From assembly GCA_965205015.1 (NCBI GenBank), contig OZ242029.1, positions 1,600,001 to 1,664,000 of the forward strand: a stretch of 64,000 nt of DNA. The letters are read 5' to 3'. Made by a program: the position numbers and the translations under genes. The stretch is from Candidatus Poribacteria bacterium. Its GTDB lineage: Bacteria > Poribacteria > WGA-4E > WGA-3G. Positions within the stretch are counted from its first letter, which is position 1. Each line of letters starts with the position of its first letter. Below are positions 1 to 64,000 of the stretch, in pieces. Under the pieces are notes generated by a model. That model did no database searches. It was not told the DNA's origin and saw nothing but the letters and a program-made list of their open reading frames with translations.

Positions 1-1
1 A

Positions 2-154
2 AGCACAACTGCTGGAAGAACCTACACCGTCTCCCTCGGTGAAACGCTTGATACCGACATCACTGTTGTTGAAATCCAGCCGAAACAAGTGACACTGGAA
101 AAAGCAGATGTGCGGCGAACCCTTCACCTCAACACCACGCCCTGGCTGAAATGA
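2..154 (+). CDS. Partial CDS (3' end), small beta-rich domain resembling GspC/PilP-type HR domain
   Basis: Open frame from the window edge: STTAGRTYTVSLGETLDTDITVVEIQPKQVTLEKADVRRTLHLNTTPWLK*. The 'G+.+...+.+.EI.P..V.L' pattern is typical of these domains. The stop is followed by an SD-like 'aaagga' before the sigma factor. Confidence 0.45.
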   Translation, partial: STTAGRTYTVSLGETLDTDITVVEIQPKQVTLEKADVRRTLHLNTTPWLK

Positions 155-170
155 AAGGAACACCTAAACT

Positions 171-746
171 TTGTTGATGCTCGACGAAAAACATCTCATC
201 ACGCGCACGCAATCCGGCGACCCTGAAGCCTTTACCCCGCTCGTCGGCAGGTATCAAGACCGCCTATATGGTCACATCAACGGACGCGTCCCAGACCCTG
301 AACTCGCCAAGGACTTGACACAAGAGACGTGGCTTCGTGCATTTCGCGCCATCAGCAGTTTCCGGGGTGACTCCGCTTTCTATTCCTGGTTGTATCGGAT
401 TGCTGAAAATGTCTGCACCGACCATTTCCGTAGGCAAAAGTATGACACCGAACCACTGCATCTTATTGACGAAAACCGCATCACCAAGACCGACCCGTGT
501 CCAAGTCGTGGCGTTGAGCGTGCAGAACTCCGACAGCTCCTTCGGGCAGCCTTGGTGGCACTCACCCCCATCCGCCGACGCGTCTTTCTGCTCTACTATC
601 ACCACGAACTGTCCATCAAAGCGATCGCCGCAGAAATCGGACGCTCCGAAGGCACCATCAAGAGCCATCTCCGCAACGCCCGTTTGCAGCTCCAAGAGTC
701 CCTCACGCCCTATCTGAGAAATCAACATGTGCCTTGGCTCGCATGA
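171..746 (+). CDS. ECF-type RNA polymerase sigma-70 factor
   Basis: Region 2 motif 'AKDLTQETWLRAFRAISSFRGDSAFYSWLYRIAEN' and region 4 motif 'LSIKAIAAEIGRSEGTIKSHLRNAR'. Confidence 0.93.
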   Translation: MLMLDEKHLITRTQSGDPEAFTPLVGRYQDRLYGHINGRVPDPELAKDLTQETWLRAFRAISSFRGDSAFYSWLYRIAENVCTDHFRRQKYDTEPLHLIDENRITKTDPCPSRGVERAELRQLLRAALVALTPIRRRVFLLYYHHELSIKAIAAEIGRSEGTIKSHLRNARLQLQESLTPYLRNQHVPWLA

Positions 747-754
747 ATGTCTGG

Positions 755-911
755 GTTTTACGTGTTTCAGGAATATTCGGTTTTCGGTGAGCGTTTGATT
801 ACTGTGAACCGACAACTTCTAACACATCCAAAAGAACAGATGTCTGGGACGGTTTACCGACGCTGATTCGGACGTGGTCTTGTAGGCGGGGGTGCTAAAA
901 TATCGGATAAG
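755..911 (-). repeat. Diverged direct-repeat copy of the hisC 3' end plus ~45 bp of downstream sequence (partner ~1813-1970); att-like
   Basis: The 799-911 minus strand encodes ...RISVGKPSQTSVLLDVLEVVGSQ*, versus hisC ...RISVGTPSQTSVLLDALEVVGSQ*. Many differences are synonymous, with one 1-nt deletion. Confidence 0.9.
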
Positions 912-924
912 GAAATCTATGTTA

Positions 925-1239
925 ACGCTCTCCCGTCAAATCCCCATACTTTCGCTTGCGGGATGTAGGCGGCGCAAGACTTTGTTGAAAAAAATAAATT
1001 CGATATTTACCGAAAAATGTAGTATACTTAGAGTATCTCGTAGGAAACCAGCATTATCAGCGTTCCCGCTTCGTAACGTGCTGGTTTCCTTCCACTGATA
1101 AGGGGATAAAAAACGAGATACGAGATATACCATGAGAAAAGCCTACAAATACAAACTTCAAAATCAATCTAACACAATCAAACTCGGCAATATGCTTGAC
1201 GATATGTGGGGTATCCACGTTCATATCATGCTTTTATAG
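925..1239 (+). mobile_element. tnpB: Remnant of a tnpB IS200/IS605 element: degenerate left end, promoter, structured leader and truncated tnpB (1132-1239)
   Basis: ORF MRKAYKYKLQNQSNTIKLGNMLDDMWGIHVHIMLL* resembles the N-terminus of the TnpB at 42540-43652 (KYEFYHQSNLIQMGNLLDDLHGVHVHLLLL). The upstream leader is near-identical to 35378-35471. Confidence 0.8.
1034..1131 (+). ncRNA. Conserved structured 5' leader of tnpB (copy A)
   Basis: Pairings TATCTCG/CGAGATA, GGAAACCAGCA/TGCTGGTTTCC and TTATCAG/CTGATAA. Homologous to three other copies in the window. Confidence 0.7.
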
Positions 1240-1248
1240 GAATACTGA

Positions 1249-1737
1249 ATGCGATATATAATTCTTCTACTCATAGTACTGTGCCTATCCAGTTGTGGTG
1301 AAGATAATGAAACAGTGATAACACCCATAGATCCTACAGAGGTTGCAACTACCGCTGCAAGACATTCAGATGATTTTAAAGAGCGAAGTAAAGCAGCTAC
1401 AGAGGAACTGAGAAAATACATGGAACTCAAAGATAAGTTTCCTGGTGCTGCGCGTGAAGCCCTCGTCAGACATGCAAAGATCGCTTTTAACGACCATGAA
1501 TTAGTTGAAGAATGGGCTGATATAATGATGAAAAGTGATATAGCTGGTGAAATATCTCTCGATGATATGATTCGTTTTACTGAAATCAGACTGCAAATAG
1601 AAAAGGATAAAAAACCAAGGGACCTACAACGCATCAAAGAAATAGAGGAAAATTTGATGGGTTGGAAACAGAAAATTGCACATGGGAAAGACGCAGTCCA
1701 TATAAAATTCAAAATTCAAATCAAGGCGGAGGAGTAG
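1249..1737 (+). CDS. Hypothetical lipoprotein
   Basis: Signal peptide with lipobox 'MRYIILLLIVLCLSSC'. AT-rich compared with neighbouring genes. Confidence 0.75.
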   Translation: MRYIILLLIVLCLSSCGEDNETVITPIDPTEVATTAARHSDDFKERSKAATEELRKYMELKDKFPGAAREALVRHAKIAFNDHELVEEWADIMMKSDIAGEISLDDMIRFTEIRLQIEKDKKPRDLQRIKEIEENLMGWKQKIAHGKDAVHIKFKIQIKAEE

Positions 1738-1856
1738 TGAACCGAATGCATGACAAAACGCGAAATACATTTGCATCTTACGGATTGGAATACTCAAAAG
1801 ATCGAGGGCTGAGTTTTGCGTGTTTCAGGGATATTCGGTTTTCGATGAGCGTTTGA

Positions 1857-2984
1857 TTACTGTGAACCGACAACTTCTAACGCATCCAAGAGAACGGATG
1901 TCTGGGACGGTGTGCCCACGCTGATCCGGACGTGGTCTTGTAGGCGGGGTGTACTAAAATATCGGATAAGAATACCTCGCGCAGCCAACGCCGCTTTCAA
2001 TCCCGCCGCATCTCTTCCAATAACCCTTGACAGAATGAAATTCGCCTCACTCGGATAAGGCTCTAAGAAATCAAAATTTCGCAATGCGGCATAGAGTCGT
2101 TCACGCTCCTCTACAATTTTCCTTATATTTTCCTGTAACTGCGGGACATCTGCCAGCGAAGCCACTGCCGCGGCTGACCCAGCGACATTTACGTTATATG
2201 GCTGCTTGATTTTTAACAGGTGCGAAATTATCCATTCAGGAAAAACGCCGTAGCCTACCCGCAATCCTGCGAGTCCTGCCCACTTACTAAACGTCCGAAG
2301 CACAATTAGGTTTTCATTTTGTAGAACCCAGTCTACGCGGCTACCCCCGGCGAATTCGATATAGGCTTCATCTAATACAACAATGAGTGGCAACTCCAGG
2401 AGTCGCTGAAGACACGCATCACTGAGAACACTACCGTCAGGATTGTTTGGACTCGTAATGAAAAGGATTTTAGTGTTTTTGGCGGACGAGGGAACCTCGC
2501 CCCTACGGTTAGCAATTTCAACTGTCGTTTCAAGGTCTAAGGAAAAGTCTGCGTTTCGTTCGACATCAATAATTTTGCCCCCGTTCAGTTCTGTGTCGAA
2601 ACGGTACATTCCGAACGTTGGAGGACAGTTGATGACCGCGTCTCCAGGGCTGATGAACAATCGAACGATAAGATCAATCAGTTCATCTGCCCCCTGTCCG
2701 GCGATGATATGTGTCGCATCAATGCCTGTGTACTGGCTCAGTGCTTGACGGAGGGCGGTGCTGTTCGGGTCTGGATAGATGTGATAGTCCTTTTCATCGG
2801 CAAGGGCGCGATAGACAGAAGGAGAGGGACCGTAGGGGTTCTCGTTCGCATCCAGTTTTATGATATCTTCAGCAGCGATGCCGAGGCGTTTGCTCAGCAC
2901 ATCGAACGGAACTATCGGCGTATAGGGTGCCATATCAGCGATGTTTGGACGAACGAGGTTCTGATAGCGTGTTTTGGGTGGCAT
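1857..2984 (-). CDS. hisC: Histidinol-phosphate aminotransferase
   Basis: Motifs KLDANENPYG, YPDP, GQGADELI, SPNNPDG, DEAYIEF and RTFSKWAGLAGLRVGY (PLP lysine). Start moved to the ATG at 2984 because the longer ORF runs through an intergenic repeat. Confidence 0.93.
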   Translation of the reverse strand: MPPKTRYQNLVRPNIADMAPYTPIVPFDVLSKRLGIAAEDIIKLDANENPYGPSPSVYRALADEKDYHIYPDPNSTALRQALSQYTGIDATHIIAGQGADELIDLIVRLFISPGDAVINCPPTFGMYRFDTELNGGKIIDVERNADFSLDLETTVEIANRRGEVPSSAKNTKILFITSPNNPDGSVLSDACLQRLLELPLIVVLDEAYIEFAGGSRVDWVLQNENLIVLRTFSKWAGLAGLRVGYGVFPEWIISHLLKIKQPYNVNVAGSAAAVASLADVPQLQENIRKIVEERERLYAALRNFDFLEPYPSEANFILSRVIGRDAAGLKAALAARGILIRYFSTPRLQDHVRISVGTPSQTSVLLDALEVVGSQ

Positions 2985-3012
2985 TTTTTTATGGCTGTTA
3001 GCAGTCAACAGG

Positions 3013-3075
3013 GCATGGAAGAATGGAAGGGTGGAAAGATGGGACCAACCTTCCATTCTTCCAACCTTCCATCCG
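3013..3075. repeat. GGAAG/CTTCC palindromic intergenic repeat (other copies at ~16385-16455 and, in frame, at ~8505-8592)
   Basis: 'ggaagaatggaagggtggaaagatgggaccaaccttccattcttccaaccttcc' is an imperfect inverted repeat of GGAAG units. Confidence 0.75.
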
Positions 3076-3096
3076 AATACTGAAAACTGTTCACGG

Positions 3097-4206
3097 TTAT
3101 TGGGTTGGCGTTGGTGAGGTTCGGACCTCAACTGCTTTCGGTGTCAACGCACCGATAGGTGCCTCGCCGTTTAGGACCCGCACAAAATCGTCCACAGTCA
3201 TGTCCGCCACGCGTAAATTGGAATCTTCCGTTCTACCTGCGATATGCGGTGTGTGAACAACGTTGTCCCGATTGCGCAGTTCATCGTCAACGGGAACCGG
3301 TTCGATATCGTAAACGTCGAAGGCACCAGCGAGTTCGTCTTTCACGATGCGTTCTCGTAATGCATCCATATCAACGGCAAAGGCGCGTGTAATCACGACG
3401 ACCAAACTCCCCTTCCGCAGATGGTATATCCGTTCTCGATTCAGCAGATGTTTGGCTGAGGGGGTCGGTGGAACCGCCACGAAAACGATATCCGAACTGT
3501 CGGCGAGCGTGTCCATATCGGTGCGTTGCACGTCCCATTCTTGGAGGAGTTCGTCCGGTACATACGGATCGAAGCCCTTCACCGTCGCACCGAAGACCCT
3601 GCACCATTTTGCGATTTTTCCGCCAATTTGCCCGAGTCCGATAACGCCTATGTTTTTTGTGCCAAGATCGCCGTTGACGAAATCAGGGTCATCACAGAAC
3701 TGATGTGCAGCAGGGAGTTTATCCAGGGAGGCACCACTTTCACGTGCGTTTAGCGAACCCCACATCGGGTTCTCCCAATCCCACAGTTTTTCACCTTGTG
3801 CCATCCGCAGGTGCCACTGTGCTGTCCGACGCAGCGAAGACAACGCGAGACCGAAAGCGCATTCCGCTACGGATTGCGACCACGCTCGTGTCGATTCGAT
3901 CACAGGGATGCCCCGTGCTTGAAGTGCCTGATATGGGATACCGTGCCCAGAATTGTCAGTCATCGCTCCGAAGACTTTCAGTTTCGGGGCTGCCGCGATA
4001 CAGGCTTCGGTCAGGTTCCCGCCGAAGTGGGATATTCCGATGGTTTCGCTTAAGTCGACCTGTTCGTGAATGGGGTCGCGGTTGTCTGTGTTGAGGACGA
4101 GTGTTACGCCTAATTCTTCTAATCGACTCACCATCTGTTCGTGTACGTAGGGCCAAGAAATTTCTAAATTGGGGTAACGTGTAAATACAAATTCAGGACT
4201 TGCCAT
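3097..4206 (-). CDS. D-isomer-specific 2-hydroxyacid dehydrogenase, NAD-binding
   Basis: Motifs GVIGLGQIG (Rossmann), 'VITRA', 'AFDVYDIEP' and 'TPHIAG'. Confidence 0.9.
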   Translation of the reverse strand: MASPEFVFTRYPNLEISWPYVHEQMVSRLEELGVTLVLNTDNRDPIHEQVDLSETIGISHFGGNLTEACIAAAPKLKVFGAMTDNSGHGIPYQALQARGIPVIESTRAWSQSVAECAFGLALSSLRRTAQWHLRMAQGEKLWDWENPMWGSLNARESGASLDKLPAAHQFCDDPDFVNGDLGTKNIGVIGLGQIGGKIAKWCRVFGATVKGFDPYVPDELLQEWDVQRTDMDTLADSSDIVFVAVPPTPSAKHLLNRERIYHLRKGSLVVVITRAFAVDMDALRERIVKDELAGAFDVYDIEPVPVDDELRNRDNVVHTPHIAGRTEDSNLRVADMTVDDFVRVLNGEAPIGALTPKAVEVRTSPTPTQ

Positions 4207-4209
4207 AGT

Positions 4210-4462
4210 AGTTGTCAGTTGTCAGTTGTCGGTTGTCGGTTACGTCTCCTGGGACGCGAGCATCTTCCGATAAACTTCCAACCCTTTCTTCCTTTCTCAG
4301 TTAGAACTTACGCAATTTCTATAGAAGACCTACAGCCCACACGCCGCTGGCGAGGTTTCAAACCTCGCCAGCAAAGGATGCTGCGTAAGTCCTGCTCAGT
4401 ATTAGGTTATCGTTGTCAGGAACCTCTTTAACCGATAACTGATAACTGATAACCGATAACCA
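4210..4462. repeat. Composite intergenic repeat: heptamer arrays (GTTGTCA/ACTGATA) and REP-like palindrome GGCGAGGTTTCAAACCTCGCC
   Basis: Tandem heptamers at 4211-4240 and 4430-4462, palindrome at ~4349-4370. Related palindromes at ~33525 and ~42362; related heptamer blocks at 7200-7343, 14290-14355, 23527-23600 and 33695-33718. Confidence 0.8.
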
Positions 4463-7183
4463 TTAAAGATGAATGCGCAGATGCGGTCCAGTCGGGTATC
4501 TACCCATATGTGCACCGTAGAGTGCAAACCCCCCTTTCGCCACTGCATCTGCTTTCACTTCATATCGGACTGTTAATGTGTCTGCCTCGTTCTGAAAAAC
4601 AATGGACGGGTCTACTTTGACCTTGTAAAGGTAACCGTAGGTGCCGGGTTGCCCGTGGATATAAGAGAGCACACCGCGCGCATCCGCCGGACAGTCGGGT
4701 ATGTGGATCGTCTCGATTTCAACACCGTTGACGGAGATTGTCACATCAGATGGGTGTTTTTCAGGTTCCGTTTGACGCGCACCGCCGTTTGCGCTGGATG
4801 CTTCAAAGATGAGTTCCATCTCTGCGGAATTTGTTGGATCGATCCCTTCCGGAAATGGAATCTCATATTCAACGTAACCACTTTCCTCTGCGGAAAACAA
4901 TTGTGCTTCACTTATAGGGTCATCCCAAGACGATTTGGACGCGCTTCCAGGGGCGTGGTTGATACTAATTTGGGAATCGTTTGATTCAACTGTTGGGTTC
5001 GCTGCAACGAAATGCTCAAAGTTGATGAAATTACGGGCGACAACAGAGCCGGTGCCATCTGTTACCCAGACGTGGAGTGTACCGACCGCCGGGTGGACAT
5101 CAGGCATCGTAAGTTCAAGTTGATGCACATTTTGCACGTGGTACTGCGGGAATGGAATATCAACGCTTCCTGAAACACATCCTCGTGTGATGTCTCCGGT
5201 TGCTGACATCGTATCCAATTGCCAGTGGAGTGTTGTGTCCGTGATAGTTTTGTGTGAGAAATGGCTGGCGTAGATGTCAGTCTTCACCTTCTCACCCGGT
5301 GTAACTGTTGTCCCAGGTGGATAATCAATAGCGATAAAATCTAAGGTATTAATATCGAGGTAGTCGTATCCGAATGCCTTAATTGACCGGTCGTAGTTCA
5401 TGAAACCGTTGTGTTCCCACTCAATGTCCTGCAATTCGGTATAGATGTAACCGCAGATTTTCGGATGGAGACGGAGTTCGTTGGTAAGGTATTTGAAACA
5501 CCATGAGACATCCTTATCCCCCGCCCCTGCTGAGATACCACCATATTCACTATTAATCAGTGGAGCATCGCTCTGGACATTACCCCCCGCGTAATTAAAT
5601 GCTGAGCCGGGATATGTTTCTTCCACAACGTTGCCGATATGTTCCTTCGCTTGTTCGTAATCGTTGATGTAGAAGTGCCACGAATTGATGTCTGTTTCTA
5701 CGTGGTCGTACAAGCAGGGTGAGTTGTCCTCAATGAGGCGGGTGGTATCAAGAGATTTGGCGAGGTGGTACATCTCGCGCACCCATTCTTGCCGTTCGTG
5801 CATCTCTTTATACTCCCTGCCACCGAGTCCCCAAGTTTCGTTAAAATTACACCATGAGATGATCGAAGGATGATTGTAGTCGCGCGCAATATTTCCGCGA
5901 AGCGTTTCCTCAAATCGTGCCTTCGCTTTCTCCGTATAGTCGCCAAAATTCGGGATGTCGCACATAAAGAGCAAACCCAATTTATCAGCCCAATAGTAGA
6001 GGCGCGGTTCATCTACCTTGATGTGGAGTCGGAGGAAGTTGAATCCGAATTCTTTCGCGCGTTCTATGTCTCTGCGAATGGCTTCATCTGTCAGGAACGT
6101 GTACACACCTTCTGGGTTAAATGACTGATTGAGCGCACCGAGCAGATAGATAGGGCGGTTGTTGAGGTAGATATACTGATAATCGCCACCCGGGGCTTTC
6201 GCAATGGAAACCTTTCGCATTCCGAAGTAGGTGTAAATCCTATCAATGACAGTGTTTTCCGTCAGCAATTCAAGCGTCACGTCGTAGAGGTTTGGCGTGT
6301 CTATATCCCACAAGCGGAGCTGTTCTGGAGGAATAGTAATGGTAAATTGTGTATCGCTGCCAGAGACTTCAAGTGTCCCTCGCAGCGAGGTTTCCTCGCC
6401 CGCACAATGCCAACGCAAGATTAACCCAGTACTCTCCACGTATCCGTCTATCTTAACGGCGACTGTAGCGGAAGCGTTATCAATGTCGGGTGTTATGTGG
6501 CACTGCGTGATGTGTGTTTCGTTTCTGGGTTCTAAGTAGACAGACTGCCAAATACCGCTGGTGCGTTCATACCAACCTATCTGCTTGCCCGCGAGTTGCT
6601 CGCCATGATTCTGTGCGTCATAAGCCCGAACGACGATAACTGCGGCTTCCCCTGGTGTGAGTGCATCCGTGATGTCAAATTCAAACGGCAGATACCCGTT
6701 TTCGTTCTTGCCGATTATTTGACCGTTCACCCAGAGGGTGGTTTCCCAATCGACGGCACCGAACTTCAAAATAACGCGTTTATCTCCCCAATTCTCAGGG
6801 ATAGAGACCGTTTTGCGATACCAACCGATTGTATGTCTCGGTTCGTCTCGATAATTTCCACCACGTTCTAAACCGCCACAGGTGACGTCTTCGGGGGTGA
6901 TATAGGCGTTTTTGCTCAAATAGGTTGCGTTATCTGCTTGTTCTTCGTCGCCCCATGCGGCAAGGCTTTCCCAAGGATAGGGAACCTGTATTTGCAATGC
7001 ATATATGGAATTAGGGGTTGGCTCCGGATCAAACCATTGATTTTGTTCGCCGGTATCGTCAGGGTCAAAAGCGAATTCCCATGGACCATTCAGACAGATC
7101 CAATCGATGCCTTCTGATGTTCCGCGTTGGAAATCTGGGCGCGGATACTCTGGACGAGGTGTGTCTGTATTGTTGCCTCTCAT
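4463..7183 (-). CDS. Glycoside hydrolase family 2 (beta-galactosidase/glucuronidase-like)
   Basis: Motifs PRPEYPRPDF, LNGPWEF, LKFGAVDW, SGIWQSVYLE, GFNFLRLHIK, NHPSIISWCNFNETWG (acid/base) and SEYGG (nucleophile). Confidence 0.92.
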   Translation of the reverse strand: MRGNNTDTPRPEYPRPDFQRGTSEGIDWICLNGPWEFAFDPDDTGEQNQWFDPEPTPNSIYALQIQVPYPWESLAAWGDEEQADNATYLSKNAYITPEDVTCGGLERGGNYRDEPRHTIGWYRKTVSIPENWGDKRVILKFGAVDWETTLWVNGQIIGKNENGYLPFEFDITDALTPGEAAVIVVRAYDAQNHGEQLAGKQIGWYERTSGIWQSVYLEPRNETHITQCHITPDIDNASATVAVKIDGYVESTGLILRWHCAGEETSLRGTLEVSGSDTQFTITIPPEQLRLWDIDTPNLYDVTLELLTENTVIDRIYTYFGMRKVSIAKAPGGDYQYIYLNNRPIYLLGALNQSFNPEGVYTFLTDEAIRRDIERAKEFGFNFLRLHIKVDEPRLYYWADKLGLLFMCDIPNFGDYTEKAKARFEETLRGNIARDYNHPSIISWCNFNETWGLGGREYKEMHERQEWVREMYHLAKSLDTTRLIEDNSPCLYDHVETDINSWHFYINDYEQAKEHIGNVVEETYPGSAFNYAGGNVQSDAPLINSEYGGISAGAGDKDVSWCFKYLTNELRLHPKICGYIYTELQDIEWEHNGFMNYDRSIKAFGYDYLDINTLDFIAIDYPPGTTVTPGEKVKTDIYASHFSHKTITDTTLHWQLDTMSATGDITRGCVSGSVDIPFPQYHVQNVHQLELTMPDVHPAVGTLHVWVTDGTGSVVARNFINFEHFVAANPTVESNDSQISINHAPGSASKSSWDDPISEAQLFSAEESGYVEYEIPFPEGIDPTNSAEMELIFEASSANGGARQTEPEKHPSDVTISVNGVEIETIHIPDCPADARGVLSYIHGQPGTYGYLYKVKVDPSIVFQNEADTLTVRYEVKADAVAKGGFALYGAHMGRYPTGPHLRIHL

Positions 7184-7199
7184 GCTTTTCCTTTTTAAT

Positions 7200-7343
7200 A
7201 GTTATCGGTTATCAGTTGTCAGTTTTCAGTCACAAGAGGTCTTTGGTAACAATTCACCCAAAACTTGGAATATGCCAAGACTTGCGAAGATTGTTACAAG
7301 ATACCCTCTTAACTGACCACTGAAAACTGACCACTGACGACTA
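7200..7343. repeat. Heptamer-flanked palindromic repeat (GTTATCA/GTTGTCA...AAGAGG...CCTCTTAACTGA...)
   Basis: Left heptamers are complementary to right ACTGACC/ACTGAAA units, with an inner AAGAGG/CCTCTT inverted pair. Same family at 14290-14355 and 23527-23600. Confidence 0.8.
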
Positions 7344-7416
7344 ATATATCATAAATCGCTTTTCTTTTCAATTTTTTTCTCTAAGGATACGAAGGATGAG
7401 GTGTGCCGGGATTTAA

Positions 7417-10400
7417 CTATTGAATCTCACCGCGGACGGTGAGTGCGGTGGCGATGGAGAGGAAATCTCTGCCTTCTTCAACGCGATCATGGTTGTAGCT
7501 AAGGCCGAGATGGAAATTCGCTGTAATATGGGTGCTGACTTTGTAACCGACGCGCAAAGTCGTCTCGTAACGCTCCGAACGCTCTTCCCTGTTCGCGCCG
7601 TATAACTCTCTGCGGATAGCCCAAGAGAGCGTATTTGTCAACTCGAGATCGTGTTTCAGGGGGATTCTACCGAAAAACGGCACTCGTATACCGTTTTCTG
7701 TGTGGTATCTGTAGTCAACGCTCAGGTTCGGTGTGATAATCAAGGCGTTGCCCCGAATACCACTTCGGAGTTGATCACGCATTGTTGCCCGTATCCCTAA
7801 CGCTGTCCGAGTCTCTTTACCCCATGTCTGCATCCAGCTGAGTGAAGGCGTGTGTGCTTTACTGTCGCCAAGTGTGTCATCCAGTGTCCCGTTATTTCGC
7901 GTTGTGTAGCTATAGCGGAGTTGGAAACTGGAGGTTTCTCGTGCTTTCAGTTTTACGTCGGCTTCGTAGGCATTGGTGTTCTGTATGTAGGTTGTCCCTG
8001 AACTCTTCCGGAAGCTGTCGGAGGTACTGACGTTTGTTCCGAAAGATGCCCAGTTCCACGGGTCTACCGAGCCCCGGACTGTATAACGATTGCTGCGCCG
8101 GGAGTTCGTCCGTTCCTTTGCATCCTCCGCGAGCGAGTAGATTTCTAACATGGATAGCCCAGATGCAAGTTGCCGATACGATTCAGTAGCGGTAAAGTTT
8201 GCGTTGGTGTTAACAGTGAAACTTTTCAAAATTCGATGCAGGATACCCTCAGAGCGGGCAGCCGTCAGGTCGCTGCGCTGCGCTTCGCTTTCAGCGGTCA
8301 GTAAAGAGGTTTCTCGTGAACCTCTCCCTTCTTGCTGATCGCTGACGGAAACCGATGGCTGATTGCTGATTGCTGCCTTATCCCGTTCGATCCAATCCCC
8401 TCGATTCTCTTCCAGTTCTTGGATTTGCGTTTCGTCGATACCGTTTTCCCTTAATTGTTCAGTGTAGTCATCGGTTGTAGGAGCGAGTTCTGCTTTCGAT
8501 CCCGTTGGAAGTGTGGAAGATTCTTGAGTGGAAGGTTCAGAGGTTGGAAGGTTGGGGGCTCCATCTTTCCCTTCTTCCATACTTCCATTCCCTTCTTTGA
8601 GGAACCATCCGAACCATTTTTGAACGCGGAGGTTTACGCCGAAGCTGACGTTTCCATTGAGTGAAGCGTTTTTCTGTTCACGGAACCAGTTCTCACGAAA
8701 ACTCATGCGGCTTGTTACGGTGGGACGCATGCCCAGCAGATCCCGGTTTAAGCGTGGGGTAAGCGACAACCGGTGTTCTCGCTCGGCAATTGACCATTTA
8801 ATATCTTCGGCGGGTGTCTCTTCTTCAGATTCGACGGTTTCCGGTGCTGTACCAGGAAGGGGGGTGTTGGTGTTCGGATCTTCCCGTCTTTCAAGCGTCC
8901 GGCTGACATCGTAACTGGGGTTCAGGCTGAAGATACTCGTTGGACTGATATTAAATGTTATAGTGCCGCTATCTGTTTTTTCATCTCGATTTCTACCGTA
9001 GCCGTAACTATAGAAGGATGTTGAGGTTCCCGAGGATGTCTCTGTCGCGGTTTCGGGTTTGGCGAGTAGGTCTTCGTGCCGATATTGCGCGTTAACCCCG
9101 AGTTTTGAACCGAGTTCATACCGAAAGCTACCGGTATAGAGGTGGCTAATTTGTGTGCCTTGACGTTCGTTCCAAAAGTCTTGGTAGTTGTAAGCAAAGC
9201 CGAGATTCGGATATGGGTTTTGAATGAACTGCACAGAAATATCTCGGGTGCGGATTTCACTTTTCCCGCTCTGAAAGCTGCTGTAGCTGCCGCGCTGGCT
9301 TTCGGTTTCCGTGTCTTGGTGTCGAATCCCGTATCGGATCGGTAGCCATGGGAATAGTGTGACATCCGCGTCGATATTAAAATCGTTGTTTGTTGTGCTA
9401 TATCCGCGTGAAGAGAGGCGTTGTCTACCGACTTCCCCCGCGCTACTTTCAAAATCCTTGTCTTGACTTGCGTAGCCGCCGCGTAATTTAACGATTCTAC
9501 CGAGGGACACCGCCATATTGCCGCGACGCGCCCATCCGGCACGCACGAGCGGATCACCGAGGTGAATCTCGTTTACCCAGATTTCTCCGCTGATTTCACG
9601 TCCAGTGTCGTTCCGTATACCCAAGAGGATGCCACCGATATTTTTGATGGAAAGCCGCGTGCTATTCGTCCCTCGAATCGTGAAACCGTCCGGTTGTCCA
9701 TCTGGTGCATCCTCTGTGCTTTCGGTGGGTAGCGGCGTGGGAATCGTTTCTACCACAGAAGGTTCTTGCTGACTGCTGACTGCTGACTGCTGACTGCTAT
9801 TCAGCGGATCGCTATCAACATCTGGATAGTCATTTCCACCGAGATCCCGTAAATCAATTTCAATTAACTTCCAGCCCTCAAAGTCAATCGGGACTGTATA
9901 TTCATAGTAGTCTGTTAGATTCTCGAAAACGTTAATGTCTGTTTCCTGTTCTGTCTGATTGACAAACGGGTCTGAACTATAGAAGGAACTGCGATAGCCG
10001 GTTCGGACGGTTGGGGCAAGTTGTAAAACGAAGGTTGTATCGCTTTTGTCCCCATAGAGCCAAAAGCGGAGTGTATCGTGTTTGCTGAAGTCTTGTCCTT
10101 CACTTTGCGTTAAGCCTTTCAATTGCTTTGAGGTGACACCATAGGAGCCGGGAAAGAGGTAATATTCAAGGCTGAGTGTCTGTTCGCGTTGTTGTTGTGT
10201 TTGAAAACCGAGTGCAGTGGCTGTGAAGGGATGTAATTTTTTGAAAAGCTCATTATCTTCGATATCCAGATACGCACTTTGATACGCGTCATAACTGAAG
10301 TTATCCCTCGTGCCAACGATAAATTTTTCCAATGTGTCTTCCACAATTGTACTCGTTGACAAGGTTTCTCCGGTGGAGGCGAGTGCTGGATTGTTCGTTA

Positions 10401-13400
10401 TGGATTCGATAGTAGGTTGAGATCTGGAACGGGTTATAATCCCCTGTTTCCATTTGTTGCCAACAATTTCAATATCCGCCCATTGTAGTAAACCTTCTAC
10501 GTTACCCGGAGCGTTTTTGCTTAACCAGAATCGGAAGTGTTGCACAAAAACCAGGCTCGGCAGGCGGGAACCTGCGGGTCTGAATTTAGAGAGTGGAATA
10601 CTGAGGAACATCCAACCGTTCGCATTTTTGCTTTTAACCCATTCTTTCGGGATTTCATTCAGTGGTATTGAAACTTCAAAATATGCATTGATCGTGTCTA
10701 GGACCCCATCACCGTTGAGATCTTCACTGTCCAAAATCTGGTTGCCTACACCAATAGATGTTCTTTCAAGCGGACCGTTGAGCCCCCATCCTATGTCCTC
10801 ACCTGTATCGAGGGCTCCATTTCCACGATAGCGATCGACCTCCGAGAGGTTCTCGAGGTCTAAATCCAAGGCATCAATACTTTTGTCTCCATTTATATCT
10901 GTGAGTGTTTCCGGAAGATCTTCGCTATCCAGTCGTTCATCGGCATCTACATCTTCATTCACCACGCCAAGGTTCAGGTGTAGTGTTACATTGTCGTCGC
11001 CTTGAACACGCATCCAAATTTCAACGAAACTGCGTTCCGAATAGTCTACTCCGGATGCGGAGAGTCCATTTGAAAAACCGCCCCATTCGCCGATCACGTC
11101 TGTGAAATTGTAGCCGAGCTCCATGATGAGGCGTTCTTCTGTCGAGAGCGAGAGCGGTTGAATTGACGAAGCCGGCACATCGCGATTCCGCATATAGTTT
11201 CCTATTGCTTCCGTTTCGTTTTTGTCTTTCAACACAACGTTAAAGATCACTCTATTTTCGTCGGTCGGTATGACTCGGTAATCGGAATCCTCAGAGGGGG
11301 TTGACGCATTCTCCGATACGTGTGGGACACTGCTCGGTTTCCAATTGTATTTCAATGTCGGTACGGTCGTTGATTCCTTTGCCCCTTCCATACTATCAAT
11401 GAGCGCGACGCCAATACTATTTGGGTTATTATGTGAATAAGCCGCCTCTCCACTGAAGTCGAGTGAGAGCGGTAGGTTTCTCACATTAATAAAGGGCAAC
11501 AGATTTAAAATACCAGCGACGTTAAATTCTCTCCCAAAACTCGTATTCACGTTGAACGCTTGCAAGCGGTTTGGAACGCTGTTTACATCTGGTATCTCTG
11601 CCGGTTTTTGTCCAGTGTTCAAAATGTATCCCGTTGAGAGCGAAAATCCTTTTTGGAAAACGGGGTTGAAATAGTTCATTGCGCCGCCATAACTCCCGTA
11701 GGATGTTCGCGATCGACCGCCTAAACTGCTGTAGCCGCCATAGCCGCCGCCATAGCCACCAAATCCACCCCCGAATCCACCCCTACCGAAGCCAGAACTG
11801 CGCCCGAAACCCCCAAAACCGCCGCTCCTCCGTTGAAGTCCGCCTGACAAGCCCGTACCGAAGGCATCCGTTCCTTGACCGAGCATATCTCCGTCCATCG
11901 TTTGGAGACCCCCTAACCGATTGAATCTGTCCTCAAGGCTCTGTTCTCTATCGGACTTGGGTTTCTGTTTATGCGTATACTCTAACCAGACGCCGGCGAC
12001 TGTTTGTTGTGATGAACCGCCAAAGGGTGTCTTTTCAAATTCCACAACGATTTCATCGAACTCATCGAGTTGTCTGAAGAATCGGATAGTGCCGACCTCA
12101 TAAAGCATCATATAGTCGGTATCGCGAGTCAAGAGTTGCCCGTTCAAGCGGACCGTCTCGCTGTCTGGGATCACAAACAAGCCTACGTTGTAGGTTTCTG
12201 ATTGATACGCATAGTCCGCAATGATTGTGTAGACTTGGGCATCTGTTCGGACCCCTTCCTGATAGATGGCAGTGTTGTTAAGCGAATCGCGATCATCATA
12301 ATATGGATGGGCTGCGTCTACGATTTGAAACGGATCCGTCGTAGGGAAACGGAGTAAGCCTCTGTCGTAATCTATAAACTGGGCGTCTACAATACCGTCA
12401 CTATTTTGATCCAACCCAAAAATTTGGATGTACGGGACAGAACCCGTGTTTGTCTGGAAGGTTTCGCTCTGTCCTTGTCGAAGAATTAGGAGTGTGAAAT
12501 CACGTGGATTAATGTTGCGGTTGCCAAGGCTATAAACATGCGTTGCCTCTGTACCGCGGAATCCCTTCTCTTTTAGCACGACGTAGCCAATTTCCTCACC
12601 TTCTTCGTCAATCCTTCCGTCTCCGTTTTCGTCAACAAAGACTTCAGATTTCCCGACGCCGCCGCCGGTGTCTCCTAAATATTCATACGAAACGACGATG
12701 GTATAATTTGCAGAAATCGGAGATAGAAATTCTATTTCACCGGTTTCGTAGTCAATATTGTAGTCCTGACCGGAGAATTGGGGATTGAAGTAGCCTCGAC
12801 TCGTTCGGTGACCTCCCTGATTGTTTCCTACGACCCCGTCGTCAATGAAAATTTGCTCACTCCCTGATTTGATAGGGAGATAGGCGTCGTGTAGTTCGCC
12901 GTCTTCACCTTTTTGGATGTGGTAGAACCGATTTTTTACGTAGTTGGTATCCGGTATCTGGATCCCGCGGGGTCCATAACCGTATCCGCCGCCAGCGCGC
13001 CGCGACTGTCCACGGAAAGTCCGCACTTCGCGTATCCCCTTACTTCGAGAACCGAACGCCGTAAGACGTGTGTTTTTCCATTCAAAGACGCCTTCAAGTC
13101 CGAATAGATTCCGATTGATGTTCAGAAAGCGGGTGTTCGGCAAACTGAGTGTGATGTCGCCAAAGGAGAAGGTTTTTATGATACTCTCTGGTGTCCCTTC
13201 GTACCAGATTTTAATCTTCTGTTCCTTTGTGCCGCCGATGCCATATCCGCCGCCATACCCCCCGCCGTATCCGCCATATCCGCCGCCATACCCACCACTG
13301 CCGAAACCACTGCCACCAGCACTGTAGTCAACAGCGATATGCGTCCGTTGCCCCACGCGGCCGTGTAGCCCAAATTGCTGTATTTGACGTAGGTTAAACC

Positions 13401-14259
13401 CGCTTGCGCGTGGGACACCGCCGCTGCCGTATCCACCCCCAAAACCGCCGTAGCTGGAACCGTAGCTGGAGCCATAACTGCCGTAACTACTTCCATATCC
13501 TGACCCGTATCCACCCCCAAAACCGCCGCTGCTATAGCCGAAGTCTTCGTAACCGTAGGACGAAGTGAGTCCCAAGTCGAGTCCTGATGAATAACCCCCA
13601 TATCCCCCGCTATAACCGTAACCACCATACCGATTCAGGTCGCCTTCACCGAAGTAGTGGGTTTTGTTCGCCTCTACGGTTACAGATTGTAAGCCTGTTA
13701 TCCTGAGATTGGAATCCATCGGGAGGGCAATGCCTTTTTCATCACGCTTCGGTCTTGGTTTCCAGTCATAGAGTTTATCGAGATCGGTTAAATGGGGGGG
13801 ATACCGCCATCGTCGAAGACTGTCCAAATAGGGGAGTATGAGGCGATCACTATCGGTTATTGACTCTGGATCTTCAGTAGATTCTGTAGTATCTTCCTGT
13901 GTCCTGTCTGTCTCCCACCATCCCTGGTGACTGCTGACTGCTGACTGCTGGCTGCCATTTTGCCAGATGAAGTGCTTTGATTTGTTATCGGTGTCGAAGG
14001 GGTTACGGGTGAATAACCCAAATTCAATTTGAGAGGTGTCAGTTCGGTTATCAGCGGAGGGGCTATCGGTTTGCTGACTGCTGACTGCTGAGGGCTGGCT
14101 GCTATTTTGGCGTTCAGGTTCTTCTTCGGCAATACGACTGACGACAACTTCAGACGTTGAACAGAGGGCAATGATAAGGATGATCCCAGTTTTTAACAGC
14201 AGGTTTTGCTTATTTTTTAAGGTTAACTGGTTTGCCAATTGCGACAAAGGATTCTGCAC
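7417..14259 (-). CDS. Very large outer-membrane protein, SprA/Sov (T9SS translocon)-like
   Basis: 2280 aa with an N-terminal hydrophobic signal segment. SprA-like segments: 'IKIWYEG...FGDITLSLPNTRF...NLFG', 'SETVRLNGQLLTRDTDY', 'GVALIDSMEG', 'LDSEDLNGDGVLDTINAYFE', 'GWMFLSIPL', 'GEIWVNEIHL'. The C-terminal half has alternating beta-strand periodicity. Confidence 0.7.
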   Translation of the reverse strand: MQNPLSQLANQLTLKNKQNLLLKTGIILIIALCSTSEVVVSRIAEEEPERQNSSQPSAVSSQQTDSPSADNRTDTSQIEFGLFTRNPFDTDNKSKHFIWQNGSQQSAVSSHQGWWETDRTQEDTTESTEDPESITDSDRLILPYLDSLRRWRYPPHLTDLDKLYDWKPRPKRDEKGIALPMDSNLRITGLQSVTVEANKTHYFGEGDLNRYGGYGYSGGYGGYSSGLDLGLTSSYGYEDFGYSSGGFGGGYGSGYGSSYGSYGSSYGSSYGGFGGGYGSGGVPRASGFNLRQIQQFGLHGRVGQRTHIAVDYSAGGSGFGSGGYGGGYGGYGGGYGGGYGIGGTKEQKIKIWYEGTPESIIKTFSFGDITLSLPNTRFLNINRNLFGLEGVFEWKNTRLTAFGSRSKGIREVRTFRGQSRRAGGGYGYGPRGIQIPDTNYVKNRFYHIQKGEDGELHDAYLPIKSGSEQIFIDDGVVGNNQGGHRTSRGYFNPQFSGQDYNIDYETGEIEFLSPISANYTIVVSYEYLGDTGGGVGKSEVFVDENGDGRIDEEGEEIGYVVLKEKGFRGTEATHVYSLGNRNINPRDFTLLILRQGQSETFQTNTGSVPYIQIFGLDQNSDGIVDAQFIDYDRGLLRFPTTDPFQIVDAAHPYYDDRDSLNNTAIYQEGVRTDAQVYTIIADYAYQSETYNVGLFVIPDSETVRLNGQLLTRDTDYMMLYEVGTIRFFRQLDEFDEIVVEFEKTPFGGSSQQTVAGVWLEYTHKQKPKSDREQSLEDRFNRLGGLQTMDGDMLGQGTDAFGTGLSGGLQRRSGGFGGFGRSSGFGRGGFGGGFGGYGGGYGGYSSLGGRSRTSYGSYGGAMNYFNPVFQKGFSLSTGYILNTGQKPAEIPDVNSVPNRLQAFNVNTSFGREFNVAGILNLLPFINVRNLPLSLDFSGEAAYSHNNPNSIGVALIDSMEGAKESTTVPTLKYNWKPSSVPHVSENASTPSEDSDYRVIPTDENRVIFNVVLKDKNETEAIGNYMRNRDVPASSIQPLSLSTEERLIMELGYNFTDVIGEWGGFSNGLSASGVDYSERSFVEIWMRVQGDDNVTLHLNLGVVNEDVDADERLDSEDLPETLTDINGDKSIDALDLDLENLSEVDRYRGNGALDTGEDIGWGLNGPLERTSIGVGNQILDSEDLNGDGVLDTINAYFEVSIPLNEIPKEWVKSKNANGWMFLSIPLSKFRPAGSRLPSLVFVQHFRFWLSKNAPGNVEGLLQWADIEIVGNKWKQGIITRSRSQPTIESITNNPALASTGETLSTSTIVEDTLEKFIVGTRDNFSYDAYQSAYLDIEDNELFKKLHPFTATALGFQTQQQREQTLSLEYYLFPGSYGVTSKQLKGLTQSEGQDFSKHDTLRFWLYGDKSDTTFVLQLAPTVRTGYRSSFYSSDPFVNQTEQETDINVFENLTDYYEYTVPIDFEGWKLIEIDLRDLGGNDYPDVDSDPLNSSQQSAVSSQQEPSVVETIPTPLPTESTEDAPDGQPDGFTIRGTNSTRLSIKNIGGILLGIRNDTGREISGEIWVNEIHLGDPLVRAGWARRGNMAVSLGRIVKLRGGYASQDKDFESSAGEVGRQRLSSRGYSTTNNDFNIDADVTLFPWLPIRYGIRHQDTETESQRGSYSSFQSGKSEIRTRDISVQFIQNPYPNLGFAYNYQDFWNERQGTQISHLYTGSFRYELGSKLGVNAQYRHEDLLAKPETATETSSGTSTSFYSYGYGRNRDEKTDSGTITFNISPTSIFSLNPSYDVSRTLERREDPNTNTPLPGTAPETVESEEETPAEDIKWSIAEREHRLSLTPRLNRDLLGMRPTVTSRMSFRENWFREQKNASLNGNVSFGVNLRVQKWFGWFLKEGNGSMEEGKDGAPNLPTSEPSTQESSTLPTGSKAELAPTTDDYTEQLRENGIDETQIQELEENRGDWIERDKAAISNQPSVSVSDQQEGRGSRETSLLTAESEAQRSDLTAARSEGILHRILKSFTVNTNANFTATESYRQLASGLSMLEIYSLAEDAKERTNSRRSNRYTVRGSVDPWNWASFGTNVSTSDSFRKSSGTTYIQNTNAYEADVKLKARETSSFQLRYSYTTRNNGTLDDTLGDSKAHTPSLSWMQTWGKETRTALGIRATMRDQLRSGIRGNALIITPNLSVDYRYHTENGIRVPFFGRIPLKHDLELTNTLSWAIRRELYGANREERSERYETTLRVGYKVSTHITANFHLGLSYNHDRVEEGRDFLSIATALTVRGEIQ

Positions 14260-14404
14260 GTATATTCCTGATTTTTCGTATTTTAAGAGGTGTCGGTTAT
14301 CAGTGGTTAATTGTCGGTTCCAAGAGGGTGTTGTTAAACAAAAGCCTCTTAACCGAAGATCAATAGTTATTTGAACTTGAATCTTGAATGCAAACGAAAA
14401 ATTG

Positions 14405-14428
14405 AGCCTGTATGTTTACATACAGGCT
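14405..14428. terminator. Probable intrinsic terminator hairpin downstream of the LamG gene 14509-15273
   Basis: Perfect 10-bp stem AGCCTGTATG-TTTA-CATACAGGCT with A/T-rich flanks. Confidence 0.55.
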
Positions 14429-14508
14429 TTATTTAATTTACCCGCCAATACTCTCTACTTTAGTCGGATGGCCTTATAACCCTGACTTATTAAAAACTAT
14501 GAAGAACG

Positions 14509-15273
14509 CTATCTTTCTTTAAGGTGTCCCCACGTCACAGTTAATTTCCCCACTGCTTCCACGGCTTGGAATTGTTTCGTGAGACTTTCCATCACATCGG
14601 CAAGTTCATCTTCGTCGAGTGCTGTATTGTAGACAGCGACCTCATCAATGATACCTTTCAACGGTCCGTTTCTGCCATCGGGTCCTTGTGCGCCGATAAT
14701 CAAAGGCGCGTTACTCGTTGCGGGTTTGCCAGCGGCACCCCGCGGATTAAATTGCTCGCCGTCAACATAGGGAATGAGATGCTTCTCGTTATATACACCC
14801 GCAACGAAATGCCACTGATTATCGGTGACGACTTTACTGCCTACCTGTAGGTCTTGTGCACCGCCAGGAAGCGTAAACCCAAACGTCATCACGCCGGGAC
14901 GAATCCACATCGTATAGTTTCGATTTGGCCACGCCTCTTTACCAAGGATCACTTGGTACGGTTCGACAATCTTAGGCACTTTTATCCAGGCTGTCATTGT
15001 CCATTGTCTGAGGTTCATCACATCTTCATGCGGCACAAGAACGTGCCCACCATCAAATTCGAGTGCTGACTTAAATTTTCCGTCAACCCACGCCACTTCG
15101 CCGACAATTTCGCCGTGGCGTCCGTTCCCGGATACATCTTTGACGGTATTGCCGTTGCCTTCATCGAAGAGCCATACACCTATCGCTTCAGCGGTGGCAC
15201 TTTTAAGTTCACCAGCAGTGCCGAAATACCAAAAAATGCTTACTGAAAGCATCAGACCTGTTAGCGTTTTCAT
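14509..15273 (-). CDS. Secreted LamG/concanavalin-like domain protein with C-terminal TWG tail
   Basis: Signal peptide; motifs GVWLFDEG, WVDGKFKSALEFDG, WHFVAGVY, YVDG and GIIDEVAVYNTAL; ends AVEAVGKLTVTWGHLKER. Confidence 0.9.
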   Translation of the reverse strand: MKTLTGLMLSVSIFWYFGTAGELKSATAEAIGVWLFDEGNGNTVKDVSGNGRHGEIVGEVAWVDGKFKSALEFDGGHVLVPHEDVMNLRQWTMTAWIKVPKIVEPYQVILGKEAWPNRNYTMWIRPGVMTFGFTLPGGAQDLQVGSKVVTDNQWHFVAGVYNEKHLIPYVDGEQFNPRGAAGKPATSNAPLIIGAQGPDGRNGPLKGIIDEVAVYNTALDEDELADVMESLTKQFQAVEAVGKLTVTWGHLKER

Positions 15274-15524
15274 CCTGATCTCCTCCTACGGTTGTTTGTT
15301 GATTTCTCTTATTTTAGCAGATTCAGAGCGAAGCTGCACATCTTTTTTCTATTGACAGCTTTGACACCGTTAAGGTAAGATGATGGATATTTCAAACAAT
15401 GGAGATTTTTTCATTTTCCCTTGTGGGGAACGACGCGATGAGAACTTTGAAGGTTTTGCGCTGCAGTCGCATGCACCGTTGTTGCATGCTTTCAATTCAT
15501 TTTAATTTTTCAGAGGAGGTTATT

Positions 15525-16346
15525 GTGCGAAAACTGTTGATTCTCGGGATAGTTTGTTTAATCGCTGTCCCCGTGATATTTGCGCCTGTGAGCGATGCGG
15601 CGATAGATGAAAAAAGCATCGTTGGCGTATGGCTCTTTGATGAGGTCAGTAACAAAGGCATTTCTCCTGATTCTACGGAAAACGGCAATGACGCTGAATT
15701 GTTGAAAGGTGCCGAATTGGCAGATGATGGGAAATTCGATAAGGCATTGAGTCTTTCTGGGGACAACAAATTCCAAGTCGCGGTGGTCGAGACTTCAAAG
15801 AGTTTGGATAGTTGTGCTGAGACCTATACCGCGACGACATGGGTGAAACTCAAGAAAAAAGAGAAAGTCGTCTTGGGTGGCTGCTGTAACGACGATCATG
15901 CCATCATTAATTTCAAATATACGTGTCTGCTGAACATCTTTGGACCTGGACGTGGTGGCGGTCACGGTAAGGTTGAAATCGGTAGTGGACAGCTCGCACC
16001 GGCATGGGTTGCGGGGCCAACGCTCGTCAACGATGATAAATGGCATCACATCGCTTTCACTTATGATGGAAAGAAGATGATCGCCTATGTAGATGGCAAG
16101 GTAGATGCACAAGCCAATACGGGTGGTGTTTTTGGATTGACGGGGCAGTCCCTTCAGATTGGGGGTATGGTGGATCAACGACCTGGGTGGGGTCTCATGG
16201 ACGATGTTGCTGTCTTCAACACGGCGTTAAGTGAAGCCGATATCAATGACATCATGAACAAAGGGCTTGGTAAACTCTTTGGGTTTACGCCTGTATCACC
16301 AGAAGGTCGTTTGACGACGGTGTGGGCGCGCGTCAAAAAAGACTAA
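15525..16346 (+). CDS. Secreted LamG domain protein with C-terminal TW-type tail
   Basis: GTG start after SD GAGGAGG; signal peptide; motifs GVWLFDE, WHHIAFTYDG, YVDG and DDVAVFNTALS; ends PVSPEGRLTTVWARVKKD. Confidence 0.88.
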   Translation: MRKLLILGIVCLIAVPVIFAPVSDAAIDEKSIVGVWLFDEVSNKGISPDSTENGNDAELLKGAELADDGKFDKALSLSGDNKFQVAVVETSKSLDSCAETYTATTWVKLKKKEKVVLGGCCNDDHAIINFKYTCLLNIFGPGRGGGHGKVEIGSGQLAPAWVAGPTLVNDDKWHHIAFTYDGKKMIAYVDGKVDAQANTGGVFGLTGQSLQIGGMVDQRPGWGLMDDVAVFNTALSEADINDIMNKGLGKLFGFTPVSPEGRLTTVWARVKKD

Positions 16347-16480
16347 TTAAAAAACTGTGGACCAAAGTGCGTAGCTCGTAATGAAATGGGGAAGGGAAGG
16401 AGGGAAGGAGGGGTGCCCCCCAATCTTCCAATCTTCCATCCCTGCAACCTTCCTGTGTAACCGCAAGGAATAATTAAAAG

Positions 16481-17521
16481 ATGCCAAAAAAATATCGGAG
16501 TGCGATCATTGGTTGTGGGGGTAGAGCTTACGGTCATGCGAATGCCTATCAACACGTTTCGGGTGCCGAGTTAGTCGCGTGCGCCAACCGCTCGGATGTC
16601 GCTCGACGTGAAAAATTCGCTGAGACCTTCAGTATCACCGGCTATGCGGATGCCGAACAGATGCTCCGCGTAGAGCAGCCTGATTTGGTTCACCTCGTCG
16701 CAATGCCTGACCAGTGGCGCGAGCTGATACCGATGGTATCGGAATGGGGCGTTCCGGCGTGCCTCGTTGAAAAACCGATTGCCTGTGGGGTTGAGGATTG
16801 GCGTTTTCTATGTGAGTTGGAAGCGCGGACCGCTACGAAATTCGGCGTTGGCAAACAGTACCGGTGGCATCCGGATCTCGCCAATTGCCGAAAGGCGGTG
16901 GAGAGCGGTGAACTGGGAAGGATTCGTCTTTTAGATTTTTCGTGTGGTATGAACCTCACCGCCCAAGGCACGCATATCATTGATTGGGCGATGTCCCTGA
17001 ACAACGATTCGCCGATTGTCAGAGTTTTCGGTGCTGTGAGCGGTGCCGAGTCGCTTGATAGCGACTATCCTGCTCCCGATACATCGTCGTGTCAGGTTGT
17101 GTTTGAAAACGGGGTCCACGGATTCTGGAACACCGGCTTTACCTCCCCACGCGTCATGGACGACGATGCTATCTACAAGCACTGTCGCGTTGCCGTCCAC
17201 GGTGAGAACGGACACGTGCTTTTTGAGGAATTCAATAGGTGGGAGATTGGCACTGCTCGGTTAACTCAGAACGGTGTGCAAACTCCCGATTCTTGGCGCG
17301 CAAAAAACGACCGCGCGCAAGCCAATCTGACGCAGGCGATGTTCGACTGGATTGAAGACGATACCCGTCCGGTTGAAACACATCTAAAGCTCGCGTTGCA
17401 CCAGTTCAATGCAATTTTGGGCATCTATGCGAGTGCGATTTCTCACAAGCCGATTGACCTGCCCTTTGATCCACCCGCAGATTTGGATTCACGGCTTCGC
17501 GAAGTCTTGGAATATTCTTGA
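16481..17521 (+). CDS. Gfo/Idh/MocA family oxidoreductase
   Basis: Motifs IIGCGGRA, 'LVEKPIA' and 'GTHIID'. Confidence 0.88.
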   Translation: MPKKYRSAIIGCGGRAYGHANAYQHVSGAELVACANRSDVARREKFAETFSITGYADAEQMLRVEQPDLVHLVAMPDQWRELIPMVSEWGVPACLVEKPIACGVEDWRFLCELEARTATKFGVGKQYRWHPDLANCRKAVESGELGRIRLLDFSCGMNLTAQGTHIIDWAMSLNNDSPIVRVFGAVSGAESLDSDYPAPDTSSCQVVFENGVHGFWNTGFTSPRVMDDDAIYKHCRVAVHGENGHVLFEEFNRWEIGTARLTQNGVQTPDSWRAKNDRAQANLTQAMFDWIEDDTRPVETHLKLALHQFNAILGIYASAISHKPIDLPFDPPADLDSRLREVLEYS

Positions 17522-17540
17522 CCGCATGCCATTCAAAAAT

Positions 17541-17569
17541 TTGACAAATTCTTCGTTTTATGCTATACT
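17541..17569 (+). promoter_or_regulatory. Sigma-70 promoter for the rpe-dehydrogenase-apt cluster
   Basis: TTGACA-17 nt-TATACT, with TG just upstream of the -10 element. Confidence 0.7.
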
Positions 17570-17627
17570 ATTAACGATTTCATTTGCAAGCCTGCCTTAG
17601 GAAAAGCACAGGAATTTCTGCCTCGTA

Positions 17628-18377
17628 GTGAGCGTTAGGAGTGCTATTTTGTCTGTTGTAAATACGGCGTTTTCAGAGTCGGACATCCATATCGCACCAT
17701 CTGTGATGTGTGCGGATCTCTGCAACTTGGAAGCTGATATTCGGGAATTGGAAACGGCTGGTATTAACATGCTACATTTTGACTTAATGGACGCGCATTT
17801 TGTCCCGAATATGCCGATCGGACTTGCACTTATTCAACAATTACGCGCAAAGACAGACGCTGCTTTTGACATTCACCTTATGGTAGAAAACAACGATTTC
17901 TTTGTCGATGCGGTCGCTGAGATAGGTGTTCAGCAGATTGCCGTTCACGTTGAGTCAGCAACGCATCTTGATAGAACGTTATCTCTGATTCAAGCACATG
18001 GGATCAAGGCGGGGGTAGCTCTCAACCCAGCAACACCGCTTTCTGCATTGGCTTACGTCCTGGAACGGCTTGACTTTGTACTGATTATGACGGTGAATCC
18101 GGGGTTTGCAGGACAGAAGTTGGTCCCGGCAACCCTCCGAAAGATCGCGGAATGTCGTGCTTTCTTGAACGAGCGCGGTGTCGATTTATCTATTGAGGTC
18201 GATGGCAACGTGAGTTTTGAGAATATCCCCAAAATGGTATCTGCGGGTGCAGATATCTTGGTCGGCGGAACCAGTAGCGTTTTTCAAAAATCGGGTTCAC
18301 GGCTTGAGAACGTTCAGCAGGCACAGAAAGCGATTGCACTCGGACTCGCAGAACGGAAAGACGGGGCGCAAGTATAG
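17628..18377 (+). CDS. rpe: Ribulose-phosphate 3-epimerase family protein
   Basis: Motifs IAPSVMCAD, HFDLMDAHFVPN, DIHLMV, MTVNPGFAGQ and IEVDG. Could instead be a hexulose-phosphate epimerase paralog given its neighbours. Confidence 0.85.
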   Translation: MSVRSAILSVVNTAFSESDIHIAPSVMCADLCNLEADIRELETAGINMLHFDLMDAHFVPNMPIGLALIQQLRAKTDAAFDIHLMVENNDFFVDAVAEIGVQQIAVHVESATHLDRTLSLIQAHGIKAGVALNPATPLSALAYVLERLDFVLIMTVNPGFAGQKLVPATLRKIAECRAFLNERGVDLSIEVDGNVSFENIPKMVSAGADILVGGTSSVFQKSGSRLENVQQAQKAIALGLAERKDGAQV

Positions 18378-18418
18378 GTACACCCTATGCGCAGGTTTTT
18401 GATGCTACCAAGATAGGA

Positions 18419-18530
18419 GCCTGCAACAATACGCAGAAACACCCAAGCAAAAACATGCAGGCGATTTTACGGAGAGGCACGTGAAGGTCTCTAACCGACT
18501 TGACCGACCCGCAAGGTAAAATAAGAAAAA
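18419..18530 (+). repeat. Dispersed repeat 'GCCTGCAACAATACGCAGAAACACCCAAGCAAAAACACGCAGGCG...CCGCAAGG..AATTAAAA'
   Basis: Near-identical copies at ~21449-21578, ~23610-23720 and, inverted, ~40858-40925; partial copy at ~59040-59125. Confidence 0.85.
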
Positions 18531-18532
18531 GA

Positions 18533-19582
18533 ATGGAAGCACTTGTCCTTCATGGAATTGGAGATTTACGATTAGAACAAATCCCAGTACCGCAGCTCGC
18601 TGAAGGGGAGGTGCGTGTCCGAATTGGGTTCTGTGGGGTTTGTGGTTCCGATATTCCGAGAATTTTTGTCAAAGGCACCTATAGTTTTCCAACGGTCTGT
18701 GGGCACGAATTCGCTGGTGTTGTTGATGCATGCGGTCCTGGGGTTGAGGATTTCGCGCCAGGAGATCCTGTCGTCGTCTTTCCATTGCTCTGGTGTGGCA
18801 GTTGTCCGGCGTGTGAACAGGGGAAATATGTCCAGTGCCACGATTATGACTATCTCGGTTCACGAAGCGATGGTGCCTTCTCTGAATTTGTCGTCGCACC
18901 GAGGACGAATTTGATACCTGTGCCGCGCGGCGTAACGTTGGAAGACGCATCAATGACAGAACCTGCCGCAGTCGCACTGCACGCCCTCTGTCGTGTTCAA
19001 ACCCCGCTCGTTGGAAAGATAGTCGCTATCTTCGGGGCTGGACCGATCGGGTTAATGGTAGCGCAATGGGCGAAAATCATGGGCGCAGCAGAGGTATTTC
19101 TCTTTGATATTGTTGCAGAGAAACTGGAATTGGCGAAGCGACTCGGTTTCGATAAAGTCTTCAATAGCACAACTGAAGGGTCTCCGATTGAGGTCGTGAA
19201 TGCACAGACTGATGAAAAGGGGGCACATGTTTGTGTTGAGGCAGCCGGAGTGCCTGTTACCTATCGGGATGCCTTGGGAAGTGTTGGACGCGGAGGAAGT
19301 GTCGTTTTACTCGGAAACCCTGCTGCAGATGTAACGCTGCCGGCGTCTCTTATCTCGCAATTGATGCGGCGTGAAGTGTCTATCTTCGGAACTTGGAATT
19401 CCGATTATAGTGCCGCAGGTAATGACGATGACTGGCGTACTGTGCTCCAAGCGATTGCCTCTGGCATGCTAATGCTTACGCCCCTAATAACGCACAAAGT
19501 TCCATTGGTTGAGGGTGCTGACATGTTACATAAAATGCGAGATAAAAGTGAGTTTTACGCGAAAGTTTTGATTCATCCGTAA
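18533..19582 (+). CDS. Zn-dependent alcohol dehydrogenase, galactitol-1-phosphate 5-dehydrogenase-like
   Basis: Motifs CGVCGSD, GHEFAG, structural Zn site CGSCPAC...C, and GAGPIG. Confidence 0.88.
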   Translation: MEALVLHGIGDLRLEQIPVPQLAEGEVRVRIGFCGVCGSDIPRIFVKGTYSFPTVCGHEFAGVVDACGPGVEDFAPGDPVVVFPLLWCGSCPACEQGKYVQCHDYDYLGSRSDGAFSEFVVAPRTNLIPVPRGVTLEDASMTEPAAVALHALCRVQTPLVGKIVAIFGAGPIGLMVAQWAKIMGAAEVFLFDIVAEKLELAKRLGFDKVFNSTTEGSPIEVVNAQTDEKGAHVCVEAAGVPVTYRDALGSVGRGGSVVLLGNPAADVTLPASLISQLMRREVSIFGTWNSDYSAAGNDDDWRTVLQAIASGMLMLTPLITHKVPLVEGADMLHKMRDKSEFYAKVLIHP

Positions 19583-19715
19583 GGAAAGACGAAAAACAGC
19601 GCCCCTATTTCTCTATAACCAAAACCCGTAGCCCGTAATGTAATGGAGGGCGGCGTTAAGAAAGGCACGTCGAAGTTGAAACCCGTGTCGTTTAACCGCA
19701 AGGAAAATTAAAAAT

Positions 19716-20774
19716 ATGAAAGCGGCTATACTTGAAAGTCTTGATAACTTGAGTGTGCAAGATGTCCCTGAACCCGAAATTGACGATGATGCCGCTTTGA
19801 TGCGCGTTGAATCCGTCAGTATTTGTGGCTCTGATGTTCGTATTCTCCATCACGGGAATCCGAGAGTCAAACCTCCGACTATCATTGGACATGAGAATTC
19901 CGGTGTCATCGTTAGAACGGGCAAAAATGTGACGCGCGTCAAAGAAGGGGATCGGGTTTCAATTGGTGCTGATGTTCCTTGCGGGCAATGTCATTGGTGC
20001 CGAGATGGTCTCGGAAACAACTGTGCCATTAATTACGCCATCGGTTACCAAATCCCCGGTGCTTTCGCAGAATATATGGAGCTTCCCCGTCTCGTTTTGG
20101 AGGAGGGACCGGTTACACCCTTTGATACGACACTCAGTTTTGATGAAGCCGCGCTTGCGGAACCGCTCGCTTGTGCTATCAACGGGCTTGAACTCGTCAA
20201 CATGTCTCTTGGGAAGACGGTCGTTATCATCGGTCTTGGACCGATCGGATGTATGATGATTGACCTCGCTCGGGTGATGGGTGCGACGAAGGTGATTGGT
20301 ATTCAACGCAGCAAACTCCGAATGGAAATCGCAAAGTTCTATGAAGCCGATGCTTATATCGCTTCTGAAGAAGAAGACGTGATTGAGAGATGCAAGGCGG
20401 AAACGGGAGGCGAGGGACCTGATATCGTTGTTACCACGTGTGCTTCTGTTGAGGCACATGAACAAGCGGTTGAAATGGTAGCCCACCGGGGATACGTCAA
20501 TCTGTTTGGTGGGTTGCCAAAGACGATGCGTCCGATGAGCGTCCTCTCCAATGTTATCCACTATAAAGAGTGTTTTGTGACAGGTTCACACGGCTGTGTG
20601 CCACGACACCATGAGTTGGCGGTCCGGCTCCTTGAAAAAGGTTTGGTCCGTGTGAAACCCCTCATCACACACCATTTTCCGCTTATTGAAATTGACAAAG
20701 CGTTTGAGGCAATGGAATCCCGACAAGGGATGAAGATAATGATTCATCCGCATCAGGAGGAGAAAAACACGTAA
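19716..20774 (+). CDS. Zn-dependent alcohol dehydrogenase, sorbitol/L-iditol dehydrogenase-like
   Basis: Motifs ICGSD, GHENSG, CGQCHWC...C and GLGPIG. Confidence 0.88.
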   Translation: MKAAILESLDNLSVQDVPEPEIDDDAALMRVESVSICGSDVRILHHGNPRVKPPTIIGHENSGVIVRTGKNVTRVKEGDRVSIGADVPCGQCHWCRDGLGNNCAINYAIGYQIPGAFAEYMELPRLVLEEGPVTPFDTTLSFDEAALAEPLACAINGLELVNMSLGKTVVIIGLGPIGCMMIDLARVMGATKVIGIQRSKLRMEIAKFYEADAYIASEEEDVIERCKAETGGEGPDIVVTTCASVEAHEQAVEMVAHRGYVNLFGGLPKTMRPMSVLSNVIHYKECFVTGSHGCVPRHHELAVRLLEKGLVRVKPLITHHFPLIEIDKAFEAMESRQGMKIMIHPHQEEKNT

Positions 20775-21289
20775 TGCACGATTTTGCACAATTTATCCGA
20801 GAAATACCCGACTTTCCGAAACCGGAGATTCTCTTTAAAGACATCACGCCACTTATAGGAAATGCAAATGCCTTTCATCGGGTGCTTGATGAGTTCGCGC
20901 TCCGTTATAAATCCGAGGCAATTGATGTAGTTGCTGGGACTGAGGCGCGCGGTTTCATTTTCGGTACAGCGCTCGCGTATCGATTCGGGGTCGGTTTTGT
21001 CCCTATCCGAAAAAAAGGAAAATTGCCTTACGATACGCACGAAGCCACTTATGATCTTGAATACGGGACTGATACGCTTGAAATTCATCAGGACGCGTTT
21101 CCGAAGCACAGCAGGATCCTGTTATGCGATGATATCTTAGCAACTGGGGGAACACTTGCTGCATCGGTCGATCTCATTGAAAAGCTGGAAGGTCACATCG
21201 TTGGGATCGCACTCTTAATTGAGTTAACTGAACTCAACGGCAGGGAGAAGGTCCCAAACCACGACATTTTTTCGCTCATTAAATATTAG
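20774..21289 (+). CDS. apt: Adenine phosphoribosyltransferase
   Basis: Motifs IPDFPKPEILFKDITPL, EARGFIFG, RKKGKLP, YDLEYG and the PRPP motif DDILATGGT. Confidence 0.96.
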   Translation: MHDFAQFIREIPDFPKPEILFKDITPLIGNANAFHRVLDEFALRYKSEAIDVVAGTEARGFIFGTALAYRFGVGFVPIRKKGKLPYDTHEATYDLEYGTDTLEIHQDAFPKHSRILLCDDILATGGTLAASVDLIEKLEGHIVGIALLIELTELNGREKVPNHDIFSLIKY

Positions 21290-21300
21290 GATTAACGCAT

Positions 21301-21373
21301 GCGCCTGTAGCTCAGGGGATAGAGCAGGGGCTTCCTAAGCCTCGTGTCGGGGGTTCGATTCCTCCCAGGCGCG
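21301..21373 (+). tRNA. tRNA-Arg (anticodon CCT)
   Basis: Acceptor stem GCGCCTG/CAGGCGC; D arm TAGCTCAGGGGATAGAGC; anticodon arm GGGGC-TTCCTAA-GCCTC; T loop GGTTCGATT. CCA is not encoded. Confidence 0.95.
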
Positions 21374-21578
21374 TTTTTAACGTTTGTGTCGTCAAAATCT
21401 GACCGTGATAACCGTGATGAAAGCGGGTTTTGATAGCACGCATCGGTAGCCTGCAACAATACGCAGAGATGCCCAAGCAAAAACACGCAGGCGGATATAC
21501 GGAAAGGAACTTCAAACTTGAAACCGACCTATCCGAACCGCAAGGTAAAATTAAAAAACCGCAAGGAATAATTAAAAA

Positions 21579-23525
21579 ATGTACAGATTCAGTATCTGGA
21601 AAATAGTTTTAATCCTCGGGGTCTTTCTGTTTTCCGTACTCTACCTCATTCCTACCCCGGATGACTTTTACAATCCCTTGTACGGAAACCTACCGCTCTG
21701 GATGCAGGAGAAACTCCCACCCTTTGAAGTCACTGAAGACAACACTTTGAAGGTAAATCTCGCAGATGTCGAGTACCCCGAAGGAATTAACTTCCAGGAC
21801 GCAACCTTTGAGCTTCAGGATGTCTTTCGAGTCCACTTAAGGAAACTTGAACTTGAAGAGACACGGGATTATGAGTTTGATACCACTGAGGCACGCGAAT
21901 TTTATGTGCGACTTCTCTCGGAGAATGCACGTCAGAACCCACGCGCAACACTTGACGGTTTACATCTATACGGTAGCCTCCCAACCGTCCTACGGCGACT
22001 CATACCCGATAACCGATTGAAATTAGGATTGGACCTCAAAGGGGGGGTCCACCTCGTTCTTGAGGTAGATTTGGAAACCTCCAAGGCAGAATTGCTCCGT
22101 GAACATACCCACTCGATTCCCGAACGGCTTCGCACAGACGATGTTTTATGCCGGGAAGTTAAACAGGTAGATGGACAAAACACACTCAACGTGTTCGTGG
22201 GAATCCCTTCCAGACTCCGGTCGGATGCTGATGAAAAGACAAAATATCTGGAGAAAGCCCAACGTCTCCTCAACGAAATCGAATTTTTTGAAGATGCCCA
22301 GATCGGTACCGAAACAGAAACGCAGACCACATATCAGTTAGCACTCAGTGAACGAGGTATTCAGAGGTATAGTGAGCAGGCGATCGAGCAGGTGCTGATT
22401 GTCTTGCGAAACCGCGTTGATGCATTCGGTGTTTCAGAACCCTCTATCCGACGAGAAGCGAATCACCCGAGAATTATCGTTGAACTCCCAGGTGCCAAAG
22501 ACTCCTCGAAGCCGCTGCAAATCGTTAAGACCATGGGCAGGCTCGAGTTTAAACTTGTTAAAAAATCACCGACGGGCGGGAGTTTGTGGAGCGGGACTTC
22601 GGATACACCGATCCCAGATAGTATCCCCGATGATAGTGAAGTCCGCTATCACTACGAAACCGGTAATTGGTACGTGCTTGAAAGCCCGGTTCTCCTGAGC
22701 GGTGACCGTATCAACGATGCTGGACCCTCTACAGGTAGAACCAGTTTTGACATCGTCGTTTCAATGAGTTTTGATAGTATCGGCAGACGCAAATTCGCGC
22801 AGGTCACAGGGGACCATGTTGGTGAACATTTGGCGATTCTCCTTGATGGAAAGGTGCAATCTGCGCCTGTTATCCAAGATCAGATTATCGGAAACGCCAT
22901 TATTCAAGGAAATTTCACCTATGAGGAAGCGAGTTACCTTTCCAATATCCTGAAAGCAGGCGCGTTTCCAGTAGGTGTTCAGATCGCTGAGGAACGGACT
23001 GTCGGTCCCACGCTTGGGCAGGAATCCATTGACGATGGCGTTCTCGCTGCACTTATTGGGTTGGGCGGGGTTCTCATTTTCATGGTGATTTACTACCGCT
23101 TATCTGGAATTGTCGCTATCATCGCGCTCGTCTTTAATATGTTCATCATCCTTGGGGCATTGGCAGGCTTCGGCGCGGCGTTGACGCTTCCGGGTATTGC
23201 TGGGCTTGTCCTGACGATCGGTATGTCTGTTGACGCGAATGTGCTCATCTTCGAGCGAATTCGCGAGGAATTACGGACCGGCAAAACCGTCTGGTCGGCT
23301 ATCACAAGCGGGTATCAACGCGCATTTATAACAATTTTAGATGCCAACCTTACGACGTTCTTTACCGCACTGGTCCTCTATCATTTCGGGACGGGTCCGA
23401 TTAAAGGGTTTGCGGTAACGCTCGGTATCGGTATTCTCGCGAGTATGTTCACGGCGATTATTGTCACACGCGAGATATACGGCTTGACTATTGGAAATAG
23501 AGAGGTGCAGAAACTCAGCATTTGA
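21579..23525 (+). CDS. secD: Protein translocase subunit SecD
   Basis: Motifs LGLDLKGG, RNRVDAFGVSEP, RIIVELPG, VGPTLG and GMSVDANVLIFERIREE. Confidence 0.96.
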   Translation: MYRFSIWKIVLILGVFLFSVLYLIPTPDDFYNPLYGNLPLWMQEKLPPFEVTEDNTLKVNLADVEYPEGINFQDATFELQDVFRVHLRKLELEETRDYEFDTTEAREFYVRLLSENARQNPRATLDGLHLYGSLPTVLRRLIPDNRLKLGLDLKGGVHLVLEVDLETSKAELLREHTHSIPERLRTDDVLCREVKQVDGQNTLNVFVGIPSRLRSDADEKTKYLEKAQRLLNEIEFFEDAQIGTETETQTTYQLALSERGIQRYSEQAIEQVLIVLRNRVDAFGVSEPSIRREANHPRIIVELPGAKDSSKPLQIVKTMGRLEFKLVKKSPTGGSLWSGTSDTPIPDSIPDDSEVRYHYETGNWYVLESPVLLSGDRINDAGPSTGRTSFDIVVSMSFDSIGRRKFAQVTGDHVGEHLAILLDGKVQSAPVIQDQIIGNAIIQGNFTYEEASYLSNILKAGAFPVGVQIAEERTVGPTLGQESIDDGVLAALIGLGGVLIFMVIYYRLSGIVAIIALVFNMFIILGALAGFGAALTLPGIAGLVLTIGMSVDANVLIFERIREELRTGKTVWSAITSGYQRAFITILDANLTTFFTALVLYHFGTGPIKGFAVTLGIGILASMFTAIIVTREIYGLTIGNREVQKLSI

Positions 23526-23720
23526 TGGTTATCGGTTGTCAGTCGTCAGTTATCAGTCACAAGAGACTTCAGTTAACCGAAAACCTCTTAACTGAAGACT
23601 CAAAATCAGCAGCCTCCAACAATACGCAGAAACACCCAAGCAAAAACACGCAAGCGACTCTTGAGAAGAGCGCATCAAAGTTCAAACTCACGTTGTTTCT
23701 CCGCAAGGTATAATTAAAAT

Positions 23721-24644
23721 ATGGAATTCCTTAAAAATACAAACTTCGATTTTATCAGTAAACACCGGAGCGGTTTTGTCTTCTCCGCCATAATTATCGT
23801 TATCGGTTTGGTTTTTCTTGTCATTCATCAGGGACCCAATTTCGGAATCGATTTCCGCGGTGGTGTTAAGATCCAAGCCAAGTTCAACAGAGCGGTTACT
23901 GAAGCCGAGTTGCAAGCCAAACTCACTGAAGTTGGCTATGAACGTGCCAAAATCCAGATAGATGCCAGTAAAAATGAGGCATTCGTCTCTATGGGGCATC
24001 GTCCTGAGTTTCAGCAGCAGGGCACAAGTGTGGGAAGAATTCTCACAGATGCTTTACTTGAAGGTGGCAATGGTTGGCAGGCACTCACTGGTGGGGTCAA
24101 TATCTCTGAAGTCGGACCGAGTGTCGGACGTGACCTTAAATTGGCGGCACTCTGGTCGGTGTTGGGTGCAATTGCTATTTTGTTGATATATATCTCTTGG
24201 CGATTTGAGTTCCGTTTTGCCATCGGTGCAATCGCCGCACTTGTCCACGATGTCCTTATTACCTTGGGTCTCTTTGCCGTTCTTTCAAAAGAAATTAATC
24301 TACCAACTGTCGCCGCATTCCTCACGATTATTGGCTATTCACTCAACGATACAATCGTCGTATTCGACCGAATTCGGGAAAATACACAAACCTTACGTGG
24401 CACTGACTACGTTGCAGTTTTGAACAGAAGCATTAATCAGTCCCTAAGTCGAACCGTTATTACCTCTTTGACAACGCTGTTTGTTGTTCTGGTTATCTTC
24501 CTCATCACCGGTTCAGGCGAGGAAATTAACACGTTCGCCTTGGCACTCATCGTCGGTATATTGGTAGGTACATACTCTTCAGTATTCATCGCGAGTCCGA
24601 TCCTGTATCTCTGGAACCGCGGACGACCGCAAGCAGAGGCTTAA
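23721..24644 (+). CDS. secF: Protein translocase subunit SecF
   Basis: Motifs GIDFRGG, VGPSVG, HDVLI, GYSLNDTIVVFDRIRE and GTYSSVFIA. Confidence 0.96.
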   Translation: MEFLKNTNFDFISKHRSGFVFSAIIIVIGLVFLVIHQGPNFGIDFRGGVKIQAKFNRAVTEAELQAKLTEVGYERAKIQIDASKNEAFVSMGHRPEFQQQGTSVGRILTDALLEGGNGWQALTGGVNISEVGPSVGRDLKLAALWSVLGAIAILLIYISWRFEFRFAIGAIAALVHDVLITLGLFAVLSKEINLPTVAAFLTIIGYSLNDTIVVFDRIRENTQTLRGTDYVAVLNRSINQSLSRTVITSLTTLFVVLVIFLITGSGEEINTFALALIVGILVGTYSSVFIASPILYLWNRGRPQAEA

Positions 24645-24651
24645 ACGTCGA

Positions 24652-25392
24652 ATGAAAGTATTGGTCTTCAGTCCTTACACGACGGGGCAAAAATATAAAC
24701 CCAATAATCTTCTTCGGGGTGAGGATTGCAGTTCGCCTGAGCATCTTGAGCGGCGCATAAAAGAATTATGTGGTTACAACGATGAGGGATGGTATCATGA
24801 AAGTCGAGACTACAGCGCGCCCGCTGGGGAGATGTTCACGGGACCTTTGAATACCCAATTACGGGCAGGCTTGAAACAAATTCGGGAACACGCGCAATAC
24901 GGTGAGACGACGCTGGATCTATATTTTCCGTGGTATTTCTGCCGCGTTGACGGGAAAAAGAGTCCAGTTAACGAAGAAGACCTTATCGTGCCTTTTGACA
25001 CTGCGCCACTTCACGAGCTTGAGGTTTTAGAATTTGGTGAGAGTGGCATCCCTGAACGGACGGTAGATTTAATCGAGCGTTACGACCTCGTTTTTTTATT
25101 ACTGAGACCCGACGATATTCTGTCACTACAACGCGTTTTTGAGGTGGAACGGACGACACCGCTGATTTTCTTACTCGCGCCGAGTCATAAGCACGTCGTG
25201 AACGAAGAATTGCCGAATTTCCACGTCGTTGAGACTGGAAGGGCTTTACAGAGAAGCCTTCGCACTACAAATTGGGCTCTAAAAGGGGTTGTGTTGAGAC
25301 GGTTGTGTGAAGCCGCCTGTCGTGATGGTTTTCATGTTTTTGAACAAATCAAACAAGACCCTCAGCAGCTGATTGAAATTGCACATAGGTAG
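24652..25392 (+). CDS. Hypothetical protein
   Basis: 246-aa ORF tightly co-oriented between secF and the sigma-54 activator. No confident family. Confidence 0.7.
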   Translation: MKVLVFSPYTTGQKYKPNNLLRGEDCSSPEHLERRIKELCGYNDEGWYHESRDYSAPAGEMFTGPLNTQLRAGLKQIREHAQYGETTLDLYFPWYFCRVDGKKSPVNEEDLIVPFDTAPLHELEVLEFGESGIPERTVDLIERYDLVFLLLRPDDILSLQRVFEVERTTPLIFLLAPSHKHVVNEELPNFHVVETGRALQRSLRTTNWALKGVVLRRLCEAACRDGFHVFEQIKQDPQQLIEIAHR

Positions 25393-25426
25393 TAAAGTAA
25401 AGAGTGTTGTAAAAGAACAAAAGAAG

Positions 25427-26863
25427 ATGAATCTTCCAATGCCCGTTATCAATGACAGTTCACGCCGCATTATCGGTGAATCCGCACCGATGCAGGCGGT
25501 TTTGCGTCAAGTCGCGCAGGTCGCGCCGACGAAAGCGACTGTCCTCATCACAGGCGAAACGGGTGTTGGCAAAGATGTCATCGCGCAGGCGATCCACGAA
25601 GGGAGTCCGCGTAAAAACCGCCCCTTTAAAGCCGTCAACTGCGGTGCATTTTACCAGGATCTCCTTCAAAGTGAACTCTTCGGGCATGAAAAAGGATCTT
25701 TTACGGGAGCAACGAGCCAACGACGGGGTGTGTTTGAACAAGCGGACGGCGGCACACTCTTTTTAGATGAGGTCGGCGAAATGTCGCCTGAAGTACAGGT
25801 GAAATTCCTGCGGGTCCTTGAGACACAGGAATTCACACGGCTCGGTGGCGAAAAAAATATTAAAGTCGATGTCCGAATTATCGCCGCCACAAATATTGAC
25901 CTTGCGACATCTGTGAGGCAAAAAAAGTTCAGGCAAGATCTCTACTACCGATTGAACCTATTTCGTATCCATATTCCACCCCTGCGCGATCGACGCGAGG
26001 ATATCCCGCTTTTCGTCCGTGCATTTATCACCGAGTTAAGCGCAGAACACGGTAAACCCATTACCGGCATCACCCAAGAGGCACTTAATTATCTCCAGAA
26101 TGCTGACTGGCTCGGCAATGTTCGTGAATTGAGGAATGCCATAGAGACTGCTATTATTCTCTCCACCACTGAAGAACTGCAACTTAAAGATTTCCCGATA
26201 GATCCGGAACCTGAACAAGTTTCGTTGCTTCCTGTACAAGTCTCTGGCACGCAACTCGCACCTACGCGGGTGGTTGACACAACCGACAACGACACTCAAC
26301 TGCTTGATGTAACTGGGGAAGCTTTACAAGTTGTTGATACGCCCGGTAATGCGATCGCAACAGAAAACATGGTGATTTACAAGACGATCTTAGGGCTTAT
26401 CCTCTCTGCAATTCGTCTGCTTGAACCAACCGCTACCGCGAGCGATGAGATGCCGTTTCTAATCCCAGATGAAGATACCAGTTGGATGCAACTTAGCGAA
26501 ACAGACGACGCCGCAGGTGTCCTCAAAAAAGCGTTGGAAGTGCTTTCAGCGATAGCCAAAGTGCTTGAGAATCGGGCGCAGAACGGAATTTTACCGATCG
26601 CTGCACCGATGGAACAACAGGGCGGTTCACAGGTGCCGGGCGAGTATCTACCCGTGCTTGACGATGAGGAGGTTATTGGCAGGGTCGGTATGACAATGGC
26701 AGAAATTGAGCGAGCGGCTATCCAAAAGACGCTCGCAGAAGTCGGCGGTAACAAAACAGAGGCGGCGAAAATTCTTGATATCGGTGTGCGCACGCTACAT
26801 CGCAAGTTGGACGCTTACAGACAGACGGCCGACGATTCAGATGATAACCTCAATCGGGCGTAG
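25427..26863 (+). CDS. Sigma-54-dependent enhancer-binding protein (AAA+ plus Fis-type HTH), no N-terminal sensor domain
   Basis: Walker A GETGVGKD, SELFGHEKGSFTGA, Walker B LFLDEVGE, FRQDLYYRL, WLGNVREL, and C-terminal GGNKTEAAKILDIGVRTLHRKL. Confidence 0.92.
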   Translation: MNLPMPVINDSSRRIIGESAPMQAVLRQVAQVAPTKATVLITGETGVGKDVIAQAIHEGSPRKNRPFKAVNCGAFYQDLLQSELFGHEKGSFTGATSQRRGVFEQADGGTLFLDEVGEMSPEVQVKFLRVLETQEFTRLGGEKNIKVDVRIIAATNIDLATSVRQKKFRQDLYYRLNLFRIHIPPLRDRREDIPLFVRAFITELSAEHGKPITGITQEALNYLQNADWLGNVRELRNAIETAIILSTTEELQLKDFPIDPEPEQVSLLPVQVSGTQLAPTRVVDTTDNDTQLLDVTGEALQVVDTPGNAIATENMVIYKTILGLILSAIRLLEPTATASDEMPFLIPDEDTSWMQLSETDDAAGVLKKALEVLSAIAKVLENRAQNGILPIAAPMEQQGGSQVPGEYLPVLDDEEVIGRVGMTMAEIERAAIQKTLAEVGGNKTEAAKILDIGVRTLHRKLDAYRQTADDSDDNLNRA

Positions 26864-26977
26864 CACTTTAATACTGCTTATACATATAATGTAAGTTCGG
26901 TAAAAGATTCTCCGTTGCCGCTAATGTCTCGTGTACTCTCGGGAACTCTTTAGCAATCTCTCATAACAAAGAAATTT

Positions 26978-28450
26978 ATGGATTCCTTTCGTTTCTTTAT
27001 TCTTCTTGTGTGTGCTGGTATTCCCGCACTGCTTCCGAGTAGTGGATTTGCGGCGGATACCCCATCTGTTCCAGCATTTCCGGGTGCCGAGGGTTATGGC
27101 GCGATGACACGCGGCGGTAGGGGTGGGGAAGTCATCGTCGTGACGAATCTGAACGACTCCGGACCCGGTAGCTTGCGCGAAGCCTGTGAAGCCGAGGGAC
27201 CGCGGATTGTCGTGTTCACGGTTTCGGGGACGATCACGCTTGAAAGTCGATTAACAATCTCTAATCCGTATATCACCATCGCTGGACAAACGGCGCCAGG
27301 CGATGGTATCTGTATTAAGAAATATCAGCTCTCAATTAATGCAAGCGAGGTGATTATCAGATATATAAGGGTGAGATTGGGAGATGAGACGGATAATGAC
27401 GCAGATGCCGTATCAGGCAGGTATCACAAGAACATCATCCTTGACCATGTATCGGCGAGTTGGAGTATTGATGAAACGGTGTCTATTTACTATTGCGAAA
27501 ATGTGACGATTCAGTGGTGTCTGGTATCGGAGAGTCTATACAATGCTGGCCACGTCAAAGGGACGCACGGGTTTGGCGGAATATGGGGATCAAATTATAG
27601 TACCTACCATCATAATCTGCTGGCGCACCACAGCAGTCGCAATCCGCGGTTTGCATCCGGTTGTGGCTATAACGATTTCAGAAATAATGTCGTGTACAAT
27701 TGGGGTTATAACAGTGCCTACGGGGGTGAGAAACGACACGAGGGCGACGATCGGTTTAACTTTACCATTGTCAACATGGTCGCCAACTATTTTAAGCCAG
27801 GACCTGCAACCCGTCCGGGCAAGGGAACGCATCGGATTATTAATCCATCATCGAGGGGGTTGGACGACGGTTTTGGAAAGTGGTATGTTGCCGATAATGT
27901 TGTTCAGGGCAACCCCGCAGTTACAGCTGACAACTGGGACGGTGGCGTGCAACCTCAGGGTGGCAGTTCACATATCGCAGGACTAAAACTTGACGAACCT
28001 TTTGATGCTATACCTATCAACCAGCAAACCGCTGAAGAGGCATATTCTGCTGTTCTTGAGAGTGTCGGTGCCTCGTTGCCGAAACGCGATGCGATAGATG
28101 CCCGCATTGTTGATGAAACCCGGAACGGTTATGCGACTTATGAAGGGGACACATACAAAAATAAGAGGCACGTACCTGATGAATCTAAAAAGTGTGGTAT
28201 TATTGACTCACAGGCAGATGTTGGTGGGTGGCCCCAACTCAAAAGCCTGCCTGCTCCACCTGACAGCGATAGTGACGGCATGCCGGACGCGTGGGAAAAG
28301 AAGTACGGGTTTGATTCGCATGACGCTTCCAATGCCGCAGAGGACGCCGACAATGATGGATACACCAACATTGAGGAGTACCTCAACAGCACCGATCCGA
28401 CGGCGTATGTGGACTATACCAAGCCCGAAAATAACGTAAACACGCTATAA
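26978..28450 (+). CDS. Secreted pectate lyase (PL1-like)
   Basis: Signal peptide; motifs PAFPGAEGYG, GGRGG, VTNLNDSGPGSLR, AGQTAPGDG, DHVSASWSIDE and SRNPR; C-terminal DSDSDGMPDAWE Ca-binding repeats. Confidence 0.9.
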   Translation: MDSFRFFILLVCAGIPALLPSSGFAADTPSVPAFPGAEGYGAMTRGGRGGEVIVVTNLNDSGPGSLREACEAEGPRIVVFTVSGTITLESRLTISNPYITIAGQTAPGDGICIKKYQLSINASEVIIRYIRVRLGDETDNDADAVSGRYHKNIILDHVSASWSIDETVSIYYCENVTIQWCLVSESLYNAGHVKGTHGFGGIWGSNYSTYHHNLLAHHSSRNPRFASGCGYNDFRNNVVYNWGYNSAYGGEKRHEGDDRFNFTIVNMVANYFKPGPATRPGKGTHRIINPSSRGLDDGFGKWYVADNVVQGNPAVTADNWDGGVQPQGGSSHIAGLKLDEPFDAIPINQQTAEEAYSAVLESVGASLPKRDAIDARIVDETRNGYATYEGDTYKNKRHVPDESKKCGIIDSQADVGGWPQLKSLPAPPDSDSDGMPDAWEKKYGFDSHDASNAAEDADNDGYTNIEEYLNSTDPTAYVDYTKPENNVNTL

Positions 28451-28543
28451 CTCCCACGGCCACCTCCACTGGGATTACTCGGTTTCTGTATCAGACAATT
28501 TTAATTCATTTGACATCTTTTGGCAAAGGAAAATTCACTTCTC

Positions 28544-30622
28544 TTACCATTGATTGGCTGCCGCCATCTTCCAACCCGTTACGTCTGCTTGGATGTCCCC
28601 GCCTCTGCTGTAAAGGCATACTCCAATATCTTCCGGCTTATGTAGTTGACTCTGTACGACTGCCTGACGTTCATTGATAAAAACTTCCACGAGTGCTCTG
28701 TCGATGAATATCCGTAAATTCAAATCCTCTCCAGTTTTCAACTCGAACGGCGCAACGTCATAAGGTTGGGATTGGGATCCTCTGTAGGGTTCTGTCGCTT
28801 CTTTACCATCACCCACCAAAATTGTCTTTTCGTCCGCTGAGTAGAAAATCTCCATTCCATTCCGATTATCTTTGTCACAGAACACCTTTACGCCGTAATC
28901 TCTCGCTTCGGTGGGTTTGATTGTGACATTCAATTCGACCGTATCGCCTGAGATTTCCTTTAGCCTGTAGTCCTCCCCGTCTTTAACCGTAATGTCATTT
29001 TCAACCATCTCGTTATAGCGCAGACATTCCAGCTCACGAACCGGTTTAATACGCACGATTCCATCATCAGGCAGGCTCAACTCCCACGGCAATGAGAATA
29101 CGCAGCTCCATAAAGTGCTGCCAAGGTTAACCTGTATATTGGTAATGACGACTCTGCGTCCGTCTGGTGTGAGGAAGGTTTTGGGTGCCCAATAGATAGG
29201 GATTCCGCGATAATTGTTGCTCCAACTCATCTTGGTATGGAATTCAGGTGTGAATTTGTTATTCTTCCATTCACCGAGATAGTACCGCGCCCCCCAGCTG
29301 TGGCTGATAAGTAGCATCATGTGCTTGTTGCCGAGTTTGAAGAAATCGGTGCAGGAATGATCGTGATGCTCAAGTCCCGGTAACTCTTTCGTCATAAATT
29401 CACCCAGAAATTCCCATTTCTTAAAGTCTTTAGAGCGCATCAGCGTCGTCCTTTTATACCAAGCACCCAATCCTGGTCGGGTATCCTCCATGGCGTGATC
29501 GCCGGAAAATATGTAGTAGTAATCTCCCTCAACCCAGGCTGTTGGATCCCAAAATACCCAATAATCGGCATCCCGTGCTTCTTGCGGCACCGCAATCTCA
29601 ATCGGTTGAGACCAGTCCTCCAGATGCTCATCGGAAGCCTCGACATAAGTCGGACGCCCGCCAAATATGCCGACAAAGATAACTTTCTTACCGTCTTTAG
29701 TGATAATCGTACCCCCCGTACCACAACCGCCACTGCCCAAGGCACAGTCCCCACGTCGTCTCCAGTGAACAAGGTCGGTACTCGTGAAGTGACCGAAGGC
29801 GTGCTCATCCCCTTTGCACATATAACCGAAATGATACTGACCTTTCCAGTAGATCATAAAATTGGGATCGGTCGAATAGTTCCTTTCGTTATCACCTTCG
29901 GAGTTAACCAAGTGATATGTCGGGCGACTCGGGTCGTGCATCAGTCGTTGACGAAAATCACGTGCAATACGGACGGCTTCGTTGTCCAAGGTGAACATGT
30001 GTCTGTCGTCTCGATCGAAAACGATATATGGGTCCTCTTCACTCTGTTTTATCGCTGCAATGTTTTTAAACTCAGGAAATTTTCCGGCTTGATCTACCCA
30101 CCAACCATCTTTTGAGAAGTCATACCAGCTGAAGGGTTGAATTGTAGAAGGTTGGTTCGGTCTCAGCTCCTGGATCTGCGCTTGCGTCAACGCCTGTGCA
30201 TAAATCCGAACGTCCTTGATTTTCCCCTTGAATGATGTGGTGTAGTTAGGATTTAGATTGACGGATCCGATGACCAGTTGTAGATAGGGGCTGTTCAGAA
30301 AATCAAACGGCTTTTCGATGGTATAGCTGGCGTACACTTCCCCATCGCGATAAATGGTGACTGCGTTGTCCTTGTAAACGGCGGCCATCATCATAAACTG
30401 TCCGAGTACAATTTCCTGCACCGAATTTTGCGCGAGGTGTTCCGGATTTTGCGTGCGAGTGTTGTCATCGCTGGCGGTAGACCACTTACCTGGCGCATCT
30501 TGCCCAAAAGCGAGCGCGTCATACTTTTCCGCCGCCTGCACGGTAATCACGCTGCAGTGCTTTGGGGTTTCTTCATCGAAACAGAACCAACTGACGAGTG
30601 TCTTGTCCGTCGTTGTGAACAT
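28544..30622 (-). CDS. Glycoside hydrolase family 32-like protein with N-terminal LamG-like domain
   Basis: Motifs RPTYHL, 'TDPN', 'HFTSTDLVHW', 'WDP' and 'SCTDFFKLG'; C-terminal LRIFIDRALVEVF. The N-terminal part has 'IYRDG...FKGKIKDVRIYAQAL'. Confidence 0.78.
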   Translation of the reverse strand: MFTTTDKTLVSWFCFDEETPKHCSVITVQAAEKYDALAFGQDAPGKWSTASDDNTRTQNPEHLAQNSVQEIVLGQFMMMAAVYKDNAVTIYRDGEVYASYTIEKPFDFLNSPYLQLVIGSVNLNPNYTTSFKGKIKDVRIYAQALTQAQIQELRPNQPSTIQPFSWYDFSKDGWWVDQAGKFPEFKNIAAIKQSEEDPYIVFDRDDRHMFTLDNEAVRIARDFRQRLMHDPSRPTYHLVNSEGDNERNYSTDPNFMIYWKGQYHFGYMCKGDEHAFGHFTSTDLVHWRRRGDCALGSGGCGTGGTIITKDGKKVIFVGIFGGRPTYVEASDEHLEDWSQPIEIAVPQEARDADYWVFWDPTAWVEGDYYYIFSGDHAMEDTRPGLGAWYKRTTLMRSKDFKKWEFLGEFMTKELPGLEHHDHSCTDFFKLGNKHMMLLISHSWGARYYLGEWKNNKFTPEFHTKMSWSNNYRGIPIYWAPKTFLTPDGRRVVITNIQVNLGSTLWSCVFSLPWELSLPDDGIVRIKPVRELECLRYNEMVENDITVKDGEDYRLKEISGDTVELNVTIKPTEARDYGVKVFCDKDNRNGMEIFYSADEKTILVGDGKEATEPYRGSQSQPYDVAPFELKTGEDLNLRIFIDRALVEVFINERQAVVQSQLHKPEDIGVCLYSRGGDIQADVTGWKMAAANQW

Positions 30623-30636
30623 AAGGCGTATACCTC

Positions 30637-33390
30637 TTAGTCTTGTGCGCTGTAAAAAATCGCATTGAAAAGCAACTTAAAGGTCCCGTGAGATTGTCCG
30701 CGATGCTGGGGTTTGAAACCGAAAAGAATCACGCGCCCATCACCCAAGGTGACTTCCAGAAGTGCCGCTTTCTTGCGAATCCGTTTCTCTCCCTCGAGCC
30801 AACCGCTCATTAACGGATTGAACTCAGGATAGGTCGCTATAACCTTCGCGCCACCCCGTCCGGCTTCAAAGACAGGTCCAAATTTAAAAAAAATTGCCAT
30901 CTCTGTGTCCAGTCCATGCCCGATGGGGTGTGTCGTATCTATCCGAACTCGTAGCAATGAACCGGGGCAGAAAAACGCCCCTTCCTTCGGTTGATGCTCT
31001 TTCTGGACCACGTTGACAATGCCCTTTTCACCGAGTCCGAAGTATTTCAAAGGGAGTTCTGACGCACGATTCAAGCAGATAAGCGTGCCGCCGTTCTCCA
31101 CGAACGCTCGTAAATTCGCCAACCCTTCTGTTCCGATTCCACCGACATACTCCGGTGGTAGTTTCCCTGTTGAATGCCCGTTAAGAATACCGGAAGCACC
31201 CAGATCCGGCAGAATTATTGCATCGTAACGCGCCGCCAAATCCCCCGCACGCATTTCCGCGTTCGTGAGAGTGCTGTAGTCGAACGCGTGTGTATCCAAA
31301 ACCCAACGTGTCCAACCTTCGTCCATGTTTGCTGTCCACGGTTTATACAGACCGAGACGTGGGGCATTTAACTTGGAGAATTCTCGACTGGAGACTTCTG
31401 CGTCGATAGAGGCATCGGCGTAGATGTGGATACCGAATTCCGATGCGAGGGCTCGTATCTCCGCTCTCTGTTGTAACGGCGGTTCTGCTGTTCTAATCAG
31501 GATAGTCCCACGTGGGAACCCGGATATTTTTGAAGTGCCACCGAGGTCTACGTCCCGTTGTGCTGAATAAAGTGTGTATCTCGGACTATTGTCTGCGAAT
31601 CTCGCTTGAAACAGACGATTGAGGACAATCGCTTCGGTGTTCGTTCGATTCTCAAACAGGTAACCCGTCGGTTCAGCGGCACCTTCTAACGTCCCTTCCA
31701 CTTCAGGAGGTGCAGTCAGTTTCCTTAAATCCGCCTCAAAAGGATGCACAACAGCGATTGTTCTCACCCCCATCTGTAAGGGCAGTGTCCAGCCCGCTAT
31801 ATCGTAAGGACGTTCGGGCGGTGATTCCGGTGAAGGACGGCGTTCCGGATAGCGTTGCACCTCAAGCAGATCCTTCGCGTGTGCCCGAAACGGTTGGGAC
31901 ATCGAAACAACGTAGGTGTCCGCGGGATAGTCTACGCCGTCAGCGACAAACAGCGCGTTCGCCTGATGAATCTCCACCCCGCCGCGTCGTAAAATATCCA
32001 ACATCTTGAGCGTTGTGTGGATGTCGCGTTGTTGTTTTGGAATTAGAAAGGCGCGCGGTGGCTCATTCTTTCCTTTCGCTATAGCATTGAGCCCCATCTT
32101 GTAAAAGTTTGTCTTCAGCGTTACCCGATGTTCCGCAGCGAAAGAGAGAATTGAGAGTGCCGCTGCCTTCTCATACTCTACGATATCTCGCAGTCGCCAC
32201 CAGCCGCCGGGCCACGGTTCAGGAAAATTTGTACGGAGTGTGTATTTATCAAGCCCGCGCCGGTATCCTTTCAAAGTGTGATGCGGTTGGAAAATTGGCG
32301 TTGCTATCTCCACGCGTGCCGCTTCCGTCAAAATGCCTACCATATTGTGGCGATAGGGGACCGTCCGAAATCCGCCGTGCCACCATGTGTCGTAGACGGC
32401 ACTCGAAAGCACGCCTGTAAACCCGTCGCTCGTCAAATCGAAAGCGAGTTGCGCACCGATGAGCGAAAGCGTCCGTTGTAAAAGCGGCGGAATATTCGGG
32501 TTGACCGGCTCAAAATAAGGGGGTATCACGAACCGGGGTCCTCGGTAACTCATCTCATGCACATCGTAGACAACCTCTGGAAACCACGCCTCATAAAGTA
32601 CCTGCGTCAGTATCTGCGTCTCTATCTGGGTCAGCATAAACCAATCGCGGTTGTTATCGTGTCCCGTATATTTATGATACAACCACGGGATTTCTGACCC
32701 TTCATAAGGTGTGCCGACAGTGCGATTATACCAATCCACCACGATGTCCAAACCGTCCGGATTCGCCGAGGGGATGAGCAGAATTATCACATTTTCAAGA
32801 ATCTCTTCGAGTTGTGGTGTTTCAGTAGTTGCGAATTGATGTACAAGTTCCATCGACATCTGTGAAGAGGCGATCTCTGTAGAATGCAAATTACAATTAA
32901 TCAGCACCACCGCTTTACCCTCTGCCGCAAGTGCATCCAATTCTGCCGCACTGTTTTCATTGATCGGTGCATTGGGCAGCGCGAGTCGTCTTTGAATCTG
33001 TTGGTAGTGTGCCACATTCTCTAAATTCTCTGGTGCGGAAATCAACAACATCAGAAAATCGTTGTCCTCTGTCGTTTTTCCAAGTTCTTCTAACAGCACC
33101 CGATCTGAATTCGCTGCCACATGCCGCATGTAATCAGAAACTGTCTGCCATCCTGCGACCTGATAGTCGGAACCGACTTGGAACCCGAGCACCTCTTCAG
33201 GAGTCATCAGTTGCGCATGTACCGGTTCCTGTAGCAACACAACGAACATTGTTATTATTAGCAACACACTGCGTATATGCCATAGGAGTATAGTATCGAC
33301 CTCCTTGTAGGAGCGAGCGCCGACTCGCGATGTTTTTCGTTGATAAAACGGAGGTATGAAATTGGCGTGAAAGAAGCCAGAGATTTTCAT
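30637..33390 (-). CDS. M14 family zinc carboxypeptidase with C-terminal class I glutamine amidotransferase-like domain
   Basis: Motifs LHSTE (HxxE), NPDG, DNNRDW, DVHEM, 'YDIAGWTLPLQMGV' and 'FVENGGTLI'. SD AAGGA precedes the ATG at 33390. Confidence 0.88.
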   Translation of the reverse strand: MKISGFFHANFIPPFYQRKTSRVGARSYKEVDTILLWHIRSVLLIITMFVVLLQEPVHAQLMTPEEVLGFQVGSDYQVAGWQTVSDYMRHVAANSDRVLLEELGKTTEDNDFLMLLISAPENLENVAHYQQIQRRLALPNAPINENSAAELDALAAEGKAVVLINCNLHSTEIASSQMSMELVHQFATTETPQLEEILENVIILLIPSANPDGLDIVVDWYNRTVGTPYEGSEIPWLYHKYTGHDNNRDWFMLTQIETQILTQVLYEAWFPEVVYDVHEMSYRGPRFVIPPYFEPVNPNIPPLLQRTLSLIGAQLAFDLTSDGFTGVLSSAVYDTWWHGGFRTVPYRHNMVGILTEAARVEIATPIFQPHHTLKGYRRGLDKYTLRTNFPEPWPGGWWRLRDIVEYEKAAALSILSFAAEHRVTLKTNFYKMGLNAIAKGKNEPPRAFLIPKQQRDIHTTLKMLDILRRGGVEIHQANALFVADGVDYPADTYVVSMSQPFRAHAKDLLEVQRYPERRPSPESPPERPYDIAGWTLPLQMGVRTIAVVHPFEADLRKLTAPPEVEGTLEGAAEPTGYLFENRTNTEAIVLNRLFQARFADNSPRYTLYSAQRDVDLGGTSKISGFPRGTILIRTAEPPLQQRAEIRALASEFGIHIYADASIDAEVSSREFSKLNAPRLGLYKPWTANMDEGWTRWVLDTHAFDYSTLTNAEMRAGDLAARYDAIILPDLGASGILNGHSTGKLPPEYVGGIGTEGLANLRAFVENGGTLICLNRASELPLKYFGLGEKGIVNVVQKEHQPKEGAFFCPGSLLRVRIDTTHPIGHGLDTEMAIFFKFGPVFEAGRGGAKVIATYPEFNPLMSGWLEGEKRIRKKAALLEVTLGDGRVILFGFKPQHRGQSHGTFKLLFNAIFYSAQD

Positions 33391-33752
33391 GATAGGTTCC
33401 TTTTCTATGGAGGTATGCGGCTTAGTTTTTTTTTATATAAATACGCTGTCCTCAGCGGATTTTGTTATTTATGGTGAATTATGAAAATAAGTTTACATTA
33501 GAAGCGAAAACCCGTACCCCTGCTGGCGAGGTTTCCTAACCTCACCAATGTAAACGTAATTGTACACTTTACTATAGTATAATCACAGCCTGTGACTATG
33601 TCAAGTGAGGGGATTCAATTGTCGGTTTTCTATCCGTTGGGTGGGATGTCGCGATTGGGAGGGGCGGAGATCGGAGTTCCCTCCTACAAGAATGGCAGTC
33701 GGCAGTCAGCAGTCAGTAATATGAACTAAATAGCCCTGATGAGCCACATATG

Positions 33753-35112
33753 GTCACTTACCCCCATTTTTTTCTGAAGGTTTGTGGTGAAAGGTTTTTG
33801 TTGTAAAAAGTGTGAGAAAGTCAGTGGGTTTATGATAAAATACCTCCTTACGGCAACCGTTTGTAATCGAGTTTACAAAACATGTAAGGAGGTATTTTAT
33901 GAAAAAGAGATACCCAAAACGGGTAAATCCAGAAACAATGATAGCACGTTTTGGAGAAATCTTCAAGTCTGTTGGTATGAAAAAACCGGTTTTTCGGAAT
34001 CTGGTGTTGGTCTTGATAGCGATCAGTGTTGCCCCGACGTTTCGGATCAATGAAATTGCGTCGCGTTTGTCGCTCGTCGTCAAGCGGGAAAAGTCGAAAC
34101 AGAAAAGGTTTCTGCGTTTCCTTGACACCCCGTTGCCTGTGGATGCGCTGAAACGTGCTTGGTTTGTGTCGGTTGTAGGTTGGTTTTCCAAGGATGCCAA
34201 CGCTCATCTGTATTTGCTCGTTGATGAGACGTCTCTGATTGCCGGGTGGAAAGCACTTGTTGTTTCGATCCCGTTTCGGCATCGTGCGATCCCTGTCTTT
34301 TGGTTCATCTATAGCGATCAACAGCTTCACGAGGGTATCTATAAGAGTCATAATGAAATCATCCAATACTTCTGTGTTCATGTTTATCAAGAGGCTTTAG
34401 GGGTCGTGTCGCGGCATCAACAACGACCTGTTCTGGTGTTTGACCGTGGTTTTGGGCGTGCGCGATACGTCATCAAGTTTCTCAAGGCACGGGATATTGC
34501 GTTCGTGATGCGTGTTGCGAGGCATGTCGGTATCAGGCATGATGGGAGTCTGAAGAAACTTGATGACCTTGAAGCGGGCTGGTATCCGTATATCCTTTAT
34601 CAGTCGCAGGAGCAGATACCGCTTCAACTTTATATCCTCAGAGACGGTGCCTTTAAAGACCCGATGTATCTTATCTCAAATCGCCTCAGTGGACATCAGA
34701 TACATCACTGTTACAAAAGACGCATGCAGATTGAACACGGGTTCCGAGATATAAAGTCGTGCTTCGGCTTTGGCAAACTCGTCTTGAAAAAACCGACACA
34801 AACGCGTCTGGATGTTCTCTGGCTGTGTGCCTGCTTGGCTTATGGATTGGTGTTTATCAGTTATGAGAAGGTCGCCTCTACACACTGGCAGAAGGCACAT
34901 AATAGTAATAACAGAAAAACTTTTTCTGTTATTACTATTATCAAACGCGTGCTCACCGACTTATGGAACCAACATTTTCTCATCTCCTTTTTCACGCAGA
35001 TACATTCCAGGGGCGATCCGCCTTGGGAAACCCTTGGAAACTGACTTTCTCGCATACAAACCTGATGGCATCAACTACAATCTACTCTCGAAAAAAAATG
35101 GGGGTAAGTGAC
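33753..35112 (+). mobile_element. IS4-family insertion sequence, 1360 bp, with 21-bp TIRs and a 10-bp TSD
   Basis: TIR GTCACTTACCCCCATTTTTTT at both ends. Direct repeat GCCACATATG at 33743-33752 and 35113-35122. Confidence 0.93.
33899..35044 (+). CDS. IS4-family DDE transposase
   Basis: Motifs LVDET, VFDRGF and the YREK-type YKRRMQIEHGFRDIK; SD AAGGAGG. Confidence 0.92.
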   Translation: MKKRYPKRVNPETMIARFGEIFKSVGMKKPVFRNLVLVLIAISVAPTFRINEIASRLSLVVKREKSKQKRFLRFLDTPLPVDALKRAWFVSVVGWFSKDANAHLYLLVDETSLIAGWKALVVSIPFRHRAIPVFWFIYSDQQLHEGIYKSHNEIIQYFCVHVYQEALGVVSRHQQRPVLVFDRGFGRARYVIKFLKARDIAFVMRVARHVGIRHDGSLKKLDDLEAGWYPYILYQSQEQIPLQLYILRDGAFKDPMYLISNRLSGHQIHHCYKRRMQIEHGFRDIKSCFGFGKLVLKKPTQTRLDVLWLCACLAYGLVFISYEKVASTHWQKAHNSNNRKTFSVITIIKRVLTDLWNQHFLISFFTQIHSRGDPPWETLGN

Positions 35113-35377
35113 GCCACATATGCACTTGACTTTTTTCTGATTTTGTGGTATTGTAATAGGTGAAATATTTTTAGGGGCGCAACGCGCCGTAGTGTACGTT
35201 ACATTCGGCATTCATGGCAAAAAGAACGCTCTTTTATCTACGTCAGGAGGAAGGGGAAGATAATGAAGGGCATTGTCTCACAATCCCACTGCTTTAGCTG
35301 TGGGTCAACCCCCGTAACGCCCGTGCTGGTGTCAAAAAAACATTTGCAATTGCCTTAGAAATGTGGTATAATTACAA

Positions 35378-35471
35378 TATCTCGTTGGCAAGCATTATCA
35401 GCGTTACCGCTTGGTAACGTGCTTGCCTCCCACTGATAAGGGGATAAATCGAGATACGAGATATACCACAA
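35378..35471 (+). ncRNA. Conserved structured 5' leader of tnpB (copy B)
   Basis: Follows promoter TTGCAA-17-TATAAT. Pairings TATCTCG/CGAGATA, GGCAAGCA/TGCTTGCC, TTATCAG/CTGATAA and CGTTACC/GGTAACG. Confidence 0.72.
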
Positions 35472-36564
35472 ATGGCACATAAATCCCATAAGATAGCACT
35501 TCGGGCTACACCCAAGGAAGACGCATGGTTTCGCAGTCAATGCGGTTATGCGCGATTTGCGTCTAACGCTGCTCTCTCTGATTTTAGAGGCGGCTTAGAT
35601 GCTGATATATTTTATTCAGGCATTGATCTCAATAATCGCTTTAATCAAAGGAAAAAAAGCGTATGAATGGACGAAAGCACAGGATCAACGTGCTGCGTTA
35701 TATGCTATTAAAAACCTCACAGGAGGTATAAACCGCTGGAAGGATAAGATCAGTGGATTCCCAAAGTTCAAAAGACGCGGGCATAGGTTATCCTATACCA
35801 CAGACGAACAATCAGTAAGAGTAGAAGGAAAGCGTATCAAGTTGCCCAAAATCGGTTGGGTAAAGATGTTTCAAGAGTTGCGTTTTGAAGGTGAGATCAT
35901 CCGTGTTACCATATCCAAGACGGCACATAGGTGGTTTGTCTCTATCACCGTTGACACAGGAACACCAACCCCCCCACGTGATATACGTGGACTCCCTGTT
36001 ATCGGCGTAGACGTAGGTATCAACTCACTTGCCACCCTTGATACAGGTAAACACTATGAGAACCCAAGACCTTTGAAACGCTATGAGCGAAAACTTGCGA
36101 CAGAGCAGCGCAAGTTAAGTCGTAAGAAGTTTCTATCCAACAATTGGTATAAGCAAAAAGAGAAAGTCGCGAAGGTTCATTACAAGATTGCTTGTATCCG
36201 AAAGGACGCGCACCACCAAGCGACCACAGAGATTGTGAATACGGCGAGTGCGATTGGCATAGAAACCCTGAAAGTTACGAACCTGCTCAAGAACAGGAAA
36301 CTTGCCAAGACATTATCAGATTCAGCCCTTGGCGGTTTCCTTGAGAAACTCAAATCCAAAGCAAAAGTGCTTGGGATACCGCTCAGAGAAGCCCCCCACT
36401 TTTTTGCTTCGAGTAAAACGTGTAGTAGTTGTGGGTATGTCAAAGACGAACTATCGTTATCGAAGCGTGTGTTTCACTGTGATTGGTGCGATACGAAAAT
36501 AGACAGGGACCAAAACGCTGCGATAAATCTCAAGAAGCTCGCCGTGGGCTACACGGAGAGTTAA
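35472..36564 (+). pseudogene. tnpB: TnpB RNA-guided nuclease, split by one extra A in an A7 run (35652-35658)
   Basis: The N-terminal HTH ORF 35472-35666 continues in the +1 frame; with A6 it reads NQRKKAYEW. RuvC residues GVDVG, GIETL and DRDQNAA and the zinc finger CSSC/CDWC are intact. Confidence 0.85.
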
Positions 36565-36608
36565 AACGCTTGTGGAGTTTGTGTAAGACCTCCACAGGGA
36601 GGCTACGA

Positions 36609-37844
36609 ATGAAGAAACAAGAATCCCACGACTTTAGGCGTGGGAGTATCAAAAGGGTTGTGATTATTCCACTGGTTGTCTTACTGCTTGCGGGTGTCGG
36701 TTGTGAGACAAAGCAAAAGGGTCCGAGCAATCTATCTGTAGGCAGAAGTAAATTGATTGACAGCGGTAACGCCTTGGAGGCAGTTGACCACCTCGAAAAA
36801 GCTGAACAGGAAGAGGTCAATAAACTGGAACCCCGTGCTCTACTCGTTATCGCTTACTCTCACGGGCTTTCGACGGGAAGCGCAAGTAGTCACGGCGTTG
36901 AAGCCAAGTTCAAAAATCAACGAGCACAACGGATACAAGAACTTACCGAGGCTGAGATAAAGCAAATCCTACAAATTCTCAGCACGCCCTCGCGGGTCCA
37001 AAAAGATGGCTTACAGGCACTTGTGGACAAGGGACCTGAAGCATCGGTAATTATTCTCGACAGCCTCATCAAAGGAAGGTATCCGTCGCTTCATGCAAAT
37101 TTTACGGAAATGCTGATTCAGATAGGGACTGATGCTCTTGATTTGGTTTTAGCGAAGCTGACTGATGAAACGACGCCACCTGCTGTCAAGGTTAAACTCG
37201 TTCAGGTCCTCGCTGAGATCGGCGACGCGAAAGCCATAGATGCATTAAAAGCGGTTCAAAGTGGAACGAGTGAAGCGGGTTTGGCGATGGAAATTAACAC
37301 GACGCTCTATCAGCTGGGTGAGGAATCCTATAAAAAGGACATCATCGCCGGTTTAAGTCATAGTGATGTTGTCGTCCGACGCGCCGCTGCGAAAGCCATG
37401 GCAAATCTCGGCGATGTGGCATCCAAAACACTCATTGCAGGGTTAAAAGATACCGACTCTGAAGTCGTTGCATCACTTGTGGAAGCGCTCGCAGTGCATC
37501 GCGATGCTGACGCTGTCGATGAACTCGTAAATATTCTGACCGGTGGATTGAGCAAGGATCCGAAGCAAGCAGCGATTAATACACTCGACATTTATGGACA
37601 AAACAAGCTTGCGAGAGGCTTGGCAAAGCGCATTACAATGCTGCTCATTGGCGGAACTGTTAGTGAGGCAGACAATCGGCTCCATCTCGTTCAACTTCTG
37701 AAGCGGGAACCGTTTCTGAAGCAGATTCAGGTGACAGAATTGTACGACAACCTTGAGTTCAAGCTTTATGAATATCATAAAGAAAAAGAACAGAGCGAAC
37801 TCGTTAAAACGTCGCTTAAACAACTCCTTGATGCACTTCAGTAA
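36609..37844 (+). CDS. HEAT/PBS-lyase repeat lipoprotein (paralog 1); native start displaced by the IS
   Basis: Lipobox LLLAGVGC; HEAT repeats 'VVRRAAAKAMANLG'; clear paralog of 39602-40792. The in-frame ATG at 36609, with SD AGGGAGG, lies inside the IS right end. Confidence 0.8.
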   Translation: MKKQESHDFRRGSIKRVVIIPLVVLLLAGVGCETKQKGPSNLSVGRSKLIDSGNALEAVDHLEKAEQEEVNKLEPRALLVIAYSHGLSTGSASSHGVEAKFKNQRAQRIQELTEAEIKQILQILSTPSRVQKDGLQALVDKGPEASVIILDSLIKGRYPSLHANFTEMLIQIGTDALDLVLAKLTDETTPPAVKVKLVQVLAEIGDAKAIDALKAVQSGTSEAGLAMEINTTLYQLGEESYKKDIIAGLSHSDVVVRRAAAKAMANLGDVASKTLIAGLKDTDSEVVASLVEALAVHRDADAVDELVNILTGGLSKDPKQAAINTLDIYGQNKLARGLAKRITMLLIGGTVSEADNRLHLVQLLKREPFLKQIQVTELYDNLEFKLYEYHKEKEQSELVKTSLKQLLDALQ

Positions 37845-37888
37845 GTCTGTGATAGACCCAAGTCTAAAGACTTGGGCTTCTGCAATCG

Positions 37889-39100
37889 TTACGCAGAAGC
37901 ATTTGTGGATTTCAGAATCGGATGGTTGGATTCAACGGAGCAGCCTACGATCTTGTCAAACAAAACAATAGGACTTACAACCCCTAAGCCAAAGGAAGCT
38001 ATCCCTTCCTTAAGAATATTCAGCGCAGCGTTCTCGTCGCGGTCAAGGTGCGTATTGCAACTTGGACACGTCCAGTCCCTGTCTGCTAACGTGAGGTTTT
38101 GATTTTTATGTCCACAAACACAACAGGCTTTTGTCGTCGGAGACCACCGATTGATTTTCAGCACGGAGCGAATACGCTTATGAGACTGGTGCTTGAGTTT
38201 CCGCAGGAACTCACCAAACGCAAGATCCGAGACCTGTTTCCCCCACAAGCGTTTCATACCCGCAAGGTTCAGGTCCTCAAAGAACAGTATATCAAACTTA
38301 CGACACAGTTCTATCGCCAGTTTCCAATGGTGATCTGTCCGTTGGTTCGCCGTTTTCTTGTGGATACGCGCAACGGTCTTGCGTTCGCGTTCTTGGTTGT
38401 TAGACCCTTTGACCTTACGGGAATACGCCTTTTGTGCTTCCGCTAACTTTTCAGCGTTCTGTTTGTAGAACATCGGAGACGTATATCTATGACCATCACT
38501 GCCAATCAGAAAGTCCTTGATACCCATATCAAACCCTTCAGCTTTACCCGTCTTGGGTTCGATCTTGATTTCGGTATAGTCTTCTGTCAGCGTAATATAC
38601 ATATCTCCGAGGGCATCTCGTGTTACGTGAACTTCGATGATGTGTCCCTCGATTTCACGATGCAGGGCGAAGCGATACCAACGTCCATTCAGTCGGATTT
38701 TATAGGTCGGGTGATTTCTTTGGTTTTTCTGCTTATCCAACACTTTTTCAAGCTTGACCTGTTCACCCCGAAACGTCATCCCTTTGTGTTTCTTGCAAGA
38801 CTTGAACTTTGGGTGACCTCTGCCAAGGGTTTTCATTTCTCTAAAGGATTGTGCCAAACGCTTTAGCACATTTTGCAACGCCCAAGAGTAAGGGATATTC
38901 CAATGCTGATACTTCTCAAGTTTCTTCAGTTTCGTCAAATGTTTCGACAGTTTCACATACGAAAGTCCCTTACCATAGCGGCGGTAATATCGCATACAGA
39001 GTGCCAAAAAATGATTTTTCACAACGCCACAGATATTGCAATCGTCGTGCAAGTGACGCAACGTCTTATCCTTGAAAAGTTTATGGGTCGTGTTTCGCAT
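37889..39100 (-). CDS. tnpB: TnpB RNA-guided nuclease
   Basis: RuvC D-E-D residues GFDMG, FFEDL and DRDENAA; zinc finger CCVC/CPSC. Confidence 0.93.
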   Translation of the reverse strand: MRNTTHKLFKDKTLRHLHDDCNICGVVKNHFLALCMRYYRRYGKGLSYVKLSKHLTKLKKLEKYQHWNIPYSWALQNVLKRLAQSFREMKTLGRGHPKFKSCKKHKGMTFRGEQVKLEKVLDKQKNQRNHPTYKIRLNGRWYRFALHREIEGHIIEVHVTRDALGDMYITLTEDYTEIKIEPKTGKAEGFDMGIKDFLIGSDGHRYTSPMFYKQNAEKLAEAQKAYSRKVKGSNNQERERKTVARIHKKTANQRTDHHWKLAIELCRKFDILFFEDLNLAGMKRLWGKQVSDLAFGEFLRKLKHQSHKRIRSVLKINRWSPTTKACCVCGHKNQNLTLADRDWTCPSCNTHLDRDENAALNILKEGIASFGLGVVSPIVLFDKIVGCSVESNHPILKSTNASA

Positions 39101-39194
39101 GGACTTTCAAGTCTCAAGTCTTTAACCCCTATACAGTGGGTGAGACCGACACGTAACCTTGCGGTTATGCTGTATATGTCGGTCCAACTTGATA
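39101..39194 (-). ncRNA. Conserved structured 5' leader of tnpB (copy C)
   Basis: Follows TTGACA-18-TATAAT. Pairings TCAAG/CTTGA, GACCGACA/TGTCGGTC, TATACAG/CTGTATA and TAACC-GCAA-GGTTA. Confidence 0.72.
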
Positions 39195-39601
39195 TTCTCA
39201 TTATACCACACTTTCGGACCAAATGTCAAGCAAAAAATGAACGCTTTGGTCCTTTCCAAGAGGGCGAGACTGTATCCCAAAGCTAAAGCATTGGGTTTTC
39301 GTCTCGGAAGTTTAGATAATTTGTTTCTTATCTGTCTGTACTTAAATTGTTGACAGAAAAATGTATTTATTTTAGAATATTCTTTACGTCAGTACTTGCC
39401 CAGATGTGTAATCCCTGTTTGGGAGGTTTGAATACGTTGTGATATGAAGAACCTACGGTTTTTCCTGCCAAACGCTACTGAAAAGTATTGGATCGACACT
39501 GTTTTATCTGTTTGCAAGTTGCGCACTATCTTCATGGAGTAGGCAACCGGCACGAACGGGTAAGTCTAATCGAGATTTCAGGAGGAAAAGAAAAACGGAA
39601 C

Positions 39602-40792
39602 ATGAAAAAACTTTTGCTGATATTACTACTGATAGGAGTCGTGAGTTTCGGCTGTCGGCAGGAACAGGTCATCACCCAACTTGAAGTGGGTAGGAGTAAG
39701 TTGTTAGACGCAGGGCTCACACTGGAAGCTGTCCAGCATCTTGAGAATGCTGAAAACGAAGAACAAAACAAAGTTGAACCTCGTGCACTCCTAATTATTG
39801 CTTATAGCCATGCTATTTCAACGGGCGCGGCAAGATTGCATAATGTGGAAGCCAGATATCAAACTGAACGTGATCGCCGTGTCGGTGAATTAGGCGAATA
39901 TGAGATGAAGAGGATTCTACATATCCTTGGGGAACGCCATAGGGTTCAGAAAGATGCCATGCAGGTTCTCGTTGATAAAGGGGCGCCCGCCGTGCCTTTC
40001 CTGTTAGAGGACCTCGTTAAAAACCGCTATCGCAACGTCCATGGTGACTTCGTTCAAATTTTGAAAGACATCGGTAGCCCGGCTATTAACGACCTCCTCG
40101 AGGCGGTTGGTGACAGCAAGACACCCGCTGCTGTGAAAATTCAACTCGTCCGTATCGTAGGAGATATAGGAGACGCATCCGCCATCACTAAGTTAGAGGC
40201 ACTCCATAATGCAACCCCTGATGAAGGGTTGAAGATGGAAATTAACACCGCACTCTATCATCTCGGAAACGAAGAGGCCGAATCAAAAATCGTTGAGGGC
40301 TTGACCCATGCGAACCCCGTTGTCCGACGCGCCGCCGCAAAGTCTATGATGTTCCTCAAAGAACACCCAACTGACATGTTGATTGATGCGCTTGACGATT
40401 CCGATGACACCGTGCGTATGGACATTGCTAAAGCGCTGCAGAAATATCCTGACGCGGGTGCTGTTGACGGTCTTGTCGCAATCCTCACAAACGGCTCAAG
40501 TCTCAATACGAAGCAAACCGCTATCGATACTTTGAACCTTTACGCCGAAAACGGACTCGCTGATGGATTGGCTGGACGTTTGATCGTGTTATTAGCGAAC
40601 CCTGAAGTTGTTGACCATGAAGATAGGCTCCGTATCGTTCAACTTCTCAAAAAACCTGCTTTGATAAAACAGATTCAGGAGGCTGACCAGTACGACAATC
40701 TGCCCCATAAGCTTGACGTTTACTTCAGGGAGAACGAAACCAACGATATGGTGAAAGACGCACTCAATGAACTCCTCCTTGTGCTTGAGTAG
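39602..40792 (+). CDS. HEAT/PBS-lyase repeat lipoprotein (paralog 2)
   Basis: Lipoprotein signal MKKLLLILLLIGVVSFGC; 'VVRRAAAKSM' HEAT repeats; colinear similarity to paralog 1. Confidence 0.85.
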   Translation: MKKLLLILLLIGVVSFGCRQEQVITQLEVGRSKLLDAGLTLEAVQHLENAENEEQNKVEPRALLIIAYSHAISTGAARLHNVEARYQTERDRRVGELGEYEMKRILHILGERHRVQKDAMQVLVDKGAPAVPFLLEDLVKNRYRNVHGDFVQILKDIGSPAINDLLEAVGDSKTPAAVKIQLVRIVGDIGDASAITKLEALHNATPDEGLKMEINTALYHLGNEEAESKIVEGLTHANPVVRRAAAKSMMFLKEHPTDMLIDALDDSDDTVRMDIAKALQKYPDAGAVDGLVAILTNGSSLNTKQTAIDTLNLYAENGLADGLAGRLIVLLANPEVVDHEDRLRIVQLLKKPALIKQIQEADQYDNLPHKLDVYFRENETNDMVKDALNELLLVLE

Positions 40793-41042
40793 ATACTTTT
40801 AATTGTTCGCAAAGCGTTAAATGAGGGGTCTTTGTTTATTGAATGTTTCTCTTCTATCCGCCTGCGTGTTTTTGCTTGGGGTTTTGCTTGGGTGTTTCTG
40901 CGTATTTCTGCGTATTGTTGCAGGCTGCTGTCTTAAGATAATTGTCGTAACGGTAGCCCGTAAGCGTAGCGGAGGGCGGATTAACGTGTGGTTACCTTGA
41001 TATACCAATCCACCTGACCGACCTGCAAGGTAAAATTAAAAA

Positions 41043-42209
41043 ATGCAAAATTATCCAACGGGTATCAAGATTACCAAAGTTGAACAGGTTACCGTCGAAA
41101 TTGATCAACCTGCTATTGGTTGTAACTCCCGCGCAACGGAGATTCACCAACCGGATCCGAATGCGAAATGGAACGAACGTATCATCCGCATCTATACCAA
41201 CGATGGTACCCTTGGTTGGGGGACTGGCAGTTGGGGAGCGACAACGGCTGAAAATGCGGAAGGCGTGCTCAATCAAAACCCGTTTGACCTCTTAAACCCT
41301 GAGGACGGGGTTGTTGAAGAATTTCGCGGTCTTGAAAACGCCCTATGGGACACAATCGGCAAAATCCTTGAGAAACCTGCCTATCAGCTCATCGGTGATG
41401 ATGTTTTTTCAAACGGATTGCCCGCTTACGACAGCACTATCTATTTCAACGATCTCCTGTATGAGACAAAAGCCGAAGGACTTCAACGCATCGAGAATGA
41501 TGTCAAAAGTAGTCTCGCCAATGGGTTTACCGCATGCAAAATGAAAATCGGGCGCGGTAGCTATCTCATGGAACGCATGGCGGGACTGCAACGGGACATA
41601 GAACTCGTCCAACTTGCCCGTAGCACCGCAGGCGAAGGCTTCAATATCCTCGTTGATGCAAACAATGCCTACACCTACGATGAAGTCATCACCTTTTTGA
41701 ACGAAACGAGTGATTGTGATGTCTTTTGGATAGAAGAGATGTTTGAGGAAGAAGTTGAATTGTACCGCAACCTCAAAGCGTTCATCCAAGAAAAGGGATT
41801 GAAAACCTTCATTGCCGATGGCGAAACCCGTACGCGCGACCCGCTTGAATTCTATGATCCTTTCTTTGAGGCGGGTGTTATCGATGTCATTCAGCACGAT
41901 ATGAAGGGGCTTGGCGTTACTGGCTGGCGGCGACTTGCCGATATGGCTGCGGCGCACGGTGTCCGGTGCGCCCCTCATAACTGGGGGTCTCTTCTCGGTT
42001 TCTACCTCAGTCTCCAATTCGGCAAAACGATTCCCCATTTCCTCTACGGCGAAGTCGCAACCCTCACGAGCGATGTAATCGATACTTCTAACTACGTTTT
42101 CACCGGTGGAACGTTCACGGTACCGGATACCCCCGGACTTGGACTGGCGCTCAATGAAGATGTGTACGACGATCGCTACGCCGGAAAAGAGGACTGGCAG
42201 ATCAGCTAA
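41043..42209 (+). CDS. Mandelate racemase/muconate lactonizing enzyme (enolase superfamily)
   Basis: Motifs ALWDTIGK, KMKIG, VDAN, WIEE, DGE, APHNW and PDTPGLG. Confidence 0.88.
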   Translation: MQNYPTGIKITKVEQVTVEIDQPAIGCNSRATEIHQPDPNAKWNERIIRIYTNDGTLGWGTGSWGATTAENAEGVLNQNPFDLLNPEDGVVEEFRGLENALWDTIGKILEKPAYQLIGDDVFSNGLPAYDSTIYFNDLLYETKAEGLQRIENDVKSSLANGFTACKMKIGRGSYLMERMAGLQRDIELVQLARSTAGEGFNILVDANNAYTYDEVITFLNETSDCDVFWIEEMFEEEVELYRNLKAFIQEKGLKTFIADGETRTRDPLEFYDPFFEAGVIDVIQHDMKGLGVTGWRRLADMAAAHGVRCAPHNWGSLLGFYLSLQFGKTIPHFLYGEVATLTSDVIDTSNYVFTGGTFTVPDTPGLGLALNEDVYDDRYAGKEDWQIS

Positions 42210-42539
42210 TTCTTTACTGAGGATAACGCCCGGTTCCTCCATAAACGGGACGCGTATGAAGGCATCCGGTTTCTAAAAGCGACCCGCCTCTACCTCTCCC
42301 CCAAATGCTTTGCTGTCCCCGACTAATTGAGCTACAACCCATTCCATCACCCCACTCGGTAGGCGAGGTTTCTAACCTCGCCGGTTCTCCGTTTAAGGTA
42401 TCTCCACTGTGATACCACCCAACGCCTAAAGGCGTGGGCTTCGGTTTCATCGCAACTGCGGTTTTCGCTCAAGCGTCCACCGTCTTACTGTCGCTCCACC
42501 CGCGGGTTCTTATTCCGAATCAGATCGGTTTTATCTGGT

Positions 42540-43652
42540 TTAGGTCCAGGGTACCCCAACCCGCAAAATGTTTCGCGCAGCGTTGATATCCCGATCATGG
42601 TACGAACCACAGTCAGAACACGTCCAATATCGGTCTGAAAGCGTTAGGTCTTTGTTGCGATAGCCACAATCCGAACAAGGTTTTGTGGTCGCTGCCCAAC
42701 GCCCCGCTTTCAATAAGGTTTTACCGTATTTGGCACACATCCAGCGAAGTATCAATGAGAACTCACCAAAAGCGAGGTCAGAGACTTTGCGACCCCACAG
42801 CCGTTTCATACCCTCAAGGTTCAGCGTCTCAATCGCAATCTTATCGTATCTACGCACAAGCCGAAGTGCCAACTTGAAGAACCAGTCGCGTCTTCTATTG
42901 GCTATATCCTTATTGACGCGTGCGAGGTGTCGTTTGGCACGAAACCAGCTGTTAGAAAGATACTGCTTACGAGAGAGTGCCTTGTTTGCGGAACGAATTT
43001 CATTGAGGCTTTGCTTGAAAAACTCCGGGGACGCTATCTTGATACCGTCTGAAAGCGTCAGGAATGTTTTCATACCGAAATCTGCCCCTGCCTCATGACC
43101 GGTCAATGGGAGTTTTTCGGAAGGTTCACAATCCTCACACGTCAGATACAAATAGTAGTCACCTACGGGATCACGCTTGATTGTTACAGTTTTTATCGTG
43201 CCTGTCCACTCACGGTGTTTCCAAAACGTAAATGACGTGTTTAGGCACTTGATATGAATGCGATTGTCTTCTATCTCATAACCGGCTTGCGTGAACGTCA
43301 ATGAGTTATACTTGTGTTGTGGCTTTATCTTTGGCTTGCCGACTTTGCGCGGTGATAACCCTTTCTTTTTCGCATCGAGGTAGTCAAAGAACTTGTCATA
43401 TCCAAGATGAATACGCTTGGCGACTTGTTGGATTACCTGACTTGGCAGTTGTTTCCAATGCGGTTGCGTCCGATGTTTCAACTTCGTTATATGCGCGCAG
43501 ATACGCCCAAACGAGGCATACTTGCCATAGATACGATAATAGCGTCTCTGCAATAAAAGCAAGTGGACATGCACGCCATGCAAGTCGTCAAGCAGATTCC
43601 CCATCTGTATGAGATTCGACTGATGATAGAACTCATATTTTTCGGTGTTCAT
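42540..43652 (-). CDS. tnpB: TnpB RNA-guided nuclease
   Basis: RuvC residues GADFG, AIETL and DRDINAA; zinc finger CSDC/CSDC. Confidence 0.93.
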   Translation of the reverse strand: MNTEKYEFYHQSNLIQMGNLLDDLHGVHVHLLLLQRRYYRIYGKYASFGRICAHITKLKHRTQPHWKQLPSQVIQQVAKRIHLGYDKFFDYLDAKKKGLSPRKVGKPKIKPQHKYNSLTFTQAGYEIEDNRIHIKCLNTSFTFWKHREWTGTIKTVTIKRDPVGDYYLYLTCEDCEPSEKLPLTGHEAGADFGMKTFLTLSDGIKIASPEFFKQSLNEIRSANKALSRKQYLSNSWFRAKRHLARVNKDIANRRRDWFFKLALRLVRRYDKIAIETLNLEGMKRLWGRKVSDLAFGEFSLILRWMCAKYGKTLLKAGRWAATTKPCSDCGYRNKDLTLSDRYWTCSDCGSYHDRDINAARNILRVGVPWT

Positions 43653-43746
43653 GGACGCTCAAGTATCAAGTCTTTAACCCCTATAGAGTGGGTAGGACCG
43701 ACACGTTACCAAGCGGTAACGCTCTATATGTCGGTCCAACTTGATA
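43653..43746 (-). ncRNA. Conserved structured 5' leader of tnpB (copy D)
   Basis: Follows a consensus TTGACA-17-TATAAT. Pairings TATCAAG/CTTGATA, GGACCGACA/TGTCGGTCC, TATAGAG/CTCTATA and CGTTACC/GGTAACG. Confidence 0.75.
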
Positions 43747-44146
43747 CGCTCATTATACAATATTTGGGGCGAAATGTCAAGTCTTTTTTTGATAAAGGTT
43801 TGGACCTTTCCAAGAGAGCGGATTTTCATCCCAAACCTGAAGGATTGGGAAACCTTCAATCCGTCAATGCCCGTAAGATCGATCTCCCGATCGCGACTCT
43901 TCGTCAAAAGTGCTATATCTATCCTCTACCACTTTTCCCTGACAAGTCCCCCTTTTATGTGGTATAATTATTAACGTGAATTTGACTTCAGCAGCGTAGG
44001 TTGGGTTGAGCGGAACATCAAAAACCAAACGCTTATGACGCAGGAAATTTCCATTCCAAAAGGCTTGGATGCTCTGAAATTCCAGCGAAACCCAACACTT
44101 CAACTGCTTGTAGGGGTATATGAACGGAAAAAAGAAGGAGTGTATC

Positions 44147-44743
44147 ATGTATATCAAAAGATTGGCGTGTTTAATTTTGCCCTGTTTTATCTTCGCGTCT
44201 TTTTATGTTCCTAAAGTGCTGGCACAGGATATAGAAGTCACCGATCTCGAATCGAGGAGCGTTGTCGGCGATTACGTTGTCGGCGAGGAGGGACTTGAGA
44301 TAGGGAGCGTCTATCTCATTGACAGGGATTATTTCGTCAAGGATATGTCAAAAGAGTTGGAAGGCGCGACGTTTATCATGACGGCAATGGACGATGAAGG
44401 CTCTCAGGGTGCTGATTTCATCACATTTAGCGTTGATGTTCCTGTCGTCGTTTGGCTGGCTGCTGACAAAAGATGGGGGAGTCCGCCAAAATGGGCTTCA
44501 GACGGTGAAGGATGGGAAGAGCAACCTGATTATTTGGTGCAAACCAATGAGGAGGATACGAATATTTTCGTCCTTCGGAACAAGGAATTTCCCGCAGGTG
44601 ACATATCCCTCGGTGGGAACAACGATGCACCTGCGAACTTGGCGCCCATGTACTGGGTATTCCTAATGCCTGGTACCGGAGCGGCGGCTGTGGAGGCAAC
44701 GGACAAGCTCACGACGACATGGGGGAGATTAAAGAGCAATTAG
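44147..44743 (+). CDS. Secreted hypothetical protein with C-terminal TWG tail
   Basis: SD AAGGAG; signal peptide ending VLA-Q; ends AVEATDKLTTTWGRLKSN. Confidence 0.8.
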   Translation: MYIKRLACLILPCFIFASFYVPKVLAQDIEVTDLESRSVVGDYVVGEEGLEIGSVYLIDRDYFVKDMSKELEGATFIMTAMDDEGSQGADFITFSVDVPVVVWLAADKRWGSPPKWASDGEGWEEQPDYLVQTNEEDTNIFVLRNKEFPAGDISLGGNNDAPANLAPMYWVFLMPGTGAAAVEATDKLTTTWGRLKSN

Positions 44744-44775
44744 TCGTGTGCTTTGCACCAGATTTGGGTGGTTCT

Positions 44776-45915
44776 ATGAAGAAGATTCTTGTCGCAATGA
44801 GCGGTGGCGTAGATAGTTCCGTTACCGCTGCCATGATGGTGGACGCAGGGTATGATGTCACCGGCATCACCATGCGCCTCGGCGCGCCCGATACCATCGA
44901 GGTAGAACCGGAACGTCCTAACTGCTGTTCGCTTGAAGGCATTGAGGATGCACGCCGCGTCGCCACGCAACTCGGCATCCCGTTCTACGGCGTGAATTAC
45001 GAAGACGCTTTCCGCGAACGGATTATCGACTATTTCGTGGAGGAATACCTCGTCGGTAGAACCCCCAGTCCCTGTATGGTATGTAACCGGGAGCTGAAAT
45101 TTGGGAGACTCCTCGACCTTGCCAAAACATTGGAGTGCGATGCAATCGCCACAGGGCACTATGCCCGTATTGAACAGCACCCAGAGACAGAACGCCATCT
45201 CTTACGCAAAGCGCGAGATGTCAGCAAAGACCAATCCTATTTCCTTGCCGCGCTCACACAGGAGCAATTACGCTGCGCGATGATGCCACTCGGTGAATAC
45301 ACGAAGGCTGAAGTCCGTGACCTCGCCCGAAAATATCAACTGCGAACGGCTGAGAAGATTGAGAGTCAAGAACTCTGCTTCGTTGCTGATACCAACTATA
45401 GGCGCTTCCTTCAAGACAGAGTCCCTGAGAAGATTCACGGGGGCGATATTATAGATGAAGAAGGCAATGTTCTCGGTAAGCATGACGGTGTACCGTTTTA
45501 TACCGTCGGGCAACGGCGTGGATTGGGTATCGCAGTCGGGAAACCGCTCTATGTAACGCAGCTCAACGCAACAGACAATACCGTTGTGGTCGGCGAATCC
45601 GATGCCCTTCTTGAGGACACCATGCATGTCGAACGGATTAACCTTATCGCCATTGAGAAATTGACAGAACCGATTCGTGCGCACGTCAAAATCCGATCCC
45701 GTGATGACGGCGGTCCCGCGACAATCACACCTATCGGCGACACAGAAGCAGTCGTGAAGTTTGATGAACCGCGCCGTGCGATTACCCCCGGACAGGCTAC
45801 GGTCTTTTACGATGGGGAATACGTCCTCGGGGGCGGTTGGATTGTAGACGCTCGCGACACCACTGGGGAAGGAGTTTGTAACCCCGAACCTACCCGCAAG
45901 GTCGATTTAAAATAA
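44776..45915 (+). CDS. mnmA: tRNA 2-thiouridine synthase MnmA
   Basis: PP-loop AMSGGVDS, TPSPCMVCN, ATGHY, KDQSYFL, ESQELCF, YTVGQRRGLG and AITPGQ. Confidence 0.96.
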   Translation: MKKILVAMSGGVDSSVTAAMMVDAGYDVTGITMRLGAPDTIEVEPERPNCCSLEGIEDARRVATQLGIPFYGVNYEDAFRERIIDYFVEEYLVGRTPSPCMVCNRELKFGRLLDLAKTLECDAIATGHYARIEQHPETERHLLRKARDVSKDQSYFLAALTQEQLRCAMMPLGEYTKAEVRDLARKYQLRTAEKIESQELCFVADTNYRRFLQDRVPEKIHGGDIIDEEGNVLGKHDGVPFYTVGQRRGLGIAVGKPLYVTQLNATDNTVVVGESDALLEDTMHVERINLIAIEKLTEPIRAHVKIRSRDDGGPATITPIGDTEAVVKFDEPRRAITPGQATVFYDGEYVLGGGWIVDARDTTGEGVCNPEPTRKVDLK

Positions 45916-45961
45916 GCTTGCGACAACGGAGCAAGCGACTCTTGGGAAAGGGGTGTCACAT

Positions 45962-46915
45962 ATGAAACCCACGTCGTTCTCCCGCAAGGTAAATTTAAAA
46001 ATTCTCTGTCTCCTCGGTCCCACAGCAGTTGGCAAAACGGAGATAGCCATTCAACTCGCACAACGGCTCAATGCCGAGATTGTCTCCGTCGATTCCCGCC
46101 AAATCTATCGGCAGATGGACATCGGCACCGCCAAACCTACCCCTGAAGAACAGCAGGCGGCACGGCATCACCTCATAGACTGCGTTGACATTTCCGAACC
46201 CTTCTCCGTTGCCGACTATCAATCCCTCGCAGACATAGCGATTGCCGACATCCAAAACAGGGGGAAGCGGGTGTTGCTCGTTGGCGGGGCAGGACTCTAT
46301 TTCCGAGCGATTGTTGATGGGTTGTTTGAGGGACCCGGAGCCGACCTTTCGCTCCGAAAACGGCTTGAGGCGGAAGCAGCACAACTTGGTGTTAATAACC
46401 TCCACAACCGGCTTCGAGCCTGCGATCCGGAATCTGCCCACCGAATCCATCCGAACAACCTCGTCCGTGTCATCCGTGCTTTAGAGGTCTATAAATTGAC
46501 AGGCACCCCCATGTCTAAACTCCAGCAGCAGTGGCATCCGGAAAAACAGCGGTATCCGTTCATCGCCTTCGGATTCACGATGCCGCGTGCGCTGCTATAC
46601 CGGCGTATTGAACAACGTGTGGATGTGATGCTTGCGAACGGGCTGATAGCGGAGGTTGAATCGTTGTTAGCGATGGGATATGAGCGTGAGACAGTCGCGC
46701 TCCAAAGTTTCGGCTATCGGGAGTTGATCGCGTATCTCGACGGAGACTGCACGTATCTGGAAGCGATCTCTCAGTTGAAACAAAACACCCGTCGATTCGC
46801 CAAGCGACAGTTAACGTGGTTCCGCAAGGACACCCGAATTGAATGGCTGGATCGGGAGTCAACACCTGATGTCATTTCGTATATTTTGAAAAAATTTAGC
46901 GGTGTTTCGCGTTGA
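45962..46915 (+). CDS. miaA: tRNA dimethylallyltransferase
   Basis: Motifs GPTAVGKT, DSRQIYRQMDIGTAKP, VGGAGLY, RVIRALE and FAKRQLTWFR. The exact start is uncertain because it lies in a repeat. Confidence 0.95.
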   Translation: MKPTSFSRKVNLKILCLLGPTAVGKTEIAIQLAQRLNAEIVSVDSRQIYRQMDIGTAKPTPEEQQAARHHLIDCVDISEPFSVADYQSLADIAIADIQNRGKRVLLVGGAGLYFRAIVDGLFEGPGADLSLRKRLEAEAAQLGVNNLHNRLRACDPESAHRIHPNNLVRVIRALEVYKLTGTPMSKLQQQWHPEKQRYPFIAFGFTMPRALLYRRIEQRVDVMLANGLIAEVESLLAMGYERETVALQSFGYRELIAYLDGDCTYLEAISQLKQNTRRFAKRQLTWFRKDTRIEWLDRESTPDVISYILKKFSGVSR

Positions 46916-46968
46916 CTTCATTGCTCCAATCTGCTACACTCAATTGCCGAGGCGTTGGAGGAGAAAAA

Positions 46969-48615
46969 ATGAGACGTTTTGGGACACAGGGACCCGTTAA
47001 TCCGCAAGAGCACTACGTTGTTGCGCGGACCGAGGAGATCGCCGATTTCATCGAACGTGTTGAAGGAGGTAAATATATTGTCTTGTTTGCCCCCCGCCAA
47101 ACAGGCAAAACTACCTTCTTTCAGGCTGCGTTGGAAACGCTCACGATCGGTAACGCTGCTACCGCTCAAGCCGAATCCGCTTCAAAGTTCACCTATTTCC
47201 CTATTCAACTGAATTTTGATGTGTATAAGAACACGTCTGTTGCCGATTTTTATGCCAACCTTTACCAAGATATTTGCGAAGAAATTGAGAACTTGTTCCA
47301 ACGACGCGGCGGAACACCGCCTGAGGCTTTAAGTCAATTGTTGGCAGACACAAAACTAACCGACCATCACGCAATGCGGCGGTTTTTTAGACACCTCGCG
47401 CGTTTCCTAACGCCCCAGAAATTCGTCTTAATCATTGACGAGTTTGATGGCATCCCACCCGCTGCTCTGAGCGATTTTCTTCATACCCTCCGTCATATCT
47501 ACATTTCCGGTAAACCTCGGTGCCCACACAGTGTCGGTATCATTGGCGTTAAGAGTATCGCGCAACTCAACTACGACCGATCTATCTCTCCCTTCAATAT
47601 CCAAGATGAGTTCCATCTGCCCAACTTTACCCTCGAACAGGTGCAGGAACTGCTTGGACAATATACAGACGAAGTCGGACAACCCTTCGTCCCAGAAGTT
47701 ATAACCTCTATTCATCAGCAGACTGCCGGGCAACCTGTGCTTGTCAACCGATTCGCGCAGATTCTCACCGAAGAGTTGGACATTCCGAGGACCGAGCCGA
47801 TTACCATGGCTCGCTTTTCAGAGGCACACACGGAGCTCCTTCATGGACAGAATACTAACATTGAGCATCTAACCACTAATATCCGCAAAAACCCACGCTT
47901 TGAAAGCGTTCTGATGCGCATTATGGCACGTGATGAAGGTGTGGACTTCAATATGGACGATGACATTATCAGTGAACTCGCCATGTATGGGGTCATCAGG
48001 AGAGCTACTGATGGTATGTGTGAAATTCTCAACCCGATCTATCTGTATCGTATCATGAGAACCTTTAAACCGACAGTGAATGGGTTGGAGCATGAGTACC
48101 TTTCCAGTGGAAGCAGTGAAGACTTTCTCAAGTATATTACGCCGACCGGACAGATTGATATGGCAGCATTGCTTGACAACTTTCGAGATTTCATTGTCCG
48201 TGTCGGGTTCCAAATTTTACAGGTGCCTGATACGCCACAAGAGTCCGTTGGAAGGCATCTCTTACTTGCATATCTCGACCAGTTTGTTAAACTTATCGGT
48301 GGTTTTATGCATATTGAAGTGCAAACCGGCAGGGGCAGGATGGACCTTATCATCACCCACAATCAGCGAAAGTATATCATAGAAACGAAAATTTGGAGAG
48401 GCGACAATCGTTATCAGGCAGGCAAAAAGCAACTCGCATCCTATCTCAGTTCTGAAGGTCTAACAGAAGGATACTACGTTGTCTTTGACCATCGACAGGA
48501 CCCGGAACCGCGAGTAGAGATGGAAATGGTAGAGGGTTTAACGGTTCGGAGTTACATCATTCCTGTGATGCAAGAACCACCTTCAAGCGTCCCAGATCCC
48601 CGCAGCAGACGTTAA
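46969..48615 (+). CDS. AAA-like ATPase with C-terminal PD-(D/E)XK nuclease-like domain
   Basis: Walker A APRQTGKT, Walker B IIDEFD, 'SPFNI', and C-terminal 'E...GRGRMDLII...IIETK'; SD GGAGGAG. Confidence 0.82.
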   Translation: MRRFGTQGPVNPQEHYVVARTEEIADFIERVEGGKYIVLFAPRQTGKTTFFQAALETLTIGNAATAQAESASKFTYFPIQLNFDVYKNTSVADFYANLYQDICEEIENLFQRRGGTPPEALSQLLADTKLTDHHAMRRFFRHLARFLTPQKFVLIIDEFDGIPPAALSDFLHTLRHIYISGKPRCPHSVGIIGVKSIAQLNYDRSISPFNIQDEFHLPNFTLEQVQELLGQYTDEVGQPFVPEVITSIHQQTAGQPVLVNRFAQILTEELDIPRTEPITMARFSEAHTELLHGQNTNIEHLTTNIRKNPRFESVLMRIMARDEGVDFNMDDDIISELAMYGVIRRATDGMCEILNPIYLYRIMRTFKPTVNGLEHEYLSSGSSEDFLKYITPTGQIDMAALLDNFRDFIVRVGFQILQVPDTPQESVGRHLLLAYLDQFVKLIGGFMHIEVQTGRGRMDLIITHNQRKYIIETKIWRGDNRYQAGKKQLASYLSSEGLTEGYYVVFDHRQDPEPRVEMEMVEGLTVRSYIIPVMQEPPSSVPDPRSRR

Positions 48616-48803
48616 TTAGGTAAGGACGATTCGTTATTCGCTGTGTTTTTATAGCACAAATTTTATGAAGATTAACGGTAATTGACGGGCAATAAATGGT
48701 CTCCCTACTACAAACAGATAGGTTCGTAGTCGTGCGATTCATCGCGCGTTTAGAAAATATCAGCTGATATAATTGTTGGCAATTATATCAATGGAGGAAA
48801 AAG

Positions 48804-49016
48804 ATGCAACAGAACTACACTGCTGTCATCCAACAGAGCAACGGTTGGTGGATCGGGTGGGTGCAAGAGATTCCGGGTGTTAATTGTCAAGAACGGACCA
48901 GAGATGAACTGCTGGTTGCTTTAGAGATTACACTTCGCGAAACGACAGTCTACAATCGGGAAGAGGTTCTGCGAGCAGCAGAAAATCAACATGAGGAAGT
49001 AATCATCCAAATTTAG
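48804..49016 (+). CDS. hicB: HicB-family antitoxin (short form)
   Basis: 'YTAVIQQSNGWWIGWVQEIPGVNCQERTRDELL' matches the HicB pattern; SD GGAGG. Confidence 0.85.
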   Translation: MQQNYTAVIQQSNGWWIGWVQEIPGVNCQERTRDELLVALEITLRETTVYNREEVLRAAENQHEEVIIQI

Positions 49017-49055
49017 TTCGTGCGCGGAGAATCGGATCTGTTTTGCTTTACGTTT

Positions 49056-49246
49056 ATGAGACGAAGAGCACTCATTAAACATCTCAGAGAACACGGTTGC
49101 TATTTTCTGCGGGAAGGCGGCCGATACTCGCGGTGGGGAATTCCGTACAGGGTATCAAAACTTCAACTTCCGTGCCGAGACACAACGAGATTGCCGAGTC
49201 GCTTGTCGCGAAAATCTGCAAAGATTTAAAAATCCCAGAACCATAA
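49056..49246 (+). pseudogene. hicA: HicA-family mRNA interferase, frameshifted
   Basis: MRRRALIKHLREHGCYFLREGGRYSRW continues in another frame as TSTSVPRHNEIAESLVAKICKDLKIPEP*. The usual catalytic His of GGxH is Tyr. Confidence 0.8.
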
Positions 49247-49259
49247 CTCACGAAATATC

Positions 49260-51758
49260 TCAAGACCGCTCTAAGATTCCATGTTCTTTGCAATAATCAC
49301 GAATAATTGGTAAGAAATCATCTGCATACTTTTCAGTTTTTACAGGACCAATACCGTGAATCTGCATAAATTCGTCTTTGGTTTGGGGGAAAAAAGTCGC
49401 CATCACTTCCAACGTTTTGTTTGAAAAGACAACAAACGCCGGAACGTCTTCTGCATCAGCAATCATTTTGCGTTTGTTTCGAAGTTGCTCAAAAAGTTCC
49501 AGAGCGTATGCGTGCGGTTCTTCAGATGCTGTCTCAGATGTATTCAGTGCTTCGGTCTCCACCGGTAATCCCCAAAACTGATCGCTTCTGTTAAGCACAC
49601 CCCACCCCTTCTGTGTCACGCGGAGACTGCCGTGTCGGGCATCTCGCTCCAGAAGTTTGTGCTGGAGAAATTGGAGAGACAAATATCGCCATTGTGTTTT
49701 ACTGTAATCTGTGCCAATTCCATGCGTGGAGAGTTGATCATGCCTGTTATTCAGGATTTTTTTTTGTTGCGAACCCCGCAATACATCAATAATATACGCT
49801 TCTCCAAACAGCTGGCCTGTCCGCAGAACGCAGGAAAGAAATTTTTGCGCCGAAGTCGTCAAATCAATCCGTTCCATTTCCGAGTTGCGGCAGTTATCAC
49901 ACATCCCACAATTCTGATTTTCGTATTGCTCCCCGAAATAGGCTAACAACACTTTTCGGCGGCATGCTATTGATGTTGCCCACGAAACAAGCGTCCGCAA
50001 TCGTTCCTGTCGTCCCTGTCTTTCGGATGATGCCCCTTGATTGATGAAGTATTCGATAGTGTCCACGTCACCATAACTGAATAACAAGAGGCAGTCTGCT
50101 GGAAGTCCATCGCGTCCACTGCGTCCAATCTCTTGATAGTAAGATTCCGGTTCCTTCGGCAAACCCGCATGTAGCACAAAACGGACATCTGCTTTATCGA
50201 TACCCATACCGAAGGCGATCGTGGCGACTATCACTTGGATATCACCCTTAATGAAAGCGTCCTGATTTTGTTTGCGGATTTCGTCATCTAAATCTGCGTG
50301 ATAGGGAAGGACAGAAATCTGTCTGGCGGTTAGATCGCGGCATAAGGATTCAACCTGTTTGATCGTTTGACAATAGATAATGCCGGGTTCTTGGCGATGC
50401 TTATGGAGAAACGCAAGGGTCTGATCAAACAATTCAACCTTCGGCTCAACAGCGATAAAGAGGTTTTCTCGATTAAAACTTCCAATGAACTCATGTCGTT
50501 CGTCGAACTTAAGTAATTTTTTAATGTCTCTTCGAACTCGCGGCGTTGCAGTGGCAGTGAGGGCAAGGCAAACCGCACTTTGGAATCGTTCGCGGATAGA
50601 AACCAATTCTCGATAATCCGGACGAAAATCGTGTCCCCACTGTGAAATGCAGTGCGCTTCATCAATCGCAAGACAGGCGACATCTGCTTCATCAAGCATT
50701 ATGCGTATTTCAGACTTCATGAGCGTTTCAGGTGCAAGATAAAGCAATTTGATTTCACCCTGTTTGACCGCCTGCATTGTGGCAACGTATTCAGCATTTC
50801 CGACAGTATGGTTAAGAAAAGCCGCACGAATACCACGGTTTGTCAACTGCATCACCTGGTCCTGCATGAGCGAAATCAGTGGAGAAACGACTACGGTCAT
50901 ACCCTCAAAAATGAGCGCGGGCAATTGATAGCAAAGCGACTTCCCACCACCTGTTGGTAGAACAACCAGCGCATCTTGTCCTTTGAGAATGTGATTAATA
51001 ATATCTTCCTGAAATGGACGGAATTCCGTATGCTTGAAAATATTTTCGAGAATCTCTAAAGGGGATCGTGTCAATATTTGAGGGAGTGGGAGTTTCTCTT
51101 CATGGGAAGGTTTCTGTTCTTTCTGTTTTACCGCTTCGAGAAACCAACCCGAAATTTGCGCGTAGCAACGCTCACCTACTTCTGGTATATCTTCTGGTTT
51201 CCACCAATGTGCTAAAGATACACGCAAGAGCGTCCCGGTAGGAAGGGTCTCAGGAGGTTCCTGAAAACCCGCAAAAGTAAATGTGCAACCGCCGTTTTCG
51301 GTGGGGTAGCGATACCGGACCTTCCGCCCCTCCGTATCGCGAGTGAGAGGCTGGTCGGTTCGCCAAAATATAGTACTGTAGGGTGGAATGCCGCTCCGCT
51401 TGGCAATGTGAAGTCTACCACGCGCAGTGTTTTGCAATAAACCTTCATAGAGGACTCGTGGATGCCCAGTTTTCGGCGGCATTAAAAGTTCAATCGCACT
51501 CACCAGGTCTTTCATGTTTTCTGTGGTGTGGAGACGCGATTTCTTATGCACGACAAAGTTTTCATTGTGCGGTGGAATCAACGAAGTTTCGGGTTCTCCC
51601 GTAATCTCCCAAATATCACCAACCTCATATTCCCGATTCGCGCCGTCATGTGGATCAGCATTGAACGGAACCAGCCGGACGCTTTCCCCTTTTTGTGTAA
51701 TCGCGCCGATACACGCACCACTTCCCATTCGGGTTTTCGCAACAATGAGGACTCTCAC
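49260..51758 (-). CDS. recQ: RecQ-family DNA helicase with an extra ~210-aa N-terminal (dual OB-fold-like) domain
   Basis: Motifs PTGGGKSLCYQLP, DEAHCISQWGHDFRP, ATIAFGMGID, YYQEIGRSGRDG, Zn site CRR...CGMCDNC, plus RQC and HRDC regions. The N-terminus 'VAKTRMGSGACIGA...VRLV...GDIWEI...HNEN' is not part of canonical RecQ. Confidence 0.88.
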   Translation of the reverse strand: MRVLIVAKTRMGSGACIGAITQKGESVRLVPFNADPHDGANREYEVGDIWEITGEPETSLIPPHNENFVVHKKSRLHTTENMKDLVSAIELLMPPKTGHPRVLYEGLLQNTARGRLHIAKRSGIPPYSTIFWRTDQPLTRDTEGRKVRYRYPTENGGCTFTFAGFQEPPETLPTGTLLRVSLAHWWKPEDIPEVGERCYAQISGWFLEAVKQKEQKPSHEEKLPLPQILTRSPLEILENIFKHTEFRPFQEDIINHILKGQDALVVLPTGGGKSLCYQLPALIFEGMTVVVSPLISLMQDQVMQLTNRGIRAAFLNHTVGNAEYVATMQAVKQGEIKLLYLAPETLMKSEIRIMLDEADVACLAIDEAHCISQWGHDFRPDYRELVSIRERFQSAVCLALTATATPRVRRDIKKLLKFDERHEFIGSFNRENLFIAVEPKVELFDQTLAFLHKHRQEPGIIYCQTIKQVESLCRDLTARQISVLPYHADLDDEIRKQNQDAFIKGDIQVIVATIAFGMGIDKADVRFVLHAGLPKEPESYYQEIGRSGRDGLPADCLLLFSYGDVDTIEYFINQGASSERQGRQERLRTLVSWATSIACRRKVLLAYFGEQYENQNCGMCDNCRNSEMERIDLTTSAQKFLSCVLRTGQLFGEAYIIDVLRGSQQKKILNNRHDQLSTHGIGTDYSKTQWRYLSLQFLQHKLLERDARHGSLRVTQKGWGVLNRSDQFWGLPVETEALNTSETASEEPHAYALELFEQLRNKRKMIADAEDVPAFVVFSNKTLEVMATFFPQTKDEFMQIHGIGPVKTEKYADDFLPIIRDYCKEHGILERS

Positions 51759-52243
51759 GGTAAAATGTCTTCGACCTCCAAATCGAGGGTTTTCGCTAAT
51801 TTAGCCGCGACCAAGGAGCGGTGACATGCCTCCGGTGCGGTTTCTACACAAAAGAGAGCAACGACTTTGGCATCCGATTCCAGTTCATCCAACAGACTTT
51901 GGGGTTCAAATTCGGCAAGGCATTCAGTCTGATAGGCTTCAATAAACGCTTCTCCCAATGTGGTGCGTTTGCGTTTAGCCGTTTTGCTTGCTTTATCGGC
52001 CGCTGCCTGTTTCTCTCGGACGGTTTTCGTTGGACCGAGGTCTTTTCGGTAGATATATCGGATGCCGAGTTCTGATAGACGCGCTTGCAGTCGCACACTG
52101 TTGGCGAATGCATAAGTTGCACCGCGGAGACCGCGCCGACTACGGATATCGCAAAATGTATCGACCTCTGCCTGGCAGAGTGCCTCAAAAAAACCGGATT
52201 CGTCAAAGCCGTATACACCGATGGTAACAATTTTAATTTTCAT
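51755..52243 (-). CDS. DUF488 family protein
   Basis: Motifs TIGVYG, CDIR, 'L...GIRY...DLG' and ALFCVE...CHRSLVA; overlaps the recQ start (GTGA). Confidence 0.85.
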   Translation of the reverse strand: MKIKIVTIGVYGFDESGFFEALCQAEVDTFCDIRSRRGLRGATYAFANSVRLQARLSELGIRYIYRKDLGPTKTVREKQAAADKASKTAKRKRTTLGEAFIEAYQTECLAEFEPQSLLDELESDAKVVALFCVETAPEACHRSLVAAKLAKTLDLEVEDILP

Positions 52244-52254
52244 AGTGGATAGAA

Positions 52255-52809
52255 TTATGTGTATTTTTTTCGAGAATGAAACGTCTCTTCGCCAAACATT
52301 GACAATTGTCCACCCGTCAGACGTTCAACGACTTGCTCCTGTGTCACTTGGACGTCATTTTCGTCGATGTGGATGACCGGTATATCCTGTGTTGTAAGGG
52401 TCGCACCGATAAGTTTACATCGGTGGCACTCCTCTGGTTTCCCTTCACTGCACATCAAGACAACAGAGTGTTGTTGCGAGAAGGCAGTGTGCAGGCGTTC
52501 AATACCGCGTTGGTAGTATTCCCTCTCTTTGACCTTTTCGTAGTCAAGTCTTCCGTTGACGTAACACGTTTCGTCGTCGGGTCTACCACCGAGTGTGTCT
52601 CCCATGAACACATATCGGATGCCGTGCTGTTCGAGTTCCTTCGCTAACGCGGCTTTGGCGAATTCCGGTTTATAGCGTGAATAGGGGGCGGAGCGGACAT
52701 CGATAAGGTAGGCGATCTCATGCCGATGCAGCACTTCGATAAATTCTGCAATCGAACGACTTCCGTAGCCTATGGTATAGATTGGAATGGGCCTAAGTGA
52801 TCTTTCCAT
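52255..52809 (-). CDS. DUF488 family protein
   Basis: Motifs IYTIGYG, IDVRSAPYSR, GIRYVFMGDTLGGRP and LMCSEGKPEECHR. Confidence 0.9.
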   Translation of the reverse strand: MERSLRPIPIYTIGYGSRSIAEFIEVLHRHEIAYLIDVRSAPYSRYKPEFAKAALAKELEQHGIRYVFMGDTLGGRPDDETCYVNGRLDYEKVKEREYYQRGIERLHTAFSQQHSVVLMCSEGKPEECHRCKLIGATLTTQDIPVIHIDENDVQVTQEQVVERLTGGQLSMFGEETFHSRKKYT

Positions 52810-52861
52810 AATAGATATATCATATCACAGGGTCCCCGAAAAGGCAATTGAATCCTGCTGT

Positions 52862-53545
52862 TTAAAATAAAGAGGCTACCACCCGAAAGCCGATGTCTAC
52901 CAGCCAGACCAACACGATTAACCACTCCACTCTTTTTCTTTTTAGATCGGCAACAATTGCGACCCCCACTGAAAGGACAATAAGATACCATAGCGCAAAT
53001 GGAGTCATCTGACTGAGAAGCGTAAGCTTCAGAGTTCCGAGGGGGTGGTCTCCGAAGAGAAGATGGAGCCCCGGAATCATTTGGAGGTCTATCGGCGTTT
53101 GGACATCATTAATGTCCTTGAAACCTAACAACAGCACTGCATTGATGAGATTTGAAAGGACCAGAATTAATTCCACATGCACCACAACGGCGAACTTTTG
53201 CTTAAATTTCAACGCCTGCTGGCTCCCGAGGAATTGGGAACCGAAATAGAGTATTCCGGCAGAAATTAAACATTTGGCGAACAATAAAAACGGCGTAAAG
53301 AGAAGGGTTAGAAAGCTCAGTCTCTCTACAGTTGTTTGATTTTGTTCGATGTGAGGTGCATCAAGACCGGGTTCGAGCATTTTAATCTGTTGTGAAAATG
53401 GCAAAACTGCCCACGCAATGCCGATGGACACCAAAGCGATAATGATGAACGCTTTAAACCCGTCGGGTTGATCCTTTAGCACCCGAAACGCTGCGCTCGG
53501 TTTACCGATAATATTTGCGAAAATCTTCAATGTCCGATACATCAT
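52862..53545 (-). CDS. Yip1-like multi-pass membrane protein
   Basis: N-terminal 'IIGKPSAAFRVLKDQP' followed by about five hydrophobic segments. Confidence 0.7.
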   Translation of the reverse strand: MMYRTLKIFANIIGKPSAAFRVLKDQPDGFKAFIIIALVSIGIAWAVLPFSQQIKMLEPGLDAPHIEQNQTTVERLSFLTLLFTPFLLFAKCLISAGILYFGSQFLGSQQALKFKQKFAVVVHVELILVLSNLINAVLLLGFKDINDVQTPIDLQMIPGLHLLFGDHPLGTLKLTLLSQMTPFALWYLIVLSVGVAIVADLKRKRVEWLIVLVWLVDIGFRVVASLF

Positions 53546-53603
53546 AGACCTCTTTTGCTGTTTGGAGCCAGTTCAGCTGTTAGCATCTTCTGGGACACGT
53601 TTA

Positions 53604-55211
53604 TTATACGCTAACGGGACGTACCCTTGCGAAGTATTCTCTTCTTTTGGTGAGAATGACTCCCACCCCGATTGTGAGCGTGTATGCGGCGATGTACAAA
53701 TAGATGTGGAACTGATACGCAACATAGTGAATGCTGAAAACCCCACCGAAAATAATCAAACCGAGGGCAAAGGTCAGAATGTCGTCCATTCCTTTTTTCT
53801 GTCGCGGTTCTCGTGAAAAGGGGAGTATCGCCACTGATCCCCAGTAGAAGGAGAGGTAACACAGACAACCCGTGAGACTCGGTAACAGATAAACCACTGC
53901 CAAAAGAGGGTTCCAAAGAAGGACAGAGATTCCGGTGAAAACAGTGAAGTAGGGAACGATGAAGTAAGCGATAATCGCTAATTTCACACCCTTAAAGAAA
54001 TGTGCATGGGATTCCATCGGGGCAATTGTAAAAATCCATGCCGCTTTCCAATCTTCTGAGTACTTGAGGACACTGAGGAGATAACTCAGAAGAAACGTGC
54101 AAATATAGAACGAATAGATCGGAACGCCGACTGCCACCCCGATGCTAAACGGAAGACCCATGAGTTCAGGAATCATCTGGAGCATAGGAATGATAGCAGC
54201 CAGGGGAATCCCGATCATCGCGAAGAATCTGACTTTTATGTTGCGGTCCCTTTTCAGGTAGATGGATACGAGTTGGAAACCCGCTTGTGTCTCAGTATTT
54301 TTCAGGAACACCGTTAAACGGCTGCCTACCCTGTTTACCTTCCGTATGGTACTCGGCGACTCCAACAAGCGCGAAACGTGTCCGGCGTATTTCAGCGAGA
54401 TCCGTCCCAGTGGGAGGACGACGCATAAAATCGTCGAGAGGACAGCCAGAATCGACAGATATAAAAAGAGTACCTGTGTCTCTCCAAGTGTGAAATGGAC
54501 AAGCCCAGCAAACCAACTGCACGGCAGGATGTAAATCCATTTCAATTCTCCAATCTGATTCCAGTCAACGAGCGCAACGCGAAAAATTGAGATAAGACGC
54601 GGTAGAAAATAAAAACATAGTGGCACCAGAATCGCGAGAACCAACTGTGAATATGCAACGAGGTTTCGGAATCTCTCCCACCGATACAGTTTTATCAAAT
54701 ATCCATAGAACGCTGAAATGAATCCGACAACGAAGAACGCTGCCATGAAGGATACGGGTAGATAAATTGCTGGAAAGAGAGTGGGTGCGTTTTTCGACCA
54801 TATCCCTAAAATTGCTGGCGGAAGGTTCAATACCGCTGCGAAAACAACTATGTAAAGCAATACATGGGTGAATTTCACAAGAAAGTAGGTTCGCGATGAA
54901 ACGGGGAGATGCGCCAACGTCCGATAATCTGTTGGGTTGATGATCACCTCAAGCCGAGAGATGACAGTGAACGCCAGCATCGTCATTGAGATGAACAGTG
55001 TGAGGAGCGTGAAACTGAAGCTATCGAGTGCGAAGGCGGAGAAGGATACAAATGTACTTGAAATCGCATACAAACCTACCAATAGAGCCGGAGAATTATT
55101 GAGAAAAGATTTTGAAGGTTCCCTACGCGCGTTCACACGCCTATCGGTCTTCAGCAGCAGTCTGTATTGATGGGGTTCAGCACCAAGGATTTTAAGAAAT
55201 CTGTTAAACAT
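53604..55211 (-). CDS. ABC-2-type exporter permease
   Basis: Many TM segments and 'DYRTLAHLPVSSRTYFLVK'; overlaps the ABC ATPase gene. Confidence 0.8.
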   Translation of the reverse strand: MFNRFLKILGAEPHQYRLLLKTDRRVNARREPSKSFLNNSPALLVGLYAISSTFVSFSAFALDSFSFTLLTLFISMTMLAFTVISRLEVIINPTDYRTLAHLPVSSRTYFLVKFTHVLLYIVVFAAVLNLPPAILGIWSKNAPTLFPAIYLPVSFMAAFFVVGFISAFYGYLIKLYRWERFRNLVAYSQLVLAILVPLCFYFLPRLISIFRVALVDWNQIGELKWIYILPCSWFAGLVHFTLGETQVLFLYLSILAVLSTILCVVLPLGRISLKYAGHVSRLLESPSTIRKVNRVGSRLTVFLKNTETQAGFQLVSIYLKRDRNIKVRFFAMIGIPLAAIIPMLQMIPELMGLPFSIGVAVGVPIYSFYICTFLLSYLLSVLKYSEDWKAAWIFTIAPMESHAHFFKGVKLAIIAYFIVPYFTVFTGISVLLWNPLLAVVYLLPSLTGCLCYLSFYWGSVAILPFSREPRQKKGMDDILTFALGLIIFGGVFSIHYVAYQFHIYLYIAAYTLTIGVGVILTKRREYFARVRPVSV

Positions 55212-55995
55212 TTCTGTGTTCCGTCATGGTTTGAATGACGCCGGCGGACTTTACACCGACTTCGTCTGCGTCCGTCATGAGTGCGAAGATCTCCTCAAGA
55301 GAGGTCCGATGTGCCATCTCCCGCAGTTCATCAATGCTCCCGTCAGCCACAATTTTTCCGCGATTCAAAATCAGAACACGGTGGCAGATGTTCTCGGCAA
55401 CGTCCAGAATATGGGTGCAATAGAGAACCGTTTTTCCGATACCCGCGAGGTCTTGCAAAATTTTCTTCATCAGTGTCACGGTTGAGACATCAAGGTTGCT
55501 AAAGGGTTCATCAAGGAAAAGGACATCGGGATTATGGAGGAGCGCGGAGATAATCAGTACCTTCTGCCGCATCCCTTTTGATAAACTGCTAATCCGTTGA
55601 TGTGCCGCCCGCGTGAGTTGAAACACCTCAAGAAAATCATCTATTTTCTCAGCGATCGAATTTTCAGACATGTGATACAGTTGACCGACCAATTGTAGGT
55701 ATTCAACGGATGTGAGCGTCTCGTAGAGGATTGCGTCTTCAGGGACATACCCGATGCGTCTTTTGAGTTCAATATTGTCTGTCTGACTATCACATCCTGC
55801 AACAACGATTTGTCCGCGCGTCGGTTGTAGCATACCAACCAGCATTTTTACAGTTGTCGATTTACCTGCCCCGTTTGGACCCAGATAGCCGACAATTTGA
55901 CCCGGCGGGATTTCAAAACTGATATTGTCAACAGCGACAGTGCGACCATAGGTTTTCGTAAGTTCAGACACACAAATCATAGAAATAACCTCCAT
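55204..55995 (-). CDS. ABC transporter ATP-binding protein
   Basis: Motifs GPNGAGKST, LSKGMRQK, LFLDEP and the H-loop. Confidence 0.93.
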   Translation of the reverse strand: MEVISMICVSELTKTYGRTVAVDNISFEIPPGQIVGYLGPNGAGKSTTVKMLVGMLQPTRGQIVVAGCDSQTDNIELKRRIGYVPEDAILYETLTSVEYLQLVGQLYHMSENSIAEKIDDFLEVFQLTRAAHQRISSLSKGMRQKVLIISALLHNPDVLFLDEPFSNLDVSTVTLMKKILQDLAGIGKTVLYCTHILDVAENICHRVLILNRGKIVADGSIDELREMAHRTSLEEIFALMTDADEVGVKSAGVIQTMTEHRNV

Positions 55996-56365
55996 TCACC
56001 CGCGCCGCGAACGATGAAACGACAGAAATACCACCAGATGTTACAGCACGCGGCGTATGCCTTCTACTTTTAATTATAAACATAAAATCGAAAAAGTTAA
56101 TACCCAATTTGCACTTTTTTGCAGAATTTTTAGGAATTTGGGCAATTTTTTCATTTTTCTGCTTTCTTTTCCCAAAAATCAGTGAGATATCTACAGAATA
56201 CTCCGGATCTCACAAAAAACAGATAATGCTTCAGCACAATCCGATAGGGTCTTGAACCAAATACCAGTGTTCCAAAATATCGTTGCCATTTTTCTCCAGT
56301 GTATGCTATATTATCCGCAATAAAAACAGACTATCAGAACTGCGTCTTCCGCACTCCCTCACCTA

Positions 56366-56920
56366 ATGATGAAGAACTATAGCGTCAGAATGATTCGTGA
56401 GAATATGGAGAATATCCCGCAATTTCCGATGCCAGAGGGGTATGCCATCCGGAATTATCGCCGGAATGAGGGACATATCTGGACACGGATTCTGAAAGCC
56501 GGCGAACCCTATATGGAAATTGACGACGGGCTTTTTGATCGCGAGTTTAAACGCCATCTCTCAGTAATGGAGGATAGAAGTTTTTACCTAACGACGGACG
56601 TAGGCGAGGAAATCGGCACAATCACGGCGTGGTGGCAAAATATAGAGGGAGAGGTGTGGGGACAGATACACTGGGTCGTGATTCATCCCGACTATCAAGG
56701 ACATGGGCTTTCGAAACCGATGATGACCGTAGCGATGGAGCGTCTGAAACAATCCCACGATCGCTGTTTTCTCGGCACGTCAACCGGGCGTATGGCAGCA
56801 ATAAAAGTGTATCTTGACTTTGGTTTCATGCCGGACCTTTCACATGAGAATAGCAAAGAAGCTTGGACAGAGGTCGCATCCGTTTTGGAGCACCCTATTT
56901 TAAAGGAGATTGCATTGTGA
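56366..56920 (+). CDS. GNAT family N-acetyltransferase
   Basis: Acetyl-CoA motif VVIHPDYQGHGL and AIKVYLDFGF. Confidence 0.88.
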   Translation: MMKNYSVRMIRENMENIPQFPMPEGYAIRNYRRNEGHIWTRILKAGEPYMEIDDGLFDREFKRHLSVMEDRSFYLTTDVGEEIGTITAWWQNIEGEVWGQIHWVVIHPDYQGHGLSKPMMTVAMERLKQSHDRCFLGTSTGRMAAIKVYLDFGFMPDLSHENSKEAWTEVASVLEHPILKEIAL

Positions 56921-58128
56921 ACGGGACAATAATTCCATCTCTTAGCGAGCAGCAGATCACCGATTACCATGAGGACGGCTATGTAATTCTGCGGAGTGTC
57001 TTATCCGCGAAGGAGGCGGATGAACTTCGGGGCGTCGTCCAAGAAGAGGTAAAACGCGATGCCTATCCATCGACACTTAAATATCCTGAGCCGGCGAAAT
57101 ATACGGTAAGTGGCAACCGTCTCGCCGAACCCGGACTCACCGCAATTGCTGAGCATCCGACGGTTATCGGTGCCGTAGAATCCGCCCTCGGTCAACCGGC
57201 ACATCTCACGGCTTATGTCGCGTATCTGCGGACACCCGGCGATAAAGGGGGTAGGGCGCATTGCGACTACAAACGCTGGCGGCCTGTCGGATCATCAATG
57301 AACTGGGTGTTCGCCATCATCCCACTGACCGATTTTGATACGGCGTACGGTCCCTTTCTTGTGTCACCCAAATCACACAAATTGACACAGGTAATTGATT
57401 CGGACGCACACATCTTAGATCTCACGCGTCCTGATCCGGAGCAGTTACCCGATTTCATTGATCCGGAACTCAAAGCAGGGGACTTACTTGTCGTCAACGA
57501 GCACGTCTGGCACGAAGCACCCCCTGGCACCACAACCGAGGATCGGTGCGGGATTTTCAATAAATATTGTGCAATAGACGCGCCGCCCGCCGCGGGATAT
57601 TACCCTTACAATCCCGACGCGTTGGACGCATTGAGCGACGATGGGAAGCGTCTGATTCCCGTCTGTTTTGACAAGCCGATTGCGACGACGCGCCTGCTTA
57701 TTGAGGATTCATCGACTCAGGAATCGAAATTCTTGCTCCACCGCAATGCCGAAACAAATTCTTGGGAGTTGCCGGGAGGCGAAGGTTGGGAAGAGGAGAA
57801 AGGAGTCGGTTGGGATGTCGGTGCGCGGATCGGTTCACTTCAAGAGCTCACCCAAACCCAACTCGGTTTAGATGTCGCTTGGATGTCTTATATTGAAGAT
57901 GTTGAGGAAGCAGATGGGATCTGCCGCATCTACGGATTCTCCGATGAAAGCTTAGACATCGATGCCCTCGCAAATGGCGGTTACGACTGGTTTACAAAGT
58001 CCGAGCTGCAACGACACCTCGGTGAGGGTGACGCTGTTTGCGGTGCTGTTGATACATGGCAGCAAGCGGATGTGATTCGGGGTAAAGGCACGGCATGTCG
58101 TCAGAGCCGATACCAGTTTGATGCCTAA
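56917..58128 (+). CDS. PhyH-family Fe(II)/2-oxoglutarate dioxygenase with a C-terminal Nudix-like domain
   Basis: Motifs 'YHEDGYVILRSVLS', HCD (HxD) and 'AGDLLV...WHEA'; C-terminal 'FLLHR...WELPGGE'. The GTG start overlaps the GNAT stop. Confidence 0.8.
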   Translation: MNGTIIPSLSEQQITDYHEDGYVILRSVLSAKEADELRGVVQEEVKRDAYPSTLKYPEPAKYTVSGNRLAEPGLTAIAEHPTVIGAVESALGQPAHLTAYVAYLRTPGDKGGRAHCDYKRWRPVGSSMNWVFAIIPLTDFDTAYGPFLVSPKSHKLTQVIDSDAHILDLTRPDPEQLPDFIDPELKAGDLLVVNEHVWHEAPPGTTTEDRCGIFNKYCAIDAPPAAGYYPYNPDALDALSDDGKRLIPVCFDKPIATTRLLIEDSSTQESKFLLHRNAETNSWELPGGEGWEEEKGVGWDVGARIGSLQELTQTQLGLDVAWMSYIEDVEEADGICRIYGFSDESLDIDALANGGYDWFTKSELQRHLGEGDAVCGAVDTWQQADVIRGKGTACRQSRYQFDA

Positions 58129-58129
58129 A

Positions 58130-59038
58130 CTATCTCTTGGAATCGGCTTCGAGCCGCTTTTTCTGCTCTTCGAGCATCTTCTGCTGACGCTTGACGCGTT
58201 CTGGGACTAAACGTTCCCGCTGTGCCGTCGGTTTAAAGTCCAATCTCTCTTTCCCTAATCCGTGCAGCACGGCTAATTCCACGGGTGAGAAATCGTCTGG
58301 ATTCTCACGGTTGAAATTCATCGGTTCCTTCAGGGAAACTGGTGGATTCGTGATGAAACGGGCGCGTCCCGATGGGTTCTGCGAGGCGGCGTGCAAGATG
58401 AACGGATGCAACAGCACAACATCGCCCGCGTTCCCCGTGATTTCTACAAAGTCTTGGCATTTGTCAATGAGTTGCCCAAATCCGCCAGGCAACACCCCTT
58501 CTGGATGTGCATACAACCGCTGTGCGACATGTTGGACTGAATCGCACGCCACAAACGTCCCACCACTTTTTGGATAGATATCCGACCAGACGACGATTGT
58601 GAGCAACCCCTGCTCCGGGCTATCTAAGAAATGACGGAAGAAATCGCCATCTTTGTGCCACCCACCGACTTCTGGAGAAGGTGGTTGCCAAGGTGTGTCC
58701 GCGCCTAACGCAAAGTTAATAATGAAACCGTCGCCCCATCCGGGCTTTGCGTCGCCCCAAAAATTGACAATCCTGTCTTCACCGCCGAGCAGATCACAGA
58801 TGGCATCCCACGCCCTCGGTGCAACGTCCTCAATCAGTACTCTGTTCATAGAAGGCAGATGAACTCGGGGTTCTTCCCAAGTTGTTGGATCGTCTGGGTC
58901 ATAACCGAGTCGTTTGAAAGCAAAGTCTCGCCATTCTTCTGCCAACTCGCGTGGAAAGCAGTCTTTCAGAATAACATGTCCCTTCTCAACGAAGTGGTTA
59001 ACATCTTCTTGGGTAAGTGTCCTATAGGTTTTTGCCAT
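58130..59038 (-). CDS. PhyH-family dioxygenase
   Basis: Motifs 'HFVEKGHVILKDCF', WHKD and 'GNAGDVVLLHPFILHAASQN'. Confidence 0.85.
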   Translation of the reverse strand: MAKTYRTLTQEDVNHFVEKGHVILKDCFPRELAEEWRDFAFKRLGYDPDDPTTWEEPRVHLPSMNRVLIEDVAPRAWDAICDLLGGEDRIVNFWGDAKPGWGDGFIINFALGADTPWQPPSPEVGGWHKDGDFFRHFLDSPEQGLLTIVVWSDIYPKSGGTFVACDSVQHVAQRLYAHPEGVLPGGFGQLIDKCQDFVEITGNAGDVVLLHPFILHAASQNPSGRARFITNPPVSLKEPMNFNRENPDDFSPVELAVLHGLGKERLDFKPTAQRERLVPERVKRQQKMLEEQKKRLEADSKR

Positions 59039-59128
59039 GTTTTAATTATTCCTTGCGGTTCGGTCAGAGGGTTGGTTAAACAACATTACCCACCGTAGGT
59101 CCGCCTATTCCGTTGTTGCAGGCTACAA

Positions 59129-60337
59129 TTATTGAATACTTTCTAACAACGTTTCTACGAGTTTTGTTGCGAACGCGTCGTCATTGATATGAGCGTCCAT
59201 CTCAATAACCGTCACGTTATCCCCGATGTGTGATTTCAGATTCTCGATCCAGGCAGATCGGGCTTCGGGTGAGTCGAAGGGTTGTCCTGTTTTGTCAATT
59301 GCCGATACACCTTGGATTGGAATAATAACCGTTGTAGGTCCCTGCGCTTCACTGAGTTTACGAGCCATGATGCGTCCGAGCTCAGCAGTCTCTTCAGGGG
59401 TTGTCCGCATGAGTGTCACAGTTGGGTTGTGCTGATAGAACAACCGGTCGCTGAACTCCTCTGGCACTGTGTCAGGCGGACCGAAATTCACCATATCTAA
59501 GGCGCCCGGCGCGACAACTTGCGGCAGCCCGGATTCTCCTGCGGCTTCCAATCGATCGGGACCGGCACTGAGGACGCCACCGACCAATTCGTCAGCAAGC
59601 TCGGTTGTTGTCACATCTAACACGCCAGCGAGGAAACCGCCTTTGACCAAATCTTCCATCGCTTGTCCACCGGTGCCTGTTGCGTGAAAGACGAGAACTT
59701 CATAACCAGCGTCTTCGAGGATCTCCCGCGCTTTTGTGACACACGGGGTTGTCACGCCGAACATCGTCGCCGCGATTAAAGGCTTATCTGCTGTTGCCTC
59801 TGGCATCTCCGCGTTGACCATTCCGACGATCGCCCCAGCGGCGTTGGCGAGAATCTGTCGAGACAACCGGTTGATACCCGCGATGTCCACAACAGAGTAC
59901 ATCATGCATATATCTTTGGATTGGACATAAGGACTCGTGTCCCCCGATGCCAAGGTCGACACCATAATTTTCGGGACACCTACTGGGACTGCCTGCATTG
60001 CTGTTGTGCCGATGGTAGTGCCTGCGGAGCCACCGAGTGAGATGATCCCGTCAATTTCGCCTGCCGCCTGTTTTTCAGCAACAAGCGTCGCGGCACCTTG
60101 CGCCATTACAGCGACACTATTGCCTCGATCTCCTTCATCTCTCAATGCCTGAAGGGATGAGCCTCCCGCTTGAGCGACTTCATCTGCAGAAACGTCCGAC
60201 GTTAATTGTGGTTCTCCCAATATACCCGTATTCATAACACATGTTGAAGTGCCAGTTGATTCTATTTGCGCTTTGATAAACGAGAATTCCAAGCCTTTCG
60301 TGTCCATTGTGCCGACGATGCAAACTGTTTTTGCCAT
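59129..60337 (-). CDS. Tm-1-like ATP-binding domain protein (UPF0261)
   Basis: Motifs GTMDTKG, GGSAGT, TMFGVTTPCV, FHATGTGG, PGALDMVNFG, HNPTVTLMRT and HIND. Confidence 0.9.
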   Translation of the reverse strand: MAKTVCIVGTMDTKGLEFSFIKAQIESTGTSTCVMNTGILGEPQLTSDVSADEVAQAGGSSLQALRDEGDRGNSVAVMAQGAATLVAEKQAAGEIDGIISLGGSAGTTIGTTAMQAVPVGVPKIMVSTLASGDTSPYVQSKDICMMYSVVDIAGINRLSRQILANAAGAIVGMVNAEMPEATADKPLIAATMFGVTTPCVTKAREILEDAGYEVLVFHATGTGGQAMEDLVKGGFLAGVLDVTTTELADELVGGVLSAGPDRLEAAGESGLPQVVAPGALDMVNFGPPDTVPEEFSDRLFYQHNPTVTLMRTTPEETAELGRIMARKLSEAQGPTTVIIPIQGVSAIDKTGQPFDSPEARSAWIENLKSHIGDNVTVIEMDAHINDDAFATKLVETLLESIQ

Positions 60338-60485
60338 TTCGTTTCCTCTGATCTGATGGGGTTGGGCTTCGTTTCCAACCTTTATGCCGGTTTAGACCGT
60401 AGTCGTCTTATTCCTGATAACATTCTCTGAACGCGTTGTGTTGTGGAGTGAACTGTTTTTGACCGAAATCACATTACAGTAGATT

Positions 60486-60514
60486 ATTATAAGACGTGTG
60501 GGAGGACATGTCAA
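60486..60514 (-). promoter_or_regulatory. Consensus sigma-70 promoter driving the Tm-1-like gene
   Basis: TTGACA-17 nt-TATAAT on the minus strand. Confidence 0.75.
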
Positions 60515-60524
60515 GTTTTTAAAA

Positions 60525-60553
60525 TTGACACAATTCCGGAGATATGATACAAT
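60525..60553 (+). promoter_or_regulatory. Sigma-70 promoter for the gspG-like gene (back-to-back with the previous promoter)
   Basis: TTGACA-17 nt-TACAAT with TG upstream of the -10 element. Confidence 0.7.
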
Positions 60554-60719
60554 GATTTTCAGTTGTCTTTGATACTTTGAGGACTGACGCATTCACCGTA
60601 AATGACTAAATCTGTGTTCGTCCTGGCTTCATTACAAAACATTTTAACTAATGATTGATAACGTTCTTGTCTTTACTATGTCAGGTTAGGCGTGAATGCG
60701 CGGATTGTGGAGGAAATGT

Positions 60720-61172
60720 GTGAAATCAATTCATTCTAAACAAGCAGGATTAACGTCAATACAAATCTTAGTTGTCGTCATCGTTCTCGGGATTATCGCG
60801 GCTGTCCTTTTGGCACCTCGATTGCTCGGACAGGCGGGGCGCGCGTTGCAAGCGCAAGCCGCTGAGGATATTGAAACGCTTGGTATTGCGCTTGATAGGT
60901 ATGCCAAAGATAATGGTGATTATCCCTCGACTGAGCAGGGTTTGAAAGCACTCTGGGAAAGACCTGAGGCGCCACCAAGACCCATAAACTGGGTAGAGCC
61001 CTATATTCAGATCCCAATCACGGAGGATCCGTGGGGGAATCCTTATATCTATGTTCGCCCCGGTAACCACGACCGGTACGGGTACGATCTCATCTCTTTC
61101 GGTAGTGATGGTGTTGAAGGTGGAACAGGTGAAGCGGAGGATATCGTTAGCTGGATCCGGCGTGATGAGTAA
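60720..61172 (+). CDS. gspG: Type II secretion major pseudopilin GspG-like
   Basis: Prepilin-like KQAG|LTSIQILVVVIVLGIIAA; ALDRYAKDNGDYPSTEQGLKAL, DPWGNPYIY and SFGSDGVEGG. GTG start after GGAGG. Confidence 0.88.
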   Translation: MKSIHSKQAGLTSIQILVVVIVLGIIAAVLLAPRLLGQAGRALQAQAAEDIETLGIALDRYAKDNGDYPSTEQGLKALWERPEAPPRPINWVEPYIQIPITEDPWGNPYIYVRPGNHDRYGYDLISFGSDGVEGGTGEAEDIVSWIRRDE

Positions 61173-61357
61173 TTTAATTTCACCTCGCGGGAGAACGACA
61201 TAGGTTTGCGCCATTGACGTGTCTTCCTGAGTATCCACTCTCCATTTCATTCTGAGCTACGGATCTGATTGTAGGAGGCACCTCCGGTTCCCGACAGAAT
61301 AACCGAAAACCTGCTCGTAACGAAGTGGAGTGCAGCCCAGGAGGCCATCAGTAAAAC

Positions 61358-62362
61358 ATGAAGATTACTCAGATTGATGTTATCAAAGTAAGAGTGCCGT
61401 ATCATGAAGGCATTTATGAACTCATGACGCGCCGTAATCTCTACCAGATTGATTACGTCTACAAGGTGTACACCGATGTAGGACTCGTCGGGATTGGCGA
61501 TGGGGCATTTCAGGCGGACGATGTCGTTGCGCGTTACATTGGTAGAAACCCATTTGAGTTTATGAACGGTTGGGCACCGACCCCCCTTCAACAGGCTTTT
61601 TACGACATTATGGGGAAGGCTCTTGGCGTGCCGGTGCATCAACTTTTGGGTGAAAAAGTTCACGACAAAACGCAATTCGGCTACTGGTCGATTGATATGA
61701 CCCCAGAGGAATGGGCGGCAGAAGCGGAGCACGCTTATGCGCTCGGCTATCGGCTCCACAAAATCAAAGCCCGCCCGTGGTTTGAAGTACTTGAGCAGGT
61801 AGAAGCAATCGCGGCGGTTGTGCCAGATGATTATCGACTCCGTGTCGATGCAAATGACTCGTTTGAAACCCCAGAGCGTACTCTCGAAGTCGCACGTCGA
61901 CTTCAAGATTACAATATAGAGTCATTTGAAACGCCGATTCCACAAGCCGATATTGTTGGATACCAGGAGATCAAGCGACACACCGATATGCCGATCACAA
62001 TTCACTTCGGCAACCCGGACCCAATCGAAGCAATACGGGCAAATATGAACGATTCGTTTATTATCGCTTATCCGGACTCACGCGCTGCCAATGCTATACG
62101 GGAGGCGGTCATTTCAAACGCTGCCCATCTTCCCGTCTGGCTACAGATTGTCGGGCTCGGTATTACGACCTGTTATGTCATGCATCTTGCTGCGGTGATG
62201 CCGAATGCAACCCTGCCAGCGATTACGCTGAACGCTTTGCGCGCTTTTGACCTTGTTACGCCTTCAACGATTCCACTTGTTGATGGATACGCAACGATTC
62301 CAGATAAACCGGGATTAGGCGTTGAATTGGATGAGGACGCGCTTGAGAATTGCCGCGTCTAA
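61358..62362 (+). CDS. Mandelate racemase/muconate lactonizing enzyme family protein
   Basis: Motifs YDIMGKALGVPVHQLLG, KIKA, RVDAN, FETP and PDKPGLGVELD. Confidence 0.88.
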   Translation: MKITQIDVIKVRVPYHEGIYELMTRRNLYQIDYVYKVYTDVGLVGIGDGAFQADDVVARYIGRNPFEFMNGWAPTPLQQAFYDIMGKALGVPVHQLLGEKVHDKTQFGYWSIDMTPEEWAAEAEHAYALGYRLHKIKARPWFEVLEQVEAIAAVVPDDYRLRVDANDSFETPERTLEVARRLQDYNIESFETPIPQADIVGYQEIKRHTDMPITIHFGNPDPIEAIRANMNDSFIIAYPDSRAANAIREAVISNAAHLPVWLQIVGLGITTCYVMHLAAVMPNATLPAITLNALRAFDLVTPSTIPLVDGYATIPDKPGLGVELDEDALENCRV

Positions 62363-62374
62363 TGGAGATATAAG

Positions 62375-62652
62375 ATGAAGGTATTTACTATCTGTTGTAC
62401 GTTGATGGAAAAGTAGATGGTGAGAAACCGAGCGGCGGTACGTTGGATACGAGCGAATCGCCTATCTGGATAGGTGCCCGTCCCGGCAATGTTGCGGCGA
62501 CAGGCCTCTTTGACGAAGTTGGATTCTTCACTGAGGCACTCTCTAAAGATCAACTCAACGATGTGCTGGAGAATGGGTTAGCCGATTATGCCGCTGTTGA
62601 GGCGGCTGGCAAATTAACAACAACTTGGGCTTTGCTGAAAGCAAAAAAATAA
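62375..62652 (+). pseudogene. Internally deleted LamG/TW-tail gene
   Basis: SD GGAG plus MKVFTICCTLM (signal-peptide start) is fused out of frame to a LamG C-terminus (YVDG...GLFDEVGFF...AVEAAGKLTTTWALLKAKK). Confidence 0.75.
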
Positions 62653-62698
62653 ATAACAGGCACATCCGTGTGCTAAACAGAAATGGAGAAGACGCATT

Positions 62699-64000
62699 AT
62701 GCAAATGCACGTAGGTGGAGAATGGATTGATAAATCCGATAAAATTGACGTACTGAGTCCTTTTGACGGTTCAGTTGTTGACACCGTTCCCAGGGGGGAC
62801 GCAGCCGACGTCGAGACCGCTATTCAAACTGCTGAACGCGGGGCAAAGATCATGGCGGGTATGACCGGCTATGAACGCTACGAGGTCCTGCGTAAAGTTG
62901 CGGACTTGATGGTGGAACGGGCGGACGAACTCGCCGAGGTGATCACTCGCGAAGAGGGGAAAATCCTCGCCGAGGCGACGATTGAGGCGACACGCGCTTC
63001 CGAAATTATAGCCCTCTCTGCGGAAGAAGCAAAACGGTTGACCGGTGAAACGATTCCTCTTGAAGGCGCGCCGGGTGTGAAAGACAAACTCGGCTTTACA
63101 GTACGCATGCCGTGTGGTATCGTCGCTGGTATTAGTCCCTTCAACTTCCCACTGCACCTCGTTTGTCACAAGGCAGGTCCCGCAATTGCTGGTGGAAATG
63201 CTATTATCATCAAACCTGCGACGGACACACCCCTCTCCGCACTGAAGCTGGTGGAACTCTTTTTAGAAGCAGGGACCCCGCCTGAGGCGATTCAGTGTGT
63301 GACAGGTCCCGGCGGCGAAATCGGTGATACCCTTTGTGCGGATCAGCGCGTCCGGAAGATTACCTTTACGGGTAGCCGTGATGTCGGCGAGCATATCTGT
63401 AAGGTCGCCGGATTAAAGCGTGTCACGATGGAACTCGGCTCGAATTCACCGCTCATCGTTATGCCCGATGCGGATCCCGAAAAGGTCGCGCGTGCAGCAG
63501 CGGCATCCGGTTATTCCAATGCAGGACAGGTCTGTATCTCAACACAGCGCGTCATCGCACATGAAAAAATCTACGGTGATTTCTTAGATGCTTTCCAGGC
63601 GGAAGTTACCCAGATTAGCACCGGTGACCCACTCGCAGAAGGGACACGGATGGGACCGATGATTCGCGAAGGCGATGCGACTCGTGTTGCCGAATGGATT
63701 CAGGAGGCTGTCTCGGATGGCGCAGAACTCCTCACCGGTGGCGATAAGCAGGATCAATTTGTTACGCCTGCCATCCTTGCCAACGTCAAGCCAGAGATGA
63801 AGATCTCCTGTGATGAGGTCTTCGGACCGGCAGTCGGTGTAACGCGCGTTAATGACATTGACGAAGCGATCGCCCTCGCCAACGATACGAATTACGGACT
63901 GAGTGCCGCGATCTTCACACAGAACGTTGATTGGGCAATGAAGTTTGTCCGTGAGGTCGAATCTGGCAACCTGATGGTGAACTGGGGCACGCAGTGGCGT
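62699..64000 (+). CDS. Aldehyde dehydrogenase family protein (3' end beyond the window)
   Basis: MQMHVGGEWIDK..., SPFNFP, IKPATDTP, FTGS, MELGSNSP, catalytic NAGQVC, EVFGP and YGLSAAIFT. The frame stays open to the window edge. Confidence 0.93.
   Translation, partial: MQMHVGGEWIDKSDKIDVLSPFDGSVVDTVPRGDAADVETAIQTAERGAKIMAGMTGYERYEVLRKVADLMVERADELAEVITREEGKILAEATIEATRASEIIALSAEEAKRLTGETIPLEGAPGVKDKLGFTVRMPCGIVAGISPFNFPLHLVCHKAGPAIAGGNAIIIKPATDTPLSALKLVELFLEAGTPPEAIQCVTGPGGEIGDTLCADQRVRKITFTGSRDVGEHICKVAGLKRVTMELGSNSPLIVMPDADPEKVARAAAASGYSNAGQVCISTQRVIAHEKIYGDFLDAFQAEVTQISTGDPLAEGTRMGPMIREGDATRVAEWIQEAVSDGAELLTGGDKQDQFVTPAILANVKPEMKISCDEVFGPAVGVTRVNDIDEAIALANDTNYGLSAAIFTQNVDWAMKFVREVESGNLMVNWGTQWR

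Follow-up and report, generated by a model that had tools for sequence, protein, structure and literature searches.

The window, a 64,000-nucleotide stretch of Candidatus Poribacteria DNA taken as a whole, carries four insertion elements of the IS200/IS605 family and of the IS1341 type, which are characterized by tnpB as sole gene (Pfam OrfB_IS605 and TNB matches), a TTAC site with a left-end hairpin, and a right-end hairpin with a TCAC or TCAA terminus. Their boundaries were set by the comparison of copies with different flanks in genome G003 and then by the matching motifs in the window; element 4 starts at 43872, directly after TTAC (43876-43873). The genes and ends are the following:

942-962, plus strand: left-end (TnpA-type) hairpin of element 1
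1133-1240, plus strand: tnpB 1 remnant, N-terminus like that of tnpB 4, stops after about 35 codons
35285-35304, plus strand: left-end hairpin of element 2
35472-36564, plus strand: tnpB 2, in two ORFs (35472-35666 and 35599-36564) owing to a frameshift, 30% identity to tnpB 4
36625-36652, plus strand: right-end hairpin and AGTATCAA terminus of element 2
37849-37876, minus strand: right-end hairpin and TCTATCAC terminus of element 3
37889-39100, minus strand: tnpB 3, 403 aa, OrfB_IS605 and TNB domains, 40% identity to tnpB 4
39276-39295, minus strand: left-end hairpin of element 3
42409-42438, minus strand: right-end hairpin and TGGTATCAC terminus of element 4, the 3' end of the expected omega-RNA scaffold
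42540-43652, minus strand: tnpB 4, 370 aa, OrfB_IS605 and Cas12f1-like TNB domains
43830-43849, minus strand: left-end (TnpA-type) hairpin of element 4

A sequence-only reading of this DNA had described a leader of common architecture at four loci, each between a promoter and the ATG of tnpB. The covariance-model search of the window recovers exactly these four loci as matches to the R1 leader (79-106 bits), and the three promoters listed below support the placement:

1026-1135, plus strand: leader copy 1, 79.3 bits, long-P1 variant, before the tnpB remnant
35343-35372, plus strand: promoter of element 2, 10 of 12 consensus positions
35370-35471, plus strand: leader copy 2, 106 bits, before the frameshifted tnpB
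39097-39202, minus strand: leader copy 3, 89.9 bits, before the intact 403-aa tnpB
39200-39229, minus strand: promoter of element 3, TTGACA-18-TATAAT, 12 of 12
43649-43754, minus strand: leader copy 4, 100.4 bits, before tnpB 4
43752-43780, minus strand: promoter of element 4, TTGACA-17-TATAAT, 12 of 12; its -10 box stops 5 nt upstream of the P0 5' strand

The order of segments given for the leader, P0, P1, PK, P3, P1', CCCA, PK', GGGGWTAAA, P0' twice and ATG, is correct, and the fold extends over roughly 100 nt from the predicted transcription start through to the ATG, the consensus promoters ending 5 nt upstream of P0. Of 73 copies, 55 have exactly 11 nt between the first P0 3' copy and the ATG, and 70 have 10-12 nt. 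The assembled contigs of two metatranscriptome runs, which are the sole RNA data, run past the -10 box and are uninformative on the transcription start. The core motif CCACTNNNNAGGGGWTAAA occurs four times against 0.15 expected, and the single-sequence folds of the leaders have z-scores of -3.4 to -6.4. Column identity averages 78% in the four-copy window alignment, against 30-40% identity for the TnpB proteins, and the claim of one leader type shared by divergent TnpBs holds.

The leader was also said to differ from the two structures already known in such elements, and this distinction stands. In IS200/IS605 elements, the left end bears an imperfect, subterminal hairpin, which lies about 20 nt inward of the TTAC cleavage site and has a 4-nt guide on the 5' side of its foot; the omega RNA comes from the 3' end of tnpB and the right end, finishing at the transposon boundary beside the guide. 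The identification of the leader with the TnpA-recognised hairpin was rejected, separate hairpins standing upstream of the promoter, and so was its identification with the omega RNA: the leader lies 5' of the ATG, and the right-end hairpins and termini are 1.1-1.3 kb downstream.

The fold is a three-way junction with the arms P0, P1 and P4, in which every helix is backed by covariation. P0 is the closing stem, made by the first transcribed bases according to the predicted start, and P1 continues into the hairpin P3, a 7-8-nt bulge separating the two. The added helix P4 (UCCC/GGGA or ACCC/GGGU) is a short hairpin, and its loop pairs with the P1-P3 bulge; what had been called a pseudoknot is, in this fold, the P4 hairpin loop kissing a bulge inside the three-way junction. 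In leader copy 4, the parts are placed as follows:

43746-43740, minus strand: P0 5' strand
43737-43729 with 43703-43695, minus strand: P1
43728-43722 (5') with 43688-43682 (3'), minus strand: PK
43721-43704, minus strand: P3, loop GCTT
43693-43690 (ACCC) with 43680-43677 (GGGT), minus strand: P4
43676-43671, minus strand: J4/0
43670-43664 (copy 1) and 43663-43657 (copy 2), minus strand: P0 3' strand
43652-43650, minus strand: ATG of tnpB 4

The evidence for this fold comes from the alignment A3 of 87 distinct leader copies, whose covariance model contained neither PK nor P4. Standard pairs occupy 96.5% of its 2813 cells, against 78% after shuffling and 33-53% with slid partners, and the covariation score is 0.52, against 0.17 and 0.03-0.05 respectively. 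Changes on both sides are found in 30 of the 33 pairs, so that the covarying pseudoknotted leader first recognized in four copies is upheld in the larger set. PK, a contact helix hypervariable in sequence, is paired in 96.2% of cells, with three or four pair types at each of its four central positions, and the outer P4 pair is A-U in 42 of the 87 copies and U-A in 40. In about 16-18% of copies, the two outermost P0 pairs are imperfect. Conservation extends to the junction strands UU and (A/U)UAAA, with A122 and UAAA invariant, and the length of J4/0 is constant in 79 of 87 copies.

The G-U cells of A3 far exceed the A-C cells (89 against 23 overall, 55 against 3 in P3), and the structured strand is therefore the sense strand. 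The top strand of an IS200/IS605 element has the mRNA sequence, and a single-stranded DNA structure of that strand, used in peel-and-paste transposition, would give identical covariation. We nevertheless regard such a role as barely credible: at both ends the elements already have canonical hairpins and the TTAC and TCAC/TCAA cleavage sites, the fold fills exactly the interval from promoter to ATG, it contains many G-U pairs, and it is also found on genes outside any insertion sequence. The leader would thus act as RNA rather than as transposition DNA, since the same fold stands before non-IS genes and tnpB is translated behind tnpA without a leader.

No family of Rfam 15 accounts for this structure. 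With Rfam 15, tRNA was the only match in the whole window at the gathering score; the segment 35200-44000 gave four weak matches at E up to 10, none of them within a leader, and for nine variant loci, searched at E up to 1, the sole match was a weak one to HgcC at the right end of L135, one of the divergent tnpB leaders. The models searched included those for IS605-orfB, HEARO, HgcC, ribozymes and riboswitches; this check, which had been proposed for novelty, gave no leader match, and we found no paper describing the leader.

As in type I toxin mRNAs, the transcript could be activated by processing: a self-cleaving ribozyme, or an RNase that cuts J0/1 or the A-rich J4/0, would take away the P0 5' strand or the entire domain and so open the start region. 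In its inner topology, P1-PK-(P3)-P1'-linker-PK', the leader equals an HDV-like nested pseudoknot without P4, the single-stranded UU and AUAAA strands are conserved, and the downstream genes are potentially toxic. In HDV-like ribozymes, P3 is short and its L3 loop forms P1.1, P1 has a G-U pair at its base, and the catalytic C lies in J4/2. The P3 of the leader, in contrast, is a 7-bp stem with a tetraloop, so that the L3/P1.1 elements are missing, its first P1 pair is G-C and not G-U in 85 of 87 copies, and Rfam 15, searched at E up to 10, gives no match to any ribozyme. Membership in the HDV-like ribozymes was rejected on these grounds, and we consider processing in general quite improbable.

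The distribution of the leader shows which genes it serves. The fold is present in 77 of the 150 genomes of the Poribacteria phylum that were searched, with more than 1,000 matches. In three genomes, 83 of the 97 R1 leaders lie upstream of tnpB, and 83 of the 125 tnpB genes matching the TNB domain have an R1 leader upstream; the other 42 do not. The description of the leader as preceding every tnpB therefore holds within the window, where tblastn found no other tnpB locus, but not genome-wide. The seven inspected copies in which tnpB follows tnpA or a serine recombinase, which correspond to tnpA-tnpB and IS607-type operons, have no leader. Furthermore, the fold has a sister subfamily, which stands before the genes of DNA methyltransferases, of BglII and MvaI/BcnI restriction enzymes and of small membrane proteins; no left- or right-end IS hairpins lie near these loci.

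TnpB is an RNA-binding protein which recognises pseudoknotted RNA, and most R1 leaders front its gene; both facts favour the proposal that TnpB binds the leader as an autoregulatory site mimicking its omega RNA, or uses it as a second RNA subunit. We hold this proposal to be very improbable: the same fold occurs, without tnpB, before methyltransferase, restriction and membrane-protein genes outside insertion sequences, a third of the tnpB genes (42/125) and the seven tnpA- or serine-recombinase-linked copies do without it, one leader type serves TnpBs of such low mutual identity, and no likeness of the leader sequence to the right-end region was seen. Of the earlier suggestions, the TnpB-specific ones are thus unsupported, and a translational switch acting in cis stands as the best reading. 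Because the sister version serves restriction-modification and membrane-protein genes, the leader is probably a new general RNA device controlling risky genes and not a component of the TnpB machinery. It would constitute a portable promoter-leader module of Poribacteria, carried by tnpB nuclease, restriction-modification and small membrane-protein genes, whose products can do damage to the cell.

How could such a switch operate? The P0 5' strand covaries with both tandem 3' copies, 93.8% of cells being paired with copy 1 and 92.3% with copy 2. The pairing energy of copy 2 minus that of copy 1 has a median of +2.5 kcal/mol; register 1 is favoured energetically in most copies, and the gap spans -6 to +16 kcal/mol, so that not every copy looks bistable. 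The host-type subfamily keeps the tandem duplication with another sequence, ACUGG twice. Two divergent tnpB leaders, L133 and L135, keep the duplication too; in them the ATG falls within copy 2, and the two P0 3' copies have a Shine-Dalgarno-like run between them. In the main family, whose leaders have no clear Shine-Dalgarno sequence, copy 2 ends 4 nt before the AUG, and occlusion of the start by copy 2 is plausible.

The reading that we favour, with somewhat better than even confidence in the whole of it, combines these observations in a structured cis-acting 5'-UTR RNA with a two-register P0 switch, forming a portable module outside the TnpB-omega-RNA machinery. The pairing of the P0 5' strand with copy 1 would close the junction and leave the start region free (ON), and its sliding to copy 2 would bury the start region (OFF); in the two divergent variants copy 2 covers the AUG itself, and in the main family its end lies 4 nt upstream. 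The choice of register would be set by the folding of the pseudoknotted domain, perhaps together with a ligand or a protein. Both registers covary and have similar energies, and they may act as mutually exclusive pairings of the kind found in a riboswitch expression platform; the conserved, covarying, aptamer-like fold in 5' UTRs is likewise what is found in riboswitches. Alternatively, the leader could be passive, its paired 5' end stabilising the mRNA and fixing a low rate of translation, with the second 3' copy as a redundancy. The 5' end is indeed base-paired from about the first transcribed base, and register 1 prevails in most copies. This is nonetheless unlikely, as both subfamilies, whose sequences are unrelated, conserve a covarying tandem copy, copy 2 overlaps the AUG in the variants, and the pseudoknotted junction exceeds the needs of a stabilising stem.

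The leader could be a true sensor, either a riboswitch whose junction binds a small molecule or an operator for a host protein, through which one signal would govern tnpB, restriction-modification and small membrane-protein genes together; we entertain this possibility without holding it probable. The build is aptamer-like, with a three-way junction, a long-range loop-bulge contact, the invariant A122 and UAAA, and a closing helix with an alternative partner; the P3 tip accommodates an insertion of about 25 nt, as do the peripheral stems of aptamers, and a varied gene set is controlled in many genomes. Few unpaired nucleotides, however, are conserved for a ligand pocket, and the controlled genes have no common metabolic theme and hence suggest no ligand. 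Such a sensor refines the two-register switch and does not contradict it.

The control of TnpB expression has been little described so far; a literal text search of a 2026 OMEGA review for 'UTR', 'leader' and 'translation' found none of these words. The leader fold unites strong covariation support with great abundance. Its occurrence on stand-alone tnpB and, in the sister form, on restriction-modification genes would link mobile nucleases and defence genes by one RNA device. It would also provide a case of promoter-leader module exchange among insertion-sequence lineages, and the register shift on a tandem repeat offers a compact and testable design for a switch. Could the leader be a new class of sensing RNA with a register-shift platform, bringing TnpB nucleases, restriction-modification and small membrane proteins under one common signal in the sponge-symbiont Poribacteria? 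We put this forward as a tentative and rather doubtful idea. If it is right, the signal might be phage attack, DNA damage or a nucleotide messenger, and insertion sequences would have captured, or donated, a switch of host defence genes.

Several known systems resemble the leader in part. The HDV-like ribozymes share with it the strand order of the nested pseudoknot and a location at the start of mobile-element transcripts, but it lacks their L3/P1.1, their P4 and their G-U at the cleavage site. The IS605-orfB-I and -II motifs of Rfam are structured RNAs linked, like the leader, to IS605 orfB (tnpB), yet no Rfam family matches the leader. The purine and THF riboswitch classes are three-way-junction aptamers with a distal loop contact; like them, the leader has a closing helix with an alternative partner for its 3' strand, a tertiary contact made by long-range Watson-Crick pairing, conserved strands in the junction and a peripheral stem that varies, but its contact helix is hypervariable, its expression platform would be a register shift onto a tandem repeat, no Rfam model matches it, and its genes encode nucleases, methylases and membrane proteins instead of a metabolic pathway. 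In the type I toxin mRNAs hok, tisB and zorO, long-range pairing of the 5' end silences translation, as proposed here for potentially toxic genes; the leader, in which no antisense RNA or processing site was seen, is far more elaborate and more conserved. In the fold-back inhibition of IS10 and IS50 and in the IS200 tnpA 5'-UTR stem-loop (for the IS200 5' UTR, see PMC5435999), an upstream strand pairs with the start region and keeps the expression of a transposon gene low. The TnpB omega RNA or reRNA, the sotRNA and the HgcC RNAs (see PMC10097598 and PMC4615843) are also pseudoknotted structured RNAs from the same IS element and the same strand; the omega RNA, however, comes from the 3' end of tnpB and takes its guide from the flank, whereas the leader stands 5' of the gene, lacks a guide position and is also found where there is no tnpB. 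The structures of IS10, IS50 and IS200 are simple hairpins on transposase genes. The leader, in contrast, folds into a three-way junction with a pseudoknot and has two target strands in tandem; it is found on tnpB and on non-transposon genes, and its 5' strand comes from the element's own transcript.

The leader occupies the interval between the promoter and the ATG of tnpB at four loci of the window, whose sequence is as the sequence-only reading had described it. A sigma-70-type promoter precedes each of the four leaders, which start about 5 nt past the -10 box and extend over about 100 nt to the tnpB ATG. The core motif occurs four times in the window against 0.15 expected, and single-sequence folds of the window copies lie far below those of shuffled sequences (z = -3.4 to -6.4). 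Two of the tnpB genes behind these leaders are intact, encoding proteins of 403 and 370 aa that have the OrfB_IS605 and TNB domains, and a tblastn search of the window found no tnpB beyond the four loci.

Leaders, promoters and tnpB genes of the four elements in the window
1026-1135, + strand: leader of element 1
1133-1240, + strand: tnpB remnant of element 1, about 35 codons left
35343-35372, + strand: promoter of element 2, 10/12 consensus positions
35370-35471, + strand: leader of element 2
35472-36564, + strand: tnpB of element 2, split into ORFs of 64 and 321 aa by a frameshift near 35600-35666
37889-39100, - strand: tnpB of element 3
39097-39202, - strand: leader of element 3
39229-39200, - strand: promoter of element 3, 12/12 consensus positions
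42540-43652, - strand: tnpB of element 4
43649-43754, - strand: leader of element 4
43780-43752, - strand: promoter of element 4, 12/12 consensus positions

The host elements, whose boundaries were placed by comparing copies with differing flanks within one Poribacteria genome, belong to the classic IS200/IS605 elements, in their tnpB-only (IS1341) form. They read, from the left, TTAC, the boundary, about 20 nt, a left-end hairpin with AAAG at its foot, about 40 nt, the promoter, the leader, tnpB, and a right-end hairpin with (T)ATCAC or ATCAA followed by the boundary; matching left- and right-end parts are found in the window elements. This order makes the leader internal to the element and bears out its proposed distinctness from the TnpA left-end hairpin and the right-end omega-RNA region, both of which are separate. 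Resemblance between the leader and the right end or omega region was considered and rejected: the two have only a short TATCA in common, and the variable part of the closing stem P0 does not track the right-end terminus. In the contigs of two metatranscriptome libraries from relatives, the highest summed depth falls at 42357-42584, in the right-end/3'-tnpB region, which we take to be the expected site of the omega RNA; multi-copy mapping raises this depth wherever the sequence is conserved, and it is not a measure of expression or transcript ends. The assembled contigs run on upstream of the -10 box and have no bearing on the transcription start or on processing. At the 3' end of another tnpB element (L135:119-216, - strand), the Rfam family HgcC matches weakly (25 bits, E 0.015, short of the gathering score), in line with an omega/sotRNA region. 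Between the IS copies of the window lies a visibly paralogous pair of genes, at 36483-37844 (+) and 39488-40792 (+), whose products of about 400 aa both have helical repeats and an N-terminus like that of a lipoprotein; as listed, the ORF of the former begins within the right end of element 2, which places its true start further downstream.

The fold was established on a larger alignment, as the sequence-only reading had called for. The covariance model R1 was built from 39 copies and contains P0, P1 and P3 only, covariance models carrying no pseudoknots; the full structure was counted without bias on A3, an alignment of 87 distinct copies to R1. There, pairing holds in 96.5% of 2813 cells, against 78% in shuffled alignments and 33-53% when the partners are slid, and 30 of the 33 pairs change on both sides. 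The pseudoknot PK is 96.2% paired, with three or four pair types at each of its four central positions, and is broken in L063 and L074 (one mismatch each, both without an ATG) and in the chimera L087; its 100% pairing in A2, an alignment chosen by pseudoknot complementarity, is for that reason partly circular. The excess of G-U over A-C cells (89 against 23 overall, 55 against 3 in P3) indicates that the structured strand is the sense strand. The bases that flank the 3' strand of PK form a helix with one another, as UCCC/GGGA, ACCC/GGGU, UCUC/GAGA, UCCU/AGGA or ACCU/AGGU, and in divergent copies as ACCG/CGGT and AACCT/AGGTT, the outer pair being A-U in 42/87 copies and U-A in 40/87; PK is thus the loop of a hairpin, P4, kissing the 7-nt bulge that separates P1 from P3. 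On this comparative evidence the leader as a whole is a three-way junction of P0, P1-P3 and P4, with near-invariant junction strands UU and (A/U)UAAA. P3 tolerates a GC-rich insertion of some 25 nt at its tip, present in at least 12 copies. This insertion (CCCCTTCC..GTAACGG..GGGG..CCCC), seen in L012, L098, L140, L143, L153, L161, L164-L166 and L169-L171, may be a small inserted hairpin module.

The part of the leader next to the ATG suggests how it could act. The P0 5' strand covaries with both of its tandem 3' copies, the first of which ends 11 nt ahead of the ATG in 55/73 copies, and the energy gap between the two registers has a median of 2.5 kcal/mol (range -6 to +16). In two divergent tnpB leaders missed by R1 (L133 and L135), the 5' strand is complementary to copy 2, which includes the ATG, and a near-copy stands upstream of it, with a Shine-Dalgarno-like run between them; in the host-type sister subfamily the tandem copies are ACUGG twice. 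We infer that the tandem copies would form a two-register gate on translation, and the main argument is that the tandem target is kept across unrelated sequences. Other accounts of the start region were set aside. An upstream ORF coupled to tnpB through ATGA is present in only 24 of the 73 ATG-bearing copies and was dropped as a general mechanism; GGGG as the tnpB Shine-Dalgarno sequence lies about 25 nt from the ATG and is the 3' strand of P4; and an N-terminal extension of tnpB toward GGGG is ruled out by an in-frame stop.

Many host genes of the window have no Shine-Dalgarno sequence. Directly ahead of the ATG of many host genes stands the motif CCGCAAGG(A/T)A(A/T)AATTAAAA, with 12 matches in the window against 0.1 expected, which looks like a -10-type promoter whose position would give leaderless transcripts. 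Its CCGCAAGG core is identical to a common P3 hairpin of the leaders.

Matches of this motif, among others
16461-16479
21538-21577
23701-23719
41023-41041
59040-59058

A covariance search across the phylum found R1 matches in 77 of 150 sampled Poribacteria genomes, with more than 1,000 matches as a lower bound; three genomes hold at least 41, 24 and 32. Scanning one genome from each species for the pattern gave at least 116 loci. Among the matches listed, all 42 Poribacteria loci have the fold, 40 of them confirmed with R1, and in the other 74 it was not seen by a pseudoknot-complement filter and by eye; among these 74 non-Poribacteria-titled loci, L107 passed the filter by chance and L053 has a leader cut off by the contig end. 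A structure descriptor gave 36-44 on nine of ten known leaders, and none of 300 random windows scored above 35; its maximum was 32 on 27 regions upstream of TnpB-sized ORFs from two cyanobacterial genomes and one of Ktedonobacteraceae. The fold was thus not seen in this small sample, which does not imply absence from other phyla.

The earlier claim that every tnpB has a leader stands within the window and fails genome-wide: in three genomes, 83/97 R1 leaders have a TNB domain at most 1.8 kb downstream, and an R1 leader lies upstream of 83 of the 125 TNB hits. Ten tnpB loci lacking an R1 leader were inspected. In four of them the gene lies behind a Y1 tnpA whose stop codon overlaps the tnpB start codon, and in two it lies behind a serine recombinase. 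A further three are solitary genes with divergent leaders of the same architecture, and the tenth is a leaderless ORF of 528 aa. Conservation is far higher in the leaders than in the genes behind them, with a mean column identity of 78% in the four-copy window alignment against 30-40% identity of the TnpB proteins.

Weak R1 matches led to the host-type subfamily, modelled as R2 and R3, which keeps all helices (89% of cells paired, 23/32 pairs changing on both sides, in an alignment partly out of register). R3 matches occur in 82/150 genomes, a tally that includes lower-scoring IS-type leaders and is therefore not a count of the subfamily. The genes behind it were classed from one locus in each of 30 genomes, picked as best matches.

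Genes behind host-type leaders (30 loci)
18/30: small 'MKTIL...' protein, 113-141 aa, with signal peptide, coiled coil and membrane helix
3/30: N6/N4 DNA methyltransferases
1/30: BglII-family restriction endonuclease
2/30: coiled-coil protein, 85-86 aa
3/30: unknown proteins
3/30: no clear ORF

A Pfam scan of the small proteins behind leaders gave none above cut-off. At L183 a host-type leader is followed, about 220 nt further on, by an operon that encodes an MvaI/BcnI endonuclease together with a methyltransferase, and at L089 an IS-type leader precedes a 153-aa membrane protein, the sequence past the L150 and L169 leaders being that downstream of the L089 leader. No IS end hairpins were found near this non-tnpB leader of L089 or at the three host-type class-A loci checked (L180-L182). 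At L218:172-282 a host-type leader is followed by a secreted protein of 409 aa whose N-terminal region is rich in histidine. Contig C2 of the Poribacteria genome G003 (30.9 kb; L137, L180, L181) has two 'MKTIL' genes with host-type leaders as well as a tnpB behind a divergent leader; it may be a plasmid or phage-like replicon.

The presence of the same fold ahead of methyltransferase, restriction endonuclease and membrane-protein genes speaks against a role specific to TnpB, one of the possibilities raised by the sequence-only reading. These non-tnpB leaders without IS ends, together with the tnpB genes that have no leader, argue against both a partner RNA of TnpB and a single-stranded DNA role in transposition. 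We favour an RNA that would act in cis on expression; the theme common to the genes it would control is potential harm to the cell. Three leaders are chimeric: L087:3842-3947 joins halves of different leader types with P0 and PK broken, and L058:2017-2123 and L110:2747-2852 combine a long P1 5' strand with a short 3' strand, which suggests recombination between IS copies inside the leader. With the leader more conserved than its genes, these chimeras make it appear that a promoter-leader module has been exchanged among IS lineages.

The leader, proposed earlier as an uncharacterised RNA, has no match in Rfam 15. No published description was found in the literature covered on Poribacteria, TnpB, IS605-orfB, UTRs and pseudoknots, riboswitches, transposases and restriction: Poribacteria with TnpB gave none, Poribacteria with riboswitches nothing relevant, IS605-orfB only Rfam papers, and the parts covered of PMC10691335, PMC13565253 and PMC11109978 hold no description of it.

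As a kind of element, structured leaders restraining a transposon gene are known from IS10 and IS200. As far as we have found, the fold itself, the tandem-register platform and the joint use of one leader on tnpB and on restriction-modification genes are new.
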